NCBI RefSeq assembly: GCF_006345805.1
Contig: NC_043000.1
Coordinates: forward strand, 121,334,001-121,398,000
DNA from: Octopus sinensis
Taxonomy: Eukaryota
Length of the DNA: 64,000 nucleotides
Direction: 5' to 3'
In this document: positions 1 through 64,000 of the stretch, piece after piece
Layout of the letters: each line of letters opens with the position of its first letter
Position numbering within the stretch: the first letter of the stretch is position 1
Made by a program: the position numbers and the translations under genes
Notes under the pieces: model-generated
Databases searched by the model: none
Seen by the model: only the letters and a program-made list of their open reading frames with translations
What the model was told of the DNA's origin: nothing

Positions 1-385
1 TACATAGACCGACAGATAGTTAGATAAAGAGATAAATGGATAAATATATAGATAGCCAAACATATACGTAGATAAATATTAGAGAAAATATTTCAAATGC
101 GTGGATTGGTAAATTTCTAATTTATAGTGAATCGGGTTAATGTTGTTTGGATTTTCCATCAGATAAACGTAGTTAAATATCACAAATATATTAAACACAT
201 TAAAACCAGTCAACTTGAAATAGCTTGTGAAAGGCATACTGCATCGCTGATATTTATTTTACAAGTTAGATTTCATGAAACACTAATGTAAATTTCGCTT
301 ATATGTGACCCCCCCTTAAACGCACACACACACACACACACATATATACATACATACATACTTGCATACACACACACACACACAC

Positions 386-430
<45 letters not shown>

Positions 431-565
431 ATATATATATACATATATATATATACTGACATATATTTTTATACAGATATGTATATATACACCTATATAG
501 ATACACATATGTACGTAAACACATAAATGCATAAATACATTTATGTGGGCATGTATATATATTTA

Positions 566-601
<36 letters not shown>

Positions 602-622
602 CGTATATATATATATATACCC

Positions 623-666
<44 letters not shown>

Positions 667-1589
667 TACATACATATATTTGTCTATATGTATATTATAT
701 ATGTATGTGTGTGCATATATATGTATATATATGTGTGTGTGTGTGTGTACGTGCATCTATATATGTAAATGGGCATATATGTATACACATATACACACTC
801 ATATATATGTATATATATATATATATATATAGCTTATGAGTAGATATACACAGAGAAAATTCGTATGAATATACTTGTATGTTTGAGTGTGTGTGGTGTG
901 TGCCTATATATACGCATGCGAGTGCGCTTTTGTGTGTGAGCAAACTTTGCGTTTGTACGTTTGTGCGTGTACCTGTGTGTGTGTGTGTGTTTTATGTATT
1001 TGCAGCAAGATGTATGCAGCAACGTGCGTGAAGATGCTGGTTAGTGTATGCCTGATAGTATTTATGCGAGAGCACATTTCAAACATCTTTCAAACGCTAG
1101 ATATTTCCTGTTCAATGCTTTAATCTCAACTAAATGTACATATTAAACACGTTAGGTTCTGCATTTATTGACTTACACTCACATACATATAATATATAGA
1201 TGTGGCCATAAACGTATTGGAATGTTTTCTGGAAGGATGTTTTTATATCATGAAGAATCACTTATATTCGCGGCCTTGCGTGTACTTCAATCAAGGGAGA
1301 TGGTGCATGTAGCTCGAAGGAAGTTGGACTGAATGCGAATCTTAGAGTATAAAGTCATGTAAGATGCCCCATAATACATGTTGCAAGAATAATGTTGAGA
1401 CAGTAATACTGTAAACACACACACACACGCATTAATGTACATATATACATATAATTCAACGCATTTTCGTAGCCGTTTCTACTTATGATATACATGTAAG
1501 GTCACTCTTGGTTTTTCCGAAAAAACGGATTATAGAGATGCGGGTTCGATTCTTATTTGCTTTTTGTGTTTTATTTATTTCAGACTCAC

Positions 1590-1697
1590 ACACATCTTTA
1601 CGAGTACGATGAAATAAGTACCAGTTGCAAAACTGGTGACGATGTAATAGATTTATCCCCTCCCCACAAATTGCTGGGCCTGTGTCAAAATTCGAAA
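1590..1697 (+). mobile_element. SINE family A, 3' fragment
   Basis: aataagtaccagtt...ctgg..cgatgtaat.gattt matches the copies at 22756 and 57640. Confidence 0.6.
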
Positions 1698-1858
1698 TGG
1701 ATATATATATATATATATATATATGCATATACATGTATATATATATATATGTATTAGAAAAATTGAGGTAATCAGATCGGATAGTTCATATTTATAGATA
1801 TTTATTTATATATTACATTTTTTACATATATATCATATCATTCAGATCATATCATTCG

Positions 1859-1897
1859 GATTAGCGCTTTCTCCCAATCGAGTGGGCTTTTCAAATC
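1859..1897 (-). ncRNA. Minimal type I hammerhead ribozyme-like motif, U3:A8 core variant
   Basis: Minus strand: GAT-TTGAAAA-G-CCCA-ctcgat-TGGG-A-GAAA-GCGC-TA-ATC. Stem I GAT/ATC, stem II CCCA/TGGG (10.1:11.1 is a G.A mismatch), palindromic stem III, CUA triplet. Lies between (TA)n tracts. Confidence 0.55.
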
Positions 1898-1935
1898 AAA
1901 TCAAATATATATATATGTATATATTATGTATATAT

Positions 1936-1981
<46 letters not shown>

Positions 1982-2028
1982 TATATATATACATATATAT
2001 ATACATATATATATATACATGTATATGC

Positions 2029-2061
<33 letters not shown>

Positions 2062-2099
2062 TATTATATATATATATATGCATATACATGTATATATAT

Positions 2100-2141
<42 letters not shown>

Positions 2142-2788
2142 TAGATAGATATATATATATATACATATATGTAATGACTTTAGTACTATTTGCAGCATTA
2201 AATCATAGAGGTCAAAAGCATATTCAGCGATGAGCACATTTGCAGATGAAAGGAGGGATGTGGTCCTACGTAGTATGGGATTTCTCTTTGTTACAGTAAT
2301 GTAGTGATTTGCAACCGTGCTCCGTATGGCCCCTCACGGTCTATATAAGATTTTTGAATGTACACATAAGAAAATAGCTCATTGGGGATCAACGATGTTA
2401 TTTTAGGGTCCCTGAAAAAAATGTCCTTTAAATATATGTATTGGTTATGTATTGCAGGAAATAGCAAGATTTCTTTCTGTAACATTTTACATATTTCAAT
2501 CCACACATGTGTATGTGTGAAAAGCAAAATAGGAATGCTGAAAGAAATTTCTATTAAACTAGATTTTAACCATCGAATGGCTATGGGGTTCCAGCAGAAT
2601 CAAATAATTATTAAAGGGGTTCATATATTGAAAATGGTTGAGAACACCTGCACTAAATGATGACACTTCGAAATTTTCTGAAGTCTATTTTCTCAGCATT
2701 ATGTTGGCCGGCGTGACTCACCGCCTTACATAAATGCATGTATATATATGTATATATGTTTGTGCGTGTCTGTACAGATGTATATGAG

Positions 2789-2839
<51 letters not shown>

Positions 2840-2944
2840 AGGTCTGGATGCCTGCAGAGGCGCAGGAGGCGATGTGTTGTTCTGGATATATATATATATA
2901 TATATGCATGTATGTGCATATGTGTATGTGTGTGCATGTTTGTG

Positions 2945-3060
2945 TATCTGTGTGTGTCCCTCCACCACCGCTTGAAATCAGATGCTGACTTAGGAGTTCA
3001 ACAAAAGAGACCGATAGAATAAGTGTTAGGCTTACAAATAATAAGTCCTGGGGACGATTT
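2945..3060 (+). mobile_element. SINE family B, 3' fragment
   Basis: caaaagagaccgatagaataagt...cttacaaa..ataagtcctgggg matches the reverse complement of 44005-44401. Confidence 0.65.
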
Positions 3061-3604
3061 TATGTATTACTCGTATATATTTGTGTCGCACATAGTCTTT
3101 GCATGTGTATGTATTTTTATAATACTCCATTTTGTTTTGGGAATAAATAGACATAATAGAATGTCTACCGGATGATGTGTGTCATTTTTGTATCCTCTCC
3201 ACTTCCTTTTTACGGTATATATATATATGATGGTGATCACATTTATCGTGGTCATTAGATCTATAGCTTGCAGCTAATAATTAGCAAATGAGGCACTCCG
3301 AATTAACGCTATACATCAGTTAATTAGTAAATTGATTATCAATGTTCCTAACTTCCGTTACGGCATCTTGTGAGACTTCCCCATAAAGACTGATAATATT
3401 ATTGAAGCGAGAAGACTTAATACAATCATCGATGACAAAATAAATGAACAGGGTAAATTATGGATTTTATAATTCCCTATAGATGAGCCGATACCTGAGA
3501 AATTGAAATAATTAAGAAAAATTGCGACCTGGACAGGAAGAAAAACAGGCTGTGGTAGTACATGGCACATATCTAAAACCTTCACAAATAGGCTGAAAGA
3601 TATT

Positions 3605-3812
3605 GATTTTCTAATTTTGGTACAAGGCCACCAATTTAGAAGATGGGATGAAGTCGGTTCCATCGACCATAATGCTCAATTATTACTTCTTTCGTCGACC
3701 CTGAAAAGGCAGAGTTGGATTCGGCGTAACTTGAACTCAGAAAATAAAAACGGACGAAATGTCGCTAAGCATTTTACCCGGTATATTAACAGTTTTGCCA
3801 ACACCCCGCCTT
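3605..3812 (-). mobile_element. SINE family A copy
   Basis: Reverse complement begins ggcggggtgttggcaaaactgttaata...gcttagcgacatttcgtc...ttctgagttcaag; homologous to 57640. Confidence 0.75.
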
Positions 3813-3982
3813 AAAAGACAGAAGAGTATTGCAGTTGAGACTCTAATCGTCAAACTGCAGAAAAACTAAAACAAAATACCATCAGATATCATACATGACT
3901 CCTGAGAATAACTCTTGTGATTTTAAGGACACTTCAAAATAATATTCCGGCTAATCTGATTAGTATGCTCTCGCTTGATAAT

Positions 3983-4024
3983 GATATTATTATTATTATT
4001 ATTAATAACAACAACAACAACAAC

Positions 4025-4087
<63 letters not shown>

Positions 4088-4195
4088 GTAATAATAATAA
4101 TAATGATAATAATAATAATAATAATAATAGTAATAATAATAATAATAATGCAGGTTATAATAATACTAATAGCAATAATAATAACTATAATATAA
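3983..4195. repeat. Compound (ATT)n/(AAC)n/(AAT)n microsatellite
   Basis: Directly visible triplet runs. Confidence 0.95.
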
Positions 4196-4594
4196 ATAAA
4201 AAGAATATCTTTATGGCAAAGATTAGAACTAACTGCGAAATATTAAAATACGCATTATTGATAAAAATATTAAAAAATCATTGACCATACAAAATACAAA
4301 AATATCCGGAGACACAGAAAGGCATGAAAAATGGAAGTAGACAGATATAAAAGAAGTTCTCAACGTTTCAGTACAATAAAAATTGTAGGAAAATATAATC
4401 AATCTAAAGACAATATCAGTTATAAGATATAGAGCAGAAATATGATATAGAGCAGGAATTATTGAATTGAAGAAGGAAGAACTAGCGGTTAAGGTGAGGC
4501 ACAAGCGATCGCGAGATCACAGTTTCATTTTCTGGACAAGTTCATGGGTTCTGTTCATGAGCATAACACTTCATCTCATCTATGTATGTATGTA

Positions 4595-4911
4595 TGTTGC
4601 TGGGACCCCCTTCAGTAATGACTGACCGTAGGATTGCACCTAGAAATTTATCTTCCGGGCATGTTGTTTTTAGCAGACCAGCGGTCGCCCATACATACCG
4701 GCCTCCCTCTCCACACCACTGACGTTATACAAGGGAAGGGCAACGTCCAAAACAGCTTGGCGCCTGTGGGTCGCAACACATTTCTACAGCTGAGTGAACT
4801 GGAGCAACGTGAAATAAAGTGTCTTGCTCAAGAACACAACACGTAGCCCGGTCCGGGATTCGAACACACGACCTCACGATCCTAAGTTCGACGCTCTAAC
4901 AACTGGGCCAT
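4595..4911 (-). mobile_element. tRNA-derived SINE (family D) with CORE-like segment
   Basis: Minus strand: tggcccagttgttagagcg (A box) ... gttcgaatccc (B box), then ttgagcaagacactttatttcac...ctccagttcactcagctgtagaaatg. Flanked by (TATG)n. Confidence 0.75.
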
Positions 4912-4984
4912 GTATGTATGTATGTATGTATGTATGTATATATGTATGTATGTGTGTATATATGTCGGTAGGTAGGTATGTTTC

Positions 4985-5361
4985 TTTTATTCTTTTACTT
5001 GTTTCAGTCAGTTTATTGTTGCCATGCTGGAGCACTGCTATGAAGGGGTTTTAGTTGAGCAAATCGTCATCAAGACTTATTTTTTAAGCCTAGAACCTAT
5101 GCTATAGCTCTGTTTTGCCGAACTGGTAAGCAAAAAGGACGTAAATACTCTAACACTAGTTGTCAAGCAGACACAAAACACACGTACGTAGACATATACG
5201 ACGGGCTTCTTTCAATTTCCGTCTACCAATTCTTCTCACAATGCTTTGATCAGCACAAAGCTCTACGAGAAGAATCTAGCTCAAGTTACCACACCGTGGG
5301 TTTGATCCCAGTACCATGTGGTTGGGAAGCAAGCTTCTTACCGCACAGCTACTCCTGCGCC
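4985..5361 (-). mobile_element. SINE family B copy
   Basis: Minus strand starts ggcgcaggagtagctgtgcggtaagaagcttgcttcccaaccacatgg; colinear with 44005-44401. Confidence 0.85.
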
Positions 5362-5398
5362 TCTACATACATACATACATACATACATACACACACAG

Positions 5399-5443
<45 letters not shown>

Positions 5444-5497
5444 ATATATCAAGTGAGAGTGAAATCCGTGACAAATAAAACATATTATTATTTTCCT

Positions 5498-5535
5498 AAG
5501 AGTAGCTTTCTAGTGTTTTATTACGTCATACTCTT
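5498..5535 (-). ncRNA. Degenerate hammerhead-like motif
   Basis: Minus strand AAGAG-TATGAC-GTAataaaacacTA-GAAA-GC-TA-CTCTT: 5-bp stem I and palindromic stem III are intact, CUGAUGA core is eroded. Between (TA)n tracts. Confidence 0.35.
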
Positions 5536-5717
5536 GTAAGGAAATACTCCTTATAGTTTCCTTTAAATTCTTTTCCCGTACTCATAGAAAATACGCCAAC
5601 CATTTATTTTGTGGAGATATTATTTATTTATTTCAGTTCGGCTCTTTGATTACGTCCGTTAGATCTCTCTAATTGTAGACATCTATGTAGCTTTTACGTT
5701 AATATATATATATACAC

Positions 5718-5790
<73 letters not shown>

Positions 5791-7115
5791 AACGTGTTCA
5801 ACTAGAATTGAAAAGACGTAATTTTAACGATTATAGAAATGCCGCCACAGCAAACTACTTCTGTGAACTTAGATTCTATCCCCTATTCAATAGCTGAACT
5901 TTAGTTAACATAAAGGGTGAAATATCTCACACCCAATACTGAACCTCCTTCCGTGTACAAAATAGGATATATAAAATAATCAATTTAGGTCGATAACCTA
6001 CAATAGTTCAGCCGCTTATACTGATAAAAACATGGCACGGAATTCCCAGACAATAACATAAACTGCATATAACTTGACAATGGAGTTTTGTTCCTTTACT
6101 TTTAGATACATAGGGCGATTTCAAATACAATCTTTTCAAATACCTTTGGTGCATTGTATGCAAGAAGTGACGCATCACTCTTATTCGTAGATACTTTGTT
6201 CCATAGCACATTATTTCAAAGGACCAATTTTATTATGCAGTCATATCAATTTAAGATATGTTAGATGTTATGTTGAATGACTAGTCGAGTGCTAACTGAG
6301 AGGAAAAATGAGTTGTGGTGATAAAAATGAAGCAGTAAAATAGATGTGTAGTATAGGAATATTAGATATTGTACGAATGACGATGAGAAATTGTGAGGCG
6401 ACGGACATGCAATTGGCTGGGGTTTTTTTTGTAAGTAATTCTCTGGACAAAGACTTGTTGCGTTCTTGTAATGAAACATTTACTCGTTTTTTTAAAAATT
6501 TTTCTTTAATTTCACTTAACTAGATAATAGATTGTCTTGCTGTGAACGATGTTCGAGGGCGGGTTTTCAGTCTGATAAGATTCAGAGATGTTAGATGGCT
6601 TATATTTCTGAGTTTAATTCCCGCCTGCCTCATGCACTCCTTTATATAAGTAGACGAATATAATGGAAAAGCTTCGGGGGTAATGAGAAATAAAATTTTC
6701 TGTACATTTAATTAACGGTGGGATTTTACTTTCCAATGCCTCCAGTTTTCCTTGATCTCTAGATCGCACGTAGGATGAAGAAATAGAGAAAAAGAGATTT
6801 GAAATCAACTCGATATAACCAGAGGTTATCCTACGTCCATGCCTCTTCAACATAACACATTGAAGGTATCAGAAAATTGATTTGATGCTCTTATTCTCTT
6901 AAATATATTACAGGTCCTATTAAATCGTAATCCTTTAAGGCTTTCCTCCTTCTGCCGCTTTCCAACAAAACATATTTAACGATTCGATAAATAAGGCGTA
7001 CATTACAATCGCTATCCTACAGACGCAAATTTAATTATCTCCTTCCTCCGCGCGCGTGGAATATAGATACAAACATACATAGATACATACATGCATACAC
7101 ACATACACACACATA

Positions 7116-7182
<67 letters not shown>

Positions 7183-7659
7183 GTGCGTGTGTGTTTCTCT
7201 GTGGTGGGTGTGTGAATTCAGAAACTCCTATGGTTTCATAAATGTCAAATGAGATTCAACATTAAGATTCAAATAAGATGTCAGTATTACATCGTATTGG
7301 AAACAGATTCAATGTCAAGGCTACGTGTGATGATACTTCCTACACGAAGCTAACATTGCGTAAGAAATACCTTCATATGCGGTTTACCGAATTGATCTTA
7401 ACTTCATAATACAGAAACTGTTCACCGGTTCATATCCCATCGGCTTCAATGAAATTTGGTAAAATCTATATAGCAGTGACATTGTCCACAGTGGTAGATT
7501 GTCACAGTGCTCTATGTAGGCGTTTGTATGGAGAATGAGGGTTCAATATCGCTTGAATTAACTTTACTGATAAACCGTCTCAGGGCGAATGAGGACAAAT
7601 CTAGAAAGTCTTGATGTAAAGTGTTATGTCGCGCATTCGGATGCGTCTACTACTAAACT

Positions 7660-8205
7660 TCTCTCAATATTTCGGGTGTCACGGGCCCTTCAAAAGCGGA
7701 AGAAAGTCCCTGTAAGACGATGGGTGTAAGCCCTGCTACAAGCGTTGGATCGAGAATACCATCCCTCGGGCCGGACCGTCAGTCGAAATTTCTACTGCGG
7801 TATTTTGAAGTGTTTGAGGGAGGCCACTGCGCGAAAGATACTAGATCTGCGGATCACGATGAATTCGATTCTACACAACGACAATGCACCTTGTCACCGA
7901 GCTTTTCTCCTTCCTGCGTTTCTTGCCTAATACAACATGGTATCGTTTCAACAACCACTTCATACGCATCACTTCCCCAAGATGAAAATGTAGTTCAGAG
8001 GCGCCATTTAACACCGTTGTGAATCGCAGAAAGTCCTCGACGTCCTTAAGGGAAACGACCTCCAGGTCAGATTCCAGAAGCTGCAGGAACGCCGGGACCG
8101 GTGTAATGCTACGCAAGGTGACTATTTAGAGGATGTTAAATCTTAGGTAAATAACTTATTTTCTGTTCAACATATCTAGTCCTGGAACTTTTGGAATCCA
8201 CCTCG
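7660..8205 (+). mobile_element. Degenerate mariner transposon, 3' half
   Basis: Peptides PSGRTVSRNFYCGILKCLREA and ILHNDNAPCH (second catalytic D motif); C-terminal caaggtgactatttagag; TIR-like end ...aacttttggaatccacctcg followed by TA. Confidence 0.8.
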
Positions 8206-9077
8206 TATGTTTGAGTTTCCTTTGGAAAAATAAGTATAAAGATCGCTTCATATTATATTTACTATGCGCGTTTCAGCATTATGGTGGTTTGGTGTACTGT
8301 AACAAAAGTTGCAGTGGCATTTGAGTATGCAACGGATCCCCAGAAGTAATTTATGCTTATATAAATATTCTATTTTGTATTAGGTGTTAAAGTGTTTGGC
8401 TGTGTTATTTGGTTGCGGTATATTTAATTGAGTGTATATATGTGTGTGTTTGCATGTTTGTGTGTGTGCGTATGGGTGGCCTTGTATCTCCATTAATGAA
8501 GCAAGTATGCAGTGAATTGGAAATAAATTCTGAATGACTTTAATGAAAAAGAGATTTGAAATGATTTCCTAGTAACGGTCTGAGGGTACAGTCACCGTGC
8601 TTGTAAATGTGAGTGTGTATGTGTGTGTCTGATTCGCCTATGGAATAGTAAATTGGAAACTGGAAAAGAAAAAATTAAAAATGGAAGATTAATTGTTAAA
8701 AGCAGGAATAAAAAAAAACAAGAGCGATCGCATTTGTTACTAAGGTCAAACGTGTGACATTTGGCTGAAGAATTTAAGGTGAAGCTCTGCAGGGTTTGCA
8801 TGTATGATGGCATGTTTGTTAATTTCAATGACTATTTGTGTGCATGTGTGTGAGGAATGTTAATTTAGCGCAATGGCATTTTAAAGGATTTCGAGAAAAA
8901 GAGACAAGAAAATGAGAATGTATTTGATAATGTGGTGACGACTGTCTATAGAAGTTAAAATAAGGCTTCTTTTTTCGTAGGGCTATAGTGAACGATGTTG
9001 TGCTGAATGTTTCGACTGGCGGATAGAGCTTTTCGAATAGTGTTTTATGTATACCTGTATATCAATGCTTGATTCTA

Positions 9078-9383
9078 TTGGGTTGTCCGGAAAGTTCGTG
9101 CCGACTTTTAAACGAAAGAAAAGGTCAATAAATACTTGCCATTACCCAAGCTTTACTAGGTGCTCATGAACGACGGACTTTGATAGGGTGAGGCTTTCTG
9201 CCAATTCTCGGGTTCTGCAATGTGGGTTATTCTCAATTAATGACTTGATTTGGTCATCATCTGTTGTGGATGGTCTGCTTTATCAATAAGGCTACAATCT
9301 CCTATTCTATGGATTCAAATATGTTTTAAATAAGTCGAAACGCAAGCTGATGTAAATCGGCACGAACATTCCGGATTACCCAA
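9078..9383. mobile_element. Tc1/mariner-type MITE (306 bp)
   Basis: TIRs ttgggttgtccggaaagttcgtgccgacttt and aaatcggcacgaacattccggattacccaa; TA on both sides (9076-77, 9384-85). Confidence 0.85.
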
Positions 9384-10271
9384 TATGTTCAGTTATAACA
9401 AAAACAATTTTAAATTACTCTGATGGGTTCCTCTACAATTTGATAGAGTACAAGTTTATTATTCCTACACAAGAATGGCGTTGACAGTATTCTACGCTGT
9501 CTGTCAGTCATCTAAGCCATCATCGGGCTGCAGTCTGACGATGGAGCACATGGCCAAACACTAAAAATCACACTCAACAACATACTTATAAGAATAACAT
9601 ATATATATATATATAAACATATATATGTATATATATATATATATATATATAGATATATATATATATATATATAATATATATATATATATATACCGGAGTA
9701 AACACATAGATGTGAAACAAGGTGGAAAAAGAGTACTCAAATACCAGTGGTAGAGTAATATGCTTTATTTTAAGCAGCAGAAAATTCAACAAAATCTGTT
9801 ACTCTGATGTATATATATACATCCATCCATCTATCCATATATGTATATATATATACGCGCGTGTATGTGTATTTATATATATATATATATATCCTTCCCT
9901 CCCCCTCCATTATAATACTCGCCCATCCCTTTCCTGTATCAATTTCGCGTTGTAACTCATTTTTTCTCCAATCATTCCTAAACAACCTTCTTTATTGTCA
10001 GACCCAAAAACAACGACCATCCTTCACAATACTATCCATCTCGTCAATTCCCACTTATTTCCCGTCTCTCCAAACCCCCTTCTACTTCCCTCTGTACTCT
10101 TGCCACTTAACTCCTATCCGTATTCTTGCTCTGACACTCCTAACTCTCCTTGTCCTATTTTCAACACTCCCCCCCCGCTTACTTCTTTCTCCAACCACTT
10201 ACTTTTGTTTTCCCTTCCTCACCACCCATTCTACCTGCATTATCACTTAAAATTTTCAATACCCATCTTTC

Positions 10272-10397
10272 CATCCTGATGATAGAAGCCAGATTTACCT
10301 ACTATTTATATGCATACACTACTGGTTGCATATACTAGACATTTTGCGAACGACCCATGCCAACATTATAACGTATTCTCCAGGTACAGCTGTCAGG
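10272..10397 (+). ncRNA. Degenerate hammerhead-like motif with long loop II
   Basis: CTGATGA (10276-82)-TAGAA...TTCTCCA-GGTA-CAGCTG-TC. The GAAA box is mutated; palindromic CAGCTG stem III and GUC triplet remain. Confidence 0.35.
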
Positions 10398-10544
10398 CCC
10401 AAGATCCCATATCGTCTCCCTTTATTTTTTGTCTTTCTATTCTGTGTAAACTTGTGTTAATATAAATATATTTATATATGTATGTATGAAGGTTCTTCGC
10501 ATGAAAATTTCCAGCCTATATTTCTCTCTATTTACACGTATATA

Positions 10545-10600
<56 letters not shown>

Positions 10601-10975
10601 CGTGTAAGTGTGTGTGTGTGTACAATTTATATATTTAGCCCAAGCGGTTTCCTTTGTTTGTTTGTACCATTATCTCACACACTCATTATCTCTCTCTCAC
10701 ATTCTCTCTCTTTTTCTCTTTGATTAGCATATATATACACACACGTATATATATATATATATATATTCACACAGGAGAGTTGGTCTGATTGGGTTGAAAA
10801 TGCAACTTACACGCATTGTTATAACGAACAGTAGTTTTAAAATTCTTTTAACATATACTATCGTACGGGGGAACAAACCACCAGTCTCCTTATATATATA
10901 TATATGTGTGTGTATGTGTGTGTGTGTGTGTGCGTGTGTGTGTGTATGTATGTGTGTATTCATGTAGGTGTTTGT

Positions 10976-11013
<38 letters not shown>

Positions 11014-12040
11014 TTTATATGTTATGTAGATGCACATATATATAATATATATATATATAAATACGTGCGACAATGGATATATGCATGCATATTTGTGTTT
11101 GCGTGTGCATGCATTTATTTCTCAGAAAGAAATATTCGGCTTCCTGTGAAATTTGTTATAACTATGGCGACGTTGAAAGAATTGGAGTAGCTGGTAGTAT
11201 CAGAATCGTATTAACTGTGCTATATGATATAATATACTCACCCTAACGGCAAGAAAGTTACTGTTATTTTCTTACTACAACTTTATCTTTTAGATCTTAT
11301 TTCTTCTTTTGAATTTATGCAACTTTTCATTCGCAGAATCTTCGTCTTTATTTGTTTTCCCTTGACTTACTATCCTACAGCTATCGTTGTACATGCATTG
11401 ATGTTAAGGAATTTTATAAATTTATAGTGTTCATTTATTTTCTCAATTTTTTTCCCTCCTGTTTGCCAACTTTGTTATTGATATGAAATTATTTCACTCA
11501 GATTACAACCCTAATTATATGACATTAATTACAACAGGCAATATTGGTTTTTGCAGTTATTTGCTTCTGTTATTATTTCGTTCCGCAACGTCGTTCAGTT
11601 TCAATAATAGATTTTAGCTGTTTTGCATTGATCAGCGATATCTTTACAGAACGTATTGAAATTGGTAATGACATAATAATTAACGAGAGAAGAGTTTTGT
11701 CAACGTTGTTATTTTTGTAGAAAACATTTCATACGATTTGAATTAGATCCTATAACTTGCAATGCAGTAAGATTATTTTTGTAATGTTATATTTAGACAG
11801 AATCATTTTTGGTAATTTAAAATACACGCTTCATTTCACTTTATACTAATCACATAATTCAAAACTACAGCATCCCATATACCGAAGTAAATACATACAT
11901 ACATACATACATACATACACGCATACATATATTGATATATACTTACACTCATACATAGATATATACATACATTCATACATAATCACTTTTGTATTTACAA
12001 ATGTACGATCGTATGTATATGTGTGCAGACATACATACAC

Positions 12041-12081
<41 letters not shown>

Positions 12082-13630
12082 TGCACACACACACACACCA
12101 CACACACCACACACCACACACACACACCACATATATATATATATTATATATATATATATTATATATATATCGCTGTACACACGCACACACAAATATTGAA
12201 TGTGTTCTCAAAGAATGCCTAATATCTATATATACTTCAAAGATATAATTATATTTCAACGTATAACGATATCTTCTTCTAAATGGTGAGTTTAATAGAA
12301 TGTTTTATTGATAAGACAAACATAATGCAATAATATTTTCTTCAAAATGCTGCTTTACATAAAATATAGCCTGAAATAAATAAAAGATCTCCGCAAGCCC
12401 AAGTTACCAGTCTATGTTAGACAACATATTTACTTTTGATAATAAATATATTGTATAAATAAGAATTTTCCTCACATGCTGGGCTAATAAATAACCGCAG
12501 TGGTTTGTCCATTCGTGGTCAGTGATACGTTTCAATAATGGTTCAGCGCTATTAATCTTTTCCTGAAAAATATTAAAAATATACCCAACAGCAACTTGGC
12601 CTGTGGTGATGTAGAATGAAACCTTCCAGAATCATTGAAGATACGCCTTCAAAATTCTGAAGAAGTAATGTGCTTCTCCCTCTTACATCATGTCTAACTA
12701 CTTAATGGACCGTCTTTATATCGAGGAGGCCAATGTTAGTGACAAAGCCCATGGATATTTACTGTACTGAACTCTTGAACCTGCGACTCATAAGGTGACA
12801 CGAGATTGATATGACGATTTGCGACTTTATTATGGCTTAAATTCATATTGGAATCAAAGAAAGTTACTTCTTTAGTTTCTGGGTTGGAAATCTTTAAAAG
12901 TGGCATTTATTATCTATTTGGTATTGTTTCTGTCAGTTGCAATCTCCAAAAGAAAACAAGAAAAGATAAAATGAAATTTCCTTCTCTTCAATCAAATCTT
13001 TTTAGATAGAAAATATGATAGTCTAATGCTTCGATGTTTGCAGCAATTTTCTCAACGGCACATCGATGTCAAGAATTGTTTATCTCTTACAACTTTACTC
13101 GTCTTTCAAAAGCACTGTGTGTTATGTGTTATATAGCAATAAAATCTGCTATCCCATATTTTATGGACTTACAAAATGTAAGACAAATGAATGGCAAAGA
13201 TGAAAAAGAATTATTATTTATTATATTATAAAGGATCAGATGGTGACTGCAGACAGTATTACTGTGCTGGCTAATGTTATTAGTAAAATGCTCTTGAAAA
13301 AGAATTTTGCAAACTGCTTGCCGATTCAATAACCTAGTTTCGAATATTGTTTCACATGCGTCATAACTTACATCGCATTTAGAAATACAAAATTAGAAAT
13401 ATATCCCATATCTATTACTTGCTTCCTGTACGCCATGTTGTAGAGAAATGGAGGAAAGAAAAAAGAAGAATTTTATTTCTGTCAATACGTCGAGTCATTT
13501 ATTGAGAGCTATACGTTTTAGCAAATTAAATATATTTTAAAACCTGCGTCTAATAGACAAATGTCTAATGGTTTTTGTATCTACCTCTACACATACATTC
13601 ACGCGCAAGCACACACATTAACATGTACAC

Positions 13631-13698
<68 letters not shown>

Positions 13699-13889
13699 AT
13701 ATATATATTAGTATATATATATAAAATATATATATATTTATGTACATGTATATATTATATATATATATTCACACAGGCAACAATATATACATCATGCATT
13801 ATATTATGTATGTGTATAAGTTTGTATGTATGAATATAGTTATGTGTATATATATGTATATGTATATGCATGTATATTTACCGCAGTTT

Positions 13890-14560
13890 TAAAGTTGAGT
13901 TAATCCGGTGAATGTTTTTCAAGCTTTGAATAATGTCTGTAGAGTTAACGTTGCTCTTGAAAATGTGGAGTTGACGGCTGAAGTAAAACAATTCCGCCAA
14001 GTCGATATGCGATTTGATGAGCACAGTGTAGTGGTTATATTGGCCCTAGGCGGTGGATCTAATAGGTGTGGTTTGTGGGCGTACGAAAAAAGTAAATCGA
14101 GTGTTTTTGAGTGCAGGTAGGGAAGTTAGAACCACACTGCAGGAAAGAAAATTGGCCAATTTATAGCGACAGAACAACAGAAACAGGAGATAATAGTTTT
14201 GTGTGTTATACGTTGGTCGGGCTTAGTGAGCGATGTCAGGTAATTTAGCTGTGTAACCTGCATGTATTACAATTGAAGATGTCTCTGACAGGTGCCATCA
14301 GTAACTTCCCATATGTGTAAGTTACTGATGATGTGTGTCTCACCAGATATTACAATGGAGTGTACGAATTTTGCTGACAAATGCTATCTACCGTAAAGTA
14401 GCTTCGATATGTAGGAGACAACATTTCACTAGCAGAGACCATCAGTGGCAGCAAGGTTTAGGATTCGTGGTGAACTTTACGTCCATTCTTACGTATTGTT
14501 TAGTTGTGGAGCTCAAGTGCGCTACATTAGAGTATCCCTACATTGAGGTGAATAATGGGT
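13890..14560 (-). mobile_element. Possible highly degenerate LINE ORF2 C-terminal remnant
   Basis: GC-richer non-satellite block. Minus-strand fragments (LLFCRY..., FKSNVN) weakly resemble LINE post-RT tails. Confidence 0.3.
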
Positions 14561-14654
14561 CTTAGTTAATGGAGTCAAGAAATATGGTGTAACAGCTAGG
14601 GGTTATAAGTTGATAATATATATATATTATATATATATGTATATGTATGTATAC

Positions 14655-14692
<38 letters not shown>

Positions 14693-14704
14693 GATATATA
14701 TATA

Positions 14705-14736
<32 letters not shown>

Positions 14737-15183
14737 TTCTTGTGCATAAATATATAATTTTAGAGAAATTAACACATGGCATCAACCTGCTTCGAAATAG
14801 ATTTAAAAATTTCAAATCCACCACCAAGATCACTGAAACATTACGCATAAATCATTAGGTGAGTGAACGGTTAAAGAATTAAACAATTAAAAACATACTA
14901 TTAAAGATTATGACGTTGGGATATTCTTGTACCACGGTTCTGACTTCTGGCACGCAGGCCTCAACTTTAGTCACAATGAATCACCGTTTCTAAACAGGCA
15001 AATGCCTTGTGCGTCCTTAAGCTCAGTGCACTTTTTTTAAATTTACTTTTAGTCTATATCTATATAATGCTATTTAATAGCCTGAACCACATATTATTGG
15101 TATTATTATCAATCACTCTTCACCACAGAAAATATTAAAAATGATAATATCTTTCTTCGACTGTTTACATTCCAATCTTAATT

Positions 15184-15238
<55 letters not shown>

Positions 15239-15348
15239 TATGTATGTATATATAATATTATATGTATATAATATATATATATATATATATATCATATATA
15301 TATAATATATAGATATATATATATATATATAATATATATACATCATAT

Positions 15349-15400
<52 letters not shown>

Positions 15401-15419
15401 CACATACATTCGCCATGTT

Positions 15420-15605
15420 GGGCCACTGAACTCAACAACATTTTTCTCATTCTTCCTCTGTACATTTTCTCTTATTCCTTTCTGACGAAGACCGTAAGCT
15501 CGAAACGTAAATGTCTTTTCCATTTTTCCCGAGCGTCAAACTAATAAACCTGCTTCTTCTTCCTACATTTCTGATAGTCTTTGTTTCCCTATAAATTTGA
15601 CCAGC
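15420..15605 (+). mobile_element. Short (TA)n-embedded repeat with HHR motif at 15478-15513 (pLTR-like family E)
   Basis: CTTT-CTGACGA-A-GACC-gtaa-GCTC-GAAA-CG-TA-AATG. Homologous to 27640-27865. Confidence 0.6.
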
Positions 15606-16330
15606 ATGTATATATATATATGTAAAAGTGTGTGTGTATACATTTATAACTACATATGTAGTGTTATTGTGTAATAACATTTCAATTGAACGCACACCCG
15701 TATATGCAACTGTACATATTGTACCATGTTTGCATTCCTTAACACTGCCATGAGATTAATGCTACTGAATGTAACGTCGCGACGTAGACATAAATTCGCC
15801 ATGTTTTTACCGAACATTATCTGGCTTAAAACCTATGGGTTAGTATATTGTGTAGAATTAAAGAAACATGAAGCTAGTTTTGCAGCTGAAAGACACAAGC
15901 GTTATTTATAGAACATGATGTAATTACATCTTAGTGTTTGCATCTGCCATTCGTATATTGATCGAAATCGCCTTTTCTCAACAATATGACGTCAGCCGGA
16001 TGACATCTCAGCTAATTGTCTCTTTCTCATAAGAAAATTACACCTTGCTATAAAACAAGCACAAGCTACAAGATATGAGTATGTTTCTTGGTAGTCTGTT
16101 GAAAATTATTTCACATATAATTTTGTTATGTAAATATTGTGCATTTTGTGCTTATATTTCAAAACGTGTGTAGTATATAATATGATATATGACGCATGTA
16201 TGTGTGAATGTGTGTTTATATATCTGTTATGAGAGTGTACACTTGCATATCTAACGTAACTATTTGCATATATATTTCCACACAATTATATATGCTTACA
16301 TACTTACACATACGCACACACACACACACA

Positions 16331-16376
<46 letters not shown>

Positions 16377-16630
16377 CATATACATGCATACCTATTCAGA
16401 TACATAGATCCAGATATAAATTGGTATAGAAAGATAGATGCAGATATGTAAAACTGTTGGTTTACAACTTGTATGGACGAAATTTCCTGTTAATCATATT
16501 TATTTATTTAAGAATATAACTAAAGAAACACAATCACCTAGTTTGGTACACACACACAAACACGCAACTCTCTCTGTATATATATATATATATATAGATA
16601 TATATAGGAAAAAGCAACAAAAGGATTAAA

Positions 16631-16717
16631 TCTCGGTACGATCGTTTCGTACGAGGACATCTTTAATAAGCTACAAAAGATGCAGTGAAACAGATGGCTC
16701 GTACTCGTCAGCCGAAA
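16631..16717 (-). ncRNA. Type I hammerhead ribozyme, canonical core (left-arm copy)
   Basis: Reverse complement of the 17131-17218 motif; core, stems and triplet retained. Confidence 0.8.
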
Positions 16718-17130
16718 ATATCAGAGAATTCCCAACATCAAAAGGGGTAGACATAAAGAGATGTAGGATTAACTGCATTGAAGAAAGTTCGATTCATGGA
16801 GATCTGATGAAAGGTTTTAAACCTATAGAATTTATGCATGTCTACATATAGCTATATTGAATATTTGATCAAGTTATATGAAGAAAATTTTCGGATACAG
16901 TCATGCAAAATTCTTACTCGGATTTTCAGAAACTTTGCATGACTGTATCCGAAAATTTCTTCATATAACTTGATCAAATATTCAATATGAGCTATATGTA
17001 GACATGCATAAATTCTATAGGTTTAAAACCTTTCATCAGATCTCCATGAATCGAACTTTCTTCAATGCAGTTAATCCTACAATCTCTTTTATATCTACCC
17101 CTTTTGATGTTTGGGAATTCTCTGATATTT

Positions 17131-17218
17131 TTTCGGCTGACGAGTACGAGCCATCTGTATTCACTGCATCTTTTGTAGCTTATTAAAAATGTCCTCGTAC
17201 GAAACGATCGTACCGAGA
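17131..17218 (+). ncRNA. Type I hammerhead ribozyme, canonical core (right-arm copy)
   Basis: TTTCGG-CTGACGA(17137-43)-GTACGAG-[43 nt]-CTCGTAC-GAAA(17201-04)-CGATCG-TA-CCGAGA. 6-bp stem I (one G.U), perfect 7-bp stem II, palindromic stem III, GUA triplet. Confidence 0.85.
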
Positions 17219-17367
17219 TTTTAATCCATTCTTGTTGCTTTTTTCCTATTTATAATCACCCCACTTGTCGTATGGCTAACACCATATAGATATCCGGTGC
17301 ATCCTAGTTAAGGACCATATTCATGTGAATTCTTTAGAATTCACTAGAATCTCAATTACTTAACCGA

Positions 17368-17398
<31 letters not shown>

Positions 17399-17923
17399 CC
17401 TAATAATATCAAGGTCAGAAAACATTTTAGAAATGTTTACTCCCAGTGGCCTTGCGTGTGGAAAAAGTAGTCAATAGACTTTTTATTATTCATATGAATA
17501 AAGTGTACATTTAAATATATGAGGTAACCATCATAGGAAACCTAGCACGCTAGAAGGAATAGCCAAATTCCAAACCACTGTTAGGGATAAATTTCGAAGG
17601 GAATGAAAATAAAAACATTTTTCATCGATCTCCTGGACCATGGTTTCTAGCTATATATTAGCAAATAAAATAATTTGCCAGGCGGAGATTTCATCAACAC
17701 GTAAGCCAACATATAAATATGAGGCAATCGAGCATGTGCCCCGTGGCTATATGTTGTAACTTTTCAACACCACCGCGCGAGTGTGGTTCTTTTTCGGCGG
17801 CAAATATAAATAATGCCGGCGAATCTTCGAAAATTTGCCAAAAATGATCAATAATTAATAATATCAGGGTAAGAAATAATTTTAGAAATTTTTAGTATCA
17901 GTGGCCTAAAGTAAAGTATACTG

Positions 17924-17955
<32 letters not shown>

Positions 17956-18049
17956 TATAATATATATATATATATAAGTGTGTGTGTGTGTGTAGTGTGT
18001 CTGTGTGTGTGTGTGTGTGTTACAGTTATGTTGAATCTAGTTATACGGG

Positions 18050-18747
18050 AAAGGCAAGCATTGACGAGAAAGCATTCCTACAATAAATTGTAAAGCTTTG
18101 CATAAACGACAAGTTGAGTTTAGCAGAGCAAATTGGACAGAATCATCATTTATTTGAGATTGGGATGGATCATATCTAAAATCAGCTCCAGGTGTTGTGA
18201 AGAAATAAAATTGTTCGTGGCGTGTTTCTCAGAGCAATTCAATTGGACCTCTGTGTAATCTGGCGTGCTAAACATTGTTTTTACGATTCAGGATTAAGTG
18301 GTGTAGCGTACCTTTGCTGACCTTGGAAAAGTTTCATCTCCCTTCTCTCTTGAGACTCCATCTGACGTGCTGCAGTGTACCTTTGCTGGTCTTGGGTAAG
18401 TCTCATCTCGCTTCTGTCTTGAGACTATTTGATGTGCTGCAGTTTGTCTTTACTGATCTTGAGAAAGTCTCATCTGCCTTCAGACTTCATCACACGTTCT
18501 GCCGCATCCCTTTGCTGATGTCGTGATAGTCTACACTCCCTTCCCTCTTGATACTGTATTTGACGTACAGCAGCAAGTGCAATGTCCCTTATGTATTGCG
18601 AATCCATCTGACGTGCTGCAGCATGTATTTGCTGACTATGAGAAAGCCTCATGTCCCTTATCTATGGAGACTCTTGCTTTGGGTTTTCTGCACTCCTCCT
18701 CGCTTTATAGGTATTTCTAGAGAGATTAATTTTTTCTATGGTGGCAA
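18050..18747 (-). pseudogene. Helitron RepHel N-terminal remnant (charged ~22-aa repeats plus C2 zinc-finger start)
   Basis: Minus strand: (L)PP*KKINLSRNTYKARRSAENPKQESP, repeats such as MRLTQDQQRYTAARQMESQE, then ADFRYDPSQSQINDDSVQFALLNSTCRLCKALQF. ~66-bp degenerate tandem repeat at 18290-18670. Confidence 0.65.
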
Positions 18748-19380
18748 AGTCTTTTTCAGTATTTTAAACCAAAAATCAGGAACATAGAAAAAATATACAT
18801 TAATCTCTATTTTTTAAGTAGCTGTATGAATGTAGCATATCTGTATTTTCGTAGACAGTGCAACTTAATCAAATGTCAGCAAATTGTAATTACGTGGCAA
18901 CCTTGCAAATGCTGCAATTATTATAAACTGATAATTGAATGGCAGCTGTGTATTTTGTATTACCTTGGACATGCCATCTAATTATTTTTTGTGAAGTGTT
19001 TCTCCTCCAGTCGTTCTCGCCACATATGTATATGCATGTGTAGATGTGTGCGTTTGTGTGTTTAATGACGTACCCACCTTGGAAACACACACACACACAG
19101 AGTCAGATAGACATACACATCCATAAAACTACACATACATTCAAAGACACATAACACTCATACACAAAATATGAATTCGTCGTCGTGGTATAAAATGCCC
19201 TGTACTACAGTTGATTATAGAAAGATTATGTATATGAAGTGTTATATTGTTTTAATGAAATTCAAAGAAAATTACATGTTGTAAAAGAATATTCTTTTTC
19301 AAGGAGATATGATAAACCTATTATAATGGATAATATTACATGTACTTTTTATATTTTTTATATTGTGATGTAATCTTTGC

Positions 19381-19466
19381 GGCTGAAGAGAGCTTTAAAC
19401 CATCTTTTATTTCAATAATACACTGATGTAATAACGGATTGTTTATAAAGCTTGAAACACGTATAC
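19381..19466 (+). ncRNA. Hammerhead-like motif with long loop II
   Basis: CTGAAGA(19383-89)-GAGCTTTA...TAAAGCTT-GAAA(19454-57)-CACG-TA. 8-bp stem II, GUA triplet, poor stem I. About 100 bp upstream of a (TA)n tract. Confidence 0.55.
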
Positions 19467-19561
19467 GGTGATATCTTTTATTTTCTGTTTGTAATTTTAT
19501 ATTGATATATACTCACTCACCTCTGCCATTATCTGGCATTACAGATGCTTATACTTATCAA

Positions 19562-19630
<69 letters not shown>

Positions 19631-19904
19631 GCACATATATTAAATACTAATTTAAGCGTTAATATGTATATGTAAATATATGCGATTATTATTAACTTGT
19701 AATTGAACGGTATATGTACAAAAAAAGATAATCTTAGTGTTATCCCATTACAATTAAAAGTAAAAGAATAAAAGTGAAACAATATAATAATCTCATCACA
19801 TTAGAATTCAAAGTGAAAGTATAAAACTGAAACAATATTATATCACACAATTTTAGTCACTGGCTCAGCACCTATGCTTGTGTTCTTCATTCCAAAATAA
19901 TAAA

Positions 19905-20752
19905 ATTTGTAACCTACGTCCTAAATGGGACTTCGTCCATGTGTATCCGCGTGTGTAGTCCTCGTTTTAAAAATTAAATATTGAAAAATAAAACGAAGAA
20001 AATGCCACCCTCCCTTTTGCAAGAGAAATTAATTCTGGCGATAAGGTCTAAACCGCTTGTATCACAATTAAAATCTTTACTTATAAAGAATGAGGCGACG
20101 ACCTAAACGTATGACAAAGAATTATGCAATATCATGTTTGTTTCTATGCGAATTGTTTACTTTTAAAGCGAAAGAACAAAACCGACATATACGACAGGTA
20201 TGTAAAACATAATTCTGCTTACTTTCTCTGTTCATTCGCTTAAGCTGTAGAAATTGTTGCGCGCACACACACAGGCATAGAGGATTTCCAGACATTTAGC
20301 ATATTTTCCAGACATTTTTAGTATTTCATTTTGAGTTTTAGGCAACAGGCGAGGGTTGTGTGGATCGTTTTTGGAATTCTTCATAGAAAATTTGAAATTA
20401 AAATGTGTTTTAATCTCCGTATTTTTCCACGTAGATTGAAAAATATAATTGAAAAGAAATTAAGAATTTAAAATTTTGAAAACGATTTTTTTTGCATGAT
20501 TTTTTTTTGCATAGAAAATATAGGGATCCACTGAAAAAAATCGGAACGGTCTAATGGGGGTGGAGGCTATGTACTCCTATAAGGCTAAGGACGAATATTT
20601 GACCCTCCCCCTAGAACATTGCACCAGTAATAAAAAACTTATGCCAAATTCAGTACAGATTAATCCAGTCGTTTGACTGTGCGTAGAGAAAACAGACAAA
20701 CACGCACAAACACACACACACACACACAACACACACACCACACACACTCACA

Positions 20753-20812
<60 letters not shown>
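19905..20812 (-). mobile_element. Probable non-autonomous Helitron-like element or Helitron 5' end
   Basis: Minus strand starts TCTATATATA, then (GT)n, then gtttgtctg...acgcacagtcaaacgactggattaatctgtactgaatttggcat, a layout typical of invertebrate Helitron-derived repeats. Confidence 0.45.
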
Positions 20813-20814
<2 letters not shown>

Positions 20815-22035
20815 TAAATTCCTCTATTTCCATAATATCGAGGTCTCATTCATTCTTTTGTTGTCATTTGGTTATTATTGATAAATTATTAATATATATA
20901 TACATACATACACACACGTATACATATTTAGGTGCGTATGTTGTGTGTGTATACTGAAAAAGGGAGAAGAGCAGGAAGTGTGATAAACTTATCCCGAGCT
21001 TTCCGAAAGAGAATGTGACACACATTTCAATAGTTTTACGCCTTCGGTGAGAACATTTTTACATGGCGGTATATTTTGCTTAATTGTTTCCTATTCTAGA
21101 CCTCGCTCACAAACTGTATGTTACTCAAATTTGTGTGTATCGATTTGCCAATTCGAAATACAGACATTGCTTATGCAGGAAATATATGTGAATTTACTTT
21201 TCACTTGAAGGTAATTTGTTATATGAATTTTATATTTGTGAGAGTTCTTCCTTTGCTAGATTTAATTGCGTTACTCTCACATTCAAATTCAAATCGTGTC
21301 CAGCTTGTATCAGTTTTCGTCAATATTTTGTAATAAAATATGATTCTCTGATATAATGAAATAAATATGCACGTCTGGAACTCTTTAATGTAGTAACGAA
21401 AAGTCTGTCTCCATAACCTTTCAACATTTAATATACGACATTTTTTTAAACATAAAAATAGCATGGGTGATCTACAAAATGGCCTGAGAATAGCTCTAAA
21501 ATTGAGCCCCAAAGCGCTTAGATATGCAGACACTGTTGTACACGCGCACAGATACACACACACACACACACACACACATTTGCTCAGCAGATATGACACT
21601 TAAGTATCATATCTACTTTAGAGTGTTTAAACATTTATCGAGGATAGAAGAAGACAAAATGATATTTACTGATCAATAAATAATAAAATGTTGGGTAGAT
21701 AATTATAAAATCACGTATCAAACTAGATTTCAAAATATATTATTACTGATATAATTCCGAAATTTCAGGAAAATTATTATGCATCACTTTTAATTTGATG
21801 ACAACTTATTTAGATCAGCAATAGATAAATTATCATTATAAAATCTCATAACAAGATCGGTTGAATACCCACATCTTATTTCTAAATACAGTCAGCTTTG
21901 ATGCCATATTGCCAACACATATCTTACGAAATTCCTGATTCAGCTATGAATACTGGCATAATAAGTCCATATTGCTCTCTCTTATCTAAATGCGTATTTT
22001 TTATTCGTATTTATGCGTCCTTTTCAATCATATCC

Positions 22036-22321
22036 AGACTCATGGGCCCAGTTTCCCGGTTTCTGTGGCGTATGTGTTCCCTCCAGCTAGACGGGACTCC
22101 AGTCCGTCGCAGCGTTACTCAAGAAACAGGAAGAAATAGTGAGAGAAAATTGGAGCGAAAGAGTACAACAGGGGTCGCACCCCCCCCCCCCCTGCCGGAG
22201 CCTCGTGGAGTTTTTCTGTGTTTTCGCTCAATAAACACACACAACGCCCGGTCTGGGAATCGAAACCGCGATCCTCCTACCGCGAGTCCACTGCCCTAAC
22301 CACTGGAACATTGCGCCTCCA
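22036..22321 (-). mobile_element. tRNA-derived SINE family C
   Basis: Minus strand ggaggcgcaatgttccagtggttagggcagtggactcgcgg...gtttcgattccc (A and B boxes); head shared with 51525. Confidence 0.85.
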
Positions 22322-22755
22322 CAAATGTGTATTAGGAATATTGAATGGTTGAGAAATGTTGTAGAAGCACGAATAAAAGGCTTCTAATATTGCCTTGGGT
22401 CAACCCAAGAGTTGTGAATGAAATTAGACAGACAAAAATTGCATGGAAGCTGGTTACATAGATTAGACTTGGATTGCAAAAGTACAGCCTTATTACATAC
22501 TCTGCATTGTTGATTCTGGCTGTGAAATACGCTTATGTTTACATGTTGTGCAACTTGCTACTTTATAAACAGCCATTTAATTGATCATAGAGGTGAATCG
22601 CATCTAATGGAGATCTATTTTCCTTTCATTTACTCACCATATTAGAATATTTATATCCCTAAAATAAGATGGCCACACCTCAAGATTTTAAATCCATAAG
22701 ATGAAGCTGTCACAGAATATCATCTCGCGTTTACATGATTGCACTCTTTTGCATT

Positions 22756-22984
22756 GGAAATTGGCGGAATCATTTGCACGCTGAGCGAAATACTTAAACG
22801 TATTTCGTCTGCTGTTACGTTCTGAGTGCAAATTCCGCCGAGGTCGACTTTGCCTTTCATCCTTTCGGGGTCGATTAAATAAGTGCCAGTTACGCACTGG
22901 GGTCGATGTAATCGACTTAATTCCTTTGTCTGTCCTTGTTTGTGCCCTCTATGTTTAGCCTCTTGTGGACAATAAAGAAATAAA
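22756..22984 (+). mobile_element. SINE family A copy
   Basis: atttcgtctgctgttacgttctgagtgcaaattccgccgaggtcgactttgcctttcatcctttcggggtcg; near-identical to 57640. Confidence 0.9.
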
Positions 22985-23523
22985 TATTGCCCACCGTCGT
23001 TGTTTGTTTTTTAAAAAAAAACCAAGATATGAAGACACGGTATTATGCAAAGTATAAGTGACTCTGCGTCACAATATTGGTTGTTATGTGGAAAACTAAA
23101 ATTAAAAAAAATTCTCAAGTTTAAATTGGAAAATAGTTTGATAATATGACAGTTAAATGGTAAATCAAAGAGAGATTGGTTTTGCAAAAAACAAAACAAA
23201 AGAGAGAAAGAGAAATAACTATTAAGATAAATATTTAATAATAGTGTATAGCAGATATCCAAATAGACGAGTGGATCGGTGCGAAATATCAGCAGAAAAG
23301 AGATTAGAAGTCTACAGAGACTAAATATTCTCTATTAACTCCAAGAAATTGATTCGATACCAAACGAAATTACGAGTAGATAAAACTAGAAGCGAAATAT
23401 AGCAAAAGAAGCGATTAAGGTGGGGCAATTGTGAGAGGACTTACATTATATACGAATGCACGCGTGTGTGTGTCTCTGTGTTCGTGTTTATATAGAGAGT
23501 TACTTGTACGTGCATACACCCGC

Positions 23524-23524
<1 letters not shown>

Positions 23525-23573
<49 letters not shown>

Positions 23574-23574
23574 A

Positions 23575-23632
<58 letters not shown>

Positions 23633-23790
23633 CATATCTATTTAGCTATCTATCTATCTATCTATCTATATATATATATATATATATATATCTACCTCTC
23701 TATGTATGTATGTATGTATGTATGTATGCATGTATGTATGTATGTATGTATGTATCTATCTATCTAGCTAGCTAGCTATCTATGCATGTA
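23525..23790. repeat. (TATC)n/(TA)n/(TATG)n microsatellite
   Basis: Directly visible. Confidence 0.95.
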
Positions 23791-24237
23791 TGTATGTAGC
23801 TATATATATATATACTATACTGATCGAGCCAGTATAGTAGGTGAGTTCTTTTTCCCCTAGCATTTCTAGATTTATAGGAAATATTATATTGACAAGGAAA
23901 TGAACCTCTGGTTCTAATCAAGAAACAAATTTTCGTCTATAATTAATCCAAATAGGCTGTGATTTCGTTATTTTCTTTCTCTTTACCATATACGGGTTGC
24001 AAATTCTGATTGTTTGTGGAGACTTTTTTACTAGTAGGGGAAATGGTGACCTATTTGGCTGCCATTTCTAATATTTTCGGCATGTGGTTTTGCGCAACTT
24101 GTTGCAATTAACCCTTTATTATAATTAATATAATCCTTACCAAATATGGTATTTTCCATACCGATAAAACTACTTGGTGAAATTTATTAATTTTATTAAA
24201 TTAATTATATTTCACCCTTTTTGTATATATATATATA

Positions 24238-24276
<39 letters not shown>

Positions 24277-24967
24277 GTAGGGCAGCAGTGTGACAGAGGT
24301 ATTGACATATCATAACACAAACACGTACATACACACACATACACACACACGCACACAACACAGGCATATATATAATATTCGAGAAGAACTGTAGGATGCA
24401 ATGTACCTAACGCTTTGAAAATCTCAGATCAAACACGAAGATTACTTCAAATAAGATGTGAACGTATATAGCATCACAGTGGTCTTAAACTCGACCGAAG
24501 TAATTTAGTGTATATAACATTATACTAATGTATCAATGATGGAAGTTCACTTTGATTTGGAAATTCTCTTTTAAGTAGCTTAGTATAAAGTTAAGTTTAC
24601 TGGTAGCCAATTCCATGAAGCTCTTTTACTAGATGACTGCAAATATTCTATATCAATTACTTCCATAATAACTTAAAGCAAGAAATATACGTTACAGAAT
24701 ATTATACCTCTACACTTAAACATGAGAGGACACGGAATTTCAATTTATACGAAAGTAATTACAAATGTATAAAGGTTCACCTAAAAATAAATATGTATTC
24801 ACCATAAACACACTTCTGCTATGATTATAGTTTATTATATATGATGTCACTATATGTATTTGCATGTATAGAAGACGAGTAGAATTATCGGTCAGCCCAT
24901 TTGAGAAAGGCTAACAAGCATCAGGCAGAGCAAGCGAATGTGGGGTTTAGGATTCCGCTAAATGTAT

Positions 24968-25062
24968 AGACGTAGGAGTGGGTGTGTAGCAAGTAACTTG
25001 CTTACCAATCACGTGGTTCCGAGTTCAATTCCACTGCGTGGAACCTTAGGCAAGTGTCTTCT
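24968..25062 (+). mobile_element. SINE family B, 5' fragment
   Basis: ggagtgggtgtgtagcaagtaacttgcttaccaatcacgtggttccgagttcaattccactgcgtggaaccttaggcaagtgtctt. Confidence 0.75.
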
Positions 25063-25070
25063 AATATACG

Positions 25071-25111
<41 letters not shown>

Positions 25112-25147
25112 GTATGCGTCTCTCCCTCCCTTTATCTCTCTGTATAT

Positions 25148-25185
<38 letters not shown>

Positions 25186-26264
25186 TATTTCATTTAATTA
25201 GTCAAGTAACTAAAGTCCCTTAAGGGATGCGAGCATCCTAGTTCACCTAGACAAAACTAGACATAAGAGTTTATCACCGAAACGTATAGGTATTTAAATT
25301 TAAAAAAATATAAATAAGAAAATGAAGAAAATGGATAGAAATTTATGTACGGATATTTTTATTTAAAGACATTCAAATCCATACACAGAAATTCCTACCT
25401 ACAGCTGTTTCCATACACAGTTCTTTAAATCCAGAAATAAAATTCCATATTCAAAACCAATAAATTTATGGACAATTTCAAAAGGAATCCATTTAACAAC
25501 GGGTAGGCTAACCTACGACAAACTCAGAAATGCCTGATTTTTTCTTAACGCAAGCGTTCCGTGGAAACCGTCCTTGATACGTATATACAAAAATAAACAC
25601 ATTCAACACATCCTTGCTCGTGCGAATATGATACACAATAGTTCGTTGATGGTGTTGTGATAGTTAAGATATGAGAGAAAAAGAATGATAGATAAAACTA
25701 TTGAATGGCGGAGAATGTTATAGATTAATTGTTAAGGAGAGAGCAGCAAGACACGTCAATTCGCCGAGCACATGCCTGTCAATAATACTACAGATTAACA
25801 AAATATATCATATCAAATTACAACCAGCTCCATCCAAAATTACTACGACGATCAATGTTTACTTAAATACACGGTCTATACGTTTCAAGTAAATACAAAC
25901 AGAACCCGCACATTGTCAGATTTACCTACAGAAAATCTATATATATATATTATTTAAATGTAAATATCTTTAATATAAGCAATTACCAATGATTACAACA
26001 AACCTAATGATAGGTTACCTATATCCTGAAAGCAATAACAGACGTGAAATCTATGATGACTTTCTGACCACCCATAACCAACAACTATTTTAAATATTAC
26101 TGCCCAAAACATTTTAGTGAGTATTTTCAGACTTATTTACAGCTGACAATTATATGCGCGCGTGTGTGTGTGCGTGTATGTGTGTGTGTCTGAGTGTGTT
26201 CTCATTTCTTATATAAACATACATACATACATATATATATATACATATATAAGTATATATATAT

Positions 26265-26295
<31 letters not shown>

Positions 26296-26348
26296 TATAT
26301 TATATTATATATATATATATATATGTATGTATATGTATATGTGTATAT

Positions 26349-26391
<43 letters not shown>

Positions 26392-26699
26392 TATATATTA
26401 TATATATATATATATATATATGTACTATGTAGTCGTTTGTTAGGGCCGATCAAAACTTGGTTACTGATTTCATGTTACTAATGCTCTAACAAAAAAAAAT
26501 CAGGCACATAGCTTTTTTACTTACATGATACAGTCTTAGTAAGCAATTAAACAAAATTATTACACTTTCATTTTGAACCAACAATCTTTTAAAAAATGTG
26601 AATTATCCACGTGACATCGTAATTACTTTTATAATTTCTTCTAGAACTACCTAAGGAAATAATATTTTCCCCAGTTTATAAAGTCACAACCTCTCGACC

Positions 26700-26832
26700 G
26701 GTGATTTCCAGAAATGTTTCCAGCAGTGGCAGCAACGCTGGTAGAAGTGTGTAGACTCCCAAGGCGAATACTTTGAAGGAGATTAAATCATAATGGTGAT
26801 TTTTTAAATATTAATTGTTTTTTGGTCGGATA
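26700..26832 (+). mobile_element. Mariner 3' end fragment
   Basis: Translates DFQKCFQQWQQRW*KCVDSQGEYFEGD* (mariner C-terminus), then TIR-like ggtcggatactttttgactacacctc. Confidence 0.85.
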
Positions 26833-27058
26833 CTTTTTGACTACACCTCTTATAGTAGGAAACCACCATGCAATGAACTAAATATTATAGTTCACCAACT
26901 GATAACCACTAAAGAAATGAATGGGTGTCAAATTTCAATGCCCTATATTTATTGGTACTCGACCACGTAAAGAGACAACAGAGTAAGGTAGATGGTTAGA
27001 AGAGAGCAACCTAGTTTCATATAGATTACCTCCCCGCAACTTCATGCCTTTCCTAGTT

Positions 27059-27062
<4 letters not shown>

Positions 27063-27124
<62 letters not shown>
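27063..27124. repeat. (CT)n microsatellite
   Basis: Directly visible. Confidence 0.95.
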
Positions 27125-27130
<6 letters not shown>

Positions 27131-27206
27131 TCCTCTATCTCCCTTTCTCCTCTTTTTTTCCTCGTCTCCTCTTTCCATATAATTATTGTTTTTGTTACGG
27201 TGAGCT

Positions 27207-27314
27207 GACTCCGAAGATGATAGCCTTTTTAAAGATTATTCATGATATGCAATCGATCAATAAACTTATTAAGTAAATGGAAAATTGCGCGCATATCAGA
27301 AACAGCTGTGTGTT
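27207..27314 (+). ncRNA. Degenerate hammerhead-like motif (U4C core, long loop II)
   Basis: GACT-CCGAAGA-TGATA...TATCA-GAAA-CAGCTG-TG-TGTT. Position 17 is G, which is non-cleavable. Confidence 0.45.
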
Positions 27315-27639
27315 ACTCTGCAATGCACATGTAAAAAGCTATATAAAGCCTATTTATTATGCCTTTTCTTGTATATGACTCTGTGAAATCATATATGCTA
27401 ACTTGGTAATGAAACTATGAATTAACAAAGTCGAGCGTTGACGGACTTCAACATCAGATCTCGCCTTAGGATAACCTAGAGGTATATAAAAATCAAGAAA
27501 CTTCTTGTTAACGTAGTAAATATGTATTAGCAGGGAGCTTAAGACGTATCTTGCCCGGATTAATGATTCCCTGTTAGTGACTCTCCATTTCTCCCTTCCT
27601 CTCTCTGCATATATATATATATATAATATATATATATAT

Positions 27640-27865
27640 ATATGATTGATCGGTAGCCACTACACATGATACGGCATGATAGATCGCTAGCCACTACACA
27701 TTCATTATTTTCTCTCTTTATTTCTTTCTGAGTTCCTTTCTATGGAAGAGCGTAGGGTCGAAACATTAAAGACTTTGTCACTTCTACTAATATTAATGCA
27801 TCTGTTTGTTGTCTACACCACCTATCTTCGTCTTTTGTGGGTTTTTTTGTGAATTCTCCCTATAT
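27640..27865 (+). mobile_element. Family E repeat with degenerate HHR at 27736-27771
   Basis: CTTT-CTATGGA-A-GAGC-gtag-GGTC-GAAA-CA-TT-AAAG; homologous to 15420-15605; TA runs on both sides. Confidence 0.55.
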
Positions 27866-28208
27866 ATAAAATATATAGTTTACTTACAGCTTGTTATTAA
27901 CAATAACTCACGTTAATATAGAAGGAAAATGTAGTACTCGTTGTGAGCTATTTTTGAAATAATGTTATTATGGAGGCAACGCAGGCAAAGTCTAAAATAA
28001 CATAATTGAAATACGAATCCAAAACTTATATAAATACATATATTCTCTATAAAATGGAAATAAAATTCCAAAATACATAAATACATATAAATAGACAATA
28101 GCGATACAATGCATAAAACACGATTGAATTTAAACAAAAACGACTATTTAAGAAAATATTTGTAAATATATTTCAAGTCGTACATTTTATATATATATAT
28201 TATATATA

Positions 28209-28266
<58 letters not shown>

Positions 28267-28612
28267 GTCGGAAAAAACAAAGTGACCCAAGAACCGAGAG
28301 TTTCGCGCATTAGCATTTATCAATCTCATTACAGGTCGAGAGGTCGTGACTTTATACACTGGGGAAAATATTATTTCCCTAGGTTCTTCTAGAACAAATT
28401 ATAAAAATAATTACGATGTCACGTGAATAATTCATATTTTTCAAAAGTTTGTTCAAAAGTTTGTTCACTACATGCAACAATAAATAAAGAAAATGGAGAA
28501 AATGTGTGTACTTATACACAAACAAATGCGAGCACTGATTGATTGAATACAATGTCTTTATACGCATACATATACACGTATACAAATGTGTAAGTATATA
28601 GTTATACATGTA

Positions 28613-28668
<56 letters not shown>

Positions 28669-28715
28669 ATATATTTATATATATATATGTACATGCATAC
28701 ATATATATATATATA

Positions 28716-28752
<37 letters not shown>

Positions 28753-29096
28753 TGTCGGAAAAAACAAAGTGACCCAAGAACCGAGAGTTTCGCGCATTAG
28801 CATTTATCAATCTCATTACAGGTCGAGAGGTCGTGACTTTATACACTGGGGAAAATATTATTTCCCTAGGTTCTTCTAGAACAAATTATAAAAATAATTA
28901 CGATGTCACGTGAATAATTCATATTTTTCAAAAGTTTGTTCAAAAGTTTGTTCACTACATGCAACAATAAATAAAGAAAATGGAGAAAATGTGTGTACTT
29001 ATACACAAACAAAAGCGAGCACTGATTGATTGAATACAATGTCTTTATACGCATACATATACACGTATACAAATGTGTAAGTATATAGTTATACAT

Positions 29097-29164
<68 letters not shown>

Positions 29165-29235
29165 ATATATTATATATATATATGTACATGCATACATATA
29201 TATAATATATATATATATATATATACATATATATA
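28267..29235. repeat. Near-identical 487-bp tandem duplication
   Basis: gtcggaaaaaacaaagtgacc starts at 28267 and again at 28754; the ORF track gives near-identical peptides for both copies. Confidence 0.95.
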
Positions 29236-29636
29236 CATATATATATGAGTGTGCACACATACACATATACAGAAATGTACAAATACCCACACATAAAAAT
29301 ACACACAAGGACGCGCGCACAGATATAGATATACACACACGTTTAAAGAACTTCCTTATGTATTTATCTATATGTTTGTTTATTTACCATTTATGTAGTT
29401 ACTTATTGAACGGCATAACGAGCAAACTATTTGAAAAATATCAATTATCCACATGACATTTTAATTTTTTTATAATGTGTTCCAGAACTATCCAGGGAAT
29501 TACTATTGTCACTGGTATATAATTTCACAACCTCTCGATCTGTAACTAGTTTCATAAACGAAACGTTCGTCACTTGAGTCACTGTATTACTTCTACTAAA
29601 TATTAAGGTATAAAAACTTATAGATATATATATGTA

Positions 29637-30894
29637 CGAGGGGCGTTCAATAAGTAATTCCCCTGACCCACTTCCCATACCAGTAGAGCAACGGAACTTG
29701 ACACAGTTATTGGTCTTTTTCTACCATCGTTTGATCCAGCTCTGGAGACCGTTTTTGTAAAAGACCCCAGTTTGGTCCTCCATCCACGACGTGACTTTAG
29801 AAATCAAGGCTGCATCATCTGGGAAATGTTTTCCTTTCAAAAACAACTTCATGGCTGGATAGAGGTGAAAATCAGAGGGTGCAAGGTCAGGAGAGTAGGG
29901 GTGGGGGAGGAGTTCATAGCCGCACGCCTGTGCTTCTGATCTGGCGACACGCGAGTTGTGGACCGGAGCGTTGTCCTGCAGGAGAAGGATGCCTTCGCTG
30001 ACTTGCCCCGCCTCTTGATTTTGATAGCTTCTCTTAATTTCATCAAAAGTGAAGCATAACAGGCTTCTGTAATTGTGATACCTTTTGCCAGGAAATCTGT
30101 CATCACTACTCCGTCCTGGTCCCAGAAGACTGTGAGCATGACCTTGCCAGCAGAGGGCTGCACACTTGCCTTCTTTGGAGGAGGTGAGTCATGGTGCTTC
30201 CACTGCATTGACTGGGCTTTGGTCTCTGGATCATAGTGATGGACAAGATTTCATCCTGTGTAATCAGTCTTTAGAAAAATTTTGACTCATCTTCTTGGTA
30301 CGTCTCCAAATTCATCCTCGAGCACTCGACGCGTTCTTGCTTCTGGAAAGGTGTGAGCAACCTTGGAATCCATCTGGCAGACACCTTTTGCATATGCAAA
30401 TGGTCATGAATGATAGTTTCCCACTGACCCGGTACTGATCTTGACCTCATGGGCTATTTGGCGAATAGTTATGCGTCGATCTTCCAAAATGGCAGCCTCA
30501 ACTTGACAGACAGATGCCTCATCAATGGCAGAAGAGGGTCGACCAGATCTGGGAGCTGTTTCCACAGAGTTCCGACCATGTTTGAATTCACGATGCCAGC
30601 GTTTTACAAGGTCATATGATGGGGCATCATCACCATAAGTTACTTTCATTTCATCAAAAGTCTCCCGTGGTGTGCCTCCTTTTAAATACAAAAACCGGAT
30701 AACTGCTCGACACTCAACAGGCTCCATTTCACACTTGACTCAGTTCAAACACCTGTAAATCAGAAACCATAATGATGTCAGAGCTGTAATTTGCCACCTA
30801 ATCCATAGAGATATAAGCAATTGCACATGCAAAATTTCAACTAGATCAAACACCTGGAAGTGGGTCAGAGGGATTACGTATTGAACGTCCCTCG
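29637..30894 (-). mobile_element. Near-full-length mariner (DD34D-type) transposon, 1258 bp
   Basis: ~39-bp TIRs cgaggggcgttcaataagtaattcccctgacccacttcc and ggaagtgggtcagagggattacgtattgaacgtccctcg; TA target-site duplication at 29635-36 and 30895-96. Confidence 0.95.
29715..30727 (-). pseudogene. Mariner transposase pseudogene
   Basis: MEPVECRAVIRFLYLKG (HTH), PRSGRP, KVSARWIPRLL, ITQDE, GKVMLTVFWD, LLQDNAPVH, PYSPDLAPSDFHL. Frameshifts near 30420, 30245 and 30000, plus an in-frame TAA near 30272. Confidence 0.95.
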
Positions 30895-30935
30895 TACTCA
30901 TGTTCAATCTTTCTGGATTGCATCACCAAAAGTTT

Positions 30936-30993
<58 letters not shown>

Positions 30994-31109
30994 TACATAT
31001 ATACTAGCTGACATATCCAGTAATTCCTGGGAAAGCGGGGCTTATCCCTTGGTTCCGTTCTCATAATTTTGCTAATCCAATAACTACTTTACAAAGTATG
31101 TGGCACTTA

Positions 31110-31362
31110 AAACGAGAACTTTCTTACACAGGATCTTGTTTTTAGGAATTCCCAGCTTGGTTGCAGGAGCTGCCGGAAGAGTGTCTAGTCGAACACTAAT
31201 CCACCTACGGGGCTCCACTCCGGATTTCTTTGAATGTTGTCTCCTTTCCGTAATCCTGGATAGGGGCCCATACCGAGTGCTGTCAGCCGGAGCCAGCTGA
31301 GCCCGGGTCTCGTGTCAGGCAGGGTCGTCACTCCCTGAAGTAGTGACGAAAATCGCTACCCA
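31110..31362 (-). mobile_element. Probable RTE-clade LINE 5' UTR fragment
   Basis: GC-rich. Minus strand aaatccggagtggagcccc...cttccggcagctcctgcaaccaagctgg resembles RTE/BovB-type 5' UTRs (recognised from memory, not searched). Confidence 0.5.
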
Positions 31363-31439
31363 CTACCTACCTACACATACATACATACATACATACCTAC
31401 ATACATATATACATACATACATACATACATACATGTAAA

Positions 31440-31546
31440 CAAAAACACCCTATTGTTGGTGATGAAATTCCAATGAAGGAGTCTTAGATCTAGACTAGAA
31501 ACCGGTTCTTTGACTATTGGCAAGAAATTTTGAAATAAAACTGAAC
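31440..31546 (+). repeat. Short (TATG)n-associated interspersed repeat
   Basis: Reverse-complement homologue at 40105-40195 (ttcagttttatttcaagatttctt...aaccggtttcta). Confidence 0.6.
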
Positions 31547-31937
31547 AGTTACATATATATACATAGATACCATACATACATAGGTTATGTATAATAACTT
31601 AGTTGGCAAAAAAATATATGATCATTTCTTTTTAATGCCATTCCATTTTAGATACTTTACTTAGCATTACATTTTACAATGTTATGAACAATTATAGAAC
31701 TGTAATTACAGAAAACGTAGGTATAAAATAATAGAATTTATCTAACTTTTCATCGTTTTCAAATACAGTGTTCATGTACCAGAGTCTTTCTTTCTACGCG
31801 CGTTATTCAATGGGTTATACTGTACCCTTATGCATATCAAATGGAATCTATCAACACGTATTTCCGATTCTACTTTCACGGACAGTGAAATATGTGCTCG
31901 CATACAAATACACGCACATTTACACACGTGGAAACAT

Positions 31938-31971
<34 letters not shown>

Positions 31972-33299
31972 TTATAAGGAGATATGATATATAAGAAGAA
32001 CATATATCGTGAGGGGAAGGCCTTGGCCATGCCTCTTTATGAAGTTTCGTTGATGATTGTGATGAAGAGAAAAGCCTCTTTATGCAGCATACCTATCAGT
32101 AATACCTTTAGCAGAGTGAACTGCGATATAGGTTCCAATGATCGGCTGACAATATTAAATGTCCAAATGCTTTAACAACTGTTCATAAATAGAAACTCTA
32201 GTCAAATTGTTCTTTTTTTATATTTTCGTGTATTATTTTAAATGAAGAATGAATAAATGCAGCGTCACAAGAACGTAGATCTTGACAAAGAAAACATGTT
32301 ATTTCGAATGTAGACTGTTTGTAAAATTTAATATTAGAAATTTATGAAAATACTCACAATGATTGAAATAATCATAATGAAATAACTGCATTAAGTATTG
32401 TGTTTCTCACAGATAGAAAACAACAAATTAATTTGATTCGATAATTTATTCAGATTCGTAAGTGTGCGTACATCCTTAAATTCAAGTTGGGAATATGTTT
32501 CAGCACGGATATTGTTTCCACATGATAAAGTTTAATATATCGGCAACCAGTTTAATAATCAAATTTGATATTAAAACATATCGTTGTACTTAATATATAC
32601 TTTGGGATATATACGACAAACTAAATTATGTCCCTTTCATTTTAGCCGTTTCATTTTTTTCTCTAGTTTCAGCTCAGAGATATGGCCATGCTGATGCACC
32701 GCCGTTTTGCTACACTGTTATTACTAAGAGCCTCCTCTAATATGTGGCACTTGGTGAAGCATGGAGTTTGATATAGCTACCCTCATTTGCAATATTTTTA
32801 GATAATCAATATTATGTTGAGAAGAGAAGAGTCTTACTCATTAACTGCGTATCCGAGATAACGGTTTAATTTAAGTCTTTAACCTTTTCCAAATTTATAG
32901 AGGAACAGACCTAGCAATATTTCATATGTTTCATACTTATTTATATAACAATACATCTTCCAAAGTTTGACTGTAAATTAGTGACACGGACCTCAATTAA
33001 ACTCTGCCTATTTAGTGAATCAACTTAATCATACTTCTTCAGCAAGTAAACCCATAAATAATTTCATTGTATTTGACGCACATGTTTAAATTTCTTAAGA
33101 GATTCACTTCCTCCATCTATTACTCACTTATTGATTTTGATCGTGGTATAGCTGAGATTTAAAATGCATTAAACTCGAAATACATCTTTACATATCTTAA
33201 GTAATATATCTCTAATATACATACATACATGTATAAATATATACATATGTATGTATGTATGTATGTATGTAGGTAGTTATGTATGTATGTGTGTGTATG

Positions 33300-33352
<53 letters not shown>

Positions 33353-33471
33353 TATATATTCCTCTATTTACATAATATCGAGGTCTCTTTCTTTTGTTGT
33401 CTCACCATTTTCATATTATATATATATATATATGTATATATATGTATACGTATATATATGAATATGTATAT

Positions 33472-33536
<65 letters not shown>

Positions 33537-34334
33537 TATATATATATACCTACATATATACATACATACTCACACATTAATAAGTAAGATCATCATTCAT
33601 ATTTATATTACTAAAATTCAACGATACGCCTGGGCGTCCTCCATGATTCGTATTCATATTTTTTTCTTAAAATTTTGTTTTCATATTTCCGTGATTAATT
33701 TTTAAGAAATGGTAGCTTGTTGCCTTATAGTGATATGCATTAGCAAACTGTTTTGTATATTTTCACGATCTGTCTAACGTAATTAATGTAATTTTTAAAT
33801 AAATGTACAGATATTTCGTTTGTTTGTTTGCATTAGTTTACTGTTTGTTTTTAACATCGTCATGACTAGTTATTAATTATACTTCAATCTTAAAAGAGAA
33901 TTTTCTCATTTATTGTCATATGTAGTACATAAATATTTTGTACACGAACAAAACAAACCCTCAGTTTGGTATAGATATAATGAACAAATTAATAAACGCA
34001 TTCTATAAAAATAAATTAAAGTCTGGTGCGAGACTACCGAACCATGACAAGGTCTTTCGTTAGTTTATGACTTGTTTAAAATGCAGATAGAGCGTGTTTC
34101 CCCACTAAACTGGATGGCAAAAAGCGGGGGTATGTCAGTCATCTGCCGCACGTACATTTCAATGGAAAGTACCAAATGGTAGTTCATTCTCAGGAATCAA
34201 GAATGCTGTAAAGTCGGTATGTCTACACACGTATGCGTATATACATAGACACATACAGGCAGACACAGACACTCACACATACACACGCACACATATATAT
34301 AATGCACACATGCATTATTTGTTCCTTCTGGAAC

Positions 34335-34580
34335 CACGCCAGGCACATTAAGGCCGCTTTCCCGGTTTCGTTGGCGTATAGGTTCCCCTCCTGGACGGAA
34401 CGCCGGTACGTCCCAGGTGAGCTGAAAGATGCAGGAGGAAAGAGTGAGAGAAAGTTGTGGCGAAAGAATCAGTAGAAGTTCGCCGGAGCTGCGTAGAGCT
34501 TAGTATTTCGCTCATAAACACACACAATACCCGGTCTGAGATTCGAACCCGCTATCTCTCAACCACGAGTCCGCTACCCT
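34335..34580 (-). mobile_element. SINE family C copy, 5'-eroded
   Basis: Colinear with 22036-22321 (cgctcataaacacacacaatacccggtctgagattcgaaccc). Confidence 0.8.
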
Positions 34581-34665
<85 letters not shown>

Positions 34666-34796
34666 GGGTAAAATTAATTAATCAATTAATAATTAATAAT
34701 TTTGCCAAGTAGTTCAGTATGCTAAAAGAAACATTATCGGTAAACTTATATAAAAGTTCTATAATTATGCTCATAATTATAGAATTTATATATATA

Positions 34797-34992
34797 AAAA
34801 TGTGACCGTGTGTGTACCGTTGGCGATTTTTTTTCCTCTGTCTTCCCTTCTCTGGATCTTTCCTTCACCTATGTCTCCGACGAAGAGCTCCGCTCGAAAC
34901 GTTAAATCCACTTTCTTTCCTTCTTTCCTGAGCGTCCAATAATACTATATTTGTTCCAGGTCCTCTCGTTGTTGTGTTTTTTTGTGCTTTCT
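34797..34992 (+). mobile_element. Family F ~210-bp (TA)n-embedded repeat with HHR at 34873-34907
   Basis: CCGACGA(34877-83)-A-GAGC-tcc-GCTC-GAAA-CG-TT-AAA; near-identical to 41106-41318 and 63853-64000. Confidence 0.8.
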
Positions 34993-36126
34993 TATATATA
35001 TATATATACGTATATAAACCTACACAAATATATATATATTAAATTTGGGGAATATCATTATGGCAATAAGAAACGCATACACTGCCTGAATTATTCATTT
35101 TGTAAACCATTTAATCGATTCAGTAAGCGATTGCAAACGTAATCGTTCGTCACACACACAATTGGCTGGGATTGTCAGAATTCTTTCTTTACCATTCACG
35201 GCCTCATTATTGATACGGCCGCGAAACTCCAGGGCTATTTGTCTTTTAGTTTTAGGTTTTAATATTTATATTCACAATATGAATGAGAATGTGAGCCAGA
35301 AAGAAACAGACGTGGACGTGTGTTCACGTGCACGCACATATGCTTTCTCTCGTACATTTAAAGAATCACCAATCTGCACCCTGTGTGTGAACACTTGTGT
35401 GAAGCCTTGATCCTTTGAATGGTGCGAGTGGTTGAACGTTTTCGTTTTTCAGCGTTCGGTGTCTCTTTCTCTTCGAATAACCTTTTTGTAAGTAGGTGTT
35501 GGCTTCGGTGTGGCCTTGCGTGTATGGACACTGGAATCCAGTATTATTTTTTTTCACATTGTGAGATGGTGGAGATCATATTACAATTTTATCACTTCTC
35601 ATTATTCGTCCTGATATACGAGGAAGACATAGAATTTATTATAAGAGAATGCAGAATTTATCAACCAACGTGCTTATATTTCACACACGTAAATGCCAAA
35701 CAGAAAAAAAATAACACAGAAAATACAAACACACACACGTTGACACACACACACACACACACACACATGCACACAAATATCTACTTCAGATATGGCTGTG
35801 AACAGGCTATAATACACCTAGCCCAGATTTCTAGAAAAATATTACAAGACTTTAGTTTAATAACAATACATTGGTGTATATATGTGCATGTATGTATATG
35901 TGTGTATGTGTGAGTGTATGTATTGTATATACTTTTATCTGCATCGCGCATATGTTATTTCCACACTATCACATAACACTTAGTAACGAGAACATTGCCA
36001 ATGCAAAATTAAGACAACTTATTGTCCTGTAAAAACCGTAATATATATACTTCGTCGTATACAATGCTTGTAGCAGGAAATACTGTGACTTTGTCAGTAA
36101 TTAATATTAATGTATAATGTATAGAA

Positions 36127-36330
36127 GGCTGCGAGCAGGCAGAAGCATACGAACACCGAATGTAATGCTTAGCAGTATTTCGTCTGTCTTTATCCTCTGA
36201 GTTCAAACTCCGTCGAGATCGACTTTGCATTTCATCCTCTCGCGGTCGATGTGTACTGGGGTATATCTAATCGACTGGCACCCATCCCCCAAAATTTCGA
36301 GCCTTGTACCTAGAGTAGAGAAGAATATTA
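36127..36330 (+). mobile_element. SINE family A copy
   Basis: aatgcttagcagtatttcgtctgtctttatcctctgagttcaaactccgtcgag. Confidence 0.8.
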
Positions 36331-36937
36331 ATGTATCAGAGGCGGCAAGCTGGCAAAAACGTTAGCACGCCATGCGAACCACATAGCACCTTTGCAAATA
36401 CTATAAACACTACATTTAAAAGAGGTGTCTCAAAAATTCAATCACCACTACAAGTCAACTTCAGGACACTTGACCATTTAACATCCTACTACTATCATGA
36501 CACTCACGCATTCTTTTTCGTCTTCTCCACCTCCTCCACTTCCTTCTCCTCCTTATCCCCCTCCTTCTCCTTCTCATTCTTCTTCTTCTTCTTCTTCTTC
36601 TCTTCTTCTTCTTTTTCTTATTTTCTCCTTTTCTTCTTCTTCTTTCTCTACTTCCTCTTCTTCTTCTCTATCAAGAATTCCCAACGACCTCAACCCCACA
36701 AAATGTTGTTGATTCCTATCCTGGCTCAGAATTCTACAGAACATCTGTAGAGATCAAGTTAACGATTTATATTATATATTGTTTGAAATATTCTTACCAC
36801 GTTTTGTTTCATCATAGTTCAACATTTCAAACCTTCTTCCTAATTGCTAGGATGTGTCCTTAAAGATTCCTCACTTAATATTATTTATCCACTGAGAAAA
36901 AATTGCATACAAACACGTTATAATACTACGTTATTCA

Positions 36938-37074
36938 GGGTGCAGGCATAGCTGTGTAGTTACAAGCCCGATTTCCAACCACATGGTTAGCACATTGTGC
37001 AAGTGTCATCTACTATATAGATTGGGCCGACCAAAGCCTTGCAAGTTCATTTGGTAGACGGAAATTGAAAGAAC

Positions 37075-37151
<77 letters not shown>

Positions 37152-37330
37152 TGAGTTTGTCCCACTCCATCACTTGACAACCGATGTTGGTGTGTTTACG
37201 TACCCGTAACTTAGTGGTTCGGCAGAAGGGACCGATAGAATAAGTACTAAGCTAACAAAAAGTCCTGGCGTCGATTTCTTTGACTAAAGCTGGTGCTCCA
37301 GTATGGTCGCAGATATATGACTGAAATACA
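36938..37330 (+). mobile_element. SINE family B copy with internal (TA)n(TG)n
   Basis: gggccgaccaaagccttg...ttggtagacggaaa...cttgacaaccgatgttggtgtgtttacg...ccgatagaataagtact. Confidence 0.85.
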
Positions 37331-37836
37331 TTTAAAAAATGAACTTGTTCTCCTGACAAATCAACAAGGACACAAAACTCCTGTTGGCTAAAGCACACGT
37401 AGCTCAATTTGATATGGTCTGATACGGCTCTTATTAATTGGAATAACACCTCTCGCTGACTGGTTGGTCGCTGCATAGTTTTAAAAGTTCGCTTTCCCTC
37501 CAAACTGTTCTTATATAAGAAGATGCTCGGCTCAGGAACTAAACGTAACGTCTAGAGAAGATGAGATTTAATGACCTATGATCAGATACACCAATGCATT
37601 GTATTATCAGATCGGTCTTCTTCCTTAAGTATAGCATTAAACTACTTGTTATAAAATATGTGTGAATAATATTGGGTGTCTTTCCATTATACTCTTCTGT
37701 TAACCAATACCTTTTGTGTAGAGTTTGGTAGACAGAAACACTCTTTCTTTCTCCCGTCTTTCTCTGTCTATCTAACTATACATCTATCTATTTTATATAC
37801 ATATATATATCTACATACACATACACATGTGTGTGC

Positions 37837-37873
<37 letters not shown>

Positions 37874-37889
37874 CATATATGTGTGTGTG

Positions 37890-37923
<34 letters not shown>

Positions 37924-38196
37924 GGTATATATTGACAGCTTCTTACCTAATATATATTTATATACATGTAAATATATATATATGTGTGTGTGTATTTATA
38001 TGTATACATACATGTATACATATATGTGTGTGTGTGTGTGTATATATATAACATGTATACATACATATATATATATGTATATATACATGTATATATATAT
38101 GCATATATATGTATGCTTGCATGTATGTGTATATAATTATATATATACATATGCATATAAAATTTCTTACATGGTTCACGCATACTCTCACACACA

Positions 38197-38278
<82 letters not shown>

Positions 38279-38325
38279 TAGATATAGATTTATATACATA
38301 TATAAGCGTGCATCATATATATATT

Positions 38326-38362
<37 letters not shown>

Positions 38363-40419
38363 GTGGTTGTGTGTATGTGTGTGTGTTTGTGTTGGATTTG
38401 TGTGTGTATGTGAGGTTTTTTCGAGCTGCTGAGTAGTTTATCTGAGAGTATACGTACGTGTTGGTGCGTAGACGTCACTGTTTCTATATGTCTTCTAAAA
38501 TCACTGTTCTTTTTGCTGCACCTCTTTATGACCGGTAACAAGCAGCTCGACGAATAAAGAACGGTAAAATATGGAGTAGCCGAATATAATTGCTGGATTC
38601 CTAAGATCAATATGATCGACCAAAGCAATGCTGTAGCATGGCCACTGTCTTATAGCTAACCATTAAAAGAATGTATTCGTCTGCCGACATAAATATGTTT
38701 TATGCAATAGCATTCGTTCAATAATGATTTATTGTATTCGCCATCTATAGTATAAACAATACAATATAAGAAAACTTCTAAATTGAAATTGCAGCATCAC
38801 AGCAATAATCTACATTCTGTCAAAGATCGAATCGAAAGTTTCATTGTTTTAAAAAAGCTATTGTTTGAGTAGAGAAAAAAAAATCTATTAAAACAAAATG
38901 TCTAACTGAAAAGTTACATGGAATTGATTAGTTCATACAAGGCTGGAACATGTCAGAAACAAGCCATCTTCACTCCTCAGGCTCTCACTCACTTTCCCTT
39001 TCATTCTTTTCCCATACTGCTGTCTCCGTCACACACACAGACACACATACGCTCATTGCTTATCTATATCATAACCGTATCTCTGCAGTTTCTTCTTAAT
39101 ATCAATTCTTCAATAAATACCATTCCACGTTCTCATTCTTCGCATCAGCCTTCTCCTAATTTTCCAATCTAACTTTCTCCGTTATATCACTCTATTTCTC
39201 GTTTATCTCTGTTACATTTGCTCTTTTTCCATTTCTTTTACAACACTTTTTTCTAATAAATCTTCATCCACTGAGGTCTACTTTCACTCAATTCCGTTAT
39301 TCGACTGCTGCGTCATATTATGACCTTTCTTATCTATCCTCACGCTACTTCTCTAAATGTCTTACCACATTTTCGCGACGGCTCTTTCTCCAACACTCCT
39401 TCATTTAATCTTTTACTAATTCTTAAGCTGCTTTTCTTTTCCTCGGGTTTTTATTTGCTACTTAGTCACATTTTTATTTTTCACTTTCACTTTCAATATT
39501 GAACGGTTCTTTTCTCCTTCTTCTCTTTATCTGTCTAACCCTTGTATCTAACTATTCTTTTCACTTCTTTCCAATTGTTCTTTCTCGCTCATACATCCAC
39601 TCCCTCCCCCTCATTCTTACCATCTTAATTCAACTCATATACATCCATTTTCTCCAATATTTGCTGACGTTATGCAACCTTTAGTTATTTTCAACTTCGA
39701 TTTGCACAAGACGATAACATGACGGTGTCAAATGCCTGTATCGACGAATGTAAATGCCATTGCGAAGAATCCATTTATGGACCAAATATATTGATCCTTA
39801 CTATTAAATTCGATTTTTGTTTTGCTGAAAGCCCACCGGAATGAACAAATGGAACGTTATAAAATGAAACAACTTATATTGATAACGTATAAACAAACAA
39901 GGTATTTCTGCTGGTGTTAATGTCAGCAAGTAGGTCTACCTACATAATGGTTTATCTCTAGTAGCTATCGTTAGAGAAGAATACAATTATTCACTCTTGT
40001 AGGAACATATGTAAATACCCAGGCGCACAAAAGCAGTGATGTATAGTTTATATGCTAGATAAATATGTATGTATGTATGTATGTATGTATGTGCATATGC
40101 CATTATTCAGTTTTATTTCAAGATTTCTTACCAATAAAGAACCGGTTTCTAATGCAGATCCAAGGCTACTTCATTGAAATTTCAGGGTAGTTTTGTTTGT
40201 ATGTATGTACATAGGTATAGGTGCAGATTTATACGTTTAGCTTTAAGTATTATCATGTATATAGTTGCATATCTAGACATGCTCATATATATTTAAATAA
40301 CTTTGTTGAATGTTTTACAGATTTTTACAGTTCCAGTGATGGGTTGTATCTGTTGTCTTCAAATTCGATTTTTCCTTTCTGGTTTTGAGAAATCTAATTT
40401 CTGTTATTGACTAACCAGG

Positions 40420-40960
40420 TCCCACGAAGCTATAGTGTATGACACCTGCGCTGGATCACCAAACAGGCACCTTTAGCTTTCTTTAGTGAATGTTCTTTTT
40501 TGGATTGTATTTTCATCACACGTAACGATACAAAAATGTCTCGCTTTTATGCCTTGACCACAAACTACAGCAAGTTTCAAGACGGCGTTTCATTTGCTAC
40601 TCGTTCACTTCGTGTGGTATCCATTGTCTTGCTTCTTTGCCTTGCCGATTTGTTTCAGGTAGTCCAATACAGTTGGAATCGAAACATCAAAACTTACTGC
40701 TAACTCACGCGTAGTTTGAGATGTATCCACTTCAACTAGTTTCCAACTCCTCACTATCCACCTCGGTCTCAAGTCTACGAGGGGACTAATATTCAAGAGT
40801 AAAACACAACACAGGAACTACTGAAACCATCAACGTACAGTACACTCATTCACCACATCTACATCAAACACCCCATCGCTGCTTCGAGCTGAGATACATT
40901 GGTTCCACGACGGAAGTCATATTCATGAATAAAAACTCACAATATAATCAGACAACAAGA
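40420..40960 (-). pseudogene. Degenerate mariner transposase N-terminal remnant
   Basis: VEVDTSQTTRELAVSFDVSIPTVLDYLKQIGKAKK matches the mariner second HTH. Confidence 0.75.
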
Positions 40961-41105
40961 ATTCATTTCGAAAAGTGATGATGTAACTCTTCAATATTGT
41001 ATAACAACGAATTGTCAGGATAAAACATTAGTTAACGAGTGTCAAATTTAGTGTATAAGAAAATTGGACATTTCATTCTTAATAACCTGATATATATATA
41101 TATTC

Positions 41106-41317
41106 AAAATGTGACCGTGTGTGTACCGTTGGCGATTTTTTTTCCTCTGTCTTCCCTTCTCTGGATCTTTCCTTCTCCTATGTTTCCGACGAAGAGCTCC
41201 GCTGGAAACGTTAAACCCTCATTATTTCCTTCTTTCCTGAGCGTCCAATAATACTATATTTGTTCCACCTCCTCGCGTTGTTGTATTTCTTTGTGCTTTC
41301 TTGTTTGGATTAACTAA

Positions 41318-41318
<1 letters not shown>
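41106..41318 (+). mobile_element. Family F repeat with HHR at 41182-41216
   Basis: GTTT-CCGACGA-A-GAGC-tcc-GCTG-GAAA-CG-TT-AAAC; perfect stem I, C11.1 changed to G. (TA)n on both sides. Confidence 0.8.
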
Positions 41319-41379
<61 letters not shown>

Positions 41380-41804
41380 TATATATAATTATTATATATA
41401 CTGGCATAAAAATGTACAAAATATCACTTGGACTGGATGAATACTGGTCTGCCTCGTATAGACTTCAATCACGCATCAAACATGCAGACTCGCGTGGTAG
41501 CATCATTCAACCACCTAAGCTGCAAGTTTAGTATCATCGGCACGTGAAATTAAGTTTTTTTATATCTAAAATGTACTGCTTAATAAAGAAAGGGACAACC
41601 TTAGAAGAAATTAAGGGGATGGTCACGAAAGGGATTCGAAATACATATCTCGCCTCTACCTCATCGGGGATATGGAGACACCACATGAAAATTGTTATCT
41701 TCACATCTTCAATCGTCTGGAAATACGCACTTATGTATTTTCATGTTTACACGCCTGTGTACACACGTGCGTACGCATCTGTGTGTGTGTGTTTGTTTTG
41801 GGGT

Positions 41805-41842
<38 letters not shown>

Positions 41843-42318
41843 GGCTTTGTGTATGCGTTTAAACATGGGTACACAGTACACTAAACACGTCACCTTGTTT
41901 CTACAATCCAATCGACAAAGACACCAGGCGAGCTTGGTAACGCTGCTTAAGAGTCGCTGATAGTGTACCAGTGTTTCATTGTTGCAAATGCGTATGGTAA
42001 TGCCATTACGGCAACGGACCAAATTCACACTCTCTTTTTAATTTCAAGAAACCTGGGGCTTTCGATGTACTTCCTTGCGTAAAAATTATTGCATACCAAA
42101 TGTTATAGTGACAGTCACAAGTTCGCCGATATTGCTGCTCTGTTACACTTTCTACTCTTAGGCTGACATTAAGCAGAGGTACGCAATAAAAAGTGTTTTC
42201 AAAAGTGTGTGTGTGTGTATGCGTGTGGTGTTAGCGTATGTGTGTATGAAATCATGAAAGTATGAATATATGTATATATATACACACACATATATATATA
42301 TATGTCTATATCTATATC

Positions 42319-42363
<45 letters not shown>

Positions 42364-42423
42364 ATGTATGTCTGTCTGTCCGTCCATCTGCCTATCTATT
42401 TATTTATCTACTTATCTATCTAT

Positions 42424-42491
<68 letters not shown>

Positions 42492-43267
42492 GTTATGTAT
42501 GTATGTATATGTAATGTATGTATGTATGTATGTATCATATCTGTCTTCCTTGTGAATCCGCGTACAAATTGTGACACTAATCCTCTTTCTTTCCACATAT
42601 CGAGATCATTGCAGGAATGTTATGCAGTTCAAATCACAGACTTAAATTATTCATCTTGGTTACATTTATAATTTTTTTATTTATTTTGAATATCTTCACA
42701 ATGTACTGTAAAATTGCTTTATTTTTGTTTTTCTTTTTGGTTTTTCTTTTGCAGTCAAGAACACCGAATTATTGCATGCACTTTCTAGCACCTGTATCTT
42801 ACGTATACTTGGATTCAGCAGTCACGTGTTTGTTTCTTTGTTTTTTTCCTCTTTTTTTTTGCTGTACGATATGCATATTCTATTATTGATTTTTTTTCAC
42901 TAGCAAATATGGAACAACCATAATTCCATCACATAAATTATAATATCTACATTCTTCGCAGTCTTTCATGCACTGTCTGTTACTTATCGACGCTGTTAAT
43001 GCAAGTTCTTCCTTTGTCGCTTAGTCTGAATAAAATCTGTGGGACCTAATGTTTATATCTGGAGATTAAAATTGCTAAAGTTTTGAAAGATCCTGTCTTT
43101 TTCCTGACTTCCATATTTCCTTACCTTTAAAATTTTGATTTCTGCATGTCATATATATAAAATCATAAATGTATACATACGTGTAGGCATATATACGAGC
43201 ACGTATACTTTAATGGATTTATGTACATACATACGTATATATAAGTATAAATGTCTATATATGTGCA

Positions 43268-43410
43268 CAGGAGCAGGAGTGGCAAGAATCTTGCTTCCCA
43301 ATCACATGGTGCTACGCCTAGTCCCACTGCGTGTCACGTTGCGCAACTTTTTCTACAATAGCCGGGTGCCGACCAAATGCTTGTGAGTGGATCTGGTAAA
43401 CGGTCGTATA
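43268..43410 (+). mobile_element. SINE family B, 5' part
   Basis: ggagcaggagtggc...cttgcttcccaatcacatgg...gtcccactgcgtg...ccgaccaaatgcttgtgagtggatctggta. Confidence 0.75.
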
Positions 43411-43424
43411 TATATATTATATAT

Positions 43425-43455
<31 letters not shown>

Positions 43456-43853
43456 TTCTGTGATACTGAGCGTCAACGAACTTCTGAATTATGATCCTAT
43501 TTGTTCTTGTAAACGCTTACGATGTACTTTTAATCCTAAATTGTTTGGTTACCGGGTAATTTCCCTACATAGATTGAAATATTTCATATTCATTATGCTA
43601 TCGGATTGTCTCCATTTCTCCTCTTAGGTATGTATAGCTGTGCAGTTAAGAAAATCACTTTGCAACTGAGATTTTGTAAGCAGTCACTCTGTAGACCTGG
43701 CCTTATGAAGCACGGCACGTAATTTACTAAACGGAAACTATGTGGAGCCCTTGCGTATATACATGAATAATAATAATAATAATAATATAATAATAATAAT
43801 AATATATATAATATTTATATTTTTTTTTTCTGATAATATATATATATATATAT

Positions 43854-43886
<33 letters not shown>

Positions 43887-43893
43887 TATATAC

Positions 43894-43944
<51 letters not shown>

Positions 43945-44004
43945 TATATACAGTGCCGCAGCATGGCTGCAGTCTATGACTGAAACAAGCAAAAATAAAA
44001 GAAT

Positions 44005-44401
44005 TACTCTTTTACTCTTTTACTGTTTTACTTGTTTCAGTCATTTGACTGCGGCCATGCTGGAGCACCGCCTTTAGTCGAGCAAATCGACCCCGGGACT
44101 TATTCTTTGTAAGCCCAGTACTTATTCTATCGGTCTCTTTTGCCGAACCGCTAAGTGACGGGGACGTAAACACACCTGCATCGGTTGTCAAGCAATGCTA
44201 GGGGGACAAACACAGAAACACACACACATACACATTTATATATATACGACAGACTTTCAGTTTCCGTCTACCAAATCCACTCACAAGGCATTCGTCGGCC
44301 CGGGGCTATAGCAGAAGACACTTGCCCAAGATGCCACGCAGTGGGACTGAACCCGGAACCAAGTGGCTGGTTAGCAAGCTACTTACCACACAGCCACTCC
44401 T
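44005..44401 (-). mobile_element. SINE family B, well-preserved copy
   Basis: Minus strand ggagtggctgtgtggtaagtagcttgctaaccagccacttggttccgggttcagtccc (A and B boxes) through to a gtaaaagag tail. Confidence 0.9.
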
Positions 44402-45276
44402 GTATACATATACCTATTCACATGTTAACCTTGTAACTTTTCACAGTGGAAACATAAATAGAGGGTTAATAGTTTTGATAAGAAATAGAGCTGCTTCAAT
44501 TTTGGAATGAAATCAGTACCGTATTACTTGAGACGGTACTGGATCGTCTTTAATGCATTCATGGTTCGTATTGACATCTACGCATTCTTTAATATTTGTA
44601 TTCTGTTAAAGTAACTCATATCGAAATATATACAGAAATATCCACTAGATTAAATGATGTAAACGTAAAACACATTCCAACAGTAAAAGCAAATATTATG
44701 TTCAGATATAAAGCAATCATTGATGTTTTTTACCCAAATAAGTTCATATAAAATTACCCAAATGTGACCTGTGTTTACATCTTTTAAGCACCCAAACCCA
44801 CAAATATAATCACCAAACATGCAATCACGCACACATATGTACGTACACATCCCAGCACTTACATATATCGGGAGAGCATTAGTGGGGGAGAAAGAAAGGG
44901 TTAGACGAAAGGAGCTGTCGGTAAATAATAAATAGATCCATAGATATTATTCATGTACGGCCATTAATGCGTTTGTATTTATGCATGTCTGTATTAAATA
45001 AAACGCTAAGTTCTATATTGAAATAAGCGAAAACTTGCATTGATGTTCAGTTTGCTGAAAAGACCTATAAAAGTCATGTTAGCACTAAATGGTTAATTTT
45101 CCTTGAAAGTCGTTTAAAGAATGTATATATCAATCATTAGGTATGCAGTTATCGATTTTCGTTATCTACACATTAAGTATGTATTAGTCAAGAGAAAGAG
45201 ATAAACAAAGCAAAAACAAAAAAAGTAAATGAAGCCACTAATAATAATAACGATGATGACGACGATGAAGATAATA

Positions 45277-45344
<68 letters not shown>

Positions 45345-45345
45345 A
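45277..45345. repeat. (ATG)n directly followed by (ATC)n
   Basis: Directly visible; self-complementary around tgatca. Confidence 0.95.
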
Positions 45346-46023
45346 ATCATGAGAATAATAACACATGAAAAGAATAAAGAAAAGTAATCAATTTGATCTT
45401 TTAAATAAATGGAATAAAATTAAGAACAAATCAAACGAAAACAAGAGCGAAAACCAGAAACTGCAACAACAAAAATATAAACATTCACTTTAGAGTTTAA
45501 ATTTCGTTCAGAAATGTACAAACACGTCTTTTCGTTTAGTTTTTACAGTTTTAGGTACCATTAATACCTTAGCATTACTACTACTACTACTCTGCTTTAT
45601 GGTGTTTTTTTTTTTCTTCAGACTATGTTTTACCGTATTTCTATATAGTTGGACAAATCTGCATACGTCTGTACATGTGAAAGTTTGTGTTTGTGTGCGT
45701 GTTTTTTTTTTACATATCTATTTATTATATTATTATTATAAGTTTTATTTTCGAGATATTATATGAGATAAAAAAAAACACATATAAAACATGGAGATGA
45801 AATTCTAAAAATAACTAAAAAAATACCAAAAACATTAGAAAACTCACCCCCTCAGCATCCTTATAATTTTCCTGTATGAACTGTAAACTATCAAATCAAA
45901 AATTAATTTCACCCTTACACGTTTCACACGCATCATCATATATTTATCTTTCTATGTTTACATAAGTTTTTAACAAAATCTCTTTCTCTCTTCTACACTT
46001 CCCTCTTTCTCCTTAGATATACA

Positions 46024-46176
<153 letters not shown>

Positions 46177-46350
46177 TCTTACTGTCTGTCTGTCTGCCTG
46201 TGTTTTTTTTCTCTCTCTCTCTCTAGCTGTCTATCTATATTATATAAATACATGATTAGAAAGTTCCTTATGCATATACACATATATATATATATGTGCA
46301 TACACACAGACACACATTCATATATATATGCATACACACGCACACACACA

Positions 46351-46445
<95 letters not shown>

Positions 46446-46507
46446 TATTGAGAAAGAGAGAGATGGACAGATAGAGACAGATAAATGAAAGGATAAATAA
46501 ATATATC

Positions 46508-46539
<32 letters not shown>

Positions 46540-46552
46540 CATATATAGATAG

Positions 46553-46585
<33 letters not shown>

Positions 46586-47488
46586 TCAATATACATACAT
46601 ACATACTTCATACATATACATATATTTATATATACTTAAACTTGCGCATTCTGACATTTTCTATTAATATCGCTTAGAATATCTATTATAGCATTCCGTG
46701 GCTTTTATAGTCCTACGTCTCTGACTTTCTATGACTACCTCTCTATAATATACTTCCAATAAACAAATATAGAAACACACTCACATATATACAGACTCAA
46801 TCAAGCTCATTCAAATACACGTATATGTACCAACATATTCTCACTCATGCATCAACACACACACGCTGAGAATTTCTGTATAAATCTTTCCCTATTTGTA
46901 TCTAACGTTAAGACTATTATATCTCATTATATTTCTATTTTAATTCAAAATTATTTCTTTGTTTATCCAGCCTTGTCTCTTTCTCTTTCTCATTTCATTT
47001 CTACACTCTTTTTCTCTGCCTTATCTTCAATCATCTCCAATATTGTCACGTTTTATGTATTTCTTCCTGCATATTTTTTCGACTTATATCTCTCATAATT
47101 CATCTTAACATGCACTTTGTACCTCAATATAACATGTGCCACTTTAAAAGAATTCTCTCTTTCTGCTTCTTTACCTCTCTCTCTCTCTCTTTCGCGTGTC
47201 TGTCTCTCTCTCATTATTTCAACGGTACTTTTCTTCTTCCTGTATGTTACACAGTCTGTATCAATTTGACTCTGACTGCTACTTTTAGTATTTCTGTCAA
47301 TAAATCACTCACATGCAGCTGAGAGCAACTCTGGTTTATCTCCACCTATAATCTATCTCTTATGCTGTGTCTCCTTTCAATATCGCTTACATCAAAACTC
47401 CACCCACTTTATAATTAGAAGTAATATTACTTTTCTTCTTCGGTTATTTCGTTTCTTTAGCTGTCCCCACTCGACATATAATATATAT

Positions 47489-47548
<60 letters not shown>

Positions 47549-47607
47549 TTGATAGATATATATTGATATATTTATACATATAATTATGTGCATACTAAGA
47601 AATCCTT

Positions 47608-47678
<71 letters not shown>

Positions 47679-48251
47679 TATATGAGTATATGTGTATTTA
47701 CTTATATATGTTTGTATCTTCTTACATATATCCATACGCATAATGTGTTTGCATGCGCGTGTATTAGTGCATTTGTGTATGTTTCTTACTCTGTGAATTG
47801 AGTTAAGACACAAGATATGAATATTCACAGACAACACCCAATTTCACTTCGTCAGTAAATTTCATGATCTTTCTACTTCCATTGCCATTCCATATTTTAT
47901 ATCTGACTTACTTCCCTTATCTTTGTCGCTTCTTCTCTTTACATTAAACAATGCACATCTTATACTCCTACCAGTTTTCTTCATTTCTTTTCCTCGCATC
48001 TATGTTGAAGTTGAAAGATTAACATTAATTTTTTTTTAATTGTGTATTATGACTTTGGTTTCTGGAAACATCCTTTCCAGGACGAAATTATAACACAGAA
48101 TCAAAGTAGCAAAGCCCTTCATCGAATATTATAATCTATCTGTCGTTTTGAATTCACTTTTATTTTAATGGTTATTTCATGTAAATTTTTTATTTGTGTT
48201 TCCTGTTATATCAGGAACATATGTATATTTCCTGTTCAGGGACTTCACTAA

Positions 48252-48302
<51 letters not shown>

Positions 48303-48743
48303 CTCTTCCTATATCTTAGTTTTCTTTTTTCTTATTTCGTTCTTTCCTTTATTCCTCTCTTTCTATTTTTTAACTTTTTTATTATTTTATTGTTTTCTTC
48401 TTACTTTATTCTCCTCCTCTCTTTTTCTAATATTTCTCTTGTTATTCCCTTTCTTTATTCTTCTCTTCCTGTTTTCAATTTTACCTTACTACACTCTCTA
48501 TTTATAGGTCACTTTAAATAAAACCCTTGATCGAATAACACTGTGTATAAACTCTATACTTGGAATGACCAATTTTAAAGACTATTGGATTTTACTCATG
48601 AGGTATTGGAATCTTATATGTATACCATTCTGCCTAAAAAATGGATCTACAAAAATACAATATCCCTACATATCCGGCTTTTATTTTCTTTCCTTTTTGT
48701 AGCTTATCTAAATTAGATATTTCTTAACCATCTTCTCACAGCA

Positions 48744-48789
48744 TCTCCGATGAAGGGATATAACAAATATCCTGGTAACAGCTGTAAGA
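48744..48789 (+). ncRNA. Hammerhead-like motif (U4C core, mutated GAAA)
   Basis: TCT-CCGATGA-A-GGGATAT-aacaa-ATATCCT-G-GTAA-CAGCTG-TA-AGA. All three stems form; A13 is changed to U. Confidence 0.6.
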
Positions 48790-48968
48790 CTTTCTATCTA
48801 TAAATGTTCTAAAATCTATACAGCCTTGGTTTTTTCATCTCATTACGAGAAAAAACTTATATATATATACATATAATAAAATATTATGAAGTAAATCCAA
48901 ACTTACAGGGAAAAATTAGAATTAGGATTGATTTGCCTAATAGTGGTTTTATCTCTAATATAATATAA

Positions 48969-49016
<48 letters not shown>

Positions 49017-49029
49017 TTTATTAATATTT

Positions 49030-49387
49030 TCTCGTTTAGGCACAAAACTGAAATTTTTGAGCAGCGGGGCCAGTCAATTAAATCGACCCCAGTACCAACT
49101 GGTACTTAATTTATCGACACCGAAAGGGTGAAAGGCAAATTTGACCTCGGCAGAACTTGAACTCAGAACATAAACAATGGGGCTAAACACAGAGGGGACA
49201 AACAAGGACAGACAAATGGATTAAGTCGATTATATCGACGCCAGTGCGTAACTGGTACTTATTTAATCGACCCCGAAAGGGTGAAAGGCAAAGTCGACCT
49301 TGGCGGAATTTTAACTCAGAACGTAAACACAGACGAAATACCGCTAAGCATTTCTCCCGGCGTGCTAACATTTCTGCTAGCTCGCCC
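49030..49387 (-). mobile_element. Two nested or tandem SINE family A copies
   Basis: actggtactt.atttaatcgac..cgaaagggtgaaaggcaaa occurs twice (near 49100 and 49250). Confidence 0.85.
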
Positions 49388-49499
49388 TTTATATATATAC
49401 TTTATCAATAAAGCTTCAAAAACATCACAAAATTCTGTTACTCAGACTAATAAAGCATAACCTCCTTGTTTCACATTTATGTGTTTATCCTGGTATGTA

Positions 49500-50322
49500 T
49501 TTCCCAAAATAGTCAGGTAATCATTGCTGCTGATCCTACAATGCAGTGCAACGATTGAATCAAGAGAATTCCAAGAAATGGCTGCCCAAACCAACACAGA
49601 CCCTCCTCCATACTTCGCTGTAGGAAGAAGGCAGTCAGGATTAAAAACGTCCCCGTGCTGCCTCTACACATAAAATAATAGTCAATGTTACGTAAAATGT
49701 TTGGCTAGTCTGATGTTTATTAAAATGTACCTGCCAAAGTTACTATGTCGTGGGCTAGAAGCTAGGACATTTTGTTGGGCCCGTCGGAGAATATTGCCTG
49801 CTTCCATTGCTCTGTCGACCAGCCCTTGTAATCTCTAAACTAGTTCAACGTTTATTCAGCTCACGACTAAAAGTTTTGTTCGAAATTGGGTTAGTCAGAT
49901 GTTGATTCAACTCTGTAGTCACCTTAGGGGCAGTTGTCTGGGGATTTTTTATCATGATGCAATTCAACCCTCGTCGGTCTTTTTTAGTGAATTTCAAAGT
50001 CCTGCCGGATTTACTCATGGTCCTTGATATGATGGCTCTCGAAAACCAAGGAGTTCAGGTGTTCTGGTGACGGAATCTCCTGCCATTTGAGCTCCAACAA
50101 TTTGTTCTCTTTAGAACTCAGTGAGGTCACGCATCTTAGCTTAATTTATACTAAGATATGAAAAAGATATTGAAATAATCATTAAATTATATAAATAAAA
50201 CCATCTATAAAACAAAAAAGCACTCACAATAAAATTTGAATGGATATTTCTAATATAATGGCTCATTAAAATATTGGAGTTAAATTTCTACTGTTCCAAT
50301 CTAATTATTTTCTCCAATCCTT
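49500..50322 (-). pseudogene. Tc1-like transposon remnant, 5' portion
   Basis: From ATG at 50134: MRDLTEF*REQIVGAQMAGDSVTRTPELLGF; later DCLLPTAKYGGGSVLVWAAISW (Tc1 KHGGGSVMVW motif). Confidence 0.85.
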
Positions 50323-50838
50323 GTGTATGTATATATGTCGGGAAGATATATATATATATATAATATATATATATATATATTATATATATATATATAATAT
50401 ATATATACATTTGTGCGTATCTGTGTGCGTGTACATGTGCATTGTATGCCTAACAACCAATATCTCCTCTGATACTGTTTTGGCTGATATTATGTTTGAA
50501 AGGCTGTTATGCATTGTCGGAATGTTAGCTCTAATTTTCCAATCCGTGTGCTTTGAAACTGAGGCACCGCCTTGATATAATGCTTAAGAAGGACTCATGG
50601 ATGAATTCACGTACGGACTTTAGTTACCGCCACATACATTACACGTTTTACCATCTGCTGGCTGACTTCCATCTTTCCCTCATAATGCCTCTCCATCTCC
50701 CCCTCTCTATTCTTTTTTGTCTGAGTATATAAGTACGCACATTTTAAATTATCTATGCAGATACATGCATAACGAATATATGTTTTATATATATATATAT
50801 ATATGTATGTATATATGTGTGTGTGTGCGTGCGTGTAT

Positions 50839-51320
50839 ACAGGGTACGGTGAATAAACTGTCGTTTAAATTATGCAAAAAGGAAAATAACACTGACATCT
50901 CATATTAACGGATATATTTACCAAACTTACATAATAATATCTTGAAATACGAAGAGTAAAATCGTCTGGAAGCCATTACGATGGCTTCCAGACGACTTTG
51001 GAATATCCTGCATCTCTGTGGGCAGTCTCCTTGTTTAAGTTGCTGAATGCTACCATAATCCTTGCCTTCAGTTCATATTTCTTGTTATAAGAAGTTTTGG
51101 TCTCTCGCTCAAATGTGCCACACATATAGTAATCAAGGGGAATTATTTGGCCAGATGTAAGGGATGATGTCGCAGAAACAGATATGTGGACAGCATCTCC
51201 CTTCGAAATTTAGATGATGCTTATTTCCACAGCACGTTATTCAATAACCGGTATGACCGACAGCCAGTGCGTATTTTAAAACAAATACAGCACATTTAAC
51301 TATAATTCATTTTCACCATA
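50839..51320 (-). mobile_element. Internally deleted Tc1/mariner-superfamily remnant
   Basis: TA-cagggt terminus; minus-strand peptide PLDYYMCG...ELKARIMVAFSNLNKET...SRLEAIV resembles a transposase C-terminus. Confidence 0.6.
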
Positions 51321-51524
51321 ATGATGGAAATAGCTGTTTCATACTAGTAATTTATGTGTTGCTGTCGTTCGATTTCTTATCATACAGGTCAGTATTTTAT
51401 AAGAATATCCACTCGGCAAACTTGTTGAGTATATCGTCCTGAATTGATGTGAAAGCTGGAATGTTAAAGAAATTTCTTCAACTTAATTGATGAACAATCT
51501 ATCATTGTGCATATATATATATAT

Positions 51525-51906
51525 GGAGGCGCAATAGCCTAGTGTTTAGAGCAGCGGACTGGAGGTCGTAGATTCGCGGTTTCCATTCTCAGACCAGGCA
51601 TTGTGAGTGTTTATTAAGCGAAAAGACCTAAAGTTCCACGAGACTCCGGCAGCGGTTGGTGGCGAACCCTGCTGAACTCTTTCACCACACCTTTCTCTCA
51701 CTCTTTCTTCCCATTTCTGTTGTACCTATATTTCAAAGGGCCAGCCTTGTCACACACTGTTTCACGCTAAATTTCCCTGAGAACTGCATTAATGGTACAC
51801 GTGTCTGTGGACTGCTCAACCATTTGTACGTTCATTTCACTAGCAGGCTATTCCATTTATCGGATCAACTGGAACCTTCGTCATTGCAACTCTCGGAGTG
51901 CCACAA
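51525..51906 (+). mobile_element. tRNA-derived SINE family C, long form
   Basis: ggaggcgcaatagcctagtgtttagagcagcggact...gtttccattctcagacc tRNA-like head; inserted in (TA)n. Confidence 0.85.
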
Positions 51907-51915
51907 GTATATATA

Positions 51916-52003
<88 letters not shown>

Positions 52004-53939
52004 ATTAAGAAAATGCCTATCAGTCATGTTATAGGTAATACAAACGTGCACAAATCTATGTATAAATATATGCCTATGTATGTAAATTCAAACAGTGAAA
52101 ATCAAAGTATTTATTAAAAATAAGATCTACAAAATTCTTCACTCCATGATACACGTTCCGATATTCGAACGAATATTTAATAAAACAAACGGAAATCGTT
52201 AATATGAATATTCAAATATTGATAATAAAAATAAATAATTTATCTGAATTTAAGAGAAGAATTTATTTTCAACGCTTGAAACAATATATGATTGGTTGCA
52301 TGTGCAAAGATAAAATATACTTGCCATAAAATGAAAAATAAAGCTTAACAATAAAATTGTATGAGAAGCCTTTTAGCAAAACACGTTTACGCTAAAAAAA
52401 AAAAAAAAGTGCTGAATAATAAAATTGTAAATAACTCTAAATAACGAGTCTATAGTGTTGCTGCGTATATATGTAGCCATCATAACATATACCATCCGCT
52501 GAAAGTATAAATTTATATAGTACCTAATGTTTACTAAATTGCTCGAGTAATCAACTAACTGACCTCTTAATTGACTTTCTCATGTCAAAGATAAGAGCAA
52601 GATTATGTATAATAAAAATGTGTGCATTTCCATGTATATATATATATGTATATGTACATGATTGTATGCAAACATACACACACACACACACATATATATA
52701 TATACATATATGTGTGAGTATGTGTGTGTTTATTTATGTTTGTATATGTGTGTGTGCGTTTACAAACATCTATGCTTAGTACAAATGCATGTTTGTGCAC
52801 CCATTAATGCAAATTGTCATACTGTATATCTCTGTGAGCGAGTGTGTGTGCTACTTGTTTAAATATTTATTAATTTTTCTATATATGCTATTTTCCTCTA
52901 GGGAATCTACTATATGGAATCGGGTATGTAAATACCCGAAATAAATAAATTACATCATGCTATTGACATATGCAAGTCTTTTGTGGACTTCTTTATTGAA
53001 TTTAAGACCATTGTTTAATTTGTAACTTGGCTTGAAAAAAAAAAACTCCTATTAAGCACCTCCCAAATTATTCCCTTATATCTTAATCAAAAGCTATATG
53101 AACGACAATATCGTCCTTGATTCATTATGTCTCGGAAAATCGGGATCCTTTATACCGAGGAAACCTTTCTTTGTTCATATATCTACAAAATTTGATATTC
53201 ATAGGAGCGTACATATGAACACCCAGAGTCGGATGATTTGCGATATTTTTCTGGATCTGATTTCAAGTCCTGCTATGGCCAACATGCTTGGATATCCAAT
53301 AAAAATATCGTAAACTACATGGTGATCTTCATATGTCACCCCTCGTAAAACATCCACATCACACTTTGTGTATCGTCAGCGTACGCAGCCTTGTAGCACA
53401 AATTCGGTCCAGCTCTTCCGTTTGACATTCTATTCTTCCCTCCCACCAATCTCGGGGTCCCTATAAACATCCTTAAAAGCTTTTTTAATCGCCTGGCTAA
53501 AAGCTAAACGAAATAAGACCCACTACAAACTATATGCAAGCTCTGTAATAAAGATTGTTGTTTAATTGGTAAAACTACAACGTTTAGCATTCTTAAACCA
53601 TTTCATGTTCATTTCTCTCCCTTAGCTCTATTGCTTCATCGGGGGAGTTTTTATTTAATCTAAACTTTGATGTATATAAATTCCACATCCATTAGTTTTT
53701 AGCCAATGTTTCTTCTTCAGTGCAGTTTAATGGACGGACTCAGTTGTAGTTTCAGAGGCCAGAGCGTGATATCATACTTGTAATATTTCGTTCGTGGTCT
53801 CTGATTACCTGCAAATTGAAAATACACAGGGATGCAAGATGTAAAGAAATTTAATGTATCTTTATTGTACTTGACAGAGTAAGGAAAATCATTTTAACGT
53901 GATAAGATTACTCGTTTCAAGTTCATTATCGAAATCTCT

Positions 53940-54600
53940 GGCGGATTCCTCCTTTTCGACTCCGGCCCAGTGCATCCATACTGCCAACAAAGCACGCGGA
54001 GTTCTGTTCTTGATTCGACGGTCATTCGGAATGCTCACAGCAGCCATACTCCTACCGCTCTATGTCACGCTGGTGAGACCCGTATTAGAGTACGGGATTC
54101 AAGCCTCTTCTCCTTATCTCCTCAAAGACATACATCATCTCGAAAGAGTCCAGAGGCTGGCTACCCGCATGGTTCTTGGTCTCAAGAATTTGTTTTATGA
54201 AGGCTGAGGACGCTCGACCTTTATTCTCTAGAAAAACGACGACGCCGTGGTGATCTCATTCTTGCTCACAACATTATAAGTGGAAAGTGTAACCTCTCGA
54301 AAGAGCTGTTCTTCACTCCTGCTCCAGAGCGTCGGCTACGGGGTCATTCCGAAAAGCTCTATCTGCGACGATTTCATCTCAATCGAAGGAGAGGGGCTTT
54401 CTCCGCCCGGGTTGCGGATCCGAGGAATAAGCTGCCGGACGAGATGGTGAAGATGCCGACGACCGCTCGGTTCAAAGTCTCTCTTGACCAGAAATAGCCT
54501 GAACTCTTTGCATGAACCCCCTACCTGTACATAATTCCATGTCCCCCTACATGGCCTTGATTTTTGCTTTTGGAGCCAAACAATTAACTAACTAACTAAC
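53940..54600 (+). mobile_element. 5'-truncated CR1-group LINE 3' end
   Basis: LYVTLVRPVLEYG...LERVQRLATRMV, frameshift, then LYSLEKRRRRGDLI...RGHSEKL...FSARV..NKLP; short 3' UTR and (CTAA)n tail. Confidence 0.9.
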
Positions 54601-54601
54601 A

Positions 54602-54845
54602 TCTATAAACGGCAAAATGTCTGTGTATCTGTGTGTCTGTGTGTCCTGTATACAAATCCACAGTTTTTCACGTAAAAGGCTCGCATTCTCTATGGGCTTT
54701 CAAAACTCTCTGAGGGTGGTCGTGAAGATCTTTTCATTTCCCCAGTCAACATAGAAAGCCATTTAAAAACTCGATCAACCGACCCCTTATGCCCATAATT
54801 TATTTTGCGGCCAAATACCTCAAACCGCTCTCGTATACGTCTTAT
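54602..54845 (+). mobile_element. Probable Helitron-like non-autonomous 5' end
   Basis: A^TCTATAAACGGCAAAATGTCTGTGT...: TC start followed by a GTCTGT microsatellite. Confidence 0.4.
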
Positions 54846-54870
54846 TCATTTATCTTGCTCTCTTATCTTA

Positions 54871-54937
<67 letters not shown>

Positions 54938-55043
54938 TAGATAGATACATACGTTCATACATACATACATACATACATACATACATACATACATACATAC
55001 ATACATACATACATGCATACATAAATACGAACACACACATATA

Positions 55044-55252
55044 TTGTTGTCAGGGGAGAGTTATATTTTCTTAATATATTTACCATATTCACCGGTTGAA
55101 TTTCAATTCATTTATTAAATTGTTTTCGTTTATCTGTCTTTATTTTTCATCTCTTCCATAGAACAGGCAAAAAAATTTTTTTATGAGAGGAAATTGAACC
55201 GGTGAGTGTGTTAAATATATCAACGCAGTATGAGTCTCCCAAGACACAACAA
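55044..55252. repeat. Diverged ~60-bp inverted repeat with ~85-bp spacer
   Basis: ttgttgtcaggggagagttatattttcttaatatatttaccatattcaccggttgaattt versus the reverse complement of aaattgaaccggtgagtgtgttaaatatatcaacgcagtatgagtctcccaagacacaacaa. Confidence 0.7.
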
Positions 55253-56179
55253 AATTTGCTTCAACACACGAATTCTAAAACAACCTTGCAAGCAAGATAC
55301 AAGATGGAATATATATAATTTTATATATATATATATGTATACGTATTTTGACTATCAAAGTAGATCGTTAAATTCTTTGCTGAATTCTACCTGCAACATT
55401 AATAGAATAACATCAGTTATAACCATTCGGCTTTGATATTTTTCAAACATTTTTCATTTCTATAGCAGAATTAATTCCAGTTATCTCGATAATCATGTAC
55501 TTTAAATACAGCTATAATATAGTAACTTTGGAACACTATAGAGAAGATAAACGATGCTTGTGTGATGAGGTTTCGGACTTTAAGTGAATTGATTGTAATT
55601 GGAATGTTTTTCTCAAGTTCAGAACATAAAAGACTTGCTCTATTAAGGTATTTTGCCAGAATATTTCATCTATCTATCATTCGCGTGATTGCATATTATT
55701 CTCATAAATCAGAAATGATTTTTAGATTCACAGAGGTTCTAAGACAAATTATAGAATTGCTCAAGGAGTTTAACAATCGAAGTTTTGGCACAATCCTTAC
55801 CAATTATCTCACAGAAGACTAATTTCTTAATGTAATAGTGACATACTCGCACGCACAGAAGAATATAGATTCTTTATACAGCTATATATGTATGTTTGTA
55901 TGTGCGTGTGTGCGTGTGTGAGTGCGTGGGAGAATGTATGTGCGTATGTGAGTGTGTGAGTCCGTGGGGGCATGTATGTGTATGTGTGAGTGTAACTTTA
56001 CAATATCACACACGGTAAACAAAATTTGAGCTTTGCTGACTGAATGTTATCAACGGTACTGTCAGCATACAAATGGGATTTATTTTAAATGTTTTAACTG
56101 TGTCTCGCTTGTAACTACACTCATTCTTTCCAGCTCTGTCTCTCTCTTTCTCTCTCCTCTCTCTCTCTCTTCTCTCTCT

Positions 56180-56245
<66 letters not shown>

Positions 56246-57639
56246 AGTCTCTCTCCTTGCAAACACATGCGAGTCAAATCTATTTAAACATTATTTTACG
56301 CCAACATGCACATACTCATTGGAACAGTGACTGTGTGCGGGCTTATGTGTTTGGTGTGCGTATGTGTCTGTTTGGCTGAGTAAATGTTTGCATTCATTTG
56401 TGTGTATGTGTGATTGTCATATTCAAACATTTATATACGAGGAAGAAGAACCAGAGAAGATAACAAAAACGAGAGGGAGTGAGAATTAATCCTATTTACA
56501 TTCTGCCAGAACATTTGATAAGATTCATTCAACAACGCTCAAATCTTGTTTGTTGGTGGTATAACACCCTATAGTTTTGTAAATGTTATACGCAATCGTT
56601 TTTCTTAAAACTTATTCAAAGGAGAGGCTGTAAATATTCTCGTAAACATTGAAATGGAGACAGCTTGTCTGAAAGTGATTTTTGCTTAAATAAAAAGACA
56701 TTTCCAGCGACCGACATATCGAAACACACATAGATATGGTGATGTTCTAAAACGGCCAAAAAGTTAATGGTTTTTCATCTTCTAAGCGGTGAATAACATA
56801 AAAAAATGTAGCACATATATCTATGAATATTGGTCCTGAGAATTTCAGCGATAACACTATCTTCGTATTTTGATTTTTATGTTTTTTCATTTTCTGAAAA
56901 CAAGAATCTAAAATTCATATCATTCTTCAAACATACATATATTTTTCATCTTCTGCGTTTGTGATAAAATGAATCGATTGCCTAAGGTTCTCTAATCAGA
57001 TGTATTTGTCAATGAAAGAATAACCTTATTAACGACAGGTGATGGGGATGATGATTGGAAGAGTAATAGTCGGGTTAGGAATGTTTTGCTCTAAAGTGGA
57101 ATAGAAACTTGCTATTTATTCAGCACCTCTGAATAGTGGAATAACTTTTATATCTATAAGAGTGTTACTGTCCAGGATAGGGTCAGTAATGATTGTGCAA
57201 AAATATGATTAAAAGGATTGCGGGTTCTTCTTGGAAAGAGATTACTCTGCAATATGGCAGGGGATTGTTTTCTATTTCTTGCAGTTCAATCAGTCAATAA
57301 ACAGGCCCTTAATTTCCTTGGAAAACGACATACACCAATGAAAATCCGGCGGGGATATACTTTATGCGTTCGCTTTGCAGTCTGCGATTGTGATCACGCT
57401 GGGGCACTGCCATTCAGGAAGAAAGCAAAGATGCTTAAATGAAAAAAAGAGGAATAACAATAATAATTCTGTTTTGGATTTAACGCGAACAACTCGAAGA
57501 AATGAGTGTTAAATTTGAGGCAAGATTAATTCGAAAACTGAAGAGAATATTGAGATATAAACTATGAAGATGGAACGATACAGTGACCATACACATAGTA
57601 CTGTGTGGAAAAGCAAACATAAGCCTATACTGTATACAA

Positions 57640-58024
57640 GGCGGTGTGTTGGCAGAAACGTTAGCACGCCGGTCGAAATGCTTAGCGGTATTTCGTCTGC
57701 CGCTACGTTCTGAGTTCAAATTCCGCCGAGGTAGGCTTTGCCTTTCATCCTTTGGCGGTCGATTAAATAAGTACCAGTTACGCACTGGGGCCGATATAAT
57801 CGACTTAATCCGTTTTTCTGTCCTTGTTTGTCCTCTCTATGTTTAGCACCTTGTGGGTAGTAAAGCAATAGGTATTTCATCTGTCTTTACGTTCAGAGTT
57901 CAAATTCCGTCGATGTCGACTTTGCCTTTCATCGTTTCGTGGTCGATAAATCAAATTTAATCCCTTTGTCTGTCCTTGTTTGTCCCCTTTAAGTCTAGCC
58001 CCTTGTGTGCAATAAAGAAATAAG
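57640..58024 (+). mobile_element. SINE family A, full copy plus duplicated 3' part
   Basis: ggcggtgtgttggcagaaacgttagcacgccggtcgaaatgcttagcgg...gagttcaaattcc; body repeats again from 57872. Confidence 0.9.
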
Positions 58025-58717
58025 ATGACTATTCTGTACAATTTCAGTGCTCATGATATTAACTACACAAAAGTAATTGCATCCGGCACTCTGAAATGAG
58101 TATGAGTTCGTAACGTGCACCAAACTTCTGCCACTTAATTGAGGTGTCTGTGTAGCCAGAGCAGTTATAAGCCCTTTCTCGTTCCTCTGATATTTGAACC
58201 AACTATACATCAATGATATGACAGCTGATAACAAAAAGAAGCACCAATACTTGGCTGGTATTCATTTACGCTATTTGTCTGAAGCAAATGGAAGTTAAAT
58301 ACTTTGTTCAATGACATAGCTCACCGCAGACTTTTCGAAATGAACTCATCACTTTTTGATCTTCAGCCTAACATACTTAATCCCTTAGTCAAATGCCTTC
58401 ACTGTAACCACAAAATGCACGAACTGGAATGTGGAAGAACCCTATAACGAGCGGACAGAAGAACAGAATGTGGAATATAAGTGAGGTTTAGGATAGTAAC
58501 AAGATACCAGCATACTGCGTGGATCTTGTGATAAATATGAGTTAATAAAGAGTCAAATGAATTCCCTGTGACGGGTGGACACCCAAGTCAATGGGAAAAA
58601 AAACAAGCAGAGAATAATGAATTATAGAATGTGAAACAGTGGTGAGACGGAAAAATTCAGTGTAAGTCAAAAATGACAGACCGAATGCCAGGTGAAGATT
58701 ATACATTAATTATACAC

Positions 58718-58820
58718 TAAGTACCAGTTGCGCGCTGGGGTCGATATAATCGACTTAATCCGTTTGTCTATCCTTGTTTGTCTGTCTTTTGTTTAACCCC
58801 TTGTGGGCAGTAAAGAAATA
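58718..58820 (+). mobile_element. SINE family A, 3' fragment
   Basis: taagtaccagttgcgcgctggggtcgatataatcgacttaatccg; tatacactaa flanks both sides (possible TSD). Confidence 0.8.
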
Positions 58821-59004
58821 TATACACTAATTATGCAGACACAAACAATTTAAGGTAACAATTTTAAAGTGTCAGCGTAGGTTGTAATGTTCGAAATCGG
58901 ACTTTTGAAAATACAACTGGAAATATATTCATTTTTCTCTCTCACCAACATACTAATCTGGTCATTTTATATTTCTACGTTTATATTTTACCATACATAT
59001 TTTC

Positions 59005-59530
59005 CTTAGTTCAGTCAGTGGACTGCCACTATGCTGGGACACAATCTTGAAGAAATTCAACTGATTGAATCAACCTCACTGCTTACATTCTTCAACCTGG
59101 TACCCATTCTAGCGACCTCTTTTTTCAAACCACCACGTTAAGGGACGTAAACGAACAAATACCAGTTGCCAAGCGGAGAAGGGGGACATAAGAAAACGCA
59201 AACAAGCTCTTTCTTTCTCTCTTTCTCTCACACACAAACTCACATACACAGACACATACATACACAGACACACTCACGCATTCACCCTCGCACACACACA
59301 CACACACACATACATACACACAACCGCATTCACTATCGTACACATACACTTACATTCACACATATGCATATATGTACATGTCGTGTTTCTTACAGTTTCC
59401 GGCCATCAAAAGCACTTACAAGATAATTTTTACCAGAGGCTCGAATAGAAGACACTTGCCCAAGGTACTACGCAAGAGTATCGAACTCACCACCATGTTG
59501 TTGGAAAGAAAACTTACCATACAGCCACAC
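59005..59530 (-). mobile_element. Diverged SINE family B copy with expanded internal microsatellite
   Basis: aagggacgtaaac...agaagacacttgcccaagg...cttaccatacagccac. Confidence 0.7.
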
Positions 59531-60009
59531 CTAGAATTTACCCGTTCTCCACATAGTTACCTTAATTATCTTTAAGATGCATCGACTAAAGCACCGATCC
59601 TTAAGGATTTAAACATTTAAACATTATTTAATCTCCTTTGATTGAAATGTTTAAATTCTTATGGGTTTAATATGCAAATCTGATTTTGTGATACATGAAA
59701 TAGTTTTGATTTAGTGATTTTAAAACTTATTTCTCCGTGCGTCTAGGATTAAGATGTCAAATGTATCCTTATATCTAGGACGTCTGATGGAAAGAGGTAT
59801 AAATATTGCTTGTTTCAGATTGATCACACAGTGCTTGTAAATCTGGGCGGTAAGGTTACCTTGGAGATGTTGTGAGTTCACAAGCCGGCAAATATCAAGG
59901 AGGACACAGTAGGTCATGTAGCCGCGGTGTTTCTAAGGAATAAAATAATTAACAAGAGTACAATGTTTACAATTTAAATATCTTCTTTAAAAAATCGTCG
60001 GGATTAAAG

Positions 60010-60192
60010 TATTGGTTTCAAATTTTGGCACAAGTGCAACAAGTTCAGGAGATTGGAAAGTCGATTACATCAACCCCAGCGTTCAACTAGTACTTACTTT
60101 AACGACCCTGAAAGGATGAAATGCAATGGCGACCTCAACGGAATTTGAACTCAGAACGTAAAGACGAATGAAATACCGTTAGGCATTTTGCA
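60010..60192 (-). mobile_element. SINE family A copy
   Basis: gaaaggatgaaatgcaa...ggaatttgaactcagaacgtaaagac. Confidence 0.8.
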
Positions 60193-60288
60193 CATACTAC
60201 TTCATAACAATTGCAGTGTGGAAGATGTTTGTAAGCCATTTAAGAAACACACAAAAGCCGTTCGACTCACTTCAACATTTAAGTTTAA

Positions 60289-60338
60289 TTTGTCAAAATA
60301 TTTTCGTCGCTAAAATCCGCGACCTGTTCACTGACAAA
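60289..60338 (-). ncRNA. Type I hammerhead ribozyme, G3:C8 variant (left-arm copy)
   Basis: Exact reverse complement of 60360-60409. Confidence 0.7.
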
Positions 60339-60359
60339 AATCCGTGCTGCATCTGGATT

Positions 60360-60409
60360 TTTGTCAGTGAACAGGTCGCGGATTTTAGCGACGAAAATAT
60401 TTTGACAAA
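60360..60409 (+). ncRNA. Type I hammerhead ribozyme, G3:C8 variant (right-arm copy)
   Basis: TTTGTCA-GTGAACA(60367-73)-G-GTCGC-ggatttta-GCGAC-GAAA-ATAT-TT-TGACAAA. 7-bp stem I, 5-bp stem II, palindromic stem III, UUU triplet. Confidence 0.72.
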
Positions 60410-61719
60410 TTAAACTTAAACGTTGAAGTGAATCGAACGGCTTTTGTGTGTTTCTTAAATGGCTTACAAACACCTTCCACGCTGCAATTGTTTTCGTTCC
60501 AGCACACGATCTCAGATCAAATCACTTGCTATGCGAGTACATCTCCGTACTTCATAATAATTCGAACTTTATTATATAACTACACAAGATACTACTTTCA
60601 CAAAGACAACGTGCTAGTATGTTTTAAAATATTAATAGGTTATTGAGTTAAGAGAAAGAATATGAACAACGATGCGCCGAGGCCTTATTAATTTCCTTAT
60701 GTATTATATATGTCCGTCGTTACCTGATTTATTTGCTTGAAAACCAATCCAGTGGGCACTATCTGATAAGGGCCTTATGCTGGATGGGAGCGCGAACGAA
60801 TACATGGATAATAAGTAATAACACAAAATCCTTCTTCATTAAAATATTCTGTTTATGCTGTCAAAACGATGATGGAGTGTTTGTTAGTTGCTATTCTTCG
60901 ACAAGACACGCTGTGATACGAATAACATGCGTACCACTAAAGTAAATGATCCCAGCAAATTTCATAAGAATTCAAGATCTAATCAACATCGTTCCTCATG
61001 AATTGCAGTCAGACTGGATATTGTTCAAGACAATGAGCCTATTCAGAGAGACAAACTTTTAAGCCATATTACTCTTCAAGGCATTTCGGTAAACAATTCT
61101 CGAGGTATCGGCAAATATGGAATCATTTCAATATATTTCAGTTGTGAGCAAACAACAGTTTCGTATTCACGTTTCTTTACTGCAAATAGACTATAATTAA
61201 ATCTGTTTGACAGACCCTTTGCATGGCACACACACGCAAAACGCATGCGCAGACGCATTCTACACATATGATCGCATAGAGAAATTGGAAAACCTAATTA
61301 TTTTAAACATTAATTTCGTTGTTTCTGTTTTTTACTTGTTATGTTGCTTGTCATAATATTATTTCCTTTTATTTTGTTCTATATTAAATTCCTCCTTTTC
61401 ATGTCATCTCTAATCGAATTTCCCAATTGCAAAGTCTTTGTCTCTGAAGAATGAAGAAAATGGGAAAGAATTTAGTAAATACAAGAATAAATACAAAATC
61501 TTAGATGACAGTAAAATACAGAACACTGAAGGTGAAAAAAAAAAAAAAGAAATGGAGAGGAAAAATGAAAGACAGGAGAATAAGAAAGAAAAAAATTACT
61601 AATGATAAAAGGTAGAAAAAGTAAATGAAAGCATATGAATGGCGAAAGAAGTAGGAAATTATTGTTGAAAGTAGAATGAAGATTGAAGTAGAATATGACG
61701 TTAATGAAGAAGAACATAC

Positions 61720-61823
61720 GGAAGAAAAAGAAGAAGAAGAAGAAGAAGAAGAAGAAGAAGAAGAAGAAGAAGAAGAAGAAGAAGAAGAAGAAGAAGAAGA
61801 AGAAGAAGAAGAAGAAGAAGAAG
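61720..61823. repeat. (GAA)n microsatellite
   Basis: Directly visible. Confidence 0.95.
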
Positions 61824-61982
61824 ACGCAGAAGAAGGGGAAGAAGAACAACAACAAATCAAAATATCAGAAAAAGAAAACCACTAAACGTATGTACAAAAT
61901 ATTAAAATATTTAAAACGACGTAGACAAGAATAAAAGACAAAATATTCAAGAAGAAAAAGTAGTATTAGTGATATCAATAAT

Positions 61983-62035
61983 AGTAGTAGTAGCAGTTGC
62001 AGCAGCAGAATCAGCAGCAGCAGAAGCAGCAGCAG

Positions 62036-62102
<67 letters not shown>
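61983..62102. repeat. (CAG)-like and (TAG)n microsatellite
   Basis: Directly visible. Confidence 0.9.
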
Positions 62103-62741
62103 TGGAAGAGAAGGAAAAGGAAAGAAGAAAACTAAAGAGATATTTGATACAATAATATTGATAAGATGTGAAAAAGAAGAGGAAAAATAGAACACAGGAA
62201 AACACGGGATAGGAAGAAAAAAAAACATGGGGAAAGTAGAGGATAGAGGGGAAAAAGTGTGAAAAGAGAAAATTTATGAAAAAAAAAAGTCGAATAAACG
62301 ATGAAAGGAAGATCGAAAACTAGCAGAAGAAAAAAAAAAGCAACGCAACAAAAACAACAGCAGTGACAGAATTAAAATATACTTAAATTTCCTCTTAAGC
62401 CTATTTTTATAAAAATTACGTCAGTGAGGTTAATTATGCAGATAAGCCAAATGCACGAAGAACAGCAGTTACGCTAGTGATAGGATATTTGAAGGAGTGA
62501 GCAACAACTATCAAATTAGAATTAATTATGAGAAATTATGTTTTGAAAATGCAACAGTTGATGAGTAATATTACTCCAGTCAGTGTGAGGTGTACGAAAG
62601 AGAACTGCAGGTCCATTTAGATCTTATTAGATCTTCTTGGCCAAACATTAATTTCAACATACTTAGCGATATAGTGGCGAGAAAATGATTACGAAAATGT
62701 ATGAACGATACTCTCTGATATTAGGGACAAGCAGCACATCC

Positions 62742-63090
62742 TCTTTACTCTTTTACTTGGTTTAGTCATTTGACTGCGGCCATGCTGGATCACCTCCTTT
62801 AGTCGAGCAAATCGACACCAGGACTTTTTTGCCGATTCTCTAAGTTACGGGGACGTAAACATAACAGCATCGGTTGTCAAGCGATGTTGGGGTGGGGACA
62901 AACACAGGGAAACAAAAAAAAATACATATATACATATACATATATACGACGGGCTTCTTTCAGTTTCCATCTACCAAATCCACTCACAAGGCTTTGGTCG
63001 ACCCGAGGCTATAATGGAAGACACTTGCCCAAGATGCCACGCTGTGCGACTAAACCCGAAACCCTGTGGTTGGTAAGCCACTCCTGCGCC
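62742..63090 (-). mobile_element. SINE family B copy
   Basis: Colinear with 44005-44401; ends ccactcctgcgcc. Confidence 0.9.
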
Positions 63091-63160
63091 TAAAAAAGGA
63101 ATTAATTAGAGAGACAAATTATTCATATATATACACATATGTGTGTATGTAGGTGTGCGT

Positions 63161-63215
<55 letters not shown>

Positions 63216-63663
63216 CCTTGTATACCTAACGTGCCTGTGTTTCTGAATATATGGGCATAATATGTGTGTTTGTATGTGTATGTATATTTGTGTGAATATA
63301 TGTGTTGTATATGGGAGTACATGTGTAAGTGCATGTGCATGTTGTGTGTATGTATATGAGGCACATACACGTGCAAAAACATACATCAACATTGTTAGAA
63401 ATAAAAGTCTTAGACTCTGTTGTCACAGAAAGTACATGTTCTATATTTGAACTGACAGGGGGAGACAACCGCCTCACCGAAATGAGGAGTAGACAGACAG
63501 TCGACAACTGATGAAGGGTTATTCTATGCGTTACTTGTCCTGTTTTCCATTTTTTCTCTCTTTGTTTACGAGTTTAACACATTTGTTTTCTTACTTCATG
63601 TTGTTTGCACAGTTGGTGACGTACTGTACCCATATATGCATTCATACATACATGCATTCATAC

Positions 63664-63694
<31 letters not shown>

Positions 63695-63749
63695 CACATA
63701 TATATATATATACATGCATATATATTATTTATATTATGATATATATTTG

Positions 63750-64000
<251 letters not shown>

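Follow-up and report, generated by a model that had tools for sequence, protein, structure and literature searches.

Paired inverted arms of a Penelope-like element, each with a hammerhead motif, in the genome of Octopus sinensis

Penelope-like elements (PLEs) commonly carry an inverted, 5'-truncated copy of themselves, often with a tail at one end only, and one group of them, the Hydra clade, is described as inserting into (TA)n repeats and as having canonical hammerheads, an RWK motif, DKT in place of DKG and a CxCX5C linker (PMC8557442). The PLE of Anolis has been studied in vitro: both DNA strands are cut and extended, two internal start sites bound the tail, and hammerhead cleavage is assisted by protein, with insertion proceeding without that cleavage (PMC11167929). 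Paired hammerhead motifs lying 100-700 bp apart on opposite strands have already been described in Schistosoma (PMC4209133). The one-sided tail of PLEs, like their inverted copies and hammerheads, is already in print qualitatively; the origin of the inverted repeats and one-sided tails is called unresolved in the accounts cited here, and a young family gives countable end geometry.

Here we analyze a window of 64,000 nucleotides from Octopus sinensis (NC_043000.1, positions 121,334,001 to 121,398,000), which holds a two-armed inverted insertion with a hammerhead motif in each arm, and the family of copies to which this insertion belongs. With the Hydra clade as described by Craig et al. 2021 (PMC8557442) the family shares an RWK-like motif together with DKT, the CxCX5C linker, the lack of CCHH, and CxxC and CxH motifs around the E and N residues, as well as a type I hammerhead with a short palindromic stem III, a (TA)n target and an inverted 5'-truncated copy; in the same source, Penelope-13_HM has hammerheads on both strands, like the window locus. 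Elements of the Hydra clade are generally shorter than 3 kb, whereas the octopus element measures 4,788 nt, with an Asn-rich linker and a 1,350-nt 3' non-coding region. For loop II of the hammerhead, which has 43 nt in the octopus family, the 26 Hydra-type entries listed there give 3-10 nt, and the tail has 112 nt as compared to 30-40 (PMC8557442). The cephalopod element Hydra-1_Obim of that source (2,507 bp), with another N-terminus and another hammerhead, was judged by eye to represent a different family.

The family also resembles PAc, the Poseidon PLE of Anolis (Frangieh et al. 2024, PMC11167929), in two probable start sites bounding the tail, in an AT-rich target that would be cut and extended on both strands, and in a hammerhead that insertion would not require, but PAc is described as using the same start sites on both strands, whereas the octopus pairs always have different ends, both at TA-like words. 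Features in common with the EN+ Penelope of Adineta vaga (Arkhipova et al. 2013, PMC3846280) are head-to-head inverted pLTRs with a tail on one of them, junction palindromes, solo pLTRs and Asn-rich ORF inserts; the account given there is qualitative, covers few copies, carries no end-pairing counts in the passages concerned, and reads the structures as self-priming on an antisense template. Metazoan PLE hammerheads are likewise of type I, with an unstable palindromic stem III, and are thought to act as dimers (PMC4209133). Non-LTR retrozymes, as presented in bioRxiv 10.64898/2026.07.22.740005, consist of head-to-tail tandem units, in contrast to the octopus locus, which is inverted and lies in an ORF-bearing family. 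To the described systems the family adds a long, Asn-rich Hydra-type PLE whose tail and loop II are both of unusual length, and in which the hammerhead is usually uncut on the copied RNA.

The paired insertion and its hammerhead motifs

A first-pass annotation of the window had pointed to a 640-bp palindrome at 16605..17248 with a loop of about 13 nt. The inverted repeat was confirmed by pairwise alignment of 16599-16912 with the inverted 16931-17254, giving 309 matches and 4 mismatches, one of which sits at the outer edge, in the TA sequence. The alignment also has 11 indel events, and in 10 of these the left arm lacks bases. Its extent had to be revised, as the whole insertion runs from about 16601 to 17366 (G000:C4:121350599-121351366 in the assembly) and includes a 112-nt tail, and the apparent loop turned out to be an 18-nt spacer consisting of element sequence of the right arm, which begins at 16912. 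Family positions are counted here from the hammerhead cleavage site, minus denoting its 5' side and plus the sequence past it. On this scale the left arm (16601..16912, minus strand) was placed by pairwise alignment and family mapping as the inverted 3' end of the element, from -281 to +42, and is the tail-less end. The right arm (16912..17366, plus strand) is the 3' end from -300 to +154, shows 98.2% identity to the natural copy L033 and bears the tail (17255..17366, plus strand), which in full copies is continued by the 5' leader, up to the start codon at +209. Extra 5' element sequence of the right arm (-300 to -282) occupies the junction at 16912..16930 on the plus strand, where the two arms are joined with an overlap of 1-3 nt. 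The insertion is flanked by (TA)n target repeats, to which no strand is assigned, at 16577..16606 on the left (TA x15) and 17368..17394 on the right (AT x13.5). Since the insertion continues to 17366, the GUA site is at a distance of 42 nt from the insertion's left end and of 154 nt from its right end, and not about 35 nt from the element end as previously estimated.

It is nearly certain that the palindrome is a pair of truncated PLE arms. The arms reach only -281 and -300 and therefore hold no ORF, as 1,350 nt separate the parent's stop codon from the cleavage site downstream of it. The locus had been read as a pure pLTR foldback without an ORF; the PLE origin and the absence of an ORF at the locus hold, while a distinct foldback does not, given the one-sided tail and the ORF-bearing family. 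The locus itself is an ordinary one, being one among many truncated, asymmetric two-armed insertions of that family.

A hammerhead on each strand had also been proposed, and both were found to be complete, with the type I core CUGANGA/GAAA/NUH and stems I-III present in both arms. The left-arm motif lies on the minus strand at 16631..16717, with its core at 16711-16705 and predicted cleavage after 16637. The right-arm motif lies on the plus strand at 17131..17218, with predicted cleavage after 17212, and is composed of stem I (17131-17136 with 17213-17218), the core (17137-17143), stem II (17144-17150 with 17194-17200), GAAA (17201-17204) and a palindromic stem III (17204-17211). Each arm has a 6-bp stem I, CUGACGA, a perfect 7-bp stem II, GAAA and a GUA site, in agreement with the intact core and stem II described earlier, and the stem II loop measures 43 nt in the right arm and 42 nt in the left. 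Stem III has only 2 bp in the monomer and falls within the 8-nt palindrome ACGAUCGU. A generic hammerhead descriptor gave exactly two matches in the 64-kb window, one in each arm, and none in each of 20 Markov controls. Rfam returned no hammerhead in the window, with 0 matches at the gathering threshold and none among 27 matches at E<=10, probably because of the long loop II. MicroRNA models matched at E<=10, all far under gathering; these matches reflect only the long hairpin and were rejected.

Structure prediction placed the hammerhead-constrained fold, in both arms, 4.4 kcal/mol above an alternative that pairs the core with the stem III palindrome, and for this palindrome an 8-bp self-duplex (-12 kcal/mol) is predicted. 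The predicted folds match the weak, dimer-dependent PLE hammerheads described in PMC4209133. Among 166 complete arms, 155 extend 5' through the cleavage site, 6 start within -3..+6 and 5 start further 3'; the ribozyme had therefore not cut the templates of those 155 arms. Given the predicted core-sequestering fold and the arms copied through an uncut site, the suggestion that self-cleaving RNAs arise from both strands appears doubtful for monomers. The hammerhead would rather be the normal ribozyme of a PLE pLTR, predicted to need a dimer or a protein.

Exact searches of the genome revealed no pile-up of genomic 5' ends at the cleavage site and no palindromes centered on it. TA-joined starts at +1 numbered 0, versus 1 and 0 at two control positions, counts too few to compare. 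The hammerhead core is no more conserved among family copies than the loop, as expected of a young family, in which neither selection nor covariation of the stems can show. The 3' half of the hammerhead has 334 exact matches in the genome. Contigs from public sequencing runs carry common variant letters at window positions 17206, 17209, 17217, 17252, 17276 and 17292. Some of these alter the stem III palindrome, and they suggest that other subfamilies, or CpG decay, are involved.

The parent element and its copies

A search of the octopus genome with one arm gave 913 first-look candidates, the best 40 of which were scored and yielded 46 matches of 95-100% identity, and a 34-nt exact word of the arm occurs 387 times (reversed control, 0). 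The genome holds at least 387 near-identical arms, and the family is young and present in high copy number. This search, which the first-pass annotation had recommended, retrieved solo, paired and ORF-linked copies.

One ORF-linked copy, L144 (G000:C1:7051790-7056601, minus strand), is a near full-length, frameshifted pLTR-ORF-pLTR unit with 4,788 nt between its two hammerheads. The parent ORF has its start codon at +209, and its stop codon is followed by 1,350 nt up to the next cleavage site. In pieces of this ORF from natural copies we found, in order, RWR, DKT, YRDD, an Asn-rich linker (26% N), CxCX5C and, at the C-terminus, a GIY-YIG-like IIY..YVG. The RWR, at residue 37 of the N-terminal piece, is a conservative variant of RWK, and DKT lies in the reverse transcriptase (RT) piece. 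The endonuclease region has one Cys between IIY and YVG, so that CCHH is absent, with CxxC before E and CxH after N. Atlas neighbors of the RT piece were RT/HTH_animal clusters (score 0.97), while no relevant match to the ORF pieces came from Pfam or from PDB sequences. All long copies examined (L031, L033, L104, L144 and L145) are frameshifted, stopped or cut.

At the level of motifs in such copies, the element shows the single ORF with RT and C-terminal GIY-YIG endonuclease of EN+ Penelope-like elements. It further shows the partial tandem arrangement that forms pLTRs (in L144), 5' truncation, an inverted 5' copy, a tail at one end and a pLTR hammerhead. We assign the parent provisionally to the Hydra clade on the basis of these motifs and the (TA)n target; with its Asn-rich linker and long 3' region it exceeds the size to which that clade tends. 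A Naiad reading of the N-terminus was ruled out by the C-terminal endonuclease.

Two other types of element were considered for the locus itself and rejected. A non-LTR retrozyme does not agree with the inverted pair, and no head-to-tail tandem array was present at the locus. MITEs and foldback DNA transposons have identical terminal inverted repeats at both ends and a fixed internal structure; here the ends differ by the one-sided tail, and 48 pairs have 47 different junctions.

One locus, L061 (G000:C11146:32012-33052), contains a 374-nt unit reaching from -120 through the hammerhead, the tail and the first ORF codons, in tandem and inverted arrangement, and is a retrozyme-like derivative. 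Such a mini unit as a widespread form was rejected, the L061 junction being found 3 times in all, each time within L061. Elsewhere whole insertions are duplicated together with their flanks (L105/L106 at G000:C1:212098081-212111132, L015/L016, and L108, with spacings of about 6.2 kb, 1.6 kb and 0.9 kb); these are local tandem duplications that followed insertion.

End geometry and the origin of head-to-head arms

For end mapping, 143 loci were mapped to the natural copy L033 and merged, which left 113 insertion clusters extending beyond the cleavage site. The L033 reference ends at +156, and the few copies that continue into the leader are counted at +150..+156. Part of these loci were ranked by score, and the tail query forces one tailed arm; a position-ordered sample, taken from matches of the 34-nt word on C1-C3 (96 of 98 covered, 73 clusters), was therefore counted separately.

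The arm ends fall at two places. Of 173 ends, the interval +37..+44 contains 82 and the interval +150..+156 contains 90; the remaining one is at +7. All 48 simple head-to-head pairs have one end at +42 and the partner end at about +154, and 46 of them have TA repeats at both outer flanks. The position-ordered sample contained 30 simple pairs, 35 single arms (15 tailed and 20 tail-less) and 8 more complex clusters; its 30 pairs were all mixed, with a chance of about 5e-10 if ends were independent. The exception is the two-armed locus L124, with ends at +42 and +7, while the outer ends of the four-piece locus L061 are mixed. The +42 and ~+154 ends coincide with the only TA-like words between -774 and +260, the word list having been chosen after the ends were seen.

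The inner, 5' ends are variable from pair to pair and correlated within pairs. In 19 of 47 distinct junctions they lie within 20 nt of each other, compared to a permutation mean of 2.7 and a maximum of 10 in 20,000 permutations. The arm that extends further 5' is the tail-less one in 26 junctions (with a lead of more than 20 nt in 16 of them) and the tailed one in 17, and in 4 the two extend equally far. Three pairs have no shared sequence, their tailed arms beginning at +42, +44 or +71, and in two of these the arms abut at +42/+44. Most junctions show an overlap of 1-11 nt or a short insert. In 21 pairs with enough overlap, the median divergence within pairs was 1.2%, versus 2.6% to other arms, and the partner arm was the nearest neighbor in only 10. 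The two arms of the window share alleles at 16966, 17083 and 17170 at which 90/90, 102/107 and 102/107 other arms differ, respectively.

We consider it probable, from the end geometry seen in one assembly, that the head-to-head insertions were made by both cut DNA ends priming on one element RNA at two fixed sites. The endonuclease would cut both strands of (TA)n, upon which one DNA 3' end would pair with the TA-like word at +155 and its counterpart with that at +35..+42. The two cDNAs would then be extended 5'-wards through the uncut hammerhead and would stop early, often near the same place, at the same RNA break or stall, and their ends would be joined head to head via 1-11 nt of microhomology or a short templated insert. 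The hammerhead would be a passenger in such an insertion, and the locus has two of them because the arm is duplicated.

More tentatively, as we hold this wider step to be somewhat less likely than its opposite, PLEs may integrate by programmed twin priming, in which the two DNA ends of a double-strand cut in (TA)n pair with two fixed TA-like words of one RNA, the copy begun downstream displaces the one begun upstream, and head-to-head joining of the cDNAs follows. If true, the inverted pLTR, the one-sided tail and the palindromic junctions of PLEs would all follow from a single rule, and the family would provide hundreds of naturally occurring products of it. The one-armed insertions (35 of 73 in the position-ordered sample) count against a reading by paired priming. 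The Anolis data as reported in PMC11167929 fit neither strict mixed pairing nor TA pairing directly, since the anole element shows no start-site difference between strands and its sites are non-homologous to the cut DNA. In the open-licence literature we found neither a twin-priming account for PLEs nor a counted end-pairing rule.

Alternatively, a tail-primed cDNA might fold back and self-prime, copy itself as far as the TA-like word at +42 and join the other target end, with later deletions at the center. Such a route accounts for the strict mixed pairing, the near-equal 5' ends in 19 of 47 junctions and the similarity of the arms, and self-priming has already been proposed for palindromic PLE junctions (PMC3846280); we nevertheless regard it as unlikely. 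Fold-back expects the tailed arm to reach at least as far 5' as the tail-less arm, whereas the opposite is seen in 26 of 47 junctions, with a difference above 20 nt in 16, and three pairs have no sequence in common. As far as can be judged from the sequences, the non-overlapping pairs and those with the longer tail-less arm argue against a simple fold-back, although asymmetric deletion at palindrome centers could afterwards leave the tail-less arm as the longer one, and gene conversion could make arms alike. In addition, 20 of 35 single arms are tail-less, implying that +42 can start a copy alone. Near-symmetric junctions were not enriched at built-in palindromic words (7/20 versus 37% background), which speaks against fold-back and led us to reject such words as the site of these junctions. 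Tailed and tail-less single arms did not differ in their 5' flanks (TA in 17/24 versus 11/21, p = 0.23), and this difference was rejected as well.

A less probable route would use two separate RNAs, each bound to its own subunit of a dimer and primed by its own DNA end, the choice of site being set by the asymmetry of the complex. Overlapping arms would then need no strand displacement, the anole PLE protein is predicted to dimerize (PMC11167929), and the partner arm is not the nearest neighbor in 11 of 21 pairs. Two RNAs alone, however, leave the near-equal 5' ends, the arms abutting at +42/+44 and the shared rare alleles unexplained, unless one source gene dominates at any given time; the correlated ends and shared rare alleles would argue against two unrelated RNAs. 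Priming of both DNA ends on a single RNA is the reading that we retain.

That the locus is a selected regulatory module or independent foldback, its hairpin serving ADAR or Dicer or its divergent self-cleaving RNAs being useful to the host, seems very improbable to us. For read-through RNA, prediction gives a hairpin of great stability (-518.6 kcal/mol) in which the ribozyme is hidden, 81 of its 83 bases pairing with the other arm, as the first-pass annotation had anticipated; such a hairpin may be processed by ADAR or Dicer, and PLE copies are reported to give small RNAs in rotifers (PMC3846280). Against this, the family, whose divergence is 2-3%, has dozens of similar pairs that differ widely in length, and conservation of the core among copies does not exceed that of the loop. 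The ORF list of the window shows no obvious host exon or promoter, and repeats and transposon fragments were seen there.

The 5' ends of copies recur at family positions -116 to -124 (in L005, L061, L067, L087, L089 and L098), just upstream of a short C run, which is possibly a pause site or a hot spot of joining.

Left-arm deletions and neighboring sequence

The arms had been said to differ mostly by single-base indels, and indel events do predominate (11, as compared to 4 mismatches). The left arm has nine private deletions which, judging by their pattern, are probably sequencing read errors rather than divergence. Left-arm differences were taken from pairwise counts, as MAFFT misaligned the left arm of the window (15 differences). 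An assembly artefact, in which a fold-back chimeric long read made the second arm, is hardly credible: the nine private deletions, of a kind that 95 of 107 other arms lack altogether, do resemble an unpolished, error-rich read, but a chimera would mirror the flanks and the tail. Instead, the left arm terminates at +42, a natural end of the family, within a TA repeat that is not shared with the right arm; at two sites where the right arm departs from the family-majority base, the left arm carries that base; and the same end rule is obeyed by 47 other pairs. Contigs from 4 of 24 public sequencing runs included none that spans the palindrome center, among the matches listed, and the low coverage of the left arm in them carries no weight as evidence; the runs listed for the locus included no RNA. 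A second two-armed locus, L082 (G000:C1:42795873-42796517), has one arm with 7 private deletions, and together with the window locus suggests a general failure of polishing in the palindrome arms of this assembly.

To the right, the insertion adjoins a high-depth repeat at window positions 17392-17900, with a 61-nt direct repeat 455 nt apart. Further along, the window contains a tandem duplication at 28186-29247, with a 487-nt unit that is 95% identical, and the ORF list shows transposase fragments in three frames on the minus strand at 29721-30739, which by their motifs are mariner-type.

What the first reader, a model, noticed from the sequence alone, without database searches (positions are those of the whole stretch)
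34797..41318. Young ~210-bp family F with a 35-nt U4C hammerhead, three copies in 64 kb
Seen: near-identical copies at 34797-34992(+), 41106-41318(+) and 63853-64000(-), each ending in (TA)n. The two complete copies start at the same aaatgtgaccgtgtgtgtacc point. There is no tRNA head and no TIR. Consensus: GTTT-CCGACGA-A-GAGC-TCC-GCTC-GAAA-CG-TT-AAAC; stem III (ACGU) can only form in a dimer. Inference: a high-copy SINE-like element made from a solo pLTR, possibly mobilised by a Penelope RT/endonuclease that targets TA repeats.
Basis: partly seen in the sequence, partly recalled or inferred. Interest (0 to 1): 0.7.

Follow-up and report, generated by a model that had tools for sequence, protein, structure and literature searches.

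The report
Solo Penelope ends carrying variant hammerhead
A dispersed 210-base repeat with a minimal hammerhead-ribozyme motif sits in TA microsatellites of this animal genome; it is likely the detached end (pseudo-LTR) of a Penelope-like retrotransposon, a known kind of element, and its altered ribozyme core also marks a subfamily of coral-type Penelope elements, which suggests these elements can spread with a likely weakened ribozyme.

Summary
The three copies are real (93-95% alike, all beside TA tracts). A fourth, diverged sister copy at 15407-15607 has the canonical U4 core. The motif fits the published minimal hammerhead of Penelope-like elements (PLEs) in everything but U4C. No window copy carries it intact, and it varies as much as its flanks (4/36 versus 10/97 columns). 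Contigs of public runs show a very abundant family with a defined 5' end and two 3' ends 14 nt apart, both running into (TA)n. About a quarter of the depth keeps U4, and no tandem or circular junction was seen. The same core variant marks 46 of 90 copies of a coral-type family; 6 of the 13 distinct copies that follow an RT/GIY-YIG ORF end carry it, so U4C is not unique. Best reading: solo pseudo-LTRs of a Neptune-like PLE, likely copied from the transcription start to an internal priming site and inserted at TA tracts. The parent element was not found, and cleavage is untested. New member of a known kind; not a tRNA SINE, MITE or tandem retrozyme.

The parts
34797..34993 (+). Copy F1 of family F, short (tail-less) form, inside a TA tract
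34873..34907 (+). Minimal type I hammerhead motif of F1: C4 core, two changes in stem I
41102..41314 (+). Copy F2, full length, from ATTC to TTAAC, TA on both sides
41182..41216 (+). Hammerhead motif of F2: C4 at 41187 (T in 23-30% of family depth); private C-to-G change at 41204 breaks the first pair of stem II
41231..41255 (+). Box downstream of the hammerhead (around GAGCGTC) shared with the sister family; role unknown, possibly part of a protein-binding hairpin (inference)
   Evidence: (loose ends at 41220)
41301..41314 (+). Optional 14-nt 3' tail: present in F2 and F3, absent in F1 and apparently in about 23% of family depth
63852..64000 (-). Copy F3, 5' part cut off by the window end, with tail, running into a long TA tract; extra A in GAAA
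15407..15607 (+). Sister-family copy F4: same length and layout, begins ATTC, canonical CTGACGA core at 15482, TA tracts on both sides
   Evidence: (global score 62 vs shuffled -25.7 +/- 11.8, max 34 of 200)

Best explanation
Family F is a dispersed 200-213-bp repeat with a minimal hammerhead motif and two alternative 3' ends abutting (TA)n, and it is likely the solo pseudo-LTR of a Penelope-like retrotransposon (probably Neptune-type), likely copied by that element's reverse transcriptase and GIY-YIG endonuclease into TA tracts. Inferred steps: an RNA starts at the ATTC at the 5' end; the PLE protein nicks TA-rich DNA; it primes reverse transcription at one of two internal sites about 112 or 126 nt past the hammerhead core; it copies back to the RNA's 5' end. 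This gives a fixed-length insert with an optional tail. The hammerhead is predicted to be weak or inactive (no stem III as a monomer, U4C in most copies) and is probably not needed for the copying. Whether the source RNAs come from autonomous elements or from solo copies is open (about even).
For: Motif: it has the extra base between 9 and 10.1, G10.1-C11.1, the CG palindrome and a 4-bp stem I of the published PLE minimal hammerhead (PMC4209133). The only part of F that matches 120 metagenome loci is this motif. Those loci match the published Acropora Neptune motif; in 16 of 120 (13 distinct) the end of an RT/GIY-YIG ORF lies upstream on the same strand. Ends: 98-99% of family depth goes into TA after the tail, and 23% shows the shorter end. 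Two priming sites and an optional tail are PLE hallmarks (PMC11167929; PMC8557442). Depth in the first full 5' bin (1.96 million) matches the 3' bins (1.78-1.82 million), and 42 contigs leave the element at 41102 with mixed flanks. The sister copy starts at the same ATTC. In the coral-type family 30 of 89 copies end 10-12 nt upstream of the motif, at an ATTC about 31 nt after a TATA-like box. Hammerhead mutants do not block insertion in vitro.
Against: No PLE ORF is linked to F: none in the window, no read-through protein, and no match to the published octopus Naiad. Neither complete copy shows the inverted or partial-tandem arrangement typical of PLEs. No target-site duplication can be read in the TA tracts. 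The coral-type family does not share the TA preference (3 of 104). The two raw-read runs gave only 2 and 26 reads of 12.9 million each, far too few for a high-copy family; this is unexplained (silent filtering or a different organism). The start-site reading rests on motifs only, with no 5'-end RNA data. Rfam does not recognise the motif.
Confidence: 0.75

Rival explanations
1. Ordinary 5'-truncated PLE insertions: the shared start is a preferred truncation point (end of the ORF, or microhomology with TA), not a transcription start.
For: Most PLE copies are 5'-truncated single motifs (PMC4209133; PMC8969392). In coral-type loci the ORF ends about 90-107 nt before the motif and also contains CATTC there, close to F's 86-nt distance. 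F1 and F2 starts differ by a few bases.
Against: 5' depth equals 3' depth, and no dominant upstream continuation is listed (330 loose-end rows were hidden). The sister family begins at the same ATTC. Coral-type 5' ends do not pile up at the ORF end.
Confidence: 0.12
2. Monomers shed by a non-LTR retrozyme: tandem arrays elsewhere are transcribed, self-cleave as dimers, circularise and are reinserted.
For: Retrozymes derive from pLTRs and often occur as monomers (bioRxiv 10.64898/2026.07.22.740005). The unit size is in range (PMC7229834).
Against: None of 14 listed joints links the 3' end to the 5' start. The hammerhead lies mid-element and the ends are fixed, where circle-derived copies should be permuted or begin at the cleavage site. 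Retrozymes described have canonical hammerheads. The dimer fold scores -5.7 kcal/mol against -13 for two inactive hairpins (rough). Limit: short contigs cannot see arrays separated by long TA tracts.
Confidence: 0.07
3. A SINE or MITE unrelated to PLEs, in which the hammerhead is a captured or chance motif.
For: Fixed length, high abundance, no ORF; the motif is no more conserved than its flanks among three copies.
Against: No tRNA head, A/B box or TIR. Flanks share nothing beyond simple repeats. A 27-31-nt motif is shared with ORF-linked PLE ends, and the optional tail is PLE-like.
Confidence: 0.06

Closest known systems
Minimal type I hammerheads in PLE pseudo-LTRs (Cervera and de la Pena 2014, PMC4209133), in particular the Acropora digitifera Neptune motif
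   Same: Core with C7 and an extra A before stem II, 4-bp stem II, GAAA, CG palindrome in place of stem III, short stem I; mostly single dispersed motifs.
   Different: C at position 4 in most copies (all 56 published representatives have U4); no ORF linked here; no cephalopod in that set.
Solo pLTRs and non-autonomous PLEs (Adineta vaga Pen3, PMC3846280; MRC1 of Chlamydomonas, PMC8557442)
   Same: Non-coding pLTR-sized unit (218 bp in Pen2a), optional tail, Inr-like motif; pLTR cis-sequences suffice for mobilisation in trans.
   Different: Very high abundance, fixed 5' end, strict TA context; no inverted or head-to-tail partner in the two complete copies.
Poseidon element of Anolis (PAc; Frangieh et al. 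2024, PMC11167929)
   Same: Two 3' ends roughly 110-130 nt past the hammerhead; AT-rich targets; a ribozyme that is not needed for insertion.
   Different: PAc's ORF starts inside the hammerhead, while all three frames of F close within the element. PAc is autonomous and tandem.
Non-LTR retrozymes of animals (PMC7229834; bioRxiv 10.64898/2026.07.22.740005)
   Same: Short, non-coding, type I hammerhead, pLTR origin, presumed PLE mobilisation.
   Different: No tandem arrangement or circle junction seen; minimal, core-variant hammerhead.
Naiad_Ovul / Naiad_Obim (Craig et al. 2021, PMC8557442 supplement)
   Same: Octopus PLEs with (TA)n insertion preference.
   Different: Their 3' ends show no likeness to F on reading, four F motifs have 0 hits in that file, and Naiads lack canonical hammerheads.

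Membership tests
PLE minimal hammerhead | Core CUGANGA ... GAAA | tested here: not met
   3 of 3 F copies have C4. Met by the sister copy F4 and by 23-30% of family depth. All other core bases match in the majority.
PLE minimal hammerhead | Extra base between 9 and 10.1, G10.1-C11.1, palindromic 15.2-16.2, short stem I, no stem III | tested here: met
   F2's break at 11.1 is private (95% C).
PLE minimal hammerhead | Self-cleavage as a dimer or with protein help | not testable with these tools
   Needs an assay. The computed dimer fold is far from the minimum-energy fold.
EN+ Penelope-like element (pLTR) | Sequence lies at the end of an RT + GIY-YIG ORF in some copies | tested here: inconclusive
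   Not found for F; no genome was held. Shown for the look-alike motif family in 16 of 120 loci.
EN+ Penelope-like element (pLTR) | Optional 3' tail (two ends) | tested here: met
   F1 vs F2/F3; 23% A at 41301 and 98-99% TA after 41314. The tail is 14 nt, shorter than the 30-40 nt reported.
EN+ Penelope-like element (pLTR) | Insertion into AT-rich or (TA)n targets | tested here: met
   4 of 4 copies (F1-F4) at TA tracts, against 8.4% of window positions near one; TA added during insertion is not excluded.
EN+ Penelope-like element (pLTR) | Partial-tandem or inverted arrangement | tested here: not met
   Absent at F1 and F2. It is a feature of full insertions, not required of solo pLTRs.
Non-LTR retrozyme | Head-to-tail tandem units, each with a hammerhead | tested here: not met
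   Dispersed monomers in the window; none of 14 joints is a 3'-to-5' junction. Arrays elsewhere in the genome are not excluded.
Non-LTR retrozyme | Circular RNA | not testable with these tools
   Only contigs of a guessed RNA run were laid (X5); no junction seen.
tRNA-derived SINE | tRNA head with A and B boxes | tested here: not met
DNA transposon / MITE | Terminal inverted repeats, or flanks shared with a longer element | tested here: not met
Naiad | 3' end shared with a described octopus Naiad; no canonical hammerhead | tested here: not met
   (string search and reading, not an alignment).

The most novel reading that the evidence does not exclude
Family F is a self-propagating, SINE-like class of Penelope 'strong-stop' copies at about 10^5 per genome. 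Each runs from the pLTR start site to the internal priming site and has lost its upstream TATA box. It regains one by landing in (TA)n, so the target site serves as the promoter. U4C subfamilies have spread independently in a cephalopod-type and a coral-type genome because disabling cleavage keeps the template whole.
Probability: 0.2. Interest if true: 0.65.

Novelty: new member of a known kind. Interest (0 to 1): 0.36.

Why it matters
What the hammerhead does for endonuclease-bearing PLEs is open (PMC8557442), and in one in vitro system it is dispensable for insertion (PMC11167929). Here two unrelated hosts each hold U4 and C4 subfamilies of otherwise similar elements. That gives natural pairs for a cleavage assay and for comparing age and copy number. 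If the fixed ends are start site to priming site, these copies map both sites in vivo and explain how PLEs can spawn SINE-like families without a tRNA promoter. The element itself is an ordinary kind of repeat, and for annotation it belongs with PLEs, not with unclassified SINEs.

Tried and rejected
No host genome was held, so copies could not be counted or their ends mapped directly. Rfam: 0 hits at gathering thresholds; 3 chance hits at E 1.2-7. The repeat finder was swamped by microsatellites. Raw-read runs X21 and X22 gave 2 and 26 reads and cannot be used for copy number. CpG decay as the cause of T at 41187 is judged unlikely: the mirror G-to-A change at 41188 is not among the 40 rows shown (57 hidden), and in the coral-type family C4 travels with a linked downstream variant in 40 of 46 copies against 0 of 44 U4 copies. 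An intron ending at stem I, as in D. virilis, was considered because F3 has AG there; it was dropped because F1, F2 and F4 lack it. Lunse et al. 2017 on PLE hammerhead variants is not held and may already report U4C. The ESM Atlas look-up gave no useful taxon. Earlier scan findings: none by sequence or place.
Full report
Observation. Each differs from the three-copy majority at 3-6 of 133 columns. At the rate used for octopus in PMC13282606 (0.0036 per million years; parts 1-2 of 3 read) that would be roughly 6-12 million years, and above that paper's 2% limit for 'recently active'. That the host is an octopus is my recall of its other short repeats and was not tested. The same search found a fourth, diverged copy, F4, at 15407-15607. 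It aligns with F2 end to end (score 62 against -25.7 +/- 11.8, maximum 34, in 200 shuffles), begins with the same ATTC, and has the canonical CTGACGA core. All four copies lie at TA tracts, while 8.4% of window positions are within 5 nt of a (TA)4 tract. Their flanks share nothing beyond simple repeats. There is no tRNA, no A/B box and no terminal inverted repeat.

The motif. A strict hammerhead pattern matches 3 places against a mean of 0.005 in 200 shuffles. The majority form has a 4-bp stem I, a CCGACGA core, an extra A, a 4-bp stem II opened by G-C, GAAA, the palindrome ACGU and U17. This is the minimal type I hammerhead of Penelope-like elements (PMC4209133, main text parts 1-2 and supplement parts 1-2 read) in all but position 4. 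All 56 published representatives have U4. Rfam does not detect it. No window copy is intact, and variation inside the motif equals that outside (4 of 36 vs 10 of 97 columns, p = 1.0). The monomer's best fold pairs GACG with CGUU, an inactive hairpin (-6.5 kcal/mol, not unusual against shuffles at -4.9 +/- 2.3). The dimeric active fold scores -5.7 against -13 for two such hairpins (no tertiary terms). PMC3088659 (passages) states that a viroid U4C variant considerably lowers activity in vitro but still allows infectivity. I predict weak or no cleavage; this is untested.

The family beyond the window. No genome was held. Of 24 listed public runs, 21 hold the stretch or part of it, 16 with half the words or more, under four organism labels. 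I laid 4 runs on 40900-41332. DNA-type run X1 gave 16,851 contigs, with summed depth 1.7-4.5 million over the element against 31-62 for single listed contigs. The tool warns this is no copy number, and overlapping short contigs inflate it; I take it only as 'thousands or more'. Window density (3 in 64 kb, 95% interval 0.6-8.8) would give 27,000-380,000 copies in 2.8 Gb. Against this, raw-read runs X21 and X22 gave only 2 and 26 reads of 12.9 million each, which I cannot explain beyond silent filtering or a different organism under that label. In X1, position 41187 (position 4) is T in 23% of depth, and 30% in X5. Six other variants sit at 23-30%, which suggests a U4 subfamily; they cannot be phased. 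After 41314, 98-99% of depth reads TA, and 23% reads A at 41301, the shorter end seen in F1. Depth in the first full 5' bin (1.96 million) equals that of the 3' bins (1.78-1.82 million), and 42 contigs leave the element at 41102 with mixed flanks (agreement 0.47). None of the 14 listed joints joins the 3' end to the 5' start. The tool hid 57 variant rows and 330 loose-end rows. X5 is only guessed to be RNA, so expression is not shown.

Relatives with context. They match F only in the motif. After removing duplicates 102 remain, 90 of them in one family that matches the Acropora digitifera Neptune motif printed in PMC4209133's supplement. An ORF piece in L006 has homologues with RT and GIY-YIG domains, two of them named from corals. 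With one of these (P0038), 17 of 120 loci give a hit: 16 on the same strand upstream (13 distinct), 14 of them ending 90-107 nt before the motif. Forty of the 120 loci hold only short flanks. Position 4 is C in 46 of 90 copies. C4 is linked to a downstream variant in 40 of 46, against 0 of 44 U4 copies, and 6 of the 13 ORF-linked copies have C4. So U4C marks a PLE subfamily that amplified in a second host. In this family 3' ends fall in two groups (37 of 75 at +80 to +109, 24 of 75 at +140 to +159; BLAST ends); F's are at +112 and +126. Its 5' ends peak sharply: 30 of 89 end 10-12 nt before the motif, at an ATTC lying about 31 nt after a loosely defined TATA-like box in 6 of 7 long copies. The scan required the motif, which favours ends close to it, but not a spike of 18 at one position beside 1 at the neighbouring one. 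Only 3 of 104 of these loci have (TA)4 downstream, so the TA preference is not shared.

Mechanism. Shown: fixed-length dispersed copies, two 3' ends, TA context, and the motif's identity with ORF-linked PLE ends. From the literature: PLE transcripts start inside the pLTR from an internal promoter (PMC2377424, passages; PMC3846280, passages, which also reports solo pLTRs and mobilisation in trans). The Anolis Poseidon protein cuts AT-rich DNA, primes at two internal sites that give the optional tail, and inserts equally well with a dead hammerhead (PMC11167929, parts 1-2 read). Inferred: F copies are the stretch from the start site to a priming site, inserted by a PLE protein. Neptune is the likeliest clade, because the look-alike motif is Neptune's and Neptune's linker is proposed to give microsatellite bias (PMC8557442, passages). 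The published octopus Naiad targets (TA)n, but its 3' end is unlike F; it could still act in trans. Whether solo copies are themselves the templates is open. The partner was not found.

Comparison and novelty. It works like a PLE pseudo-LTR mobilised alone. Membership is likely but not proven, since the ORF link is missing for F itself and the core test fails at U4 in most copies. It fails the tests for tRNA SINE and MITE and, on present data, for tandem retrozyme (PMC7229834, passages; bioRxiv 10.64898/2026.07.22.740005, parts 1-3 of 5; its supplements were not opened). Searches for 'hammerhead' + 'Penelope', 'hammerhead' + 'U4C' (one paper) and 'hammerhead ribozyme' + 'octopus' showed no description of this family or of U4C in PLEs. 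Lunse et al. 2017 could not be read, and the octopus repeat library of PMC13282606 is deposited elsewhere and was not seen; either may hold it. Verdict: a real repeat, a new member of a known kind, interest 0.36. Its value lies in the natural U4/C4 pairs and in the possible start-site-to-priming-site anatomy.

Noticed in passing
window 15407-15607 (+): Sister family of F with a canonical U4 core; contig loose ends at 41220 point to further sister families that share the hammerhead and the downstream GAGCGTC box.
   Followed up: partly
L001-L120 (for example L006, L007, L029, L079, L117-L119): A coral-type Neptune PLE family splits about evenly into U4 and C4 subfamilies; its 5' ends peak at an ATTC about 31 nt after a TATA-like box, and 24 of the 65 shortest copies have an inverted copy just upstream.
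   Followed up: partly
window 41118 and the matching base of F1: F1 and F2 both have T where 94% of X1 depth has C: parallel CpG decay, a local subfamily, a different species, or filter bias.
   Followed up: no
window about 40420-41090 (-): Decayed transposase-like remnant directly upstream of F2; its translation resembles mariner motifs as I recall them, it is repetitive, and it was not hit by the window's other mariner ORFs.
   Followed up: partly
window 29721-30739 (-): Frameshifted mariner transposase; Mos1-type HTH domain by Pfam.
   Followed up: partly
window 60206-60492: Near-perfect palindrome, 138-nt arms at 97% with an 11-nt spacer, inserted inside a short-repeat copy; MITE-like or a foldback.
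   Followed up: no
window 28267-28611 and 28754-29098: 345-bp duplication at 99.7% with a period of 487; a recent tandem duplication or an assembly artefact.
   Followed up: no
window 53875-54497 (+): Two ORF pieces that read like the 3' end of a LINE reverse transcriptase (recalled likeness; no Pfam hit).
   Followed up: no
window 22761-22988, 49072-49377, 57649-58023, 4983-5357, 44016-44402, 62744-63078: Several other abundant short-repeat families at 70-88% identity; recalled as octopus SINEs, not tested.
   Followed up: no

What the first reader, a model, noticed from the sequence alone, without database searches (positions are those of the whole stretch)
60206..60492. Second palindrome hides a G3:C8-swapped hammerhead (GUGAACA core)
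Seen: a 138-bp-arm palindrome unrelated in sequence to 16605 but with the same architecture. Stem I (7 bp), stem II (5 bp), GAAA and palindromic stem III are all correctly spaced. The core reads GUGAACA rather than CUGANGA, so positions 3 and 8 are both changed and pairing is kept. The four arm mismatches all fall outside the motif. Established: compensatory 3:8 swaps can restore HHR activity, and searches fixed on CUGANGA miss them. Inference: a natural variant ribozyme. The UUU triplet is normally a poor substrate, so activity may be low. Sequence at 60493-60550 may be the unpaired continuation of the pLTR.
Basis: partly seen in the sequence, partly recalled or inferred. Interest (0 to 1): 0.85.

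Follow-up and report, generated by a model that had tools for sequence, protein, structure and literature searches.

The report
Swapped-core hammerhead in octopus retrotransposon
The palindrome is a short, folded-back piece of an abundant octopus jumping gene (a Penelope-like element) whose hammerhead RNA motif has its central C-G pair flipped to G-C in nearly all copies examined, while sister families keep C-G; it is likely a natural variant ribozyme, but cutting is untested and this copy is predicted to be blocked by its own antisense arm.

Summary
Confirmed: 138-bp arms, four mismatches outside the motif, and a type I minimal hammerhead at 60360-60409 with core G3-U4-G5-A6-A7-C8-A9, an extra G and U17. 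No such motif arose in 20,000 shuffles. The insertion (60208-60548, 9-bp target duplication) is the 3' end of a Penelope-like element plus an inverted copy; 60493-60548 is the element's tail. The parent has long open RT + GIY-YIG frames and carries the motif about 1 kb after the stop codon. G3, C8 and U17 occur together in 137 of 146 copies; 1,403 exact matches of one pattern exist genome-wide. Two sister families and two outside relatives carry C3:G8 at the same place, another U3:A8, with paired changes in all three stems. So G3:C8 is a derived, natural compensatory swap. Cleavage is not shown; in the full palindrome the hammerhead stems cannot form. Engineered G3:C8 (partial rescue) and natural U3:A8 are published; ten literature searches found no natural G3:C8, but four key papers were unavailable. 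The scan noted G3-C8 candidates before in two other genomes (unchecked). Verdict: new variant of a known kind.

The parts
60199..60207 (+). Left target-site duplication (9 bp)
   Evidence: Same 9 bases at 60549-60557; 11-16 bp duplications at 7 more of 30 loci, most others in AT-rich or (TA)n sequence
60208..60354 (-). Inverted copy of the element's 3' end without the tail; includes the 11-nt 'spacer' 60344-60354
   Evidence: 93% identical over 148 nt to the 3' UTR of parent locus L136; arm coordinates
60289..60338 (-). Mirror copy of the hammerhead motif (G3 at 60331, C8 at 60326, U17 at 60296)
   Evidence: Perfect complement of 60360-60409; descriptor hit on the - strand
60355..60548 (+). 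Sense copy: last 194 nt of the Penelope-like element, 5'-truncated
   Evidence: 40 best genomic hits 97-100% identical; common 3' end in 30 of 30 loci
60360..60409 (+). Type I minimal hammerhead motif: stem I 60360-66/60403-09, stem II 60375-79/60388-92, loop II 60380-87, GAAA 60393-96, palindromic stem III 60396-60401
   Evidence: Stems I and II are predicted with P 0.68-1.0 in the isolated arm; pair counts across three families
60367..60374 (+). Variant core G3 U4 G5 A6 A7 C8 A9 plus extra G
   Evidence: 97 of the first 100 listed of 1,403 matches read GTGAACA with positions 3, 7 and 8 left free; sister families read CTGAAGA and CTGATGC
60402..60402 (+). U17; predicted cleavage between 60402 and 60403
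   Evidence: Position by hammerhead numbering; T in 152 of 153 copies; cleavage not shown
60493..60548 (+). Unpaired tail (about 56 nt) between the two preferred 3' ends of the element
   Evidence: Of 167 hits, 53 end at 60489-60494 and 89 at 60545-60548 (60548 is also the query end, flanks checked)
60549..60557 (+). Right target-site duplication

Best explanation
The palindrome is a 5'-truncated, head-to-head insertion of a Penelope-like retroelement, and the motif in it is that element's minimal hammerhead with a natural G3:C8 core pair, which likely still cuts the parent RNA weakly after U17 when helped by dimerisation or the element's protein. Shown: element identity, position and strand of the motif, fixation of G3/C8/U17, and C3:G8 or U3:A8 at the same site in relatives. 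Inferred: the swap arose once on this family's stem from C3:G8 and was kept by selection on the 3:8 pair; a non-C base at 17 would have allowed it, because G3 with C17 would extend stem I and trap the core. Predicted: slow cleavage through the AAUAUU dimer helix; this window copy is inert, since on either strand the antisense arm is transcribed first and pairs with the whole motif.
For: [quoted passage not shown] Motif 919-1047 nt after the ORF, sense strand, in 6 of 8 ORF-bearing loci. Family B (about 55% aa identity): motif in 26 of 30 loci, all C3:G8. Family C: consensus CTGAAGA with C17, no G3:C8 in 38 rows, 34 distinct. Between the family A and C 3' regions the best non-microsatellite local alignment is the motif itself. 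98.2% of cells paired; 4 of 11 pairs change on both sides (3:8 and one each in stems I, II, III); slid controls 26-50%. Tree: A sister to B+C with support 100; outgroups L197 and L199 C3:G8, L195 U3:A8. Subfamily-level changes: 0 of 43 core and stem positions, 4 of 8 in loop II, 12 of 138 in flanks, Fisher p=0.025 pooled. No variant at 3% or more at 60367-74 in 4 of 4 runs from four organism labels. C3G/G8C partly rescues a PLE hammerhead, which needed its protein to cleave (PMC11167929). G3-C8 is reported less active with C17 than with G17 (PMC3884650, data not shown there). Folding: P(3:17 paired) 0.67 for U17, 0.985 for C17.
Against: No cleavage assay or read-end evidence. The swap is one evolutionary event, and a second change at position 8 would be complementary one time in three by chance. 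The covariation cells come from three families, not independent events. The subfamily test is small, flank-only p=0.07, and 30 loci were picked with a pattern that fixes the core. G3.U17 wobble is predicted in 67% of monomers and competes with the active core. Stem III does not form in the monomer (P=0.0). G8C alone costs about 10^5-fold and C3G restores only partly (review PMC8495972). In the anole element, cleavage is dispensable for insertion in vitro and no RNA-seq ends were seen at the site. Family B fixes A9C, so cores in this clade may be relaxed. One copy (L073) reads C3:G8, five read G3/G8. The parent protein has no Pfam or PDB hit of its own. Only 3 of 21 metagenome loci showed a motif (11 were too short or partial to show one).
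Confidence: 0.62

Rival explanations
1. The motif is a true hammerhead descendant kept for its fold (binding or positioning the RT-endonuclease protein, or shaping the template near the priming sites) but no longer cuts at a meaningful rate.
For: Cleavage is not needed for insertion in vitro in the anole element. The family made thousands of copies that keep the uncut motif. G3.U17 wobble and no monomeric stem III. Family B tolerates A9C.
Against: U4, G5, A6, G12, A13, A14, A15.1:U16.1 and G10.1:C11.1 are invariant across three families, and the 3:8 pair stays Watson-Crick in all three forms seen. That pair is a feature of the active conformation (PMC3884650).
Confidence: 0.26
2. The core decayed neutrally in one founder element; G3 and C8 are complementary by luck and are shared only because all copies descend from that founder.
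For: One event; one-in-three chance of complementarity; young copies are 97-99% identical everywhere.
Against: Older subfamilies about 88% identical changed loop II and flanks but not core or stems. Only positions 3 and 8 differ from the family C core. The two commonest stem I variants are A-to-G opposite T, which keep pairing.
Confidence: 0.1
3. The palindrome is a MITE or other DNA-transposon hairpin and the hammerhead likeness is chance.
For: Long inverted arms, high copy number, no Rfam hammerhead among the listed matches.
Against: Fixed 3' end with variable 5' ends and 9-16 bp duplications; direct continuity with an RT-endonuclease ORF; 0 of 20,000 shuffles; canonical cores at the same site in sister families.
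Confidence: 0.02

Closest known systems
Minimal type I hammerheads of metazoan Penelope-like elements (Cervera and De la Pena 2014, PMC4209133)
   Same: In the element's terminal repeat region, sense strand; extra base between A9 and 10.1; G10.1:C11.1; palindromic short helix III; U17 common (24 of 56 listed); copies on opposite strands close together.
   Different: Core pair G3:C8. In their list of 56 I count 53 C3:G8, 2 U3:A8, 1 U3.G8 and 0 G3:C8. The extra base here is G (their consensus H), and stem I is longer (7 bp).
Natural U3:A8 hammerhead variants (Perreault 2011, PMC3088659; Schistosoma Cercyon elements, PMC4209133)
   Same: Natural compensatory change at the 3:8 pair that searches fixed on CUGANGA miss.
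   Different: U3:A8 needs two transitions and keeps pyrimidine-purine order; G3:C8 needs two transversions and flips it, and puts G3 next to position 17.
Engineered C3G/G8C double mutants (anole PAc element, PMC11167929; review PMC8495972)
   Same: Identical 3:8 pair; partial rescue of cleavage, shown in a PLE hammerhead.
   Different: Laboratory mutants; here the pair is the natural state of a multi-thousand-copy family, with U17.
Neptune/Nematis-type EN+ Penelope-like elements (Craig et al. 2021, PMC8557442)
   Same: RT, CX2-5CxxC linker, C-terminal GIY-YIG with CCHH spacing, (TA)n insertion bias, inverted upstream copy, one-sided tail, hammerhead near the 3' end.
   Different: Tail about 56 nt rather than 30-40; 3' UTR about 1 kb; the clade was assigned from motifs only, without reference sequences in the tree.

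Membership tests
Hammerhead ribozyme, type I minimal (PLE type) | Three-way junction with stems I and II and a short palindromic stem III | tested here: met
   stem III only as a dimer helix (P=0.0 in the monomer)
Hammerhead ribozyme, type I minimal (PLE type) | Core U4 G5 A6, A9, G12 A13 A14, A15.1:U16.1, G10.1:C11.1 | tested here: met
   Present in the window; 14 deviations in 1,633 non-CpG core cells across copies; all but A9 invariant across 18 aligned rows of three families
Hammerhead ribozyme, type I minimal (PLE type) | Literal C3 and G8 (CUGANGA) | tested here: not met
   G3 and C8 in 137 of 146 copies; 0 genome matches for the canonical core with this family's exact stem II
Hammerhead ribozyme, type I minimal (PLE type) | Watson-Crick pair between positions 3 and 8 | tested here: met
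   CG in 9 and GC in 6 of 15 distinct rows; UA in L195
Hammerhead ribozyme, type I minimal (PLE type) | H17 (not G) at the cleavage site | tested here: met
   U17 in 152 of 153 copies
Hammerhead ribozyme, type I minimal (PLE type) | Site-specific self-cleavage | not testable with these tools
   Only contigs were available; genomic junction tally is a weak hint
EN+ Penelope-like element | Single ORF with RT and C-terminal GIY-YIG endonuclease | tested here: met
   1042-aa open frame in L136; motifs read by eye; homologs score on RVT_1 (3 of 16) and GIY-YIG (2 of 16); the parent itself has no Pfam hit
EN+ Penelope-like element | Inverted terminal copy, one-sided tail, variable-length target duplication, AT-rich targets | tested here: met
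Neptune clade | CX2-5CxxC linker and phylogenetic placement with reference Neptune elements | tested here: inconclusive
   Linker CX3CxxC present; Nematis shares it; no reference sequences in the tree
Non-LTR retrozyme | Head-to-tail tandem units each holding a type I hammerhead | tested here: not met
   Window copy is head-to-head and single; of 30 loci only L026 has a short tandem array, whose 84-nt unit does hold the motif
MITE / DNA transposon | Fixed terminal inverted repeats and fixed-length target duplication | tested here: not met
   One fixed end, variable other end, duplications of 9-16 bp

The most novel reading that the evidence does not exclude
An active natural hammerhead with an inverted G3:C8 core, made possible by a prior change to U17, cuts the RNA of a still-mobile octopus retroelement in vivo, and the cut products are themselves reinserted, leaving an excess of copies that begin exactly at the cleavage site. 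This one PLE clade would then have sampled three of the four Watson-Crick pairs at 3:8.
Probability: 0.25. Interest if true: 0.65.

Novelty: new variant of a known kind. Interest (0 to 1): 0.47.

Why it matters
It gives a natural, phylogenetically anchored case of the G3:C8 core pair, which I found in print only as an engineered partial rescue. Thousands of such motifs in one genome are invisible to CUGANGA descriptors, so hammerhead counts in retroelements are likely too low. The family trio (C3:G8/C17, C3:G8/U17, G3:C8/U17) with open parent ORFs is a ready test set for coupling between positions 3, 8 and 17, and for the open question of whether Penelope elements need their ribozyme. It is not a new ribozyme class or mechanism.

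Tried and rejected
Rfam scan: no hammerhead among the 150 listed of 271 matches. Pfam and PDB sequence searches with the parent protein: no informative hit; the alignment profile gave one weak RT hit. L073, a lone C3:G8 copy, first looked like an ancestral subfamily; its 29 nearest loci are mostly G3:C8, so I do not use it as evidence. L072 and L074 lack proper stems and were dropped. Canonical core with the exact family stem II: 0 matches. My pattern fixed U17 by mistake, so it could not find C17 relatives; these came. Sequencing runs: no RNA holder listed, contigs only, so expression and cleavage ends could not be read. 5' junction test, hand tally: 16 of 100 listed rows start exactly at 60403 against 3-8 at each of six neighbouring positions; 5 of the 16 are explained by a 7-nt microhomology with the inverted arm; the control region gave 0-6 per position. 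This is post hoc and lies in a T run, so I count it as a hint only. No hammerhead was found after the ORF in L196, L198, L201-L204 or L209. L050 was left out of the tree (133 aligned residues). Papers not held: Lunse 2016, Martick and Scott 2006, Przybilski and Hammann 2007, Hammann 2012.

Full report
Observation. The arms are real: 60206-60343 and 60355-60492, 138 nt, four mismatches, all outside the motif. The right arm reads stem I (60360-66), GTGAACA (60367-73), an extra G (60374), stem II (60375-79/60388-92), GAAA (60393-96), palindromic AATATT (60396-60401), T17 (60402) and stem I 3' strand (60403-09). A descriptor allowing any Watson-Crick 3:8 pair hit 0 of 20,000 shuffles of the 194-nt segment and 0 of 30 window shuffles.

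What the palindrome is. The sense copy belongs to a large repeat family. The 40 scored hits of 1,111 candidates are 97-100% identical. A 35-nt pattern has 1,403 exact matches and 0 control matches. A looser G3/C8 pattern has 4,396 forward matches against 732 control, suggesting roughly 7,000 motifs on both strands, often two per insertion. Thirty of 30 loci share the 3' end and vary at the 5' side, many with an inverted copy, many in (TA)n. Here the insertion spans 60208-60548 between 9-bp direct repeats; 7 more of the 30 loci show 11-16 bp duplications. Hit ends cluster at 60489-94 (53 of 167) and 60545-48 (89 of 167), matching the two-ended tail pattern described for Penelope-like elements (PMC8557442; PMC11167929). 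[quoted passage not shown] The motifs were read by eye and their names rest on PMC8557442 and my own knowledge. The protein has no Pfam hit itself, but 3 and 2 of 16 aligned homologs score on RVT_1 and GIY-YIG. The closest named homolog is labelled Octopus vulgaris and is 99% matched in G000, so the host is an octopus. In 6 of 8 ORF-bearing loci the motif lies 919-1047 nt after the ORF on the sense strand.

Is the core a real swap? Within the family, 97 of the first 100 listed matches read GTGAACA with positions 3, 7 and 8 free. In 146 copies covering all three sites, 137 are G3/C8/U17, 5 G3/G8, 1 C3/G8 and 3 other (the G8 copies are enriched by the L073 query). An older subfamily about 88% identical changed loop II and flanks but not the core. 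Changes above 10% frequency fall at 0 of 43 core and stem positions, 4 of 8 loop II and 12 of 138 flank positions (pooled p=0.025, flank-only p=0.07; sampling is biased toward intact cores). Four runs from four organism labels show no variant at 3% or more at 60367-74, though depth there is lower. Sister family B (about 55% aa identity) has a motif at the same place in 26 of 30 loci, all C3:G8 with C9; of 24 downstream copies 13 have C17 and 11 U17, U17 mostly in the copies closest to the query. Family C has CTGAAGA and C17 (38 rows, 34 distinct, none G3:C8) and differs from the window core only at 3 and 8. On 15 distinct rows from the three families 98.2% of cells pair and 4 of 11 pairs change on both sides, including 3:8; slid controls pair 26-50%. 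These reflect few events, not 15. Three of 21 metagenome relatives showed a motif after the ORF: L197 C3:G8/U17, L199 C3:G8/A17, L195 U3:A8/U17. The tree puts A sister to B+C (support 100) with these outside, so G3:C8 is derived.

How it likely works. Established from papers: minimal PLE hammerheads cleave weakly and as dimers through palindromic helix III (PMC4209133); in the anole element C3G/G8C partly restores cleavage, cleavage needs the element's protein, and insertion in vitro does not need cleavage (PMC11167929). Inferred: the parent RNA folds stems I and II (P above 0.9 in L136 context), pairs AAUAUU with a second copy, and cuts slowly after U17. G3 can pair with position 17: predicted 0.985 for C17, 0.67 for U17, 0 for A17, and G3-C8 is reported less active with C17 than with G17 (PMC3884650, data not shown there). 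U17 also occurs in C3:G8 relatives, so it likely came first and allowed the swap; this is untested, and the wobble may itself slow the ribozyme. At this locus the 138-bp hairpin (-234 kcal/mol) leaves stem probabilities near 1e-19 or lower, and on both strands the antisense arm precedes the motif, so this copy is predicted inert. A hand tally of 5' junctions gives 16 of 100 rows at exactly 60403 against 3-8 at neighbouring positions, 5 of them explained by microhomology, with 0-6 per position in a control region; I treat it as a hint only.

Comparison and novelty. All oddities but one are published for this class: extra base, palindromic helix III, U17 (24 of 56 by my count, including a UUU site in oyster), and natural U3:A8. 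G3:C8 is 0 of those 56. Searches returned no natural G3:C8 report. What I read: PMC4209133 parts 1-2 of 4 and supplement file 2 parts 1-2 of 3 (file 1 not searchable); PMC3088659 section 8, passages and a term search of 11 supplements with 0 hits (figures not held); PMC11167929 passages and the second half of the main section; PMC8557442 introduction and passages; PMC3884650, PMC8495972, PMC6765202 and PMC10085705 passages; bioRxiv 10.64898/2026.07.22.740005 part 1 of 5. Lunse 2016, Martick and Scott 2006, Przybilski and Hammann 2007 and Hammann 2012 were not held; the first and last, with supplements, could already list natural G3:C8. The scan's own notes hold two unchecked G3-C8 candidates in other genomes.

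Verdict. Observation confirmed, interpretation supported at the level of homology and covariation, activity untested. New variant of a known kind; interest 0.47.

Noticed in passing
window 60391-60470 (family-wide): Runs X1 and X7 (RNA by guess only) show A-to-G at 60418, 60437 and 60457 in 8-24% of depth, against under 0.2% in X16 and X18 and 0-2 of about 157 genomic copies; none is listed in the unpaired tail. This fits A-to-I editing of transcribed hairpins, but the runs are from different organism labels and are not on record as RNA.
   Followed up: partly
window 16605-17240 (motifs at 17137 + and 16711 -): The other palindrome holds a canonical CUGACGA hammerhead in each arm with a 7-bp stem II, a loop II of about 45 nt, palindromic stem III and A17; also head-to-head, unrelated in sequence.
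   Followed up: partly
L075:4637-4689 and family B loci: Sister family B fixes A9C in its core and is split between C17 and U17, U17 mostly in the copies closest to the query.
   Followed up: partly
L195 around 2497: A metagenome relative carries U3:A8 together with C9 and U17.
   Followed up: no
L101 sense positions 4265 and 4629: Two copies, 364 nt apart, of an unrelated hammerhead-like motif with U3:A8 core, palindromic stem III and C17 beside a family B element.
   Followed up: no
L026:1080-1694: A tandem array of about six 84-nt units, each holding the G3:C8 motif, upstream of a full 3' end; a retrozyme-like arrangement that would favour dimer cleavage.
   Followed up: no
L073:1501-1537: A single diverged family copy with C3:G8 and a damaged stem I; relic of an older lineage or chance double change.
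   Followed up: partly
L136, L137, L138, L064: Several family copies keep long open frames (793-1042 aa), so the family may still be mobile.
   Followed up: no
window 60040-60198: The element sits next to what looks like a dispersed SINE-type repeat; the identification is from recall and was not tested.
   Followed up: no
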